Source: Anthoceros angustus (lineage: Eukaryota > Plantae > Anthocerotophyta). From it: a stretch of 64,000 nt of DNA. The position numbers were made by a program, and so were the translations under genes. Positions within the stretch are counted from its first letter, which is position 1. Each line of letters begins with the position of its first letter. Shown here one piece after another: positions 1-64,000 of the stretch. The DNA is taken from the NCBI GenBank assembly GCA_010909165.1, contig VJWM01000204.1, positions 124,001 through 188,000 of the forward strand, in the 5' to 3' direction. The notes under the pieces are model-generated. The model was given only the letters and a program-made list of their open reading frames with translations, was not told the DNA's origin and did not search any database.

Positions 1-657
1 AATGGTGCTGTTGGCCATCAAACCTATCTTCCTTTGACAAGGAGATGTTTGATGTTGACATTTTGGCTTTTAAGGTGAAGGCTGAGTGTCTGATTGTGTA
101 ATTAACCTATAGTTGAATGGTAATTATTATTATGTGGATTTTGTTAGAGTGTGAGGCCTGGTCTAGGTTGTTAATTTTCTGTTGTATTGAATTATGAATT
201 TCCTAAATTTCTTGTGCAACAATTGGGTGTGGAAAATTGGGCTGCTATGATAGGATGCCAAGCTAGTTGGCAATTTTGTCCTTTATGTGTTCTGGTGATA
301 ATCTGGATGTATCTATATCAAAGTGTACTGAAAATTAGTGTATCATTGTGGCAGGTTTAGGGAAGGAATTTGGATGTAACTCATGTCATAATCAGCGGGA
401 TGTAGGTATTCCCTTAGGCTTAATTCTTCACTTATGAGCAGCAATACGGAACAAGTTTTGATCGAGGAGTATTGCCAAATGTCTTCATTGGCTTCCTTTA
501 GGTATCTTAATTCTCTGTACGTCCTTTACCATTCGAATTGTTCAGCTTGTTTATCAGCACGTCTTTGCAGACGTTGGCGCCGCTGATAGCCCGGCTTATG
601 CGTCCTGTGCAGAGCAAATTGCTGGGATACAATTGGTGGCAAGGAGCACAATTACTA

Positions 658-668
658 CTCTGATACCA
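658..668 (-). promoter_or_regulatory. Primer-binding site complementary to the tRNA-iMet 3' end
   Basis: Plus-strand ctctgatacca = TGGTATCAGAG on the minus strand, 2 nt from the LTR end. Confidence 0.8.
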
Positions 669-670
669 TA

Positions 671-982
671 TGTGAAATCACGATGGATGAGGCAGTTATG
701 CCTTGATGCTTAATTAAGAACATGAAGTCTTGTTGTACATAAGAGGGCTGATGCCCAAACGTTATGTGCGTTTAATGAACGGCTAAGTAACAGTTCGTAT
801 CTTCTTAATTAATTTATTACGAACCGTACCCTAAGGGCTGGTTGCTAACTAGCTCAATACTTATCTTCTTAATTAATTTATTACGAACCGTACCCTAAGG
901 GCTGGTTGCTAACTAGCTCAATACTGATTACCGTAGATTCTTTGTGATACTCGAGCAACCGTATGTGTAAACAATATTCACA
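671..982 (-). repeat. Long terminal repeat (about 312 bp) with an internal 64-bp tandem duplication (798-925)
   Basis: TG...CA ends with tgtgaa/ttcaca inverted repeats next to the PBS. The unit tatcttcttaattaatttattacgaacc...agctcaatact starts at 798 and 862. Confidence 0.7.
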
Positions 983-1394
983 ACTCCTTGAATGTGGTTG
1001 TACTAAACCTCACCCTAGCGTGTTTTATTAATTTTGTATATGTGGTGATGTTCAGATGAGCACACAAGATATGAAGACTTCCAATCGTTAGATCTTCAAC
1101 ACAAAAAGCATACAAATCTTGCCTCAATCTAAGATTTTCACTTACTGACTGCCGACAAAGTTCTTCACCTAAAACTCCAAGATCTGCTCTCATGCTCTGA
1201 GTTTGAATTTGCAAATTAGAGATCCTGGCATCTAGATGCTTATTTTGGTCCTTAGGTTGCTTGATATCTTCACGTACAACTTGAAGTGGTTTTCAATTCT
1301 CTTATCCAATTGTTTATCCTTTCACTTGAGAAAAGCAACTTCATTAAGAAAGCCCTGACCACAGCGACAAAACTGAGCAACCTAGAAAAAACAT

Positions 1395-1613
1395 TGCAGT
1401 TCGTGGCGATGCATGAGGAGAATGAATTTAAGACCCTCCCCACTTAGCTCTCGTGGAGCTCATATTGCAAGTAAGCAATCATGGACTTCCAAACTAGAAA
1501 TGATGCAGTTCGTGGCGATGCATGAGGAGAATGAATTCAAGACCCTCCCCACTTAGCTCTCCTAGAGCTCATATTGCAAGTAAGCAATCATGGACTTCCA
1601 AACTAGAAATGAT
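1395..1613. repeat. 109-bp tandem duplication (2 copies)
   Basis: tgcagttcgtggcgatgcatgaggagaatgaatt...aaactagaaatga starts at 1395 and 1504, near-identical. Confidence 0.9.
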
Positions 1614-3300
1614 GGGACCAACGGTATTATTTACTTTGGATGTTAGATGATGGCATTGATTGCATAATCCGAGCTATCATGACCCGAAGCGGAGCAAATT
1701 TTGGACCTTCCTTAGCCACCGAGTCACAGCACCCCAATCGAAAGTAGGTCATTGGGAGTCACATCATCTCGTGTGATCAGATTGTAGCTTGAAACAAAAC
1801 AATTGCATGCATCACGTTATGTCAAAAAAGTTTGTATGTATGTTTTTAGTTTTTAGAATAAAAGCCTTTGTTTGAGTGAAAGCCTTTGTTTGATTGAAAG
1901 CCTTTATGATTTGACCCAGATTTTAGGTTTGTAATACATATCTAAGTTTTTCAAGTCATATACCATAGCATAGAACCCCTGTATGAACTCTTTATGATGT
2001 ATGATATGATCAAATAAAAAATTTTTATACCTCACATAAGCATTATAAATTTGATATATTCTCTTACTCCAAAAAAAAGTAGAAAATATGAAAGTGAATA
2101 ACATTTAATGCAAAAAAAATACTGATTGATGATAGGTAGACTAGAAAAATTTCTCTATTAATGTTTACCAGGGAATAAAATGGATAATAAATGGCCACAG
2201 GGCAAGACCGCGGAGGCAGATTTGGAATTTATGAAGGTAGGAATGTTCCTGTTAATATTGGTTGCCTTTCACGTCCAACGGTTTAGCAATGTATCCTCAG
2301 GCTGTGCATCAAGCTTCTAGTCCGATAAACGCGTGATTGCGTACCTAGTAACTTCCCACTCTTTTGTAAAATATTATAAAAATTACGTGGCCGTACAGTC
2401 CTCGAAACCTGAACTTGAACCCAAGTAGATAACGCAGAGGCGCAGAGCCCTGACCGCTTAAGCACAAGGCGATGCAACTCGCAAAGCGACTCTCGTTTTT
2501 GGTTGAAAGGCGAGGACATGGCGCGAGGCAAGGGCACGGCGAGATACAGACACCGCGAGACGAGGCCAAAGCGAGCCATAGTCACAGCACGGCAGCACAC
2601 GGCGCGGAGGCGCGCAGTTCACCGCCCTTGTGCATACTGACCCTGCAGGTGGGAGCTTCATCGGCCAGGGCCACGCGCCGTCGTTAATCGCGGCCCCTTT
2701 CCCCTGCTCTGGGCTTCAAGACCGGGCTGCATTGGCATAACAGCACATATGAGCTTGCATTTTGAGAAGCCAGTTCTACCACATGTTCAAAGCACCGTTG
2801 CCGTAGCACCGTTGTATGTCACCATAGCTTTTTTCAGAACATTATCACTTCAGTAGAGGTCGTCATTCACACATGCTGTCCTTAACTATGCATCTTCTGC
2901 CTCATCCAGTTGGCTAGACCGGCCGACAAGATCACTATCCACATGTAATGACGATATGCAGGGACGATTCCATGGGCGCATCATCCGAGTGTGCTTGCCT
3001 GAAAGCATGTTGGAAGGCAAGAAATCACATGTGGTCCTCCCTATCACCTTCAGTCCCTCAGTGTCCAATCACGCTTTTAAGTAACGGTATCGGGTGTTGC
3101 CATGCTGCAGCGATCATGTTGTGTACTAAAAGAGGGAGAATGGGGACAAGTGTTCACAGTTCGCATGACTTCTACTCTAAGAACCTAGGCCACCCTCTGT
3201 ACTTCTCGTTTCAGCCCAGCTAGTACCTGAAGTGCAGTACCCACTGCATCTGTGAACATTAACCAGTGTAGGGAGATGGAACAATGATTCAACCAGAACG

Positions 3301-4814
3301 TCAATCCAACAGGACTCCATATGTAGCCAAGTCCTGCTCCAGCTTTGCTGCCGACTCAAACAAGATGCCTGTCATGCCAGCCTCTGCTGCGGCTGCTACG
3401 TTCACTTGCCTGCCACAAAGGTTTGCTGAGAAAGATGGTGACACTCTGCATGACTTGCCCAAAAGATTGAAGTAGAGGGATGCACATGTCCCCACCAATG
3501 TACCTGTCGTCAACAAATATGCAAGAACTCGGAAGAACATCCAGTACTTGGACTGCTCTTGTATAAGCTTGTTGGTCAGGCTTTCTCAGACCTGTGTATA
3601 CACGCCCAATTCAGAATTTGTACACAACACAAGGACACATTAGGCAATACGTCTGGACATACACTAGGACAGGACCACCATAGGCTTGGCTGACAGTGCA
3701 TTCCACAACAGGTTTTCAGGCATGACGGCTGGAGCTTGTTGTCGAGGAGATGAGGGTTCAGCCTACAAAGGCAAACAACGGTCTTGCATTCGGAGATGTG
3801 CCACAAAGTAGTCCATGATCACTTGCACAATGTGGGTAAACGTAGAACACTAACCCATCTCACAAGAAACGAAAGTCCATGCCAGGTACTTGGATAGCCT
3901 CAGCTTCTCCTCGATCATCCTGTACCTGTACAAAGCAAAGGACATCTTTCACATCAGCAGCCTTGCTCAGTTAGTTTAGGCCACCAGCGAATCATGTTTC
4001 TGATCATTCTTGCCATGACCTGTACCCAGAAATGCCACACCTCACCTACCAGCATGGGTAGTTGGTGAAAGCGTGCATTTCATAGCCTGCTCCTTTCAGC
4101 CGTAGTAACAGAGACTCCACGCCATCCAGATATCCATATTTCCCGGCCATGCAATCCTTCAAACCTAGGATTGCGGAAGCCATTGGAAAGGAGATTCTAG
4201 ACCTACTCCAAATATTCAAGCACAAACATGCATCCACCTTTCAACACCTTTTGAGTCCCAAACATACCGCTGTAATTAAACTCTCGTCCATCTTCGAAGA
4301 ACGTCGCGACCAATTGCTCCTGCCACATACCACCCAGCTGTGTAACTGACCGAGGGTGACCAGCTGTAACAGTCGCTGGACAAGGCACCACAGACCTCAG
4401 TCAGCAGACCCTTCTCAAACTCGATCCAAGCGGTGGGATGTTTAGCGCTCAGCAACTCCTTCATGGACATCCTGTAGGACAGCAGGTGTAACTGGACTGG
4501 ATTTGAGCTCGGAATGCCCTGAAATTGGTGCACTTCGGGACAGCTCAGGGAAAAGCAACGGTGAGAGACCCGAAGAAACCTGCCATGTCGGTGTAGAAGG
4601 GATCACACACAAGGGTGCCCATCACATCGAACAAGAGCACCGGGAACCGCCTGCAGTCGTCACTGGATGCTCTCTGCTGTTCCTGAATTGCCTCCATGTT
4701 GCACCTCAATTGCACAACGTGGCCTGAATGCGGCCTGAGGCTGCGGAAGCTCGCAGAAAGGTTCCCGCCATGACGCAAGCGACAGGGTGTGGATCGGAGT
4801 AGGCAGCCGACCAT
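3301..4814 (-). CDS. FHY1: HAD-superfamily hydrolase, chloroplast FMN hydrolase (FHY1)-like; multi-exon
   Basis: Transit-peptide-like start, then PVLLFDVMGTLVCDPF (motif I), MHAFTNYP (motif II), LRKPDQQAY and CIFVDDR (motifs III/IV), ending GMTGILFESAAKLEQDLATYGVLLD. GT-AG introns link the ORF pieces. Confidence 0.8.
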
Positions 4815-5013
4815 TGCTACAATATGAAAAACCTCTGGCCCAACCCGATCATCGCTCAAAATGGAAAATGTCAGCCGTTTCTCCAAGCGAAAAACCTCAG
4901 GTCCCACCCGGTTATTTCTCGTGCCAGTGAAGACCTATCTTACACAGTGGACGTTCCAAGCGCCTCCTTCGCTATGTTCATTTTGCTCTTTCTTCGTTAA
5001 AGGGCATGATGTA

Positions 5014-5195
5014 AGCAAAATTCAATCCTGTGCAGCAGGATTGAGTTTATCGAATGCAGTTCACAGCAAAATTCAATCCTGTGCAGCAGGATTGATTTTT
5101 TCAAATGCAGATCACAGCAAAATGCAATCCTGTGCACCAAGGATTGAGTTTATCAAAAGCAGTTCACAGCAAAATTCAATCCTGTGCACAGATTG
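5014..5195. repeat. 51-bp tandem repeat (about 3.5 copies), each unit with an internal palindrome
   Basis: Units start at 5014, 5065, 5116 and 5168. The core tcaatcctg-tgcag-caggattga is a 9-bp inverted repeat. Confidence 0.9.
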
Positions 5196-5447
5196 AATGT
5201 TGCTCACATCAAGGCAGTTATTGCGTGCTGTCCAGTTCGGTAAGTTGAACAGTTACTCCTTGGCGTCCTAAAGCAAGTTCTTATGGCAGGAACTTCCGCT
5301 CGTTGCTCGTTCCCCGTAACACCTTGCCGGAGATACCCGGGCCCAATCCCATCCAACCCAGATTGTTGATTGTTTTGTCTGTCTTGGGTGACCATCCGGG
5401 TTAGCGGATTAATAAACCGAAATAGCCGATGGCTTCATAACTCTCCT

Positions 5448-6934
5448 CTACGAGGACTTGGGAGCTTTCTGTCGGAAATATGCGCTCAGCCAACGGGAGA
5501 GGTTCGACACAAACGGCGTGTAGAAGAAGTAGCAAGACAGAACCCACGTGACCGCGCCCTGGAAAGCCAAAGGGTTTGCCTTGCAGTCAGGAATCGGAGC
5601 CATGAAACTAGAGGGCAAGAGGGAATCGAATTTGGGGAAGTGAGGCAATACCACGCCAAAAATCTCGTAATTTGGCTTTGGATAATGCCAGAGCCCGAAG
5701 TACCTGAGAAACGCCAATGAGAGTGATGGAGTTAGATCCTAGCAAAGGTGTGAGATAACTGGACGTAAAGAGAGTGGTTGAAGTAGGATTTACTTTTCCA
5801 CCGGTACTTCAGCGAGAGGAGCGCCGATTCCCACAAGGCAAGCCAGAGCAAAACCCCACCAGGTGCCCTCAAACAAGACCCAGTTCGCCTCAGCTGCGAT
5901 GAACAAGATGTAGGCTTCTATGTTGTATGGCACGCCTGCTTTGTACAGTTCAGCACTGAGCTCAAGCAGAGCTGCCAAAGTCCTGTACAGTCATGCATCT
6001 CAGATGTTCATGGTGTCAGTCAGTATGAAGAGAAAAAAACCCTGTGCTAACACCAAGGCAGCACAGGTGTGGAGTCTCACACAAAGGATCCAGCCACCCT
6101 TTTGAGATCAGCTCGAGGTGCCTGGCCCTTGCGAGCAAACTGCCTATCCAGCAGCAGTTGCAGCAGGCCCACCACACAGTAGTACACTCCCAGGAGAGGT
6201 GGAACCTAGGGACACTCCCACTCCGCCCGTGAGCTCGTGCAGGACATGGAGGCCACTACAACAGCAGACGCAACAGTGGATGACGATGTTTTTCAACTCT
6301 CTCCGCATCACTCACGGACTCACCCAGACGTTTGTTTTCAGTCCCAGTATGTTAATCGCGCCATTGTCATACTCTTGTAACCCTACTCGAGAGTGGATCC
6401 CATCCAGAAGAGGGCCCAGCAGGAAGCCAATGACGAAAAGGCTAATTGCTACCTTGGGCCAGTCTTGCAAGGCATCTACAGGCGTCCCCGGAAAGCAATG
6501 CCCAGAGGCTTTATCAGCCACAGTTGCATCATCCCAGTCCCGCCAGAACAACGTGAGTGTTCATGGACGCAGGCTGCATGACATATCAACAAATCCAACA
6601 TCTCACCTGGTTCTCCAGATTCCAGCTGAAGAGGACTGGATGACCCTACATCTCCACTTCTGTCCCGACACACCACTGTGCTGCCGTTTCCCACCTTGCC
6701 CCTGCGTCCTCCCACCCATCCCCAAGACCTGCCACTGAACAGGTGGTGACTACCAGCAGCAGCAGCAGCAGGGCCTCTGCCCTCAAACTTTGCAGACAAT
6801 GCACGCAATTGTGCCATACACTGGCGTGGCAGGGCAGGACGGTGCCTGAGCCTGTGCCCGTCCAGAGGCCCGGATGTCGACCCCGCGGGTGCCACCCGCG
6901 GGGCCTGCAACACTGTGCACATCAGCCCGCGCAT
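5448..6934 (-). CDS. Plant INSIG-like (insulin-induced protein family) multi-pass membrane protein, probably plastid-targeted; multi-exon
   Basis: ATG 6934 opens an R/A/S-rich presequence. Later exons read [34 protein letters not shown]...[50 protein letters not shown] and [21 protein letters not shown], as in this conserved plant family. Confidence 0.7.
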
Positions 6935-7180
6935 GGTGGACAAGCTTGCCCTGCCTTCAGGACATGGATCTGAAGCTGCCTGAGGACGGGGACAATGTGA
7001 CAGAGATAAGATGGATCTCGCCTCGTATTTCGAATATATTACATACATCCATCCCTCGTTCCTGGATTAGGGCACACCAGCTGCTGCTCAGCGGACTCCG
7101 AGAAGACGATGTGCAACCGCAGCAGCACAACGGAAACACCATAGCCGGCGGCCCTCAAAGCTCTGATCTCCCTTGAATGG

Positions 7181-9059
7181 ATGACCGCGCGCGCATGGCT
7201 CTGGGCTGCGCTTCATCACGCTCTGCTGGCGGCGCTCATCATCGCAGTTGCCCGGCTTGACTCAGATCGGTGGCCAGGCCGAGGCGGACCGATGAAGCTG
7301 CTGTTGATCACGTTGGAGTACAAGGCGTCCACGTTCAGCGGGAATGGAGTGTACTCGCAATCGATAGCGGAGTCTCTGGTGCGGGCGGGGAACGATGTGC
7401 TCGTCATCTCGGCCAGGCCTCGGCAGGCGCCGGTGAAGGGGCCGGTTGCAGCAGATGGGGCAGACAGGAGAGGCAAATCGGTGGCTGCGGCATCCCGGCG
7501 TGGAGAGGGGAAACTGGTGGAGATGGAGGTGGAGGTGGATAGGCGGAACTGGGGCAGGCTGGATTGGAGATGCCCTTGGGAGGGCTTCGCAGCAGGCGTG
7601 TCCATGGATTTGGCGCAGAAGGTGATAGAGTTTGATCCCGGATGGGCGTTGGTGGTGGATTGGTCTGCTGTGCCGGCCTTCTCCAAGCTGGTAGCTTTGG
7701 GGACCAGGAGCATCCCGATGGCGTTTCTCAACTTCAGGATCTACTACCTGTCGCAGTATGGAGGAGACGACGGGCAGCTGGAGAGGAATTTCTACAAGTT
7801 CATGGAGTCCCGGGCGGCGTCCATGGCATCTGCGATTGCGGCCCTGAGCGCGGGGGACGCGCAGGTGCTGGCCACGGATTTGGCTAACTCCATGGCCCCG
7901 GGCGTGGTTCCCAAGCCGCTCTGGCCGGCTCTGCGGAAGGACGTTCGGAGCATAGCTGCGCCTCCACCGGTTCCTGGATACATGATGAGGAAGACGGAGA
8001 GGGGTGGAGCGGAGAGTTATGATGCCTGGGCCAAGGAGCGCAAGTTTCTGACCTGCTGCGTCCGGCTTTCTCCGGAGAAGAATGCGCTCATGTTCGCTTT
8101 GCTTGTTGAGAAGCTGGCAGGGTTCTTGGCGGAGCATAAGATCACACCGGCCATCTGCGGGGGTGCTAAGGAGGATGCGTATGCTAAGACGGTGAAAGAC
8201 AGGGTGAAGAAAGCGTGCCCTGTGGCTGTCGTTTATGAGACCTTCATGGGGGCTACGGAGATGGCTGACTTGTATGCGCGGACTTTGTTGAATGTTCATC
8301 CCTGCGTCTACGATGCCTACGGAATGACCATCGTGGAGGCGGGAGCGTTTGGCACCCCGTCCATGGTGCACGTGGGAAAGGGAGGGATTGTTGGTGCAGC
8401 TGAGCTTCTGGATCCAAAGGCCGGGCTTGCCTTCGGGGTGGACATGAACTCCTCCGCCGCGAAGATTGCTGAGGAAATCAAGATGGTTTTGCGGGACAGG
8501 CAGAGGGTTGCCAGAGTAGGGAGAGCCGCCGCAACCAAAAGCTTGTCTTGGGATGAGGATGCGAATGCCAAGCAGCTACTGGACATTCTACAAGCTGGGG
8601 AGGCCTATTTGCGGCAGCAAGGTAATGTCCTACCCAAGTTGCAGGATCACTTGTGGGATCCCCCATCGCTCGCTACCTCCGGATGAAGTCTGAGTGAGTG
8701 TCCGCTTACCGTCTCTCCTCCCCCATTTGCCACTACACTCAAAATCATTTAATAACGCAGAAGAGCAAGAAGCGGATGAGGAACAGGCAGAGGTGGAGCT
8801 AGAGGAACCAGACGACGGCGTGTCTATCTCAGTGGACGATTGTCTACAAATATGTGAATTAAGTGAGCAGGATGCGGAAACGCTTAGGCGGTCGATGCAA
8901 AACCTCCCTGAGAAGTACAAACTAAGTAAAGAGGAACTCGAGGAGGAACTGGATGGGCAAGATGACATCCATGAGCACGAAGAACTCGAAGAGGAAGTAA
9001 GCCAGGAACCAGCAACAACAGAGGCCACCACGAAAATGCTCAAACACCACCAAATTTGA
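7181..9059 (+). CDS. Glycosyltransferase family 4 (GT-B) with N-terminal signal anchor and a spliced acidic C-terminal exon (exons 7181-8621, 8761-9059)
   Basis: MKLLLITLEYKASTFSGNGVYSQSIAESLVRAGNDVLVI (GT4 N-terminus), VRLSPEKN and PCVYDAYGMTIVEAGAFGTP. Donor CAAG|GTAATG at 8622 and acceptor ACGCAG|AA at 8760 join in frame to the Glu-rich exon. The unspliced ORF stops at 8686. Confidence 0.8.
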
Positions 9060-9104
9060 ATGCAACTCATGGAAGAATTTCCTACACTGCACTCCGACCA
9101 TTGC

Positions 9105-10309
9105 TTAGGAAGTGTGCCATCGCTCATCAGTCGAAATTTCAAAACGCGCACGCCCCCTGCAGGATTCCTGGAACGCCTTCTCCAGCCCCTGGAGGCCGTC
9201 CACTTCCACCAACAGCTGGAGAGACACACCCCCATTGCCAGCATGGTCATACTCCTCACCCACCTTCTCGACCCCATGAGAGTGCAGCTGCAGATACAGC
9301 ACAAGAACCTCCTCCATTAGGACCGAGAGACACCTCCGAGACAAAAGGTGCTTGCTTATCTACAGGCATGACTCTTCCCGAAGTAATGATACCAGTGAGT
9401 AGATGACGCCTAGCAAGTCATATGGTGCGCGCACCGTCACAGCAATCTGCACACCAGGTCAAGTCACATCCTTAAGAGCATGTCACAAAAACATGCAGCA
9501 TCCAAGCTTAGCACAGTAGTTCGTAGACCAGATTTTTACTTTGGCCTTGTGCTGGATAGTCTCAGCTCCCTTGAGACAATCCGCTGTCACTCCACCGTAA
9601 GCTCTGACCAGCCCGCCTGTTCCAAGCTTGATTCCACCGAAGTACCTGATAACCAGCACCACGACTCTGTCGAGGCCAGAAGCCACAATAGCCGAATGCA
9701 TGGGCCTTCCTGCGGTACCACCAGGCTCACCATCATCACTGAAGCGAACCCGGTCTCCAATCTGCCACACAAGCGGGCCAATGAGCAGGCACCGGCGGAA
9801 CGTCAGCCCTCTCTGCTCCACATGAAGCAAGCACCAAGCAGCCGACCTTGAAAGCCCAGCAATTGTGGGTGGCACCGGGGTCTCGCATCTGCACCGCCCA
9901 CTCACGTCAGCGTCCCCGCAACAAGAAAACCACGCGCATCCCGCATCCCGCATCCCGCATCAGCACAACCATGACCAAACCCATCACCCATTACCTGAGC
10001 CAGAAAAGCCAAAGCTTCCTCCTCGGAATCGGCAGGGGCAGCCAGGGCCACGAACTTGCTGTGCTTCACCTCTATCTCCTGCCTCACCTGGCCCGCCAGA
10101 GTCACATAGCTCCTGCCCCCGGGAGACTGGGACGCAGACCTGGCCACCGGCCACTGGAATCGCAGAGGAGGAAGTGTGTGGAAAGGCCGTAAGGCCAAGA
10201 AGGTGGTGCTGCTGGCCGGAGGCCAGGCAGGAAGTCCATGGAACCAGCGGCTGGCTCCACGACCGTGACCATAAACCACCCTCCTGACAGCAGCCAAGGA
10301 AGTGCACAT
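9105..10309 (-). CDS. IMPACT/YigZ (UPF0029) family protein with organellar-type presequence; multi-exon
   Basis: EIEVKHSKFVALA, RDPGATHNCWAFK, FSDDGEPGGTAGRPM and VLVIRYFGGIKLGTGGLVRAYG are the YigZ/IMPACT signatures. Confidence 0.9.
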
Positions 10310-10537
10310 GGTCGGTCCAGCTCCAGCTCCAGCTCCAGCTGCAGCTCCATGGCCATGTCCAGACTCGGTGATCGCATCTAACCTCCATCGCCCCCGGTTA
10401 AACCGAGATTAGTCAGCAGGTTACGTAATTCGTGTCACGGGAGTCGAATCAGTCGTTCGAGCATTTGTGAAGGACTGGAAGGAAAACGAACAGAGCGCAC
10501 TGTAGTGCTCTTATCCGCTTTCACTTGCCCTTCAGCG

Positions 10538-11461
10538 ATGGCTGCCGCCGCAGCTGCCGCAGCGACAGCAGCCGGGCAGGCGCTTTGGCTACCCAGCGGG
10601 TGTGTAGACCTCGGTCGCAGCTGCCAGCCCGATCTGCAACCTTCAATGGCCTGCGCGCTGCGCCTGCCTGGGCCAGCGGCAGCCTCAGCAGCAGCAGATG
10701 GCAGCAGCTGCTCCCAAGCGGGGATGGTTGTGGCCATGGCTGCCGTGACTCTGCCGGTGCTCACGTTCGAGGGGAGCAGGCGGGGGCCGCGGAGCTGGAT
10801 CTGCGGGTGGCGCGGGCCGAGACGGCCAAGGCTGTGGTGCACCGCGGGTGATCTCGGAGATGGCCAACAAGCGGCGGGGACGGCGTCCACGCTCACCCGG
10901 GCGGAGGTGCGGGGAGGAGGCCGCAAGCCGTACAAGCAAAAGGGCACGGGCAGGGCGCGGCGGGGGTCGCAGAGGACGCCGCTCAGGCCCGGAGGAGGCG
11001 TCGTGTTCGGGCCCAAGCCCAAGAACTGGGGCGTGAAGATGAACCGCAAGGAGAAGCAGCTGGCCATCAGCACGGCCATTCACAGCGCGGCCGTGAACAC
11101 CGTGGTGGTGGAGGACTTGGACGACAAGTTCCCGGAGCCTAAGACCACGCATTTCCTGGCTGCGCTGCGCAGCTGGGGCATCAGCCCCAGCGCGCACCAC
11201 TCGCTGCTCTTCACCACCGATGTGAGCGAGAACTTGCAAAAGTCTTCCAGGAATGTGGGCACCTTCAAGCTGCTCACGCCCAGGACGCTCACTGTCTACG
11301 ACATTCTTAGGGCGGATAAGCTTGTCTTCACCAAGTCTGGCGTCGACTACCTCAACAAGACCTATGGGGAGACTTATGTGCTGGAGGAAGTGGAGGACGA
11401 CGAGGACGAAGAAGATGATGGGGAGGAAGATGAAGAGGAGGAGCAGGAAGCCCAGCAATGA
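10538..11461 (+). CDS. RPL4: Plastid 50S ribosomal protein L4 (uL4c), intronless; three single-G deletions locally shift the frame
   Basis: GTASTLTRAEVRGGGRKPYKQKGTGRARRGSQRTPLRPGGGVVFGPKP, KMNRKEKQLAISTA and LLTPRTLTVYDILRADKLVF, with an acidic tail and N-terminal transit peptide. Confidence 0.95.
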   Translation: MAAAAAAAATAAGQALWLPSGCVDLGRSCQPDLQPSMACALRLPGPAAASAAADGSSCSQAGMVVAMAAVTLPVLTFEGSRRGPRSWICGWRGPRRPRLWCTAGDLGDGQQAAGTASTLTRAEVRGGGRKPYKQKGTGRARRGSQRTPLRPGGGVVFGPKPKNWGVKMNRKEKQLAISTAIHSAAVNTVVVEDLDDKFPEPKTTHFLAALRSWGISPSAHHSLLFTTDVSENLQKSSRNVGTFKLLTPRTLTVYDILRADKLVFTKSGVDYLNKTYGETYVLEEVEDDEDEEDDGEEDEEEEQEAQQ

Positions 11462-12312
11462 GCAAACTCTCCGTTTTTGCGTGGCACCTAGTGTCTTGTT
11501 GGATCCAGTCAGGCTCCCATCACTCACACTTGTGAACGTCCAGCAGCAGGCTGCCCTTGTACAATGCCGTCGGCTTGCAAGCCTGCATCCGACAACCATT
11601 TGCAGGAATTCGTTTCCTTCGCTCACAAACGGTGCCATCAACTGCTTCTTCACCGCTTGGTTCCAATTTCTTTTCTGGACTCCACAGCCACAAGCTATCT
11701 CTTTGGTTATGCCAGAAAAGGAACAATGCACGGCCCTAAACAGCTGTGACATTCATGTCTAAGTAGTCCATAGGATCGGACCCTTCCAAGCTATTGTCAA
11801 TTCACCCGCTTCGCACTGGTGGGCCGTGACTCGCTCTACAAATGAGTTAGCAAGGCGGCCTACAAAAAAAGGGCTCTAAGATTTGCGCTCGCAAGACCTA
11901 AACTAGGCATATCAGACCTTGCCGCTCGCGGACGCAGCGAGCGGCCAGTACCAGAAATAACCTACATGGTACAATTTGGAACCGAATGGATATATAAGGA
12001 CCTCATCCGCACCCCGATGGCCAGCGCTGCACATGCCATGCACTTGCACTTCAACAGAGACAATCCACTCCCTAGTAACAGCGCCCACGCCCATGCCACT
12101 CCAAAGTGAGAGCTCTCAGGTCAGTGACATTCCACACTCCACGTGAAGGAAGCCGCAGTGAAGCTCAGCATTCATCTTGCACAATCGGGTGTCATCCGCA
12201 AACCAGTGGCCTGCCAACCAAATTGGGCACCCCAGCATGCGCAGGCAGGTGCATGTGCCGGAGCTTGTCGCACTGGCTGCCGGTAGATATGCAAAACAGG
12301 GCCCGGCAACCG

Positions 12313-14142
12313 CTACCTCATAGCAACGATCAACTCATCCGAGTAAGCTACTTCGCCACTCTGTGTACTTGCCAAAGGCATGTCATCCAGATCCGTGAAG
12401 TGATACTTCTCTCCAATGGCTCTCAACAGATTGTACACCTCAAACATGGATGGCCGATCCTTGGGCGGAGATAAGGTGCAGTTACATGCAACCTTTAAAA
12501 CCTGCTTCACCTCCTCATCCACACCCGTATTCATCAGAGTGCTATCCAGGGCATCCATCACTCGGCCCTGGTTAGACAGCACAATAATCCACTCCACCAG
12601 GTTCCCCCTGAACTCATCCACCAGCACATCCACTGGCATCTGTCCCGTCACCAGCTCCAACAGAACTACCCCAAAACTATAAACATCCCCCTTCACAGTT
12701 GCAACCAGGGTTCGCAGATACTCTGGAGCTACGTATCCCACGTCACCAAAGTCCCCATTGATGAATGTGCTGATGTGAGTATCCACAGGATTCATCAACC
12801 TGGCAAGACCGAAGTCAGTGATCCTAGGATCAAAATCATCATCCAGGAGAATGCAACTGGCACTGATGTTCCGATGGATGATGCGGGGATTGCAGCTGTG
12901 ATGAAGCCAAGCAAGGCCCCGTGCTGATCCGATAGCAATTCTCACTCGAGTTGGCCAGTCAAGGCTAGCTCCTGAGTGTAACTGCTCTCGAAGGTTTCCA
13001 TTCCTCATGTGCTTATACACGAGAAGCTTCTCCCCGTTTGCGACACAGTACCCAAGCAACGGCACAAGATTCCGGTGCTTCAACATACCCAGAGTATCCA
13101 TCTCTGCCCTAAACTGCCTGTCTGTGTGAGCACTCATCTGGAGCCTCTTGATGGCCATGACAGAGCCATCCGGAAAAGTTGCCTTGTACACAGTGCCTGT
13201 CCTGCCCGACCCGATGATATTGCTCTTGCTGAAGTCATTGGTAGCTGCCATCAGGTCTGCCAACTTGATCTTGTTGATGGGTTTCTCAAACATGGACACT
13301 ACGACGGATCTAGGGGCATCCCTCACCCACCTGTTTTCATCCCTATTCTTTGCATCGGCCCTCCGAGGCTGGCGGCAGTAACATAGCGCACAGTACAGGA
13401 CAATGATCGAGATGAGAAAAGCAACCCCGACGCCTCCGGCAGCAACGCCTATGATGAGGGACTTGCTGCTACTTGCACGATCCCCTGCAGTGCAGCCATC
13501 ACTCAGAGGAGGGCCACAAAGATCTGTCCCAAGGAAGGAGTCCTTGGCAAAGGAGGTGAAATTCCGCGCGCTGGAATTGGTGAAGGAAGAGGGGATCAGC
13601 CCCGTCAACTTGCTATTGTAGGAGACATTGAACTCCTTTAGCCTGCTAAGTTCTCCAATGCCATACGGGAGAGTCCCGTTTAGTAAGTTACTCTGCAGTT
13701 TGAGAACGTTGAGAAACTGGCAGCTGGAGAGCTCAGACGGAATAGGCCCTGTGAACCTGTTGTTGGACAAGTCCAAGGAAACCATGTTAGGCACATCCGA
13801 ACAGATGGTACTGGGAATAACCGAGGTGAAGCCATTATTGGACAGATCCAGTGACGTGAGCGAGGAGCAATTCTTGAGGCCTTCCGGAAAACTCCCACGC
13901 AGTCCCACATTCTGCAGATTGAGGTTATAGACGTCATTCCCATCGGGCGGATGCAGGCACGTCACCCCATACCACTCGCATATCTTGGGAGACTGTTTTA
14001 TATCCCAATTGGATAGGTAATTCTCCGGATCCTCCACCGAGCTCTTGATCGCCTCCAGGCACGCTGCATCCTGCTGCGCCGAGTAGCTTAGAATCGGCAG
14101 CAGCAGCGCGGAAATCGCCAGCAGAGCAATGCTCCTCGCCAT
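12313..14142 (-). CDS. LRR receptor-like (pseudo)kinase of the BIR/LRR-Xa type, intronless
   Basis: Signal peptide, LRRNT (CEWYGVTC), about 5 LRRs, DLCGPPL, one TM, then a kinase with GSGRTGTVYKA, MAIKRL, HRNISASCILLD (HRD replaced by HRN) and ITDFGLARL, as in BIR proteins. Confidence 0.85.
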   Translation of the reverse strand: MARSIALLAISALLLPILSYSAQQDAACLEAIKSSVEDPENYLSNWDIKQSPKICEWYGVTCLHPPDGNDVYNLNLQNVGLRGSFPEGLKNCSSLTSLDLSNNGFTSVIPSTICSDVPNMVSLDLSNNRFTGPIPSELSSCQFLNVLKLQSNLLNGTLPYGIGELSRLKEFNVSYNSKLTGLIPSSFTNSSARNFTSFAKDSFLGTDLCGPPLSDGCTAGDRASSSKSLIIGVAAGGVGVAFLISIIVLYCALCYCRQPRRADAKNRDENRWVRDAPRSVVVSMFEKPINKIKLADLMAATNDFSKSNIIGSGRTGTVYKATFPDGSVMAIKRLQMSAHTDRQFRAEMDTLGMLKHRNLVPLLGYCVANGEKLLVYKHMRNGNLREQLHSGASLDWPTRVRIAIGSARGLAWLHHSCNPRIIHRNISASCILLDDDFDPRITDFGLARLMNPVDTHISTFINGDFGDVGYVAPEYLRTLVATVKGDVYSFGVVLLELVTGQMPVDVLVDEFRGNLVEWIIVLSNQGRVMDALDSTLMNTGVDEEVKQVLKVACNCTLSPPKDRPSMFEVYNLLRAIGEKYHFTDLDDMPLASTQSGEVAYSDELIVAMR

Positions 14143-15746
14143 GGCCAACGGTGCAGACTCCGGAACCCGAGTGACTACACACGTCCCGCTCACAGCAACA
14201 CCTCCTCCTCTGCCGGCCACTCCTCCCCCTCCTACCGCATCTTAACCGCGTCCAGCAGCCACACTACACTTCCTCCTTCCTCCCACCCCGCTTTCCAGAC
14301 CGCAAGCTCGCCCTCCCCACCCTAGAGGTAGCGCTGCCTGCCTCGGTGCCCTTAGTCACATCTGCCCCGACCAGCAAGAAGAGGAGCAGCCAAGTGTCAG
14401 ACACGGCCCGGGAGCCAGATCAAGCACTGACAACCTCCGCTGCCATCCTAAACCCTCCAATTGCACGTCCGTACAGCAGGAGCACCAGATCTGGCGCGCA
14501 AGAAGCGGGTGAAGCAGGCTCACCAATGCAGGGCCCCGGAGAGTGAGCCACAGGGCAAGAAGCAGGCCCGCGCACCGGATCTCGCCAAGCCGCCTCCCTC
14601 CCTCAAGCCGGAGGCAGCTCAAGCTCAAGCTCAAGCTCAAGCTCAGGCTCCAGCTCCGACTCCCGCCCGATCACGGCCGGGCCCCTCAGGCGCAGCGAGC
14701 TCCAGTGCACCGGCCCCTCAGGCGCGCACCGGAGCAGGCACAGGCACAGGCACAGGCACAGGGCTGTCAGCCGCAGGCGCGCCCAGCCGACAAGGCAGGT
14801 GAAGGAGAGGCTCCTGAGGCGGAGAAGGCGGCCATGCCGGGGGCAACACGAGCCTCTGAGAGCGGCAGCAGGCAAGCACGGCTGTTGCTGGAGAGAGTCA
14901 CCTCGGCACACTGCTCTTGAAGCTGCTGCCGGCTGGAGATGCAGGAGCCCACAGCGGCAGCGCAGAAGCGGAGCTCGAACGGGCCGAGGGGGAAGCTCCG
15001 GGACGGTTGACACACAGTCAAGCGTGTTGGGGCCCCCACTGCCCACTGCCCCACTGCCCCGGCCCCCACCTACTTTACTCACATTACGTGCCGGCCACTA
15101 GCAAACTCGCACTCCCTTGCCCGAACTATGTAGGTTCCTCTAAAAACCAGATATTTGTGTTTCTCCCACGCTCCCACCACGACCATCGTCACCTACCTTC
15201 AACTTCCTCGTGCCAATGATGCAGCATTCACGCCTGCATCATCCCCATTCTTTCCATGTTTCAATATGGAGTTTCTCTGACATTGTTTTCTAGTATGTTT
15301 TTGTCACTTTTATTTATAAAACACCAACTTCAACAAAACTTCTCATGGGCTCCAACGCAAGCCTTTGGCACTCCCGAGGCCCCCAACTCTAGTGTATTAG
15401 AGTGCATGTTCCTCCAACCGTGATATCAACTCAATTCAGAGGCTTACAAAGGGTTTTGAATCAACGCTCCTTATGCAAGCCGGAGCCATGAGATAAAGAC
15501 ACATGTTTTGTCGGGATAAGAGAAAAAAGGAGGACCCGCGGCCGACGGGAGGGTCCCAACAGGTTGCATTCTGGGAAACAACTGTACGAGAGATCAACAA
15601 CACCCGAGTTTCCACATCTTTACAAATCGAGCCCTCATTTAAAGCCACGGGCGAGCCGTTTTGAGTGCGTAACCTACACGCGACTCGAGATGGAAGGTTT
15701 GACGGGTGAAATTCAAGGCGCCGGACAACTGACAACGGAGGAAATG

Positions 15747-17061
15747 CTACGCTGTCGCCGCGGCTTGACACTCGATGTTGGCCACCAAGTCTTGGTGCTC
15801 TTTGCAGCCTACGAGCTGTAGCTGCATTTGCCGGTAGCTCCGCTCCACCAGGTTGCTCTCCGCCGGAACCGGGTGGGCAAACATCTTGGCTGCAGCTGCA
15901 ATTCGTGCACGGGCTTCCAGAATCCTGTCGTACGGCACCCTTTTCTGCCGGACGGCTCTCACCAGGGCTTCGATGGCGGATAGTTGGAGATCCTTCTTCT
16001 TGCTCACCACCACCATGTCCACTCCTGCGGCGACGGCTTCTACAGCAGCTCGGGCAACCTGATAGTTTTTGGCTATGGCGCCCATCTCCAGGCAGTCAGA
16101 GAGAATGAGGCCCTCGAAGTGGAGTTGTTGGCGCAAGTAGGACACCGCGACGCTGCTCATGCTGGCGGGGAGGTGCTGTGCGGCCCCTGTCAAGGCCGGG
16201 ACGTCGATGTGGCCGACCATCACAGCCGCGACATCAGCTTCCACAGCCTTGGCAAAGGGAGGAAGCTCCACCTGCTGCAGCCTGGGGAGGTTGTGGAGCA
16301 GGAGTGGCAGATTCTCGTGGCTGTCGGTGACGGTGTCGCCGTGGCCCGGGAAATGCTTAGCGCAGGCAGCCACTCCCTCCCGCTGCAGTGCCCGGATGAA
16401 GGCGTATCCCATCTCCGACACCAGTGCTGGGGAGCTGCCGAAGGAACGTGTGGCTATCACTTGGTTCTTTGGGTTGGTGTCCACGTCCACTACAGGGGCC
16501 AGGTTCATGTCTATGCCAACAGCCCGGAGCTCCTTGCCCAGCACACATCCTATAGCCGCTGCAGCTTGTGAGTCCCCGGTGCTTCCGATGACTCTGGCAG
16601 AAGGAATCCGTGTAAACGGAGGCCCAAACCTCGTGACCAGCCCCCCTTCTTGATCTACCATGGTGAGCAGTTCTTGAGGGCCTGCCTCCCGCTTCAGCTC
16701 ACCACACAGGTGCTCAATCTAACCAGGCGGGGAGGGACACACAGCCAGGTTACTTTCAGCAACGAATAAGCGATGCAAGGAGGCCAGTAGCACAATCGGC
16801 ACACACCTGATCAAGATCCTTCATATTCCTGTGAAACAGAATCACCCCACCAGCGCCTGGAAATATGCACAACAGACATGAACATGGCCCGACAGGCCAA
16901 GCAAATTGCTCAAAGTGACAAGGCAATGTGCTCTACCAACTACCTCTAGCAATAAGCGCCCGCGCATGCGAATTGAGGGATGTGCCCTTGAACCCGAAGA
17001 CAACAAGCTTAGCCACGACCTTTGCAAGCTCTTCATCGTCGACGGGGGCAGGGCTCGACAT
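15747..17061 (-). CDS. GH3 beta-N-acetylhexosaminidase of bacterial NagZ type (single TIM-barrel domain); 3 exons
   Basis: KLVVFGFKG...GAGGVILFHRN, VDQEGGLVTR, GIDMNLAPVVDV, RSFG, KHFPGHGDTVTDSH (NagZ KH-F-PG-H-G...D-S-H dyad) and LILSDCLEMGAI. Confidence 0.85.
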
Positions 17062-17205
17062 GCTTACTACCACATTAGCAAGCCCCGCCCAACGAGCATG
17101 CTCCCCTTCATCCACTAACCCTAAATCCCCGCGCTTGCCAAGGCCAGCGGAATCTGGGTTGATGCCGTCAGACTTTCCCGCCCATGCAGCACACAAGACA
17201 TGGCC

Positions 17206-17628
17206 TCAACCGGGTCCAACTTTGGGGATGTCGTAGTGCTCGCTGAGGTTGGCCAGATACTGGTTGAACTCCTCCACCTTCTGGCGGTGAGACTTGCTGG
17301 CTGTCTTGGCAAGCCTCCGAGCCTCCAGCTTCGCCTTCTGCTCGTCGTACCGCTTCTCTGCAGCCGTGCGGTGGTCTTCCAAGATGGCCAGCTGCCGCTC
17401 GCCCTGCTCCTTGCCCTCCCCTGTGTTCCCTGGTCCGCCACCCTCCGCAGGTACCACCAGTTCCAAACCCTCCTCCGAGACCGTTAGCTGCTGTTGCTGC
17501 TGTTGCTGCAGCAGGAAGCTCTCGTCAGTGCTCAATTTCCTCTTCTTCTTCTTACTGCCACCCGATTTCACATCCAGTGCCTTCCCCTTCAGCTTCAGCC
17601 TTCCTGGGACTATGTTTGCATACGACAT
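17206..17628 (-). CDS. FAM32A: FAM32A (DUF1754) family small nuclear/spliceosome-associated protein, intronless
   Basis: MSYANIVPGRLKLKG...KKKKRK...RTAAEKRYDEQKAK...SHRQKVEEFNQYLANLSEHYDIPKVGPG. Confidence 0.9.
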   Translation of the reverse strand: MSYANIVPGRLKLKGKALDVKSGGSKKKKRKLSTDESFLLQQQQQQQLTVSEEGLELVVPAEGGGPGNTGEGKEQGERQLAILEDHRTAAEKRYDEQKAKLEARRLAKTASKSHRQKVEEFNQYLANLSEHYDIPKVGPG

Positions 17629-18232
17629 GGCGGCTCCAAGCAGAACGGCTCCAGCAATCAAGAGATGAACTCTTTCAAATGGCCCAAAACGAGAATGCCT
17701 TATCTACCAATGCAGATTCAAATATGTACTTCCGCTGTTGTTTGGTTCTTCGCGTCCTCGTGGAATATAAATATTTCAAATATGTTTTCACTATAAAAGG
17801 AAAGACGAACTAAAGTAGGTACCTACGTCATATGAGAAGGAGGCTGCGTTGAGGTGTGTGAGCGACGTCAGTTAGTCTATCCCCGAAACCGGCAATAGGG
17901 CCTAAAGACACCTTCATTAGCTGGTCCTGAAGGGACCGAGGAAAGGCAGCAGTGAGGCACAGACTATTCCTGGTTCACAACGACAGGCTCAAGTTTCAAC
18001 TCCACAGCACACTGAGCGCTCTGAACTCCACTGGTCTTGACTTCATGTCGTCGTTGGCAAATCGATGTTGTTCCCAGATCCAGTTTTAGATGGTCAGTTT
18101 GGACAGTTTTTCCTCAGGACAACCTCCTAGTGAAAATCTCAACACCGGCTGCCTGAAGCCCCAGCTAGCAACATGGCCTGAAACCATCTGCCGCCCCTCT
18201 TCACATGGGTCTGTAACAGATTTGGCCCCATC

Positions 18233-21200
18233 CTATGATCTGCACATTCCAGACCCGATAGCAGAAGACTCCTGCTTTCCTTCTCGGTAGTCGTTCTCTG
18301 CTTTAATCACACCCTGCATCAGCAACAGCACGTAAGCATCCCCCGATGTTTCCCTTTTCCTGCGCAAAGCAGATTCACAAATTCCAGGGTTTTAGCATCT
18401 TACTTCCAAGATCATAATGGCTGCCTTTTTGTTGATCACCTCGTTGTACTCGCTGCAGTCTAGGACCTGCACACAGTTCGGACAACCATGGTCGCTCACG
18501 CATTCGCAGGATGCTAGCAATTCGATAGCCGCCTGGAGTAACTCTGCGAACATCGGCCTTGCCTGCACCAATGAGCAACAAAAGCTGAGACCCTGTCAAT
18601 TGACTTTGATGCACAGCAAGGCCACTGGAGTCGTGACATGACTGGCATGTACCTGCGCAGCAATGCCAATTCCGCCTGGATGTCTGTCATATACTAGCAG
18701 TCTCTCTGGATAGTAGCGGGTGTCATGGGGATTGGCGCATTCCGTCCCCAGATCTGACGGGTTGCACATTATGTATCTGCAACCCCATAGCCACGGCTCA
18801 GAACTTATTTGTCCAGTTTGCGTTAACCAGCAGCTGTCAGGATCGCGATGGCATGGTAAGGGTCATACAATGGCAGCACGTTCAACAGTGCATGGGAGGC
18901 TGCATGTAAGCCCTCCCGGAAGGACAGTTTTGCAGCGTCAAGATCCCATCTGACCTTGTGAGGTACTCGGATCCAAGAAGCCTGAGTCGAGACAAAGCTG
19001 CATTTATTCCTCAAAGCACAAGGGCGTTCACATATCTAGCTTGTACCCATTGAATCATAGCGCGTACAGATAGATTACGAAGCTGACCTGAGATTCATAG
19101 CAGACATCGGGCAAAAACAGTTGCACAGAGTCAAATGTTTGAGAACTCCCTTGCCAAATGCGCCGGAAACCAATCCAGCGAGTAGTCACATTGCACAAGC
19201 TAGCCTGAGCTGTTGTTGAGGGATAATTTGAGTCCTTCACCTTTGTGGGGTATGCCTGAAATGAAGTCGGTCATTGAATATGAAGCCACGCTTGCTATTA
19301 TCAGACAACATTATGACATATCCTCAACTGCTTCAAGGCTTACCAGCTCACCACCCGTAACATTCACGTCAGTAAAGTCCCGAGTCTTTGTGTAGTACTT
19401 CAAATCAGCTTCTCTGCAAATGGCTACCTTGGCTGCAAGGTCTAAGACTTTCACCAGAAAAGTTTTGCCCTGGTGCATGTATACTGCTCCTTCATACACC
19501 TGCAAACTCCTCACGGACGACAAAATTATTGACAGAATTGACAGGAAAGAAATTCCGGAGAACGTCAACGATGCAGGCAGAAAAGTACCTCGAAGAATGC
19601 CTTGTTAGCCTCCACCTCTTCGATAACCTTGTTTGTAGCCTCATTTATCACTGAATACTTTTCTGGATCAATGGCCCTAATGCTGACTGCCTGCGAAGGC
19701 GACTTCTGTGGCATTGAGGCGACAATATTTCAAGAGTTCTACCGTGCGCAAGCTTTGCTTTGAAGGACAAAGACCAGCATCTGACAGAAAAGTCATGCAG
19801 CTCAGGATTGAAAATTTCACACTCCACCAGCCAAATGTTCTTACCACCTCCCCGATGTATCGCCATGATTCATCTGTTGGCCCGTTCTGTGGATGTCGAC
19901 CAATCAATCCTTGCTTCATGAGCTTCAATATGATGGCTTGCAGTCCAGAACCAAAGTACTCCTCATCATAAGCTACATGCAGGGGAAACTCTGCAGCTGC
20001 ACATGAGACCTGCTGCTCCAAGACCTGCAAGTAACAACTTCAGTTCAACATTCATACATAGTGTCAGGACCAGAGGTCCAACAACTGCCATAACTTTGAC
20101 AGAAACCTGGTGATTCTGAGCATCGACTTGTGCATTTTCCAGTGGTCGGGAGAAAAGCTTCATTGGATTCTTCATAAAGTGTTGATCTAGGGGACCTCCA
20201 AAAGCAACGTAAATTGAAAGTGAAGGCTTTTCTCTTCTTCCAGCTCGGCCAGATTGCTGCCACAAACTGTTCACAGAAATGAGAGTGCAGATAAAGAGCG
20301 CTGGCAGCAGTCCATCAGAGGATAATGCACTAGACAAAATTGAGCAAGTAGATGGACCTGGCTACGGTTCCTGGAAATCCAAGGTGCAAAGTTGCATCAA
20401 GGCTGCCTACATCCACCCCGAGTTCAAGGGCATTTGTCGCTGCCACTGCTCGCAGTTTCCCACCGAATAAGTCGCTTTCAATAGCCCGACGATCCTAGAA
20501 CAATCAGAAGTCTTCAATTTTCCCCCTACATCAACATTATCTTCAGGAAAAAGTTGAATAGGTTGAAAATGACAAGCACCTCAGCAGTGTATCCTGATCG
20601 GTATGCTCGAATAGTGCTAATCAAGTCAGGGGCTGTTTCTTTTAGGATTTCCCTTCTGTAAAAAAGAAAATGTCATATCACTGATCAGGATTAGATATAT
20701 AAGCTGCAAGTTTACCATCATTGAAAAGCAAGAATTCTTATCAGCAAGGTCTTACGTGTAGTTGTGCACCAGCTCGCACAATTTACGTGTTTTGCAGAAT
20801 GCAATACAGCGTAAACCATGTTGTACCATCTCTGCCAAAAGCGTTGCTACCTCAACAATTGGACTGTAATGAGTATGCATACAGTCACCTAGATGCATTT
20901 AGTACTGAAAGCGGTTGTCCTGGTTGTACAATTTGCTGCCAGAATGAAAACTGGAAAATTAAGACAGAAGCACTATAGATCTAATTCAGGATGTGAAGTG
21001 GGAACACCTTGCTCGTCTCATTTGAGGAGTAGCCTCTCCACGGCCTCTGTTTTGATTATTTCTTTGAGGAACACTTCGTGGAGGCTGCAGTGGCAACATT
21101 AGAATTTGGCACCCCAATTCGCATATAATCTCGAAGCATTGATAAGGTTTTGAACACCCCAAAATAATGTCAACAAGAGTGAACTACTTAGTTTCGATGG

Positions 21201-24200
21201 AGCATGAGAAAGCAACTGAGATGAGAACATACTGGAGTGAAAACGATTGGAGGATTCCAAAAAGCGAAAAGCTTTTCACCACAAGGGCTTCCATCATTCT
21301 CTACCACATGGATGTCCCTAAGGCCAACAAGTTCCTGCAAGTGGATAAAATGCAAGACGCTCACTTTGCTGGTTGACCGACAAAATATGCATAAAACCCA
21401 TGGAATCTGCAGGATTACAAACAATTTTCACAATGCGTCCATGGGTAAACAGCAGACCATTGCATGTTCACGAGGATTGGCCACTGTGGCACTGCATATG
21501 ATGAATGTCAGTTCGGCTCCATATGCTGCAAAACAGAAGTACACGAGTCAAAAGCTTGCTCTGTTTCAACACGTCAGCCAGATTTGTGTGCTTTCCTGGA
21601 GGTCAGAAAAGCAAAAACAAATCTCACAGTGATGACAAAGACGCCGCAGTCGCCTCAGAATTATTGCTGTATGGCAGCCAAATGCTCCTCGGTATGCATG
21701 TGCTTCATCAACCACCACATATCTGCACACATGCACAAATTGTGACACACAATGCTGAGCCACTGCAGGCCCTTCTCTACACTTCGAGTTCATAGGAATC
21801 CATGCTATGATGAGTTCACATACCTCAGGTTTGATAGAAACCGATGAAATTGTTCATGTGAAGGTAAAAGTCCGACATGCAACATGTCTGGATTTGTGAT
21901 CAGCTGTCAAGCATCACCCGCTGACATGAGAGACAGCATCAGCCATAAGCGCTTTATTACATGGCATGTATATGCATTGATCTGCTGGGTGAGCCATGCA
22001 TAAGTCTGAGAAGTGTAAAGATATTCAAGCAAACAGAAACAGGTTCTGCAACATCAACTTGAAAAGTGAAGGAGTACCCAGGGGGGTTATCATATTACAT
22101 ACAAGCCTTGCACAGTCTCGGAGCTTCAGTCGTTGATCTTGATGAGTATCACCATCATACACCCCCATGTGAATAACAGGCACCATTCCTTCTGTCATCT
22201 CTTGCAAAGCTCGTAGTTGATCTTGTGCTAATGCCTGTGGGTCAATAGCTGTCCCTTAGCAGTCGCTGTTGTTACTGGTGGAGTGACAGACAGCAGGGGA
22301 AGAAGAAACGTAGCAAGGGTCCTCTAGTCTACATTACCCCTCCACCAAAACATGTCGTCAACGAATAGATTTCATGCAGAGCAGGTGACACCTCAAAAAA
22401 GAGTGTCAGCTTTGCGTTGTACCTTGGTGGGAAATAAGTACAAGGCACACGAATGTGGGTTGGCAACAAGTTCCTCCAAAATAGGAATATTGTAACATAA
22501 GGACTTGCCACTTGCTGTTGATGTTGCAATGATGACACTCTGCCTAGAAGTTGCTATATTGATTGCTTGTGCCTGCACAACGCATCAAATAAAGGGTTGC
22601 TGCAAAGTATACCAAGCATTCTCCCACCACAATTCAAGTCATAGAACCTTCATAAGTACCTAAATGCTAAAGGCAACAGCAATACCTGATGGCTGTAAAA
22701 TCTAGTGATACCATAGCGCTTAACTGCAGCAGCAACTGAATCAGACAACCTAATATTCAAGCTCCCATAGGACGCTACACGAGGACTCAAGTGCTGGCAA
22801 TGCACAACCTGCACAACAGTCATAAGACTGAGAGAGCAGTCAAAATCTATCCGGATTCGCCAGACTGCAGAAGAAGGACAAGCCCAACCTGGCCCAGCGC
22901 CCCAGCACCCTGCTTCAGATGTTCTAACATCTCAACTGCCGAAAGCTCGTTGACATCCTGTAGAAGGAGTTGAAGGAAACCTACATGTCAAACTGGACAC
23001 ATCCAATAGCTTTCTGGAAAAGAATGGGAAAAACTATCCGAATAAGACTCGATTGAGTTTGACAGGCACTAACCATGCAGCGAATGAGCTGCTTGTGAAG
23101 CCGAGGTGGTCTTGGAAGAGCCGACTGCTTTGCACACTCTGTATCTATGTTTGCAGATACTTTTCCCGCAGCATCTAAAAGCCCATCTAAAGTAACCCTA
23201 TCCAGTGTAAAGTTTTCATCTGTCTGAACTTGGTAACATTAACATTACGACGATTCAAGGGGATGCTGCAGGTACATCACAAAAGAATCATCAAAGAATC
23301 ATAAAACTTGAGGACATCACAGCAAATGTTTAGGACCTGCAGAATGTTGAGAAGTTGAAGGATTGCTGCCTGGAATGCTTTCTGACGTCTTTTGATAAGA
23401 GCATTTGTGACTCTCTCCGAGATCTGCTTCCCAGCTGCAAATAATTTTGGACAAAATTTTCAATCAAGCTGTAGCACAACAAGACTTTTCACATAAAAAG
23501 TAGCCCAGCAAGTCTTGGGTGCCAAGTTTCACCACTAACCTCCTGCGCTGGGCATGACATCTTCGGGGCCTATCTGCTCAAAGTCAGTAGCCAAAATAGC
23601 TTTGGTACTGTGCAGCTCTTCATGCTGCTTGAGCTTGTTGGGGTCTAATAAATCGACGTTGAAAGAAACATCATCTCCCTCCCCTGAAAGATTGCTGATT
23701 ATGACAAGCTGTGTAGTAACAACAGGTTGAACACCTGTGTCAATCTGGGAATTACTACAAGAAAACAACTCCGACATCTGTGCTGCAAACTGGCTGAAAG
23801 AGCATCTTACCCTGGGACAGAGACTAGCCAGGTTATGGACATCACTTGGAACAACTCCCTCATCTTTCAAAGTGCTTAGGGGCTGAATAGCCTCCTTGAC
23901 ATTCCTCCATGTGGGTTGCATGTGCTGTTTTTGCAAAAATGCGCAGACAGTATTGAGAGCAGTGAAAACAGAGTTCAGACGTTCCAACAAGTCTGGCATT
24001 GGGGCATCAAACATTGCCCGAGAGTAGGCCTTTCTCTGTTTTTTCTCTCTCTGAGCTGGTGCCTGGGTACGTCGACTTGCCAGTTCCTCATCATAGGAGC
24101 TACTGTCTCCTGTCTCCGATGCCACAGGCATTCCCACATGAAGCAAGTTTCCAGACAATATCTTTCTCCTTTTCCGGATCGGTTCATCTGGAGCACTCTG

Positions 24201-25236
24201 GTGCTGTTCTATATGATCATTGCTAGCTGAAAGAAGGTTCTCCTCCCTGATCCCACCACCATTGGCAGGAGATGAAGTTGAATTGCTTGCTTGATCGTGC
24301 AGGCTTCCCAAATCTGCAACAATGGCTTCCCATACCGTCTCAGCAGCTAAGACAGTTGATGATTCCGGCAACAGAGCTGCATTACCTGAGGAAACCCTGG
24401 TCTCCTCAAGGGACTGAATCTTAGAACCAGAGCACGGCTCCAAGCCACCTGTATGCTTTGCCACACTGCTGCCCTGTTGACTATCTATGCCATTAACAGC
24501 CCTGTTATGTTCCACCACACCACCTGCAGCCATTACGCCATGAGCACCATCCTTGTCACTGCGTTCTGGTTGATGATCATCTCTTAGCTCTGGCCCAAAC
24601 CTCCCGTCACTGGAATGTAGAGAATCCTCAAGTCTGGACTTGTTTGTGACCTCAGTAGCATCATGTTGAGCGGGTGTAGCTGCAGCCAACCTCGAGTCCT
24701 CACCACCGATAGTCTGATTGAACAGTAACCTGGCCTTCCCCTGGCTTTTCTTCGCATACGGTATCATAACCAGAAATTCGCCATCCCGCAATTCAAGTGA
24801 TTTCACGGTAGCTGCAACGTTTAGTTTGGATCCCTGATACGAGCGAACAATCAGAATAGAAACAAGCACAATCTGAACCATTCCACTCAAAACAGTACCA
24901 GAAAGCTCTTCCAGTCCTGCGGTAAAGCCAACAATCAGAATAGAAACAAGCACATTCTGAACCATTCCACTCAAAACAGTACCAGAAAGCTCTTCCAGTC
25001 CTGCGGTAAAGAGTTACAAGGTAAGGATAAAGGCAAGGCTGGCTCACTCGGAGAAAGAGATGTAACAGAGGAGACGAAGTAGGCCATTTGAACTTGCTAG
25101 CAACGAGCTCCTTGACATGAGCCACCGTCTGGGAAGGGAGGAGGGACACACGAGTGCATTGCCCATCCACAGTTCGCACAGAAACAAGCATACGGTTCTC
25201 CTGCTCCTCAGCTGTTAGATCACCCGAGTCGCCCAT
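18233..25236 (-). CDS. HRQ1: HRQ1/RecQ4-like DEAH helicase with N-terminal ubiquitin-like domain and C-terminal DUF1998; many exons
   Basis: [78 protein letters not shown] and the C-terminal [34 protein letters not shown] cysteine cluster. Confidence 0.92.
24846..25011. repeat. 84-bp tandem duplication in intron 1 of HRQ1
   Basis: aacaatcagaatagaaacaagcac...ccagtcctgcggtaaag starts at 24846 and 24930. Confidence 0.9.
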
Positions 25237-25517
25237 GTCACATCGGACAAGAGTTCATCTCACATGAGCCGGAGACCGCCTGAAACTGGCGGTTGTGATT
25301 AGACCGCGAAGAGACCGCTAAGTGGATTTGGTCACAGGTGGCGACCAGCGGAAACATATAAAGCCCAGAGGGTCTAATGCCCAGTAAAATGGGAAGGGGC
25401 CGAGTCCCGTGACTGGGCAGCATAACTGGCGCTCTTGTGTCTGCCAAGCAACCGGATTCGTTGTAGCCAAACTCGCCTGTGGTTTGCTGTAAAGGAGCTT
25501 GGACTTTGGTTCCCAAG

Positions 25518-28500
25518 ATGGTAAGAACACTTCGTCCTCAGACATGTATTGTCCTGTATCTCGACGGGATGCTATTCAGGACTCGTTGAAAAGATTAGCA
25601 GACCTACTCTTCATCACAGCTGATCTGTGGGTCCTCTTTGATGCTATGTCCGATTGTGGAATGCATCTTGCAGGCATACGTTCACAATAACCTCTTCAAG
25701 TCCAATTCAGGTGTGCCAGGTTATTGTGATGTTGTGGCATTGTTCTTTGTCTGGGCTCGCCCCAAGCTTGTTCGAAATCCTGGCGCATTGGATTAGCCCC
25801 TTTTAGCCTATTGCTCAGTGATGTCAGATGTGCTTGGGGCTGCTTCCAGGTTTTGAGCACCGGCTTGACCGACAGAGAGCAATGGATGATCGGCGGAATG
25901 TGACAATCAGGTGGTTTAACCTCCCCTTTGTCGTTGTCCTGAATGTGTTCTTGGCCTGCAATCGATGGTGCATTGCGAGCATGGGGCTTGACAAGGTTTT
26001 GAAACAGGTATCTCAAGGATGACAATCGTGCACAGTTGTCGAACACTTTCCTCGACAGATCGGACGCGTTTAGACGGAGGCGAGAGGTAGTTTGCTTGTT
26101 CCAACCGTGTTCCTTATTTGGCTAAGCATTTTCTGGCACCATCATACCGTGACTGTGCGAGTACAGGCAGATGAGCAAGCAAAAGAGGCATCGTTATTGG
26201 AGGACCTTCAAAGGAGGGAGAAGATCCGGGAGGCTTTCAAGCTGGTTACTCGCGACCTTGTCTTGCTGAGGTTGAAATATTCTCAAACTCAGGTGTACGT
26301 AAGGGTTACTGACAGCATCAATGCATCGACAGACAAGAGAAGAAGATGACTTCATAGCCAAGCAACTGTCAGACCAGGACAAAGAGTATCAGCGAGAACA
26401 ACGGGTGCTGGAAAAGTTGAGGCTAGAATCGCCTGAGCTACGGGCCTTGCAGACAAAACTTCAGATTGCTGAGATGAACAAGTTGCGGCATCAGCAAGTA
26501 GTGCTTCTCGACTGGACTTTCGAAATTTGATTCTCGTTGTCACTCATGTACAACAGTGATACATCTGCCGAGGGTGGGTCAGCTTGAGGAGAAGCGGCTA
26601 ATGGAGCTGGAGGAAGCTGCTCGGAATGCTGGTTTCCACAAGCTAATGGAGCTGCAAATGATCAAAGAGGACGCTCTTGAGCACGAGCGCTTGCGGAAAC
26701 GGTTTGGGAACATGGCAAGCCCTTGCAACTTTTGTGGTTGAATCCAGATGAAAATGAGTGGTGTTTTCCATGTAACGGAACATGACAGTTGACTGCTAGG
26801 TAACACAGAATATGTCAGGACAAAGATCGGATTCACTGCAGCTGTTGAAACGTTGCTCGGGCTTACTCGCTTTTTATGGTGCAGATGGATGCTAAGCAAA
26901 GGATTCAGGAGCAACTGAAAGAGAGGGAGATCATAAAAGAACAGGAGCTTCAAGAACGTCTGAAAGAGACTGAAGAATTGACCGAGGTCAAGATCTTTAG
27001 CGTTTCTTGTCTCCTGTTCTTCTGTATGCACAGTCTCGTGGTCTTGGTAGACAAACAGGGGCACTGATCCTGCAATTGCACTGCGCTTGTGGGGAAGAAT
27101 ATGTCCTGCTGAATATGAGCAAGAAGTTGCATCCCAATGCCTCTCGTGAACTCAATTTGCGATTGTTCCTGACTGGCTTGAAACTCAGGAGCTTGCAAAA
27201 CTCAGAGAGGAACAGATTGCTGAAGCTTACCGCAAACTGTAATATGATTTGTGAACGATGCTTCTGATTGTTGTGGCATCTCATCTATTGTTGTTTCCAT
27301 CTGAAAGATTGCTGGGTGTGCTTTCCAGACGGAAGAAGGCGCAAGTACGGCAAACCATGGTGGAAGGCCAGAAAGTTCGTGAAGAGATGAAGAGGAAGAA
27401 GGTGAAGTGTGCTGGCTTTGGAAACCCTCTACATAGTTCTCCACTTCTTGTGCCATGTTTGCATAAAGAGTTCAAGCTTGTTGTTTTCGGAAAAGTGAAA
27501 TGTCTTTCCCAGAGGACTTCCCCTCCTAAGCAATATGCAACGTAAAACAGGAACGGCAAGAAAAAGAAGAGGAAGATGCCATCATGGCTTACCGAGCCAG
27601 AATTGAGGAACGCCTCAGGATGCAAGATGTCGGCAAAAAGGAGAAGCGTGATGAAGAGCAAAGGTTATGGCCTGACATTATCCTGCTCTGGACACGCGAT
27701 TGGATCTCAATCCTTCAATTCATGTCAGAATTGGAGTGGTGAGAAAGCCTCATTTGCATTACAGCTGTTGTATAGGATTCATAATGAGCTATCTTCCAAA
27801 AAGTTGGCGGAGATGCGAGCTAAGGAAGACATGGAGAACGCAATCAATGACTATTACTTTGAGGAGTCGGAGGCGTTATACCATAAGAAGATGGAAGAGC
27901 TCAGTATACAGGCATCAGTCTTCAGCATGAACCTGCTGCCGTATTCTTCCATTACTATGACGACGGAAGCAGGATTCTGAATACCAGCCCGTTTCTGATT
28001 TTGCAGAAGGAGCGCATTCAAGCCAACCTGAGGGCGGCTTGCCAGATGCATGAGCAGTTTAAAGAGGAGAGGCGTCAGCAAGAGAGGCTTGACAAGAAGG
28101 AGTTTGCGAGGAGGATGTTGGAGTCTATGGAGAAGGTGACTTTTGTCATTCTCTGTTCCTAAGAGACCTTCTTGGTAAGAGGATTCTGCTCACTTGCTGA
28201 TCTGTTACTCTGCTCACTTTGCTGCTGTCACTGGTACTCAGGAGTTCAAGCTTGAGCAGTTGAGTGCTCAAAGACGGCGCATGAAAATCGAGGAATACAA
28301 GCGAGAAATCGATCAAGCGTGGCTTGAGAAGGAGGCTGCGTTCCAGTCTCAGGTAGCTTCTTTGAAGCAGTCGAACTGTTTGCCTTCAGTCCAGTTCATG
28401 CCAAAACGTACCTGAGACATGCTTGCCGATTGGGCTTCTTCAGCTCGAGGAGGCCAACGAGCTAAGAAGGAAAGAGGAGGAAGAGGCGAAATGGAGAGAA

Positions 28501-28665
28501 GCCTTGGTCGAACGGGAGCGCAAGAAGCTCCTTGCAGAGCATGCCGTCAAGCTTGCTGATTATCTCCCCAAAGGCACCTTGTCCAAGCCTGAAGACTTGA
28601 CCATCGTCGGCATAAAACCATCCCCGGAAGATACTTCCGTGGGCAAGCCTTACCGACCGTTTTGA
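25518..28665 (+). CDS. MNS1: MNS1/FAP127 (trichohyalin-plectin-homology coiled-coil, axonemal microtubule inner protein); multi-exon, 5' end uncertain
   Basis: E/K/R/Q-rich exons including LRLESPELRALQTKLQIAEMNK, and the C-terminal ALVERERKKLLAEHAVKLADYLPKGTLSKPEDL, which matches the recalled MNS1 end (EERLKLLKEHA..L.GYLPKG). The start at ATG|GTAAG 25518 is tentative. Confidence 0.8.
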
Positions 28666-29560
28666 GTCGTTTGGATACTGATTTGTTGTGGGCGCCCGAT
28701 CAGGTATCAGGTGTTGTCAAGGTAGATGCCCTCAGACGCTCTTCTGTTTCCGCATCATGTGTGTACAGGGTGAGTGTGTATAGCTATGTATGTACTACGT
28801 CTTAGTACTAGGTAGTGTTATCCAAGAATTTCCTTGATAAAGATATTTAAGAAAGTAAATATTCAAAAACAAGGTTACCAACTAGGTACCTATGGCCCGG
28901 CCTAGGCCAAATGGACACACATTTATAAGAACGCCGTGATTAAGCATCCTGAGCTTGGATCGGTACTTAGATGGGGTCCCTAAAGGGAGTGGATGCCCTT
29001 GGTGCAAGTAGCTTAGGCACACCATGGTACAAGTTGTTAAGTTCCAAGTCCCATGACGGAAATTCGTCCTTAGTGGACTTAAATAAAATCCTTCTTCTTC
29101 TTCTTCTTCTGGTGAGACTAAAGCAAATGGTGTGAGACTAAAGCGAACGATTTGCAACTCTTGCAACTCGTTTTACTCAAGGGTCTTACTCTCTACCCTA
29201 TCACTCTCGATTCTAACCTTCTGCTGTACAGAAGAGCTGCAAATGTTGCAATGTTTCAGCAGCTTCGTCGATCGAGCTGCCAATTTTCAGGGGGCGCAAC
29301 TCGTGAACGTTTTTCAAGCTCGATCGGCCTTTGGCGTCCGACCTGGTGCGACGATGGTGCCTTTGTCAATGTTTGCACCTGTATCGTAACGGAGCGGATA
29401 CCGTAACGGAACGGCTATCCGTAACGGGAACGTGACTAAGCAGATAAGCATGGATCCATGGATCTGGATCTGCTCCAGGAAGCAAGGGTTTACGGTAGAT
29501 AACCCTAAGAGGTCTGCGAGTTCGAACTGCAGTTTCCCTCTGGACTTATCCATAAGCATG

Positions 29561-29567
29561 TATAAAG
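29561..29567 (+). promoter_or_regulatory. TATA box upstream of SMP gene copy 1
   Basis: TATAAAG about 140 nt upstream of ATG 29704. Confidence 0.5.
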
Positions 29568-29703
29568 GGAAGCGGCCGTCGCTAGAGGACTCAGTGCGTT
29601 GAGACTATTTCGGCTGTGTCTGAGGACTGTGGCTCAAATCATTGTCGTTGTGGAAAGCAGAAGACCAGAACCGGCAGCGAGGAAGCCAGCGGGTGAGCAG
29701 CAC

Positions 29704-30030
29704 ATGTCTCTCTCTGAATTTTCCCCCGAGGATGAGGCTCTGATTGATGAGCCAGACACGGGAAAGAGCCTTGAAAATGAGATTAATAATCTACTATTGC
29801 TCGTTGCTCATGGTATGCGCAGCCCAGGCGGGAGTCCAAGAAATTCCTCGGGGATGGACCACAGCAAGCCCCAGCCTTCAAGTTCGCCCAAGGGCACCCC
29901 CATGACGAAAGACGCAGCGGCGCGGATCCAGTCTGCGACGGCCAAGCAGACTGGAGGGAACGTCTCGAAAGACACTTTTGCCGCCAGGGCGCAGGCTGCG
30001 GCTGACAAACATGCGAATAAGGGGAAGTAA
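29704..30030 (+). CDS. Small SMP (seed maturation protein/LEA)-motif protein, copy 1; start may be 29815
   Basis: PMTKDAAARIQSATAKQTGGNVSKDTFAARAQAAADKHAN is a single SMP half-repeat of the kind common in small fungal SMP proteins. Confidence 0.7.
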   Translation: MSLSEFSPEDEALIDEPDTGKSLENEINNLLLLVAHGMRSPGGSPRNSSGMDHSKPQPSSSPKGTPMTKDAAARIQSATAKQTGGNVSKDTFAARAQAAADKHANKGK

Positions 30031-30456
30031 GGGTTCTCTAATGGCGACAGACTGACAGACTAGTGGCGGCTCCAGCACTGGAGGGGATGGTGTACAATAC
30101 TGTGAAGGTGTACGATAATGTGAAGCATGTTTTCAGGACTTCGGCATAGAATTTTGCTCAATGCAGTTGCTCTAGCGGCCTAGCCACTTGTACTCGATAG
30201 CGAGGGATGCTGCAAGTAACTGAACAGCCAGCGTAACACACTCTGGTTTGAACACGCTGCAGTAAAAAAATGTTCACAACCCGATGCACGCTTCCTGTCC
30301 ACCTGCCTGGTCTGCACAGGATCGTAACTGTTCTAGTCCAAGTGAAGTAGGGTGCTACGCCTCCGCTATTCCAAGTGGTCCATGTTGCTACGTTTGCTGA
30401 GAGCTGATATCGATTGAAATCACGCATGATGCACGGCAGTAGTACCCCATCTACCG

Positions 30457-30705
30457 CTGAACAATGTTGGTGGCAGCTGTATCAAGATCAATATATATAT
30501 TAGTATTGATCTTGATCAGGTTGATTAGATGGATAGTGTCCGTGCGTCGATTCCAACTCAATTTGATGCTGACCTGGCCTGAACAATGTTGGTGGCAGCT
30601 GTATCAAGATCAATATATATATTAGTATTGATCTTGATCAGGTTGATTAGATGGATTGTGTCCGTGCGTCGATTCCAACTCAATTTGATGCTGACCTGGC
30701 CTGAA
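30457..30705. repeat. 122-bp tandem duplication, each copy carrying a perfect 13-bp hairpin
   Basis: ctgaacaatgttggtggcag... starts at 30457 and 30579. Arms atcaagatcaata (30481-30493) and tattgatcttgat (30504-30516) flank a 10-nt AT loop. Confidence 0.9.
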
Positions 30706-30721
30706 ACTCACTCAAACTGAG

Positions 30722-32095
30722 CCCCCGAACTATGAATTTGTAGAGGTCTACATGTGGAGCAGCCCCCGAACTATGAATTTGTAGAGGTCTACATGTGGAG
30801 CAGCATTGCCAACCGAGCCCTACGCCCGAACTATGAATTTAGAGGTCTACATGTGGAGCAGCCCAGACTATGAATTTGTAGAGGTCTACATGTGGAGCAG
30901 CATTGCCAACCGAGCCCCTCGAACTATGAATTTGTAGAGGTCTACATGTGGAGCAGCCCAGACTATAGTTGTAGGGGTCTACATGTGGAGCAGCATTGCC
31001 AACCGAGCCCCTCGAACTATGAATTTGTAGAGGTCTACATGTGGAGCAGCCCCGAACTATGAATTTGTAGAGGTCTACATGTGGAGCAGCATTGCCAACC
31101 GAGCCCTCGCCCGAACTATGAATTTGTAGAGGTCTACATGTGGAGCAGCCCCGAACTATGAATTTGTAGGGGTCTACATGTGGAGCAGCATTGCCAACTG
31201 AGCCCTACGCCCGAACTATGAATTTGTAGAGGTCTACATGTGGAGCAGCCCCGAACTATGAATTTGTAGAGGTCTACATGTGGAGCGACATTGCCAGCCC
31301 TACGCCCGAACTATGAATTTGTAGAGGTCTACATGTGGAGCAGCCCCGAACTATGAATTTGTAGAGGTCTACATGTGGAGCAGCATTGCCAACCGAGCCC
31401 TACGAACTATGAATTTGTAGAGGTCTACATGTGGAGCAGCCCCGAACTATGAATTTGTAGAGGTCTACATGTGGAGCAGCATTGCCAACCGAGCCCTACG
31501 AACTATGAATTTGTAGAGGTCTACATGTGGAGCAGCCCCGAACTATGAATTTGTAGAGGTCTACATGTGGAGCAGCATTGCCAACCAGCCCTACGCAAAC
31601 TAGAAACTACGCAAACTAGAAACTAGAGGTCTACATGTGGAGCAGCATTGCCAACGAGGTCTACATGTGGGCAGCCCCGAACTATGAATTTGTAGAGGTC
31701 TACATGTGGAGCAGCATTGCCAGCAGAGCCCTCGCCCGAACTATGAATTTGTGAGGTCTACATGTGGAGCAGCCCCGAACTATGAATTGTAGAGGTCTAC
31801 ATGTGGAGCAGCATTGCCAACCAGGCCCTACACAAACTAGAAACTACAAACTAGAAACTAGAGGTCTACATGTGGGCAGCATTGCCAGAGGTCTACATGT
31901 GGGCAGCCCCGAACTATAGTTGTAGAGGTCTACATGTGGAGCAGCATTGCCAACCAGGCCTACGCAAACTAGAAACTACGCAAACTAGAAACTAGAGGTC
32001 TACATGTGGAGCAGCATTGCCAACCGAGCCCTACGCAAACTAGAAACTACGCAAACTAGAAAGTGAACATTGCCAACCGAGCCCTACACAAACTG
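30722..32095. repeat. Higher-order minisatellite: 40-bp monomer alternating with monomer plus about 20-bp linker
   Basis: About 25-30 copies of cccgaactatgaatttgtagaggtctacatgtggagcagc. Roughly every second copy is followed by attgccaaccgagccctacg. The distal part gains acgcaaactagaaact units. Confidence 0.95.
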
Positions 32096-32099
32096 GAAT

Positions 32100-32745
32100 C
32101 TAGACCGTGAACAGTGGTAGGAAAAGAGCTGAGCCTTTATAGAGAGGGAACACAACACTCCCATACAATATGGGTTATATGCACTAGGCACACTAGATAC
32201 TAGCACACAAGCACACAAGAACACTTAGGTGGGCTTGGCCTTATATAGTCCTAGCCTTGAATCCTACTGGTCACTTGACCTTGAATCCTATTGGTTACTT
32301 GACCTTGAGTCCTATTGGTCACTTGACCTTGAATCCTACTGGTCACTTGACTTGCCCTTTACTTTTGGACTTTCTAGAAGATACTTTCTAGAAGATGCAT
32401 GACTTTCAAGTTATTTTTAGGGCACTCTTCATAACCTGCTTTTAGGGCACTCTTCATAACATATTTTGATATGTTGTAATAAAACACTTTTAACAAACAG
32501 CAAGTCCAAACCAGAATTTTGTTCATCTAAGAGCACCCAGGAAGGCGGCCCAGCTACAAGCATCTTAGGGGCTGCGGATTCTCCTCGTACAAGGATTTCT
32601 AGCTAGATAAGCATCCTTCTAACATGCTTCAATCAAATCCCATCCAAGAATTATCTAGCATCCTTCTAATAAGCTTGAATCAAATCCCGTCCAAGAATTA
32701 TCTAGCATCCTTCTAATCTGCTTGTATCAAATCCCGTCCAAGAAT
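32100..32745 (-). mobile_element. LTR/U3-R-like promoter segment built of short tandem repeats; element family unidentified
   Basis: Minus-strand CTATATAAGG (32248-32239) points toward the satellite. Upstream lie 24-bp x4 (ccttgaatcctactggtcacttga), about 22-bp x2 and 47-bp x3 repeats. No PBS or TG...CA ends were found. Confidence 0.35.
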
Positions 32746-33023
32746 GGTTATGGGAAGGAGACAGGGAGTTTTTTTGGGGGTTATGTTATGGTTTTCCTAT
32801 TTTCTCATTTCTAGCAAAGTAATTGTGTGTTTTTTATTCAAGATATTCTTCCAACGTTCCCCGCAAATGAAAAATTGCAGGATAAAGTTTGAGAAAGAAA
32901 ATTCCGCGGTGAGGATTAGGACTTATGGCAGGAAATAGGGCATAAAAGCGTCCCGCCTTTTAGTCTCATGCGTGTCCAACCTTTCAGTTTTCGGTCCGTC
33001 CCTTTGCTTACGGATACCTACTG

Positions 33024-33030
33024 ACGTGGC
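33024..33030 (+). promoter_or_regulatory. ABRE (ACGTGGC) upstream of SMP copy 2
   Basis: Exact ABA-responsive element core about 600 nt upstream of a LEA-type gene. Confidence 0.45.
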
Positions 33031-33114
33031 CTTCCGATCGGCCAACCATCACTTAGTGGAAACGCGAGCTTAAGTATTTTGCTTTGGGTATGGGTGTGTA
33101 GCCGTTTAGTGGAC

Positions 33115-34080
33115 CCGAGGATTTCTTTGATGAAGATATTTAAGAAAATGAATATCAAAAAGTAATAAAGCTCCGACCGGTGAGACTTGACGAGAACGAT
33201 TCAACTCATGCTTTCACGCTCGGCAAGTTGGGTACTCTCCATGTACTCTCCGCGTCTCCCCTTACTCTGGGTCCTACTCTTGATTCCAGCCTTCTGCTCT
33301 ACAAAAGGGCAGCAAATGTTGCCATGTCCCGGCACCTTCGTCGATCGACCTGCCAGTTTTCAGGGGCGCACCTCGTGAGAGTTTCCCAAGTTCCATCTCT
33401 GTTCTTGGCATCCGTGCTCGCCGCATCCGCATCGATCTCTAACCGGTATGAAGTTGGAGCTTGGAACTACAGAGTGCGACAGTGGTGCCGCGGTCATTGT
33501 TTTGCAAGTCTGCGCACATCGCCCCCAGCACTGATAGACCATTTACGATTTCTCGTTGCTATGTGCAGGCTGCGATTGAGACGTTGAGTCGGAGCAATTT
33601 TTCCCGGACGTGCCCATTGCAACCCGTGGTTTCAATTATGCCGAAGGACAGCTCCATGACACCGGAGGCAGCGTCGAGGATCCAGTCTTCAACTTGCAAG
33701 CAGAATGGAGGGATCACCCCGGAAGGCAGTTTTGCCTCTCGAGCTCAGTCTGCTGCTGCCAGGAATGTGAACAGCGGCAAGTGCGGGTCCTCCAATGGCA
33801 GCCGTGGATCCGGAGACTCCAGCGCCGGAGGGGGATGGTGCACCATAATGTGAAGCCTGTTTGAATCAGGATTTCGGCAGAGACATTTCCTTTTTTTGGT
33901 GGCCAGAAGATCAGATAAGAGACAAGAGACATTTTTCGTTGTTGCTCTAGCGGCCTAGCTTCTCCCAGTTGCTGAGAGATGTTGCAATTCTCTGAACAAC
34001 TAGGGTAACGAGACTCTTGTTTGAATGCGTTGCAAGTATTGAATGTGAACTACCCGGTGCCTGTTTCACACTTGCCGGCT
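33115..34080 (+). repeat. Copy 2 of the local duplication
   Basis: Colinear with 28825-30330, but lacks the roughly 240-bp insert present at about 28870-29110 in copy 1. Confidence 0.85.
33638..33853 (+). CDS. Small SMP-motif protein, copy 2, ending in a CaaX box (CTIM)
   Basis: MPKDSSMTPEAASRIQSSTCKQNGGITPEGSFASRAQSAAARNVNSGKCGSSNGSRGSGDSSAGGGWCTIM-stop. Confidence 0.7.
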   Translation: MPKDSSMTPEAASRIQSSTCKQNGGITPEGSFASRAQSAAARNVNSGKCGSSNGSRGSGDSSAGGGWCTIM

Positions 34081-35086
34081 TTAAATTGCAACCTCCTTGG
34101 ATTTTCCATTCATGTCTAGATTCGTAGCGTAGGCAAACTCCCTTGCAATCGACCAGAAAGGATCTCTTCCAGGGTGCTGGAATTTCGTAACCGGTAGTGA
34201 CAACCGGTTACGAAAAAGACTAGGGGGTCTATAAGTCATGGATGCTTCTGATGGGAGACTGTCCCACGGGGCTTGCTGGTTATCGAGGAGGCCTTGAAAG
34301 TGTGAAAATTTGAGTGAGGTGGATCATGAACCTTGCCTGTGCCACATGAGGGGTAAGCTGTCATATGTGTGCACAACGGAAACACGCTTGTTTGAGTTGC
34401 AATGTAACAAGCGCGGTGTGGTTGGTCAGCATGATAGCCACAGTACTGAATGAATCCTTTTTCCACATGCTAAGGACAAGAAATGCACACCTTCGTAACT
34501 CCCCACGGCCAGTCGAAGCAGAGAGATGGCGGAGTGGTTCAGACTGCGAGATCGAGGGAAAGGAGCTGGACGGCTTCCGGGATACTTACCTGTTCGAGGT
34601 GAGAAACTTGGGGACGATCCTACAGTGAGGGAAGAATTCAGAGATGCATTGCGCATTGTATAAGCGTCCAAAGGGGGCGGGGAAGGTGCCCTCCAAACAA
34701 CCGGTCGACTGGAAGAAGGTTCGTCTGTAGACTATAAGAGAACCAAGCTGACCGGCGTCACACGGTTGTCAAACTCCCAACAACGCGGTCTGCTTCCTGC
34801 CGGCCTCAGCACCCCCTACTGTAGCAGTCTCTGGTCATCCCCACCTATAAATGACTCCAATCTTGCGCGCTATCTCGTCACATCTTAGTCTCTGGTCCTT
34901 CCATCGCCTCAGCGCTGCTTCATCAGTGCTCTGTACTATGTGCACATTCAAGTGAAGGCTGTGAATCCTCATTTTTTGAGAGCAAGGTGTGGGAATCCGT
35001 CCCAACATTATCAAGCTTGCCTCCAGGTGGTGGAAGCCCGCAAGCTGCTCCTGTGCTGTTGCCAGTACTGCAATTCACGGGCATCC

Positions 35087-35761
35087 ATGGCTCGCAATGC
35101 GGCATCCCCGAATTTGAATCTCACGGCAGCGGCATTCCTGGCGGCGCTGCTCGTCACCTGGACGCCCCACTTGAGTTTGGCGGCCGACGAGGACCCTCTG
35201 CAGGACTTCTGCGTGGCCCAATCAGGCGCTCCCACCATCAACGGCCTCGTCTGCAAACCAGCCAATAGGGTGACGGCAGCCGACTTCAAGTTCTCGGGCC
35301 TCAACGCCCCCGGCAACACCGCCAACAAGCTCAAGGCTGCAGTAACGCCCGCGTCCGTTGCCCAGTTCCCGGGCCTCAACACGCTGGGCATCTCCGCCGC
35401 CCGCATCGATTTCGCGGCGGGCGGGCTCAACCCTCCTCACTCCCACCCGAGAGCCACCGAGCTGCTGTTCCTCGTGGAGGGCACTCTGGAGGTTGGATTC
35501 GTGTCTTCTAACGGCAACACGCTCTTCCAGCAGACGCTCAACAAGGGCGATCTTTTCGTCTTCCCCAGAGGCCTCCTTCATTTCCAGAAGAACGTCGGCT
35601 ACGGTCCGGCGTGGGCCGTGGCAGCCCTGGAGAGTCAGAATCCTGGAGTGCAGCAGGCAGCTGCTGCTCTCTTTGGCTCCCCGCTGCCATCGGATGTGCT
35701 GCAGCAAACGTTTGGAATCGATGACAAGACAGTCCAGTGGCTGGAGGCCAAGCAGAAGTAG
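35087..35761 (+). CDS. Germin-like protein (cupin), secreted, intronless CDS
   Basis: Signal peptide, DEDPLQDFCVA (box A), GLNPPHSHPRATELLF (box B) and FPRGLLHFQKN (box C). TATA (ctataaat) near 34846. Confidence 0.95.
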   Translation: MARNAASPNLNLTAAAFLAALLVTWTPHLSLAADEDPLQDFCVAQSGAPTINGLVCKPANRVTAADFKFSGLNAPGNTANKLKAAVTPASVAQFPGLNTLGISAARIDFAAGGLNPPHSHPRATELLFLVEGTLEVGFVSSNGNTLFQQTLNKGDLFVFPRGLLHFQKNVGYGPAWAVAALESQNPGVQQAAAALFGSPLPSDVLQQTFGIDDKTVQWLEAKQK

Positions 35762-36230
35762 ATGAATGCATTAGTTGGAGGTAGAGCTGCAATACATGGG
35801 CCCTCCGATAGACAGTCCATCAATCACCATAGCATTCACTCACAGTCCACTGGTCCTCCTAGACCTGCAGGATGTCACACCTGCTGCACATCATCATTCG
35901 AGATTCAACACTTTCTACATTTCTGAACGAAATTCCGGTATTCAGGCTGCCAAGCATTGCAATGCCAAGTTTCGCTCTTGAAGGTGTGTTCGTGGGACTG
36001 TTATCGTTTTTCAGAATCTTCAGCCGGACCCGTTTACCCATGACTGATGTGGGCTGAGCGATATTTTGATTTTAGCACGTTCCAGCACAAACCTTGGGCA
36101 TGTGGGAAGTGGTTTGATGCACGACATGGGGAAGTCCTATCGGCGGACCGTAAACGAAGGAGGATTTCACAGATGGCGGAGATAAGTTGAACGTTTTAAA
36201 TATTTACTAGGTCACACATAATATTGCAGA

Positions 36231-36247
36231 GCTGGAGTAGCTCAGTT

Positions 36248-36280
<33 letters not shown>

Positions 36281-36304
36281 GAGGTTCAAGCCCTCCCTCT
36301 AGCG
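36231..36304 (+). tRNA. trnN-GUU: tRNA-Asn (GTT)
   Basis: GCTGGAG/CTCTAGC acceptor stem, D-arm AGCTCAGTTGGTTAGAGC, anticodon arm TGTGG-CT-GTT-AA-CCACA and T-loop GGTTCAAGCC. Confidence 0.97.
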
Positions 36305-36605
36305 TTCATCTACCGACGCCTTCTGCTTCTCGGTGTCACCTTTTGCCTGAAATTCTGTACGTCTGATTATTCGAGATCAGTGCCACCAGTCTCTTAATCC
36401 TCAGTGTCTGAGACTGGAACCGTATTGAGATAGATGACCGGGTCACTCTCTGAATGTTCATAGCGATCAGTGCCAATCGCTTGCGGAATGTAGCGGTGTC
36501 CCTGGGACCCTGTCGGTCCCACTGCCCTTTAAGAGAATTGCAACCCTCCACACAGCCAGTGTCGAAGTCTTGAGCTCCAATGCCTGACGACATCAATGGC
36601 TAACC

Positions 36606-36755
36606 GATGGCACCAGACGCATTGAACCTGATTTGGTTGTTTCTGCTCGCTTGCTGGACATATACGCAAAGCGTGGGAGCTTGGAAGATGCTGAAGGACT
36701 GTTCGGTGAGCTGCCTCACATAGATTCAATCAGGGGATTCATCACCAATGCATGA
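36606..36755 (+). pseudogene. Isolated PPR-motif relic
   Basis: Reads EPDLVVSARLLDIYAKRGSLEDAEGLFGELPHID, a single S/P-type PPR motif like those of the intact gene at 42672-45623. It has no start and stops soon after. Confidence 0.6.
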
Positions 36756-37406
36756 AGGAAAGCTCGTGAGAGCTGTCGTGGGGACGGACCTTGTGGGGCC
36801 AACAAATTGGTGGCTTCACAGTTATGCTAGGATGGAGAGAGGCGCAGAGAGAGGCCGTTGGGAGGCTCGAACGTGACGAACTGAGGGCTGAAACTCAAGG
36901 TAGACCAGCACGGTTGCACGGAGTGTTGGGGCGCCCATCTTTGCTTCGATGTCGTCCAAGACAATGACGATGGGATGCTGCTCTTCTGCTGTAGAATGAG
37001 GTTTGTAAGACAGATATCTTGCAGCGTTTGATCAAATGTGAATCCAAGTCCAAGACAACATAGGGCTGCAAACGTTAGCTCAGCGACTCATTCTGAGTCG
37101 ATCCGGCCTTCTGGGGTTAATTACCCTATACCTGTACAGCTAGCCATCATGAACGATTCCTCTCCACTGCTGCCTCGGCATAGAATCCACCTATGCTAGT
37201 CCACGTGATGTAGAGTGCTAGGCCTGCGCTAGTCTACGTTTGCCGAAGACCTGCATTCCGCCAATCATGCATGGCAGTGACACCTCATCTACCGCTGAAC
37301 GGGTGGGAGAAGTCTGAACGTGAGAGTATGTACAAACCTGGAGCTTGGAAGCCTAAACAGAACCTGTTGAACCGATGAACCACCTCTTGGGTAATAACAC
37401 TGGCTC

Positions 37407-41659
<4,253 letters not shown>

Positions 41660-42671
41660 TTTTCGGTGCCAGCCCGGGCCAGCTGAAGGGAATTCAGATG
41701 CACCCGGTGGCCCGATACTGCTCAAGGTCTGGGGCCCTCGGCATTGCAGCAGCTGGTGCAGCGCGTCCCCAGAGACTCAATTGCTGCACATTGCGGACCA
41801 GTGAACGCAGCCAAGATGGCAGGCAGCAATTGCGCGTCCGATTCACCACCCTCGACTTCCCGCTCCTCAAATATCCATAGCCTAATCGGAGTCCGTTCTT
41901 GCTGCGAAACGCAGGGAGTTGGACTCGTGTGAAACCACCAAGTGGCACTCTATTTGACTGCATATTATCCACAGGTCCGAGTCAGTGCGAGCGGCTTGCG
42001 GCACTTTTCTTTTACCCTGCTTGCGGGGTGCGGTCCTCCAGTGTACGAGCGTGCCTAAGACTCCACGAACTCCGTTCACACCGCAGCTGGTTCAATCTGG
42101 TTTTTCCTTGTCTTCTTTCCGTTTCCACAGGAGCTGCTTGAGAAACACCAATGTACGAGCATGCGCGACTTTCACCATCTCTGTTCACACTGGAGCTGCC
42201 TGAATCGGTGGATATACCACAAAGCTCAAGACGAAAAACAAAACAACCAGTTTTTTGGTCTTGAGCATTTTGTCAAGACGGGAGTCACAAACGGGTCCCT
42301 CAGCCAAGACAAAAACTCCCGACAAGAGTCGGGAGCAAAGGGAGCAAAGGCGGGAGCAGGAGCAAGGGAAACTACCCGAATGCTGAGTACGTCCAGCATA
42401 CAGAACATTGGACAGCTCCAAGGAACATTCAACCAAAGGCATCCAAGACCGATCGAGACCGAAGCACCGTGGAAGCAACAAAACCCTCCGCTAACAGAAG
42501 GAAATCTGCTGCGAGGAGACCAACGGAGTACACCAGTGCCAGCCCATCAACTCCCAAGCAAGATCCTGAGACAGCTTAGACCCCCAGGGAACGAGAATCG
42601 CCAACCAACACCTTACGCAAAATGGAAAGATAGTTGGGGATCAAAGAAACGAACTCGAGTGGTCAAGCGTC

Positions 42672-45623
42672 TCAGTTGTTCAGTGTTTCTGTCAAAGACG
42701 TCAAGATGGCATAAATATTCCTTCTCTCAACGTGCTCTCGATCTTGAGCCATAAAAGAATGCACCAAACCGTCGACTTCAATCCAAGTACGGCCCGGTTC
42801 CTTGGGAACCCCGCATCTCGCCATGCTTTTCCTGACTTCTGCTTCGTCTTCCCACCTACCACTGTCAGCATAGATGCTAGACATGATCACATGAGCCGCC
42901 GGGTTCTGTGGATCTGTTCTCAAAATGGCCTCGAATGAGCGTCTGCCTAAATCTGCATCGCCGTGAGTCTTGCATGCTCTTAGAACTGACAACCACATCA
43001 TGGCATCAGCTTCTGGCACACTGAGCAAGAAGTTTTCTGCCTCCTGCAGATGCCCGGCACGACAGAGGAGGTCCACGATGCAGGCCTTGTGTTCGATTCC
43101 TGGGGTGATCCCGAAATCCTGCAACATACGTTGGAACAAGGCGGAGCCCTCGGCCAATAGGCCAGCATGGCTGCAGGCCATGAGGACATTCACAAAGGTG
43201 ACATCGTTGGGCTTCACACCCTCCTGTTGCATTTGCTGCACATGTCCAAGAGCTTCATGACCATACCCGTGCTGAGCACATGCGCCGATCATGGCATTCC
43301 ACGAGACTACATTCCGCCGAACCAGTTTCGCAAATACTTTCTGGGCATCGTTGAAGCAACCACATTTCGCATACATGTCAAGGAGTGTGCTTCCGACATA
43401 CACGTCTGTTTCAAATCCCCTCTTGATAATCCGGGCATGGATAGCCCGCCCCGCTGCCAAGGCTGCTATGCTGCTGCAGGCTTTCAGGATGCTCACAAAC
43501 GTGACCTTGTCTGGTTCCACTTCGGCATTCAGCATTTCCTGGAAGAGATGAAGAGCTTCTTGACCATGCCCGTGCTGGGCATAACCTCCAATCATTGCAG
43601 TCCAGGAAACCAAACGCTTTTCCAGCAAATTGTCGAAAACTTCCTGGGCCACATCCAGCATTCCATATTTGGAGTACATGTCAACAAGAATGCTGCCCAC
43701 ATTCCCGGATGATTCCAGGCCAGACTGTCTGACAAGGGTATGGACGTACTCAAGCTTATCTCTGTTTGCAAGACCACCACATCCCTTGAGGAGATTTACG
43801 TACGTGATCTCATTTGGCTGGACACCACAACGTGGCATCTGTGCAAAAAGATCGAAAGCCGTCTTAATCTTCCCAGCATGAGCATATCCCCCAATCATTG
43901 TGTTCCACAGTACCACATCTGTTTTACATAACTTGTCAAACACGTTACGAGCCTCGGCTAGGCTTCCACACTTAGCATAAAGGTCAACAAGGCTAGCGCC
44001 GATGACAATGTCATTTTCCAGCCCAGCTCTTACGAGAAGTGTATGGATCTGCCTGCCCTGATCTAGGGCGGCTGTGGGTACACATGACTTCAGAATGGTC
44101 GTGAAGGTGGTCAGGCTTGGCTTCATACCCTCCTCTTCCATTTGCTTCAAAAGCTGAAAACCTCGTTCACCATAACCACGCTCAAAATATCCAGCAAGCA
44201 GTGCTGTCCATGAAGATACATTTTTCGTAGGCATCTGCTCAAATGCATCCAGTGCATCTTCTAGGCTTCCACATTTGGTGTACATATACACTAGCGCGTT
44301 CCCAACCGCCAAATCCGAAAGGTGCCTACTTACCCTGAGTTGGGCATGAACTTTTCTGCCCTCCTCAAGTGATGCAATACTCCCACAGGTCTTCAGCATT
44401 ATGACAAAAGTTATTTTAGTGGGTTGCAGGCCCTCATTTTGCATTCGTAGAAATAGTTGGAGTGCTTCTTGAGCTTGTCCATGATGGGCATAACCCGCTA
44501 ACATCGCAGTCCAGGACACAACATTTTTAGCTGGCAATATGTTGAAGACATTCTGAGCTTCCTTCATGCTCCCACATTTTGCATACATGTCAACAAGTGT
44601 GCTCCCAAGCACGACATCCAATTCCAATCCGTGCCTCCTAAGCTGGGAGTGCATCTGTCTCCCCTGATGTAGTGATGCTAAGTTGCCGCATGCCTTAAAA
44701 ATGCTTACAAACGTGACTTTATTGGGCACCACGCCTTCCCATTGCATACCTTGGAAGAGGTCAAGCGCTTCCTGAGCATGCCCATGTTGGACATATCCTG
44801 CAATCAAAGCAGTCCATGTCACAACATTTCTAACCACCAAGTTGTCAAAAACAGCGTGTGCCTCGTCGAAGCTCCCACATTTGGCATACATGTCAACAAG
44901 ACTGCTTCCAACAATTACATCCAACTCTACCCCAGTTTGGATCAGCTGGGCATGAACTTGTCTACCCTGATCCAGGGCTGCTATGCTGCCACAAGCTTTG
45001 AAGACACTGGCAAATATCATATTATTTGGGCCGATACCCTCGAATTGCATTCGGCTGAAGAGCTGCAGAGCTTCATGTCCACGCGCCTGCCTGGCATATC
45101 CACCAACCATAACTACCCATGAGGCAGGATACTTTTCCAGCAACTTGTCAAACACAAATTTAGCCTCATCAAGTGAGCCGCATTTGGCGTACATGCTGAC
45201 CAGAGTATTGCCAATCTCGACATCTGCTTCATGGCCAGTTGCTCTGGCTTGTGCATGGATGGCCTTGCCTTCCTTCAGGGCTCCTAGGTTCGCGCAAGCC
45301 TTCAGGACAGCAACATAAAGCCGCCCTCTTACCTTCACGCCAGAGTCCAGCATTTCTTGATACAATCTGATTACCTTTCTGTCTTGTCCATGACTGGCAT
45401 GAGCAGAAATAACGGCTTCCCAAATTTGCACATTCGTTTGACACACTTGCCCATAAGGATGGCCTGCTTCCACCAGATTCCCATGTGGTGCTAGTTTGTT
45501 GCCAGCCGCCAAATCCCTTTCCTTGAGAGAGCACAGAGAATCAACCACCGAGGGCAGAGCTCGCTTGTCGGTTGGTACAACATTGCTGAATTCCCTGGAA
45601 TTTTGCAGCCCGCGGGCAGCAGC
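42672..45623 (-). CDS. PLS-class PPR protein with E1/E2/E+ (PG box) and no DYW domain; probable further 5' exons up to about 46050
   Basis: About 20 P/L/S motifs (e.g. GSSLVDMYAKCGS, VVSWTAMLAGYA, PNKVTFVSIFKAC), then EHKACIVDLLCRAG, PKEPGRTWIEVDG and a stop before any HSE/DYW. An acceptor CTAACAG at 45624 keeps the frame. Confidence 0.92.
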   Translation of the reverse strand, partial: AAARGLQNSREFSNVVPTDKRALPSVVDSLCSLKERDLAAGNKLAPHGNLVEAGHPYGQVCQTNVQIWEAVISAHASHGQDRKVIRLYQEMLDSGVKVRGRLYVAVLKACANLGALKEGKAIHAQARATGHEADVEIGNTLVSMYAKCGSLDEAKFVFDKLLEKYPASWVVMVGGYARQARGHEALQLFSRMQFEGIGPNNMIFASVFKACGSIAALDQGRQVHAQLIQTGVELDVIVGSSLVDMYAKCGSFDEAHAVFDNLVVRNVVTWTALIAGYVQHGHAQEALDLFQGMQWEGVVPNKVTFVSIFKACGNLASLHQGRQMHSQLRRHGLELDVVLGSTLVDMYAKCGSMKEAQNVFNILPAKNVVSWTAMLAGYAHHGQAQEALQLFLRMQNEGLQPTKITFVIMLKTCGSIASLEEGRKVHAQLRVSRHLSDLAVGNALVYMYTKCGSLEDALDAFEQMPTKNVSSWTALLAGYFERGYGERGFQLLKQMEEEGMKPSLTTFTTILKSCVPTAALDQGRQIHTLLVRAGLENDIVIGASLVDLYAKCGSLAEARNVFDKLCKTDVVLWNTMIGGYAHAGKIKTAFDLFAQMPRCGVQPNEITYVNLLKGCGGLANRDKLEYVHTLVRQSGLESSGNVGSILVDMYSKYGMLDVAQEVFDNLLEKRLVSWTAMIGGYAQHGHGQEALHLFQEMLNAEVEPDKVTFVSILKACSSIAALAAGRAIHARIIKRGFETDVYVGSTLLDMYAKCGCFNDAQKVFAKLVRRNVVSWNAMIGACAQHGYGHEALGHVQQMQQEGVKPNDVTFVNVLMACSHAGLLAEGSALFQRMLQDFGITPGIEHKACIVDLLCRAGHLQEAENFLLSVPEADAMMWLSVLRACKTHGDADLGRRSFEAILRTDPQNPAAHVIMSSIYADSGRWEDEAEVRKSMARCGVPKEPGRTWIEVDGLVHSFMAQDREHVERRNIYAILTSLTETLNN

Positions 45624-46608
45624 CTGTTAGACAGCATTCGTGTATGAGCCCAAGAATTCCAGGTCCTGGAGCAAATGTGTTACAAACATCTGACACTGGC
45701 ACCAGGCCAGGGATGACCGCAAACCATGGATGAGCTCCAATAAGAACAATATAAGTGGGGTGCGCTATCTGGCTTACCTGAAATGAACTTTCGTTTGAAC
45801 ACCGTGACAAAAGATCAAATGGATGACATGCATCCGGATCCTTCTCATGGTAGCTGAGGCCACCACCAACAAGCCGGCAAATTCAGCCATCCCAGAGCTC
45901 CTTTCCACATCGCTTAACAAATGCTCTGGACGAAACCCAGTGAAAGAGGTTGCAAGGTGCTAAGCTCCCGGCGTCATCTCCCGCAACACCTTCATAGGTG
46001 TGGTGTGGAACCGATGCTTGAGCTGCAGCAACTGGAGCAACCTCCATCGAACCACAGGTCCCAAAGAAAGATCGGCACCGAGCCACAGGAGACGGACCTA
46101 CGCAACTGAAACCCGAAAATCATCTAGATTGTGGATCAGTGGCGACATTCATCCAACTCGTTTACGTTCAGCTGTGTACATACAAAGACCGCTCGCACTC
46201 AACATTGCAGTCATCTGAGCTCAATGTAAAAAAAAAGCTCCGTTGTGTACCGAGCAAGAAGAAAGCTGTGTGTACGGAAAAGTGGACTACGCACCGATGA
46301 AACATGTCTTACATGGGACTTCCCAAATAGGATAATTGAACTCACCACAAGGCAGGATAATTGAACCCCTGTTTACAGCAAATGCCAAAACATCATCCCC
46401 CCCTCCCCCTAGTTGCGGGAAGCCAAAGGCAGACACCAAGGGTACACATATTGGTGAACTGGGAGTCCTGATTTTCGAAGATTCTCAACAAATTAGGCAG
46501 CCAGCTGGGAGCTGTCCACACAAGATGATCACCATGGCCCTTACAAATCATTAAGCCGGCAACCAGCTACCTCAAAAGTTATTTGAGCAGGAACAGATCT
46601 GATGAGGC

Positions 46609-47813
46609 TTATCCTACAAGCAGCTTGTTCTCCTCCAAAAATGAATAGGGTGGGACTTCAAGGTTGTAAGGAGCAGGTCCCTTGCGAACACGTCCAGATG
46701 TGTCATAGTGAGATCCGTGGCATGGACAAAACCATCCATGATAGTCACCGGCATTGGGCAGAGGCACACATCCAAGGTGCGTGCAGACACCGACCACCAC
46801 CAACCATTCAGGCTTCTGGACTCTCACTTCATCAGGTTGTGGGTCGCGCAACTCGTTCAAGTTGACATTCAAAGCAGCCTTGATGTCTTCTTCAGAGCGT
46901 CTTCGGATGAAGACCGGTTTTCCCCGCCACTTCACTGTGACTGTGGCACCTTTCTCAATGTTGGTCAGATCAACCTCCAATGAAGCCATAGCCAGGACAT
47001 CCTTACTTGCTGACATGCTTAGGATCAGCTTCAAAACCAAAAGCCGAAGTGCAGAGGCATAGGCGAATCTCCCTCCAGTAAGAAGAAAGTAAGTGAAAGC
47101 TTTCTTGCTCGGGTCCCCTGGCGCAAACCTCTCATGCACGTGTTCATCATACGTTATGGCATGAGTTGGGTTCTTCATGGCTGCCACAGTAGGAGACAGG
47201 CCATCTAGATCACCCTTGGCACTCAAGGCATCCGATGCAAACCCTGCCATCGAACCAAAACACTGTTACTTTGGGTCCTCCAACAAAACCACGACCAGGC
47301 AGGACGAAACACAAGCTCCTAGATATCCTTAAATACTGCAACCTCTGCGGCACTATCATGGTCCACTGCAAGCTGGTGAGTTAGACAACACTAATGACTT
47401 CACACGATCTACTAGACCTCGACCTGACTCCGCCTAGCAATTGGACTCCAGCAGACAACCCTGGCAGCCTACGACATCGAGCTACCGTAACTTTGGTCAT
47501 GATAGCGCTACTTTGGCTATGAGCAACGGACGAGGTACGTTAGCGGTGCTCCATGCTGCAACAAGGAGGGCGGATCTTTTGACGAAAAGCTGTCACAAGC
47601 ATTCCTGAGAGAAATACCTCGAGAAAAAGAAGGATTCCAAGCAGCCAGAATGGCAGCCACACCATCACTTCGGCCGTCCTCAGAAACCCTGTCGTCCAAC
47701 GATCCAATCCCTAGAGAGGAAACCCGCGTTACGCCCGACGAGGAGAGGGAGGGAGAGCAGGAGCCAGCCAAGCGCGCCAGCGACGGAAGCGCGCGCCCTA
47801 CCCCCCTCATCAT
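46609..47813 (-). CDS. Mitochondrial cytochrome bc1 Rieske iron-sulfur subunit (exons 47813-47618, 47243-46609)
   Basis: Presequence, then [27 protein letters not shown] and [12 protein letters not shown] (Rieske boxes). The phase-1 intron joins correctly. Confidence 0.96.
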
Positions 47814-48499
47814 CCTGGACACACCACCTGTGAGCACGACAGATCACACAGCCTTACAACAGTCAAGGGGAGCCCCGATGAGAAATTCAGCAGCATCAGT
47901 ACAGCTGGAGACAAGCACAGGAGAGGGTGCAAAGCGGGGGATCTGATTTACCTCACAAACTGCAGGAGCCTCCGCGGAAAGCAACACAGGAAAGTGACAA
48001 TGGAATGCACAGGTGCCCACGATCTGCGAAGAACCTGCGTGAATGACGACGTACCAGGCGCTTGTAGGGCTGCCTGTTAACCGAGGTTCAGCCCGAACCT
48101 AGTTTTTAAACAGAACCTCGTTATGTATTTCTGATCAGGTACTTATATTCCAGGTAATTTAGAGGACCCCAAAGGGGCCTACATCAGCGATTATAGCTGG
48201 CGGCCCTGTAGGGCTTCGGAGGGTTATTTAACCTACGGAGTTTCAATGAACTACATACTGGTTATCGTGTCACTCGTGAAGGATGAAGGGAGGACACCTC
48301 ATTATGTATTGTGGACTACCTTACTTGTATAACTTAATCTAGAAAAATCATAATACCTACAGAATATTAGCTAAAATTAAAAGAGGATTTAGCTAAGCTC
48401 ACCAAGATAATCATAATGGAGTTTCAGTTAAGTATACAAGCCTTTTCCTACATTTAGGGGACTCCAGTTATACACTCTAGTTTTGGAAGGCATCCAACT

Positions 48500-48905
48500 T
48501 TTGCAGCGGTGCATGAGCGTGGTGCGGTGCGGCGTGGTGCGGGGCGTGGGCTGTGCGGGGACCCGGAGGCGGTCAGGAGGCGCGTGGAGCTATGCGAGGC
48601 GGAGGCGGAGGCGGAGGCGGTGCGGGAATGCGAAGCGTGTGCCAGGAGTGCGGTGTGCCAAGGGCTAGGAGCGCGGAGCAGTGCGGGAGTGCGAAGCGTG
48701 TGCCAGGGGCCAGGAGCGCGGAGTGGTGCGGGAGTGCGAGGCGTGTGCAGTGCAGTGTGCGGGGACCCCGGAGGCGGAGGCGTGCGGAGTGCGGAGCGTG
48801 TGCAGAGTGCGGTGTGCGGGGACCCGGAGGCGGAGGCGGAGTGGTGCGGAGCATGTGCCACGAGTATGGTGTGCCAGGGGCAAGGAGCGCGGTGTGCCAG
48901 GAGCC
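48500..48905. repeat. GC-rich degenerate minisatellite abutting the RT fragment
   Basis: Recurrent gtgcggggacccggaggcggaggcg and gtgtgccaggggccaggagcgcg units. Confidence 0.8.
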
Positions 48906-50410
48906 AAGAGTGAAGCGTGGCGGGCTGCGCCTAGGGTGCACCCTATTGCCGTCAGGGAGGCGTTCTTGCGCCTCATAAGCCACAGCACTGTCATTCAACT
49001 CCGGGAGCAGTTGCAGGCGCACCTTTGCCCCCATCAATTTGGGATTGCCACTCCGGGGAGCTGTGAGTCAGCGGCCTTTGGAGTCGAGGCGGTTCTGGAG
49101 TCTCATCCGGATTGGGTAGCCCTGCAAGTGGACGTTGAGAACGCTTTCAACACAGTCTCTAGGACGGCTATTTTTACGGAGCTCAAGAATGCGGGCGCAC
49201 AGCTGCCAAGTCTTATTCTATTTGTCCACTTTTTCTATGGTTCTCCGTCTAACCTCTACTTTCAGCCTAGGCCATATACGGAAGGGGTTTTCGTGCTTGA
49301 CTAGGCGACAGGCACGAGACAAGGGGAGCCCTCTTCACCGTGGCGTACTTCAGGGCGGTATGCACTACTGCCTCTGCGCTCAAGAAGTGTCTCTTTCCGT
49401 CCGTGGTGGATGACACTCATAATATTATCTTAGGACCGGGGGACAAGGTCAGGGAGGCATTCGAACTCTTCTCCTCGAAGCTATCTCGCCTGGGCTTGAG
49501 GGACAAGCTCCTCAAGTGCAAGGTTTAGTCCCCGTCGGACATCGCTCCCTCTCTTCAATATCCTAGGGGGAAAATTGTTTCCGCATAGGGACTTCGCATC
49601 TTGGGGGTACCGATGGGACCCCCGGACTCTATTTTGCGTTTTGGCGATGCTACTTTTGACTTGGTCCACGTTAGCGACCTCTCTTAGTTAGGGGACCCTC
49701 AGGGGGCATTTGGCATCCTTTCTTCCTGCTTCGTGCATCGACCAGGGTACCTCACTAGAACGGTCGCTCTCTCCCCTGTTTTTCTATTAAGCTTGGGGAA
49801 GTTTGATAAACAGGTTATGCAGATGCATGAGGACATACACCTTCGAGTGTGCCGCAAGGGGTTGGCGAGGCGGTAAGCGTCCCTACCTGTCGCCTTTGGG
49901 GGCACTAGTCTACTGGCTATGGAGGCCTTAGCACCGGTGGCCTTCCTTAGGAGCTGGGCCCTCTCTACCCCCGTCTTGGCCTCTCGGTTCTTAATCTGAG
50001 ATTCCCCCATCTTGGAGGCCTTCGTCTCAGGTGTTGAGAAAAGAGGCCTTCCCCTTGCAGGTTTTCTCAAGGTTGGCTAGGGATTCCATCCTCGGAGGCC
50101 ACGGCAGCCATGCCTCTTTTTTCCACGCTCTCGGTGGACAGGCTGCATGGCCTTCAGGCCTTTCTCCCAGAGAAGCAGTTCGGATAGGTGCAAAGGGCCT
50201 TTCTTCTGGATTCTACTATTTCTCAACGTGCTCGAGCTCCCCCCCGCTCTTGCTCGGGGAAGGCAGTGGGCCCCTGGCTTCTAATTCGGCCATGCATCTA
50301 AGCTTTCCGAATCGCACCATCCTCTTTTTCTATCGCGATGAGTTTCCACTTGGGCTTGGTCCATCCTTAAGCCTGTTCTCTATCATCTTGCAATTGTGGG
50401 ACCCTCCTTG
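48905..50410 (+). mobile_element. Decayed CRE-clade-like non-LTR retrotransposon reverse transcriptase
   Basis: HPIAVRE..LRL, PHQFGI..PGSCE, HPDWVALQVDVENAFNTVSR, TGTRQGEP, SVVDDTH, and downstream GPWLLIRP...F..HLGL.HP followed by CNCG. Many stops and frameshifts. The clade call rests on recalled CRE motifs. Confidence 0.75.
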
Positions 50411-50625
50411 ACGTCTCCAAATGGCCGGGTAGATGAAAGACGTGGAGCCATAGAGAGCTCCCGAGGCAGAGGAAAAGCCGCCCGATCCAGGGAGAAGGGG
50501 TCCTCAGGGATATAGTAGTATATGTCAAGGGGCATGGCATCCTTCAAGGCTGGATGGAGGGCACGGAGGGCCGCAATGGTGTCCTCCGAAGTAGGGGCCG
50601 AAGGAGGTGGGGCGAAGAGTTCTCT
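50410..50625 (-). mobile_element. Inverted fragment of the pre-RT region of the same type of element
   Basis: The minus strand reads ELFAPPPSAPTSEDTIAALRALHP...PRLSSTRP, resembling the AP.SE.T..AL..LHP...PR.SS.GP motif upstream of CRE-type RT. Confidence 0.55.
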
Positions 50626-51699
50626 CCCTCTTTACATAACCTCAATTCTATCCAATATTCTCTCATTTCAATTAGCAAATAGATCGCTAGATAATACATA
50701 TCCTTTGGGTTAAGATGTTCAAAATAGAGATTTCAATGTAGAGAGTATCCGGCTCAAGATATCATTCTTCAAAAATGGTCATTAAGATGTTTTTGAGAGT
50801 CACTCCAACTTCCTCGGGGCATGGCATCACAGTCTGACTCGTCAGCGCCTGAGAGGTAGTTAGGGCGCCCTTGTGCGCGTACTTGTGCGAGCACAAAGAA
50901 CACGGTAATATTTGAAGGGGCTCAATATACAGGAAGCGGCTTTCAGGGTACATATACCGGGAAGCGGCTTATTTATGGTCTCTCAAATGGCGGTTGTACC
51001 AATTGGTCATGAAAAAGGGTGCAAAGTAAGGGTCTTAATATGGGGTGTAAGAGCATAGCTTTGTGTACCTAGGTTTCAGGTATGGTCATTGACTTACGGC
51101 CTCCATCGTTTTTCCTATAAACAATACCCATACCGCACTCCATGCTTGCGGGTGAATGAAGATCAAATACGTGAAATTTCAGAATAAACGGATAGATGCA
51201 TCCAACCTTCCATCTCAAACCTCATCGGCCTGGCTACTTCCGAGCGGTAATCCCGGCTAGGGTTCTTTAGATCATGTGTAATTATAAACCTTAATTGGTA
51301 TGCCGTGCGGGCCTCCTCGTGGGGCGCATCACCTAAAGCTAGTCTTGAGCATGAGCAAATACAAACACCCACGGCAATGTCGTGACCAAAGCATGCTTGC
51401 TATCTAACACCCCAAATTACTGGAAACCATTTATGGAAACCATTTGTGGTATTTGAGATGTACTTCCATCCAAACTGGGTTCAGCAAAAATAGAACATTG
51501 CGAATTTGAGAAGTCCGTTGATACATGGGGGCGCCGGTGGCGGCACGCCCGACTATCATGTTGAACACCTATGATCCTGTTCGACAGACCACGACGCCAA
51601 TGGCACCTCATGATTACTCCTCGCCAGACTCTAAACCTTGGCTGACATGGGCATACGTCACCATCATCGCCGCTATCATCTTGTACGCCAGTGCGGGGT

Positions 51700-52892
51700 T
51701 GCGAGATGGGGGCGAAGGCACCCAACTTCTCCCTGATTGCTTTCTTATCCGCTGCATACAGATGTTTCCTCGAGTTCAACTTGAAGCCATAATAGACGAT
51801 AACGGTTTTCCGCACAAAGACCGTCTGGATATTAGGAGGTCTTGAGACTTTACCAGCTTTACTTTTTGATGGTTGTGCATTGTTGTCATCTGTTCTGCAA
51901 ACATATTCTCCCATATACTTCCCCTCGTAAGCATCCGTGTGCTCTGTTCTCCACCAATGCACACGTAAATAAGGGTCAGCGGCATTTAGGTGGACACTAA
52001 TAACCTTTGCAATCCAAAATGGCCGGTTGTGAGTATCCCCCTCACAAGGAGTTACGAGAAACATGCCCTTCTGGATCTCCATGATATCCCCATTCATCCT
52101 TTCCACCTCCTCTTCACGTCGTTCTGTACTCTGGTGACCTCCCAAATACATGTATCTCTGAGGTACTTGTCGGAGTAATGCTTCGTCCAGAACTGCTTCT
52201 TCTGGTACGTGCACTGGGGGGACTAGTAATTCGGCCCCTGCCCTGTCGTACCACTTCCACTCGTTCTGCAAGACAAGTCCAATGTTGTTGTCAACAATAG
52301 TTGCGATCTCACTTTGGTCCTTCCAGAATTCAGTCCACCACTCCTCTTCCTCTGCATTCACATATGTAGGTATAGCTTTAGTAAGCCTTTGCGTAAGTGG
52401 TCAACGCCCTCCAACGCAGTGTGTCCACCTTCACTCCCCTTCTTGTCTTTGGCTTGCAGAGCCATTAATGGTGCAGGGCCAATGACCGTGACAGGAACTG
52501 AAGTCAAAAACTCCAAGCCATCTTCGCTTTCCCATTGCGGGGAAGTGGAATATTGTTTACTTCGTATGACCGTCACCTTCCCCCGTCCAAATCTATCTTC
52601 TCTTGTAATTTTGAGCTGTCTTTGGAATGAGAGGTTGTTCACCGCTATACTTGACTTGTCGGTGCCCTCTTGCACCTTTCCTCACAGGCCACACATAAGT
52701 TCGAAAGTCTGGCACTTCATTGAGTACTTTAACCTCTGGATTTGGTGTGAATGCCGTTCTCAATATGTCCATCATAATCGGGAGGGTTCGGGCCTCTTTG
52801 TGCTTGAGATGCTTTGAAAAACAGGAGAACATCTGATCAACTTGGTCATGCGTATGTCCCACTAGCAGAAACCGGATAAAAAAGGAAGCCAC
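51700..52892 (-). mobile_element. Frameshifted transposase-like gene fragment with FLLVGHTHDQVDQMFS motif (DUF7869-type) plus C-terminal domain
   Basis: Three consecutive ORFs (52892-52593, 52675-52358, 52361-) form one reading. It includes GHTHDQVDQMFS, V.DFRTY, SKQYSTSPQW and PFWIAKV...LRVHWW. Confidence 0.6.
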
Positions 52893-52904
52893 GTACTATT
52901 ATCA

Positions 52905-53706
52905 CCAACTGCAGCCGTTGCTCATCTAAAGGACGGTCTTTCGGAACTTAGGCCTTACGTGACATCAAGTGAGTTTTTATGGTGGGAAGCTTTCTGGGTG
53001 GACCAAGAGGAAATTGCTGTTATTGTGGAAAACAACATTGGCCTTGTGCTACACAAACCTTGGAGGTGGTACTCCAGATCTGAAGTGGAAGGTACAGCCC
53101 AACCTCTGCATGTTCCTGATGAAGCACTACTAGAGGAGGCATTGCTGAGGGAGCTCCCACAACGAGATATGTATTTGGGAGCATACCAAAACCTGGGGAG
53201 GCAACAACAAGAAATGTCACGGTTGAATGGTGATATCGCAGAAATAAAGTCAGGGATGTTAGTTGCAGTTCCCGCGGACACAAACACGCAAAATAAACCC
53301 TTTTGGATTGGGAAGGTGACTGGTGTTAAACTACATGCACCACAGCCTCACTTCCTTGTTCATTGGCGGTGAACACACGGTCTCGTCTGAAGGGAGTCGT
53401 GGAAGAATATTTAATCGAGGGATGGCAAGGAGCCTGGGAGTAACCCGGGGAGAAGGGGGGCGAAGGCTATCCATCGAAAGAATATCCAACAAGTTTTTGT
53501 TCACCAAACGGTCATCCTCTATTATGGGTTCAGCTTGACTACATGGAAACATTTGCGATGTGGATAAGAAGGAAATCAAGGATAAGTTAATTAAATTGCG
53601 AGGCTTTATTCAACCAGCGAGTCAAAGTGCAACCGAGGACAGTGAAGATGATGGTCATGATGCCGGGCCCAGCGAAGATGATGGCGTGGAGTCGGGCGAA
53701 GAGTAG
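52905..53706 (+). pseudogene. Diverged inverted paralogue of the C-terminal part of the 51700-52892 gene
   Basis: WWEAFWVDQEEIAVIVENNIGLVLHKPWRWY aligns with WWTEFWKDQSEIATIVDNNIGLVLQNEWKWY, and NIQQVFVHQTVILYYGF with NIQTVFVRKTVIVYYGF. Stops and frameshifts after 53370. Confidence 0.75.
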
Positions 53707-56445
53707 GAAACACTCTGAATGTTGGGTCATCTTCGACGGGCAATTGGTGAGGTTATGCGTGAAGCTCCATTCCTGTAGTTTGGAGTGCACATTTCCAGTG
53801 GCAGTACAAATTTCTGAAAAGTGTCTACCCCCATGATAGGATTTTGGTTGTGAGTGTCCTCTGTGAGCCGTTGTAGACTTGACATAGTTAATATCTTCCA
53901 ATGTTCAAGAGTTTTTCCATTACATTCGGAAGGACATGTGGGGAGTGTGGCCGTAGGGCCGCGCTCGACATTGCGGCATAATGAAAGGCAACACACGATG
54001 AGTCGTACGGGCATGTTTTTATGTGCGACATGTCGGCGGGAACTAGTTGCCGCACACTTTTTTAAGTTCATCGATTGCAGTCTGGGGGACTGAAGCATGT
54101 GATTATATTTGCGGGCTCAATTGAGACTGTGCGGAAGCCATGCCCCCACCCCAATCCTAAAGTCTATTTGTAAACAAATCGCACTAAAGGCCTGCTACTC
54201 TCCGCTATTCGCAATGCATCATCGCAATGCCGAGAGGGGCAGCGGCGCGCCTCCTCTCGACACCTTTGCTACCTGCGGCGGGTCACTGTCATCCAAATCT
54301 GATCACCGTTCTTTTTTGGAGTTTTCAGTGTTGTTGAACGAGAAAGACAGGCAGTTACCGGCAGCAATGGCCCTTGTCATGGGTCTTAAATCTGCCCCAA
54401 ATGAGGTTAACTCTTACACCATAACCCTTCGCGGGCATGAAATGGATCTTAAATCACTGGTTTATACGAATTGTCACCCTTCTTTTCTGCCTTAAATTGA
54501 CCCATACCCCAAAAACCACGAGTTCAATACCCATGTGAAACCCCCTTCAGAAGATATATGTCACAAAACCCTCTTCGTGAATATTCACCCCCTTCGCAAG
54601 ATATCGTGTTCCCCTTTCTAAACAGACGCTGTTAGTGATATTAGGGGTCATAGTCAACAAAGTTGACATTCGTCAAGCTTGTTGTCTAAGGTTTTGAGGA
54701 AATTACTCAACTTCATTATTTCCTCTTATTTGATTTTATCTGAAGTTATCACAAAAAACAAAATTGGGTCGTTCCTCGTAAAAACCTATTATGTTCAAGA
54801 AGCTGTAAAAGTCAAATCTTATGCCACCAATGTTACGCACCACTAGGTCAGCTTGTTGATTTATGAGGACAACAAAGAGGATCTCTTTTTAGGGTGAACC
54901 AAAACCGGATGTTGATAAAACCATCACGGGTTCTATCAACCATCTTGATAAATCTATTATCTTTTATCTTCAACATCATTTGACTTTTTCTTCACGTGAA
55001 TTCGGAGACGATATTTTAGAGTATACTTCGAAGTCCCGCACTATGATTTTGATCTAGAGTAACCCTGAAGGGCATTAACAATCGGCGGCCCCCTCATTGC
55101 GGAGACGGGAACAAGGATTTTGATATGGAGTAACCCTGTAGGATACTAACAACTGGTGGCCTCGCACACTCCGAAGACGAGGGCATGATATTTATAAGAT
55201 GTGGCCTTGTAAGGCCATGAAGTTGGTTGGGTGGCACCCATCCAAGCACTGATGGGTCCGAAAGATGCTTAAGTATGGAGTTCCAATGAACTCATGTCTG
55301 GTTATCATTCCTTGAAGGGGGATGCAATGTTCAACTTTTAATAACTAACTCTCAGTACAGCGGGCTACAAGCGGGCCACCTCTTTATCCCGCTCACTCTC
55401 AAAATGTATGGGGCCATGGCCGAGTCAAGTCCTGTGCCAAATCCTACCACTCCCGTAGGCACAGCTCGGGCCTGTCCCTTTCTTACTTTACAGCTTACTT
55501 CCGACCACGCGTCTCCATCGCCCTTCATAGGGCCCTTTCAACGGCGATTCTCCACAAGGCGGCAATTGTAGGTGATGCTTCTTCCTCATCCTCTATGGTT
55601 TGCAAGCCCTTTGTTCTTCCTGCTTATGACGTTTTGGGAGCAGTAGGTACTCTTAGGTAAGGAGCTTAGATGCTCCTTTTCACCTTGACCCTTGTATCCT
55701 TTTTGGTTGTCCCCTACTAGATGGTCTTCTTGCCATCGTTTTTATCCTAAATAAAATACACTCTCTTTTAACAACTTGAGTTTATCTCTTCTCTATTTAT
55801 TTAATAAATAGAATCCAATTAACTATAAATAAATTAAGTTTATCTTATCTCTCTTTATTTAATTAATTAAATTTATGTATTAAAGTAAGATAGCTACCTA
55901 ATATGTCCCTTGATTTAGGTTTATCCAATAAGGCCTCGTACTCCAAATATACCTATGAGGTATCATCTTAAATTTTGTATGCAATTGTTTAGTTACTTAA
56001 AAGAATACTTAAGACTTATTAAATCATCTAGTTATTACCTAATGAACTTGTGAATATAGAGTTCAAGAGGTTGCTAATGAAGCAAGGACCTCAAGAAAGG
56101 TTTACTACATATATCAAAGTGATAGGGATCTTCCCTCTCTTCTATTTATGCAAATACCTTTCTTCAATTTTCTCTTCCATTCATGCAAAGTCAAATAGTT
56201 TATAAATGAAAGTGAATTGACATTCAAAATTTGTTGTTATACATACACCTTTTTGGTAAAGATATCATAAGTTCTTTCTTATCAAGCAGTTATGCCAACT
56301 TATGCAGATTTTGAAAGGTCTTACATTGAATTGAGCATATGTGGTCACAAAAAATTTTATAATGTATTTTTTGGAGACTGCTTAGATTTGTCTATTATGG
56401 TTTAAAAGAGAAAATTATTTATATTCATAAACTACATCAAGAAAT

Positions 56446-59011
56446 ATGGAGCAAGCAGTTGAAGCTGTCTCGATAGTTGGAGCAGTAGCACAAGCTATTG
56501 CTGGCATGGACTTAGGTGATGGAAGGTTAGGGGAGGAAGCACAAGGACTAGAGCAAGCTGCCATTGGACTTGGAACATTAGGACAACTTGACCAAGCTGT
56601 GCTTGACACCAGAGAAATTTTAAACGAATTAATGGATGGTGACCCTAATTATGACCCCACTGGACATTCACAAAGAAGTATACTTGTTGCAAGTCAACCA
56701 ATTGAAGAAACGTTACAAGTTATCACAGACAAAGCACATGACATTCTTGCCATTGTTGAGGCTGAGCTAGATGCCCTCAATGCAGCGCAGGTGATAACTT
56801 TTTCAAATGAAAGTAGCATATTGAATTTCTTTCGGCGATAACATAGCCTATGTTTTGTGGTCGCAAATTGCTGCATTAAAATAACGGATGTATAGATGCT
56901 TCCAGAAAGCGCTGGATATTAGTAGGACAAAAGCATTTCAAGATGGAGATGCACTTACAAGTAGAAGCATGGATGAAGATTTACTAGCCTGTAAAGAAGT
57001 AAGTAAGTTTTCAGACAATCATGTTAACATATTGATAACGATTTTTTCACACTTTGGGATAATTGAGAAATGTGGTGTGATACTTTTAGTTGCAAGACAT
57101 GCATAAAAAATATCGCAACCTTTACGATAGAGAACGAACTTTCCATCAAAACAGCGAAGCTATTATGCGACTTCAAAATGCATTGTTATGTAATCTTAGA
57201 GGTGACAACAGGGTTGTACAACAAAAACTAGACGAATATTGGCATGTGGTGAGCATAATTCAAATAATATATTAGGATCTCTTAAAATAAAATTAAAATA
57301 TTGAAATATTTTTTCCATGTGCTCTGTAGGATTATGCCCCTGAAATCGCTCGATTACAAGAGCAAGCAAATAAATTTACAAAGATGATTGAAGTTGAATC
57401 AAAAAAGTTGAACGATTTGGAATCAACTATTGAACAATTTGCTGCCAAAGAGTTAGCCGCAATGACAGCTATGGGAGGCCGATATGCTGCTAGAGATATG
57501 GCTTATCATACTTGCATTATGATTAAGATATTGGAGAATCGGGTTGAAAAGGTTTAAAGGTCTTATCCCAACTTTGGAATTCCACCTTTTTGAGGGTTTT
57601 ACACATGTGCAAAATCATATTTGCATATTGACATAAAACTGGATGTTAGACGTGTCATTATACCAAGTACTCTATGTGATGTAGAATTTTTATTTTCTTC
57701 TAGGCTAATTATGATCTTAATATGGTGAATTCTCATAATAAAGCCCTTAAACAAGAAATGAAAAAGTTGCATTTTGAGCAAGGAATTTATGATAGTATAC
57801 AATCCAAAATGGAAAGGGACATGGAGTCAAACAAAAAAGAAACAAATAAATATTTAGAATGGTGCAATTGCATGTATGAAGAGAGGCATGAAATTCAAAG
57901 AATAATTTCAGGTTTGTAGAGATTAGTAAGACGAGTTAAAGTTTGTAAGGATAGTATATCTATCAATCTCTAAATTATTTTTGAGAAAAAAATCAATATT
58001 AAACTTTACCTAACATACATGATCATTGAATGGCTGTTTTTAGAGTTGTTGGAAATGGAGGAATGTGAGCGAGCTTATTATCGATGGCAAAACACAGGAG
58101 GATGGTCACACGCTGATGCAAGTCCTCTTCAAGAAACAATTCGTAGAAAGGTACCTTTTTTACTTCAACCAATATTATGAAAGTCAGAATGATAAGGTTA
58201 TTAAGATGCATATTCCCTTTGAGAAGAGATACAATGCATAACACCCACCCATTCATGAAACACTTGAGATTTTTTTTCCTACAGGATCCGGAAGATGAAG
58301 CAGCCTTGGCGAGTCAATATGAAACACCTACTACTGTGAGGTTTAGGCTTTTGATTGAATATAAGGCTTTCCATAAAACACAACATTTACTACGTGTAAG
58401 GAGCATCAAAGGTGTTCTTCCTGCTCTTATACAAGCTCGTGAAAGAAATGCTCAACTTTACGCTAATCTACTTCAACTCTCCCAGGTGCCTTTCATGTCT
58501 TATTTTCCAAAAATTAGAAAGTATATTTTATGATGTATTTTATAAGTTGAAAACATTGTTAATGCATATGTAGGCCATAGCGGAGGAAGAAGCCGAGCTT
58601 GAAGCAATGGCAAGAGCGCGTGCTGGCCTAGTTGGTACACCTGGAGAGCAAGAAATGATGGATCTCTTAAATTTGATTGCATCATGTGGTCTTAGTGACG
58701 AGGAACTACTACCCATCATTAAGGAGCTTCAAAAAGGAATCACAATCACTTTCCGAGATGCTGGTATGCAATTGATTGATTTAAGTTACGTTTCCTTGGA
58801 GTAAGAAATGTCCATCTAGAGTTTTGTTTTTAACTTTTTCTTTTGATTGCTTTGGAATTGCTTAGGGCTGGATTATGAAGAAGAGGAACCGGATCCATAT
58901 CATCCGGAAGTGGAGGAAGAAGCTTTTGTTCAATCTTTGGAGATGGCCATTGCCAAGTTATTCGGTTGTATTGAAAATTTCATTGACAAACTTTCAGGGG
59001 TTTTAAGTTAA
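56446..59011 (+). CDS. Divergent coiled-coil protein resembling outer-dynein-arm docking complex DC2 (ODAD1/CCDC114/CCDC63 family); 9 exons, AT-rich
   Basis: Exons 56446-56790, 56906-56998, 57090-57248, 57330-57551, 57704-57911, 58044-58150, 58285-58485, 58574-58763 and 58866-59011 splice GT-AG into one open frame. IKILENRVEKANYDLNMVNSHNKALKQEMKKLHFEQGIYDSIQSKMERDM parallels the recalled DC2 IRILENRLEKA..K.N.....NK.LR..I..LR.E...F..I...LEREL. Confidence 0.65.
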
Positions 59012-59719
59012 TCAAATATATGTATATTAATTATAGAATTTTAAAAAGATCTAGATATTAGAGGGAAGGAACAGAAGTCTACTTAGAAGCCTAACTAGGT
59101 ATATGCTTGGAGCCTTGATGATTAGACGGGTCCATATAGCATATTGTAATATTGTAACATAACCAGAAAGAGCTAGAAGATACAAGCATGCCTCCTACCT
59201 ACTACGGAGCACAACAACAAGCTCTTTGTAATTTAAACATTGAATTAATTAATTGACAAACTTGTACATTCTGGAAGCCCAAGTATGTGCAAAAAAGCGA
59301 CGCCAAGAAGCGAGCAGCACATGCTGCCATGGTAGCGATAGCCGGAGGATTTGTGGCTCGTTTCTTGGCGCCGCTGTGTCAGTGTAGGCCGGGTAATGTG
59401 GCTTGTCCATTCCTTGGAGATAAATAGCGGCTCATCTTCTGGCCAGATTGTGCTCTAATATTTCTCTGAGCACATTGGTACGTGCTCCGACCTTGTTTTG
59501 CATTTTGCTTACATAGCTGGTATTCCTTGTGCCTGGCTTCCTTGACGAGTCTCCAGGTTTTCACGCTGTCTGTGTACGTCACGGATCTCGGAGTGTGCTG
59601 CCCACTGCAGATTCTGAACAGGAATCAGTGTCCCCGCAGCTATGCCTACTTCTGAAGGTTATTGCAAAATTGAAAGAGCTTCGTAGATGGTTCGTTGCTG
59701 GGCTAAGAGGTTTGCCAGA

Positions 59720-61165
59720 ATGCAAGGGGTCATGGCAATGGCTACAGAGTGGTCTGCTGTCCCTTCAATATCCTCGAGGACTTGCCCAGAGAAGGGTGCA
59801 GATGGCCGCCGAACCAGGCTGTCTCGCTCTCTCCACGTGCGGCACCCGGCTCTGCACGCCAACAGGTGTGAGCATTGGGGTTCGCGGTTTCATGGCTCAA
59901 AGGCATCGGCAGCTGGCAGTCTGTGCATTCTGGACATAGCAGCAGAACTAGCCAGTGAAAGCCGTTTGCAGAGGGTGGTGTGGGAAGCACCGCAGTGTGG
60001 AATTCCTCTGACCATCGTGGAGGCCGTCACCGAGGAGGAGCTGAAGGCAGCTGCGTACTTGCGAGCACGAACTTTCTACACTTACCCGCAGGACAGATCT
60101 CCGGATGCTATCAAAGTATGTGCGTTTCGTTTTTGTGGAGGAGTAATTTTTGCCAGCACTCTCGAGTAGCATGCCTAGAGAGTACTGTCAATGACGATGG
60201 ATTGGGCCTGCAGCTGATGATATCAAGATACTTGCAGTCTTTTGTGCTTGGATTGACTGCACAACATTGTGGATAGGCCCACAGACAAATGAAGGCCCAA
60301 GATGACTGGCGAGCATTAGTCACAAAGGTGAATGGGTTTGATGATTCATATGGACGGGTTGTTTGCCTGATTGCTATGTGCCACCAGTCCAGCCTCGACC
60401 TTGACAATGAGAGTGATCTATTAACGTCATGTAAGGTGGGCTGTGTTTATAGGTTTTGCTGTGGACACACACAGACTCTGTCTTCAGTGTCTTTGTGAGC
60501 ACAAGTTTTTTCTCATCAAACCATTGTTCACAAATATGTCCTTCGACATGCATGCAGGTGGGGCCGAACAGCTTTGTGGTAGGGAGCCTTGATCTGAATC
60601 AAGGGATTCGGCTGCCAGGTGAAATCACAGGGGATTATCCTGTTGTAAGTTACCTGGCCTTCCTTCACATTGCCTGGAAGTCACTGCCACTTGTTGAGCG
60701 CAGCTGTAACACTCAGACTTGTTTACAGGGTCCCGACGCTGCGACTCAGCGAGGCTACTTGTCCAACGTTTGTGTAGCAGAAGAAGTGCGCCGAAAAGGT
60801 GTTGCAACAGGGCTGATAGAATCTGCTCGAAAGACTGCTGGACAGTGGGGTAATTTCTCTCGATCACATCCTCTCAGACCTTGGTGTCCATTGCAGAAAA
60901 AATTAGGATGGATCTTGAAAACGCTGTGTCAACTTCTTGTGATGTTGCAGGGATCACGGACCTGTACGTGCATGTTGTATTTGACAACGTGTCTGCGCAA
61001 AATCTATATGCAAAAGCTGGGTTCGAGTTTGAGAAAGAAGAGAACTCTTCAGCCACACGATGGGAAGCTCGTCCCCGAAGACTCCTACTACACTCAGATC
61101 TCCGGATCGTGGGCGATCAGACCGACACTGAACCTGAAGATGTTCTTGGTTCTGTAACATGTTAG
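59720..61165 (+). CDS. Plastid-type GNAT acetyltransferase; multi-exon
   Basis: AAAYLRARTFY, VVGSLDLNQG, RGYLSNVCVAEEVRRKGVA (acetyl-CoA motif), ITDLYVHV..DN..A..LY.K.GF and RPRRLLL. Confidence 0.85.
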
Positions 61166-61826
61166 CATTGCAGTGGATGATAAGACACTTGCTATTGTAT
61201 TTTCTTTGTCCACTTCCGGTACAATGACAATCTTTCTCGACATTCTCATCAGGGTTTGTGCACGAAATGCGCAATAACAGAGCGTAAGGTGCTCACGTGC
61301 AGCTCCAAGATTGCACCTGTGCACAGATTGCACAGAAGATTAACATTGTCCGCCGGGAAACAGGGGGACGAACATTCCCACAAGCCCGACAGAACAACAG
61401 TCGAACACTCTGTGGAGCCCGCACGCAAACAAAACTTCTCTAAGAACCACCACTATCTTCGTCGCACAAAAGCATCATCCATCCTCAGGTTGCCCAACTG
61501 TTGGGGCAGTCTACACGGGTCCAAACAGTTCACAAGTGGTGAACCATGTGGGCGGCTCACGAGCAGTGAACCTCCAATCCTGAAAGCCGGAGCACCGCTT
61601 TCAAATACCAGACCTCGATTCAGTATATTTAAAAAGCCCTTCGGCCACTAGTAGAGGTCTCCCCGGAATGCGCTGTCGTCCATCGCCTTTCGAGATATGG
61701 CGGTCTGCGTTGCAGAAGTCGTGGCATACCGCCGTAGGCACGGACACTACTCACTGCATCTCAGTACCAGCTCGCAGCTCATTCCAGAAGAATGACATAG
61801 AAATGGGTGCCTGAAGCGGTCACATA

Positions 61827-63691
61827 TCATGACGTTGGAGTCCTCTCATTGCTGTCAGCGACTATACTTCTGCTACAGAAGCATGAATAGACAGGATGAT
61901 CCCTTTTGGACACAAACTTGGAGGTTGAACCAGTCAGAACTGGGGATGATGATGACATGGTTGTCTTCATAGTAGGCACGATGATATTTGTTCTGCCCAC
62001 TGCAATACGCTCTCCAGCTAAAGTCGAATACATCATACCCGGAATAGCTGGGATAAACACATCACTTTCTGTACATACTATCAAATCAACAGCAAGCTCC
62101 AGCTGTGTTGTGCCGGTGAGCAGAAATTGATTCTCCTCATTGAAGGGCATACTGTATTCCTGCGGGAGATAGCAGCAGCATGTGAGAAGACAGCCACACC
62201 GGGGGTGAGAGGTCAGTGATATAAATAGGACTAAGGGGAGTGCTTGCAGGAGGAGGCACAGGGGACAAACCTTTGTGTGCATATTTGGGAACATCTCTAG
62301 TAAAGGATCAAGCATGTCATTCCACTGAGAATTTGTGAGATATATAGCGGTATTCCGGTCGAATCCCAAGTTCTGCAACAGAAGCCCAACCTCCACAGGA
62401 GAGAGACACTTCTTCTTCCTCACTTTCCGAGAGTCAAGGTCAGAAGCTCCAAAACTAGTGTTACACTCTCTGCGCTGTAGTGCATCCAGGCGAAGGTCCA
62501 CAGCGACGAAGTGTCCACCGAACTCTGCACCAGCTTCCTTGATGCGACTGACGACCCTCTCCCCTAACTTTTGCACCGGGAAGGAGAACCGCAAAGAGTG
62601 AAACATTACTAAGCAGCGTACCGCTTGCATAGCCCTATCCTCAACCTGCTGAAACCCTAACGCTGTGGTGAAACCTCTGATAACAATAAGCTGGCGCCGC
62701 TCCAGCATGGGCCTCAGATTCTCGTCAATGTACTCAGGCGTCACCCTGACGGGAACTTTGGTAAAGCTGTCCTTGGTAATATTGAGGGTGGCGGGAAGGC
62801 GGCCAACCACCCGAACGACGCCCTCCAGGGCAGCAATGAAATGTCGTACGCTGTATATATCCTCGAACTTACTGCAAGTCAGGCCACACACAACAAATCT
62901 CAGCCTGGCGGAACTCAAAGTGAGTGCTGGCTGCTCCGAGAGAAAAATGTATTCCAAACTCCACATACCCGCCAGGTTCTTGCAAACCCTCTTTCACAAT
63001 GGGGATCACCAAGGTGGCATTCAACTGGATAGCCACCACCACTGCATCCGCGACCTGCAGGCTTTTATCAAAACTACTCCGATGCCTCCCTCAAGAGACC
63101 GTGCCACAACGCACCAAAGGCAGCAGAAACAAAGCGGTGCTGACAAGCTACCTGCAACTTATGGTTGTGAGGCCCATTCGAGATCTTGACAACAACAAAA
63201 CCCCGGTTTCCAGCAGGCCTCGCCTTCTCTGCGGATCAATGCAAACGCCGACTCAGAATCTGAACCCCAGCCACGCATGGCAGCTCCAACACAGAGTGTT
63301 TCACACACTTACGCTGGATCCGATCGCTCCAACACGGCTCCAGCGCGGGAGCCAGGCCAGCCGAGAAAAGCGTGGTCATGTTTATCCTGCTGGCGGAAGG
63401 CACATCGGCCGCCACATCCTCGGACCGCGAGTTCCACCAATCCGCCGCGGCACCGAGCCTGTCCCTAATCTACACAACCGCAGCCGGCAGAGTGACCACA
63501 TATGGAACCCGAGTCCGGAAGCAGAAGGCGGGAAAAACAGAAACAGTAGGCGCACCAACCTCGGGCTTCTGGTACGCGAACTGCCCGAACGAGACGTTGC
63601 TGGCCATGTTGAGAAGAAGAACTAGGAGTCCTAAAGCCAGGAGAATCCCCATGGCCACCTTCAAGTCCGCCATGGCCGACCGCTTACTCAT
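61827..63691 (-). CDS. O-fucosyltransferase-family (GT106-like) type II membrane protein; multi-exon
   Basis: N-terminal TM (GILLALGLLVLLL), SKFEDIYSV.HFI, LRFS..V..LG, GHFVAVDLR, LSPVEVGLLL..LGF..NT.IYL and AVDLIVCTESDVFIP. Confidence 0.88.
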
Positions 63692-63915
63692 CTAGACCTA
63701 CTTGCACGCAAGCACTCCCCGGAGCGCTTCCCGCATTCCCCCCTCGTTCCCCTAAAGAATCCGCGCCCCGGCTGGAGGAGCCGCACCGAAGGCGGCAGCG
63801 GCGGGACCAGGGAGTCCATCCCGGGGCTAGCTAGGCGGGGGATTGGAGCTGGAGCGGGCAGATCGGGGGCGAGGCGAGCTCCCTCGCGCCTCTCCTGCGC
63901 ACCTTAGGCCACTCC

Positions 63916-64000
63916 ATGGCGGGGCGGGGCGGGCAGATGCGGGCGCTGCGCACGTGCAGAGGAGCGAGGATCGGTGGGAGCCCGTGCCAGCGGCGGGAGA
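63916..64000 (+). other. Possible start of a divergent gene running off the right edge of the window
   Basis: ATG in CCATGG context opens MAGRGGQMRALRTCRGARIGG..., which stays open to the window end in a GC-rich region. No family motif is visible. Confidence 0.2.

What the first reader, a model, noticed from the sequence alone, without database searches (positions are those of the whole stretch)
56446..59011. Intact but highly divergent outer-dynein-arm docking-complex (DC2/CCDC114-like) gene in a plant lineage thought to lack outer arms
Seen: nine small AT-rich exons, invisible as one ORF, splice with canonical GT-AG and consistent phases into a continuous coiled-coil protein. Segments parallel recalled Chlamydomonas DC2 in order: IKILENRVEKA...HNKALK...IQSKMERD, then LPALIQARERNAQLYANLLQLSQAIAEEE (cf. 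LVNTFLAAEDQNYTLFNYVNEVNQEIEKLE), then IKELQKGITITFRDAG (cf. TALKAGINDLFERIGC). Established: DC2/ODAD1 docks outer dynein arms, and sperm of seed-free land plants generally lack outer arms. Inference: the docking subunit was kept after loss of its cargo and repurposed, or this lineage retains vestigial ODA machinery. The gene is visibly far more AT-rich than its neighbours and sits against a TE island, suggesting fast evolution or a silenced, sperm-specific domain.
Basis: partly seen in the sequence, partly recalled or inferred. Interest (0 to 1): 0.8.

Follow-up and report, generated by a model that had tools for sequence, protein, structure and literature searches.

The report
Docking-complex gene kept without outer arms
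A land plant (probably a hornwort) whose sperm should have no outer dynein arms keeps an intact, strongly conserved gene for the coiled-coil protein that normally anchors those arms, so the anchor probably does another job in plant sperm flagella.

Summary
Window 56446-59011 (+) carries nine GT-AG exons that read as one 556-codon frame.

- **Conservation:** a second, related species has all nine exons with the same splice sites. DNA similarity stops at the exon borders, and pN is 0.077 against pS 0.78.
- **Family:** exon 5 alone passes Pfam's cut-off for ODAD1_CC. Exons 3-5 and 7 match Chlamydomonas DC2 and a Tetrahymena docking protein in the right order. No other axonemal coiled-coil chain scored in these searches.
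- **Orthologues:** Selaginella (UniProt D8RYC7/D8RBA4, named automatically) shares all six intron positions compared. Unidentified plant contigs in environmental assemblies share at least three splice borders.
- **Background:** published surveys find no outer-arm heavy chains in any land plant.

So this is a conserved land-plant branch of the DC2/ODAD1 family, kept after its cargo was lost. It is not fast-evolving within hornworts. Its function is inferred only, and no RNA data were available. The tail half is too diverged for a significant match.

I found no paper describing these plant genes, but Hodges 2012 was not readable. Other first-reader notes of this scan report docking-complex-like genes elsewhere in this genome; I did not check them.

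The parts
56446..56790 (+). Exon 1 (115 codons). ATG start. Glycine-rich N-terminal extension that is not coiled-coil-like and was not found in Selaginella or the third lineage.
   Evidence: First ATG after an in-frame stop. Donor is GTGATA. 74-88% amino-acid identity in L001, pN/pS about 0.11-0.37. No Pfam hit.
56906..56998 (+). Exon 2 (31 codons)
   Evidence: AG acceptor and GTAAGT donor. 90% amino-acid identity in L001.
57090..57248 (+). Exon 3 (53 codons). Carries the LQDMHKKYRNL... motif that opens the DC2-family coiled coil.
   Evidence: 94% identity in L001. Aligns with Selaginella P0007 residues 9-60 and with the third lineage. The clade profile aligns this region to Tetrahymena 7moq_Z from residue 10.
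57330..57551 (+). Exon 4 (74 codons). Coiled coil with the MGG break, ending in ILENRVEK.
   Evidence: Best PDB match is Chlamydomonas DC2 residues 73-141. 95% identity in L001. Same exon borders in L004 and Selaginella.
57704..57911 (+). Exon 5 (69 codons plus 1 base). The best-conserved core of the ODAD1_CC domain.
   Evidence: Pfam PF21773, 3.9e-9, 36.4 bits against a cut-off of 27, profile positions 19-79. PDB: 7moq_Z 2e-4 and DC2 residues 147-203 at 1.2e-3.
58044..58150 (+). Exon 6 (2 bases plus 35 codons)
   Evidence: 91% identity in L001. Aligns with Selaginella VLEMHGDMEAYKMWEASKGW. An equivalent exon is seen in L004.
58285..58485 (+). Exon 7 (67 codons). Carries the KAF...VLPAL..ARE.NAQL motif.
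   Evidence: A four-sequence profile has DC2 residues 302-341 as its top PDB match, E 0.34. 91% identity in L001 and 44% in the third lineage.
58574..58763 (+). Exon 8 (63 codons plus 1 base). Carries the IIKELQKGITITFRDAG motif.
   Evidence: The motif is conserved in L001, L004 and Selaginella. No PDB match.
58866..59011 (+). Exon 9 (2 bases, 47 codons and the TAA stop)
   Evidence: The SLEMAIAKLF..IE.FID motif is conserved in L001 and L004. The stop codon is at 59009-59011.

Best explanation
This is a real, intact gene under purifying selection. [quoted passage not shown] It belongs to a branch of that family found in several land-plant lineages: hornwort-like plants, the lycophyte Selaginella, and a third unidentified lineage.

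Shown here: the exon model, selection on it, family membership of the N-terminal about 220 residues, and shared intron positions among plant lineages.

Inferred: land plants have no outer-arm heavy chains, and in Chlamydomonas the docking complex assembles on doublets without arms. The protein therefore most likely still lies along the A-tubule (the A07/A08 cleft) of sperm axonemes as a filamentous 24-nm coiled coil. It would probably be paired with a DC1/ODAD3-like partner. There it would stabilise or pattern the doublet, or dock something other than an outer arm. The tail half, which in algae and ciliates becomes ordered only when dynein binds, is the most diverged part.

The 0.6 below is for the whole statement. 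I put the gene and its family at about 0.9, and an axonemal role independent of outer arms at about 0.4.
For: Gene model:
- GT-AG at all eight introns and a single open frame.
- The orthologous contig L001 has the same nine exons and splice sites.
- blastn similarity is confined to exons.
- pN is 0.077 against pS 0.78 over 517 codons.

Family:
- Exon 5 matches ODAD1_CC at 36.4 bits against a cut-off of 27.
- Exon 4 matches DC2 residues 73-141 and exon 5 residues 147-203.
- The clade profile matches 7moq_Z at 1.6e-9 and DC2 at 9.4e-4. No DC1, ODAD3, MIA or CCDC39/40 chain appears at E<=10.
- The exon 7 profile has DC2 residues 302-341 as its top match.
- By language-model features, the Selaginella orthologue is nearest to ODAD1_CC clusters, both whole and as its tail half.

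Plant clade:
- Selaginella P0007 aligns in order with E3-E8, carries ODAD1_CC at 46 bits and shares all six compared intron positions.
- The third lineage (L002-L005) has E3-E9 equivalents; the borders before E3 and E7 and on both sides of E4 and E5 are splice-like.

Background from papers:
- No outer-arm heavy chains in any land plant (PMC9237703).
- The docking complex assembles on doublets without arms (PMC2136212).
- The CCDC114/151 coiled coil sits in the A07/A08 cleft, and the C termini of DC1/DC2 become ordered only with dynein bound (PMC8595878).
Against: - No transcript evidence. No RNA run holding the stretch was listed, and the one run laid covered nothing.
- Only the first about 80 of 287 ODAD1_CC positions match significantly. 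Tail-half profiles find no DC2 chain at significant E.
- Orthology to DC2 itself, as opposed to an old paralogue, was not tested by a tree. No full-length canonical sequences could be obtained.
- Absence of outer-arm genes from this genome rests on papers, not on a search here.
- A DC1/ODAD3-like partner is known only from an unchecked first-reader note.
- Localisation and function are untested.
Confidence: 0.6

Rival explanations
1. The plant clade descends from an old DC2 paralogue whose job never was, or no longer is, on the doublet. Candidates are a cytoplasmic or proximal dynein-assembly factor like Chlamydomonas ODA5/ODA10, now serving inner arms. Another is a component of the basal-body or multilayered-structure apparatus of plant sperm.
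For: ODA1, ODA3, ODA5 and ODA10 are paralogous coiled-coil proteins, and ODA1 has duplicated several times independently (PMC3842995). Mouse CCDC63 is needed for spermiogenesis (PMC4632774, title only). The plant tail half is not significantly DC2-like. Hornworts add an N-terminal extension of about 146 residues (E1-E2) that was not found in Selaginella or the third lineage.
Against: Among solved chains, only DC2-type chains match; DC1/ODAD3 chains do not. ODA5 is reported as a recent duplication within chlorophyte algae, and ODA10 orthologues are reported absent from Physcomitrella (PMC3842995).
Confidence: 0.2
2. The lineage keeps working or vestigial outer-arm machinery, and this protein still docks it.
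For: Other first-reader notes in this genome report further docking-complex-like genes (s1-258143, s1-324787; unchecked). One preprint labels 'outer dynein arms' on moss sperm TEM (bioRxiv 10.1101/728691). Chara and Klebsormidium keep beta and gamma outer-arm sequences without visible arms (PMC9237703).
Against: No outer-arm heavy-chain sequences were found in any land plant surveyed, hornworts included (PMC9237703). [quoted passage not shown] ODA8, ODA16-type and C11orf70 factors are reported lost from Selaginella and Physcomitrella (PMC4361367; bioRxiv 10.1101/211953).
Confidence: 0.05
3. The match is generic coiled-coil resemblance, and the gene encodes an unrelated coiled-coil protein.
For: The protein is rich in E, L, A, Q and K. 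Foldseek on the orthologue's model returns only generic coiled coils. Word searches were swamped by coiled-coil candidates.
Against: One 69-residue exon passes Pfam's curated cut-off. Three separate exon queries and a profile pick the same DC2-type chains, in order, out of 177,635 PDB sequences. Other coiled-coil families rank far lower in the Atlas, at 0.80-0.84.
Confidence: 0.03
4. It is a decaying relic with no function.
For: It has low GC and is absent from the listed RNA data.
Against: The frame is intact here, in L001 and in Selaginella. pN/pS is about 0.1 with synonymous sites saturated. Splice sites are conserved.
Confidence: 0.02

Closest known systems
Chlamydomonas reinhardtii DC2 (ODA1), docking-complex subunit; PDB 6u42/7kzm/7kzo/8glv
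   Same: Matches in order: exon 4 to residues 73-141, exon 5 to 147-203, exon 7 to 302-341. Similar length (556 against 552 residues). Both have the MGG break before the ILENR.EKA motif.
   Different: About 30-35% identity even in the best block. The tail half has no significant match. There is an extra N-terminal extension of about 146 residues. The host lacks the outer arm that DC2 docks (from papers).
Tetrahymena outer-dynein-arm docking-complex protein (PDB 7moq chain Z)
   Same: Best PDB match to the plant-clade profile, 1.6e-9 over chain residues 10-220. The match includes the N-terminal KKYR.LE-type motif.
   Different: It belongs to a trimeric docking complex carrying a three-headed outer arm. 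No cargo is known in plants.
Animal ODAD1/CCDC114 and CCDC63 (PDB 9fqr, 9e5c; Pfam PF21773)
   Same: Same Pfam family. Weak matches to exon 5, E 0.26-0.8.
   Different: In mammals it is part of a five-subunit complex with ODAD2, ODAD3, ODAD4 and calaxin (PMC8595878). Whether plants keep any of these was not tested here.
Selaginella moellendorffii SELMODRAFT_416187 / 409385 (UniProt D8RYC7, D8RBA4), uncharacterised
   Same: Orthologue. Aligns in order with E3-E8, shares all six compared intron positions and carries ODAD1_CC at 46 bits.
   Different: 430-457 residues, without the hornwort E1-E2 extension. About 35% identity.

Membership tests
DC2/ODAD1 (Pfam PF21773 ODAD1_CC) sequence family | Match to the ODAD1_CC profile above Pfam's gathering score | tested here: met
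   Exon 5 alone scores 36.4 bits against a cut-off of 27. The Selaginella orthologue scores 46-47 bits. Only profile positions 3-86 of 287 are covered.
DC2/ODAD1 (Pfam PF21773 ODAD1_CC) sequence family | Similarity in the same order along the protein, not just one coiled-coil block | tested here: met
   E3-E6 profile matches 7moq_Z residues 10-220. E4 matches DC2 73-141, E5 matches 147-203 and E7 matches 302-341 as top hit at E 0.34. E8 and E9 gave no match.
DC2/ODAD1 (Pfam PF21773 ODAD1_CC) sequence family | Closer to DC2 than to the paralogues DC1/ODAD3, ODA10 and ODA5 in a tree or by reciprocal best hit | tested here: inconclusive
   Only DC2-type chains appear among PDB matches at E<=10, although DC1/ODAD3 chains are in the same entries. 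No tree was built, because no full-length canonical sequences could be fetched.
Outer-dynein-arm docking complex (functional system) | Heterodimeric coiled coil with DC1/ODAD3 | not tested
   A CCDC151/ODAD3-like gene in this genome is known only from an unchecked note (s1-258143).
Outer-dynein-arm docking complex (functional system) | 24-nm repeat in the A07/A08 cleft of the doublet | not testable with these tools
   Needs localisation or cryo-ET. The AlphaFold2 model of the orthologue shows long helices at residues 3-108 and 113-211, but mean pLDDT is only 55.
Outer-dynein-arm docking complex (functional system) | Docks an outer dynein arm | not testable with these tools
   Papers report no outer-arm heavy chains in land plants (PMC9237703). 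The rest of this genome could not be searched here. If that holds, this defining function cannot apply, so I file the gene under the sequence family and not under the functional system.

The most novel reading that the evidence does not exclude
Land-plant sperm axonemes keep a DC2-type (perhaps DC1/DC2-type) filament on the outer face of the A-tubule although the outer arms are gone. On this reading the docking complex has a function of its own. It might stiffen or pattern the doublets of the very long, coiled plant sperm flagella. It might instead dock a plant-specific structure through its remodelled tail half and, in hornworts, its new N-terminal extension.
Probability: 0.35. Interest if true: 0.7.

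Novelty: new variant of a known kind. Interest (0 to 1): 0.5.

Why it matters
Docking-complex proteins are studied almost only as anchors for outer dynein arms, and their loss causes primary ciliary dyskinesia in people. A lineage that lost the arms hundreds of millions of years ago has kept the anchor under strong selection. That makes it a natural experiment on whether the anchor has an arm-independent role on the doublet microtubule.

The plant clade includes, or is close to, organisms that can be transformed (mosses, Marchantia, Anthoceros), so the question can be tested by knock-out, tagging and cryo-ET.

It also refines the published picture that land plants have 'no outer arm sequences'. 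That holds for the motor chains but apparently not for the docking subunit. In addition, the gene appears to be missing, at its full length, from the 15-billion-protein collection searched here, so it may be unannotated in this genome.

Tried and rejected
- **Joined protein not searched.** All searches were exon by exon, by reference. Not done as a result: a whole-protein HMM or HHpred-type search, folding of the hornwort protein, and an exact look-up of its annotation. In one search I concatenated the exons inside a script and wrote the translation to a scratch file. This was only to check frame, stop and composition, and the file was never searched with or reused.
- **Word-index protein searches.** The three searches returned only the Selaginella protein and the exon fragment P0001.
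- **Exhaustive exon 5 search.** It gave seven hits at E<=0.001. One, P0002, is a TPR-repeat false positive.
- **RNA evidence.** No RNA run holding the stretch was listed. The single run offered laid nothing. This gives no verdict on expression.
- **Tail-half profiles.** A4 and A7 found no DC2 chain. Alignments A1 and A6 were discarded because MAFFT stacked the exon fragments on each other.
- **Structure.** The AlphaFold2 model of the Selaginella orthologue has mean pLDDT 55. Foldseek returned only generic coiled coils such as SMC, F-BAR and chemoreceptors. This is uninformative.
- **Literature.** Hodges et al. [quoted passage not shown] It may already tabulate docking-complex genes.
- **Earlier findings by sequence.** The look-up was blank.
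- **Considered and rejected.** The pseudogene and generic coiled-coil readings (see rivals).

Full report
**1. The observation**

Reading 56000-59500 and the three forward frames gives nine exons on the + strand. The borders are listed under parts. Every intron starts with GT and ends with AG. Phases fit: two introns are in phase 1 and the rest in phase 0. A frame check inside a script gave 1671 nt, 556 codons and one terminal stop.

That script joined the exons only for this check. Everything below was done exon by exon, by reference.

The gene is strikingly AT-rich. Exons are 29-47% GC, introns 22-35%, and GC3 is 0.29. Nine neighbouring ORFs have GC3 of 0.50-0.71.

The window is land-plant DNA. 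It holds a PPR protein with an E motif, an LRR receptor kinase, a GH3 enzyme, a P-type ATPase and an O-fucosyltransferase. Earlier notes of this scan call the genome hornwort-like. I did not test that.

**2. Is the gene real?**

No RNA run holding the stretch was listed, and the one run offered covered nothing. The junctions therefore have no transcript support. Comparative evidence takes its place.

- An exhaustive search with exon 5 found a 96-residue fragment that is 91% identical (P0001). Its 7.4-kb contig, L001 from a 2025 sequencing run, carries all nine exons in order.
- DNA similarity to the window starts and stops at the predicted exon borders. The introns are unalignable.
- The same GT and AG sites and phases are present in L001.
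- Amino-acid identity per exon is 81-95% for E1-E8 and 61% for E9.
- Over 517 aligned codons, pN is 0.077 and pS is 0.78, so synonymous sites are saturated.

This is strong purifying selection, not fast evolution. The orthologue has the same low GC3 of 0.29, so the AT-richness is a stable property of the gene.

**3. What family?**

- Exon 5 alone (69 residues) matches Pfam ODAD1_CC at 3.9e-9 and 36.4 bits, above the curated cut-off of 27.
- Against all PDB sequences, exon 5's best matches are a Tetrahymena docking-complex protein (7moq_Z, 2e-4) and Chlamydomonas DC2 (1.2e-3, residues 147-203). CCDC63 and another ODAD1-domain chain follow.
- Exon 4's best match is DC2 residues 73-141.
- A profile of the plant sequences over E3-E6 matches 7moq_Z at 1.6e-9 (residues 10-220) and DC2 at 9.4e-4.
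- No DC1, ODAD3, MIA or CCDC39/40 chain appears at E<=10, although such chains are in the same PDB entries.
- A four-sequence profile of exon 7 has DC2 residues 302-341 as its top match out of 177,635 sequences.
- Profiles of the exon 8 region and of the whole tail half find no DC2 chain.
- By language-model features, the Selaginella orthologue is nearest to ODAD1_CC clusters. This holds for the whole protein (66 of 100 hits, 0.96) and for its tail half alone (71 of 100, 0.94). I treat this as a lead only.

Conclusion: this is a diverged but full-length relative of DC2/ODAD1. Statistical support covers roughly the first 220 residues of DC2.

**4. A land-plant clade**

- The one full-length hit of the exon 5 search is Selaginella moellendorffii EFJ22880 (UniProt D8RYC7). 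UniProt names it automatically as an 'ODAD1 central coiled coil region domain-containing protein'. A second copy or allele is EFJ30763.
- The Selaginella protein aligns in order with E3-E8 of the window (3.6e-23 for E3-E4).
- Mapping it on its own locus shows that all six introns between E3 and E9 lie at the same alignment positions as in the window.
- A third lineage appears on an ENA scaffold (L002) and on three JGI metagenome contigs up to 108 kb long (L003-L005). It has equivalents of E3 to E9. In L004 the borders before E3 and E7 and on both sides of E4 and E5 are splice-like and match the window's. Its organism is unknown.
- The hornwort E1-E2 extension of about 146 residues was not found in the other two lineages.

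**5. Background from papers**

- Lucas and Geisler 2022 found no outer-arm heavy chains in any land plant, hornworts included. They found dynein-2 and DHC12 only in hornworts and a liverwort (PMC9237703). This agrees with the classic absence of outer arms in electron micrographs.
- ODA8, ODA16-type, C11orf70 and ODA10 factors are reported missing from Selaginella and/or Physcomitrella (PMC4361367, bioRxiv 10.1101/211953, PMC3842995).
- Table S1 of Desai et al. 2015 lists the best DC2 BLAST hits as 2e-4 in Selaginella and 5e-10 in Physcomitrella. The text copy does not keep the colour coding that says whether these counted as orthologues.
- No paper in the searchable library discusses a DC2-like gene in land plants. 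Hodges et al. 2012 is not held.

**6. How it most likely works (inference)**

- In Chlamydomonas the docking complex assembles on doublets without arms. It is visible as a small projection in armless mutants (PMC2136212).
- In cryo-EM structures the DC2/ODAD1-DC1/ODAD3 coiled coil lies in the A07/A08 cleft with a 24-nm repeat. The C termini of DC1 and DC2 become ordered only when dynein binds (PMC8595878).
- The plant clade keeps the front, coiled-coil part best and has diverged most in the tail.

The simplest reading is that the filament stayed on the doublet after the arms were lost and now serves another purpose there. A paralogue with a different or cytoplasmic role is the main rival. A vestigial outer arm, chance coiled-coil similarity, and a dead gene are all unlikely.

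**7. Verdict**

I class the gene as a new variant of a known kind and give it moderate interest of 0.5.

Other first readers noted docking-complex-like genes elsewhere in this genome (s1-258143, s1-324787). These are unchecked and could include the partner subunit.

Noticed in passing
window 56446-59011; L001 828-3468: GC3 is 0.29 in this gene and in its orthologue, against 0.50-0.71 in neighbouring genes. Another first-reader note (s1-380371) places the axonemal p28/DNALI1 gene of this genome in an AT-rich island too. Sperm-axoneme genes may share a low-GC signature here.
   Followed up: partly
L003, L004, L005 (JGI metagenome contigs Ga0209208_10012433, Ga0209611_10000065, Ga0116227_10000470) and L002 (ENA ERZ12293045): Plant nuclear DNA sits inside environmental assemblies, on contigs up to 108 kb. 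It carries a third-lineage orthologue; the borders before E3 and E7 and around E4 and E5 are splice-like and match the window's. The organism was not identified.
   Followed up: partly
window 48681-49304 (+): A weak reverse-transcriptase-like ORF (RVT_1, 24 bits, below the cut-off). It lies next to G-rich 45-nt direct repeats at 48592-48742.
   Followed up: no
window 46609-47250 (-): An ORF with Rieske 2Fe-2S and UCR_TM domains, which looks like a mitochondrial cytochrome bc1 Rieske subunit.
   Followed up: no
window 60456-61157 (+) and 61827-62966 (-): A GNAT acetyltransferase-like ORF and a GDP-fucose protein O-fucosyltransferase ORF lie downstream of the gene.
   Followed up: no
window 56446-56998 (exons 1-2): An N-terminal extension of about 146 residues with a strongly conserved DGDPNYDPTGHSQRSILVA stretch. 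It has no Pfam match and no counterpart in Selaginella or the third lineage.
   Followed up: partly
literature: bioRxiv 10.1101/728691: TEM legends for Physcomitrella sperm label 'outer dynein arms', although land plants have no outer-arm heavy chains. These could be docking-complex-type projections. This is speculation.
   Followed up: no
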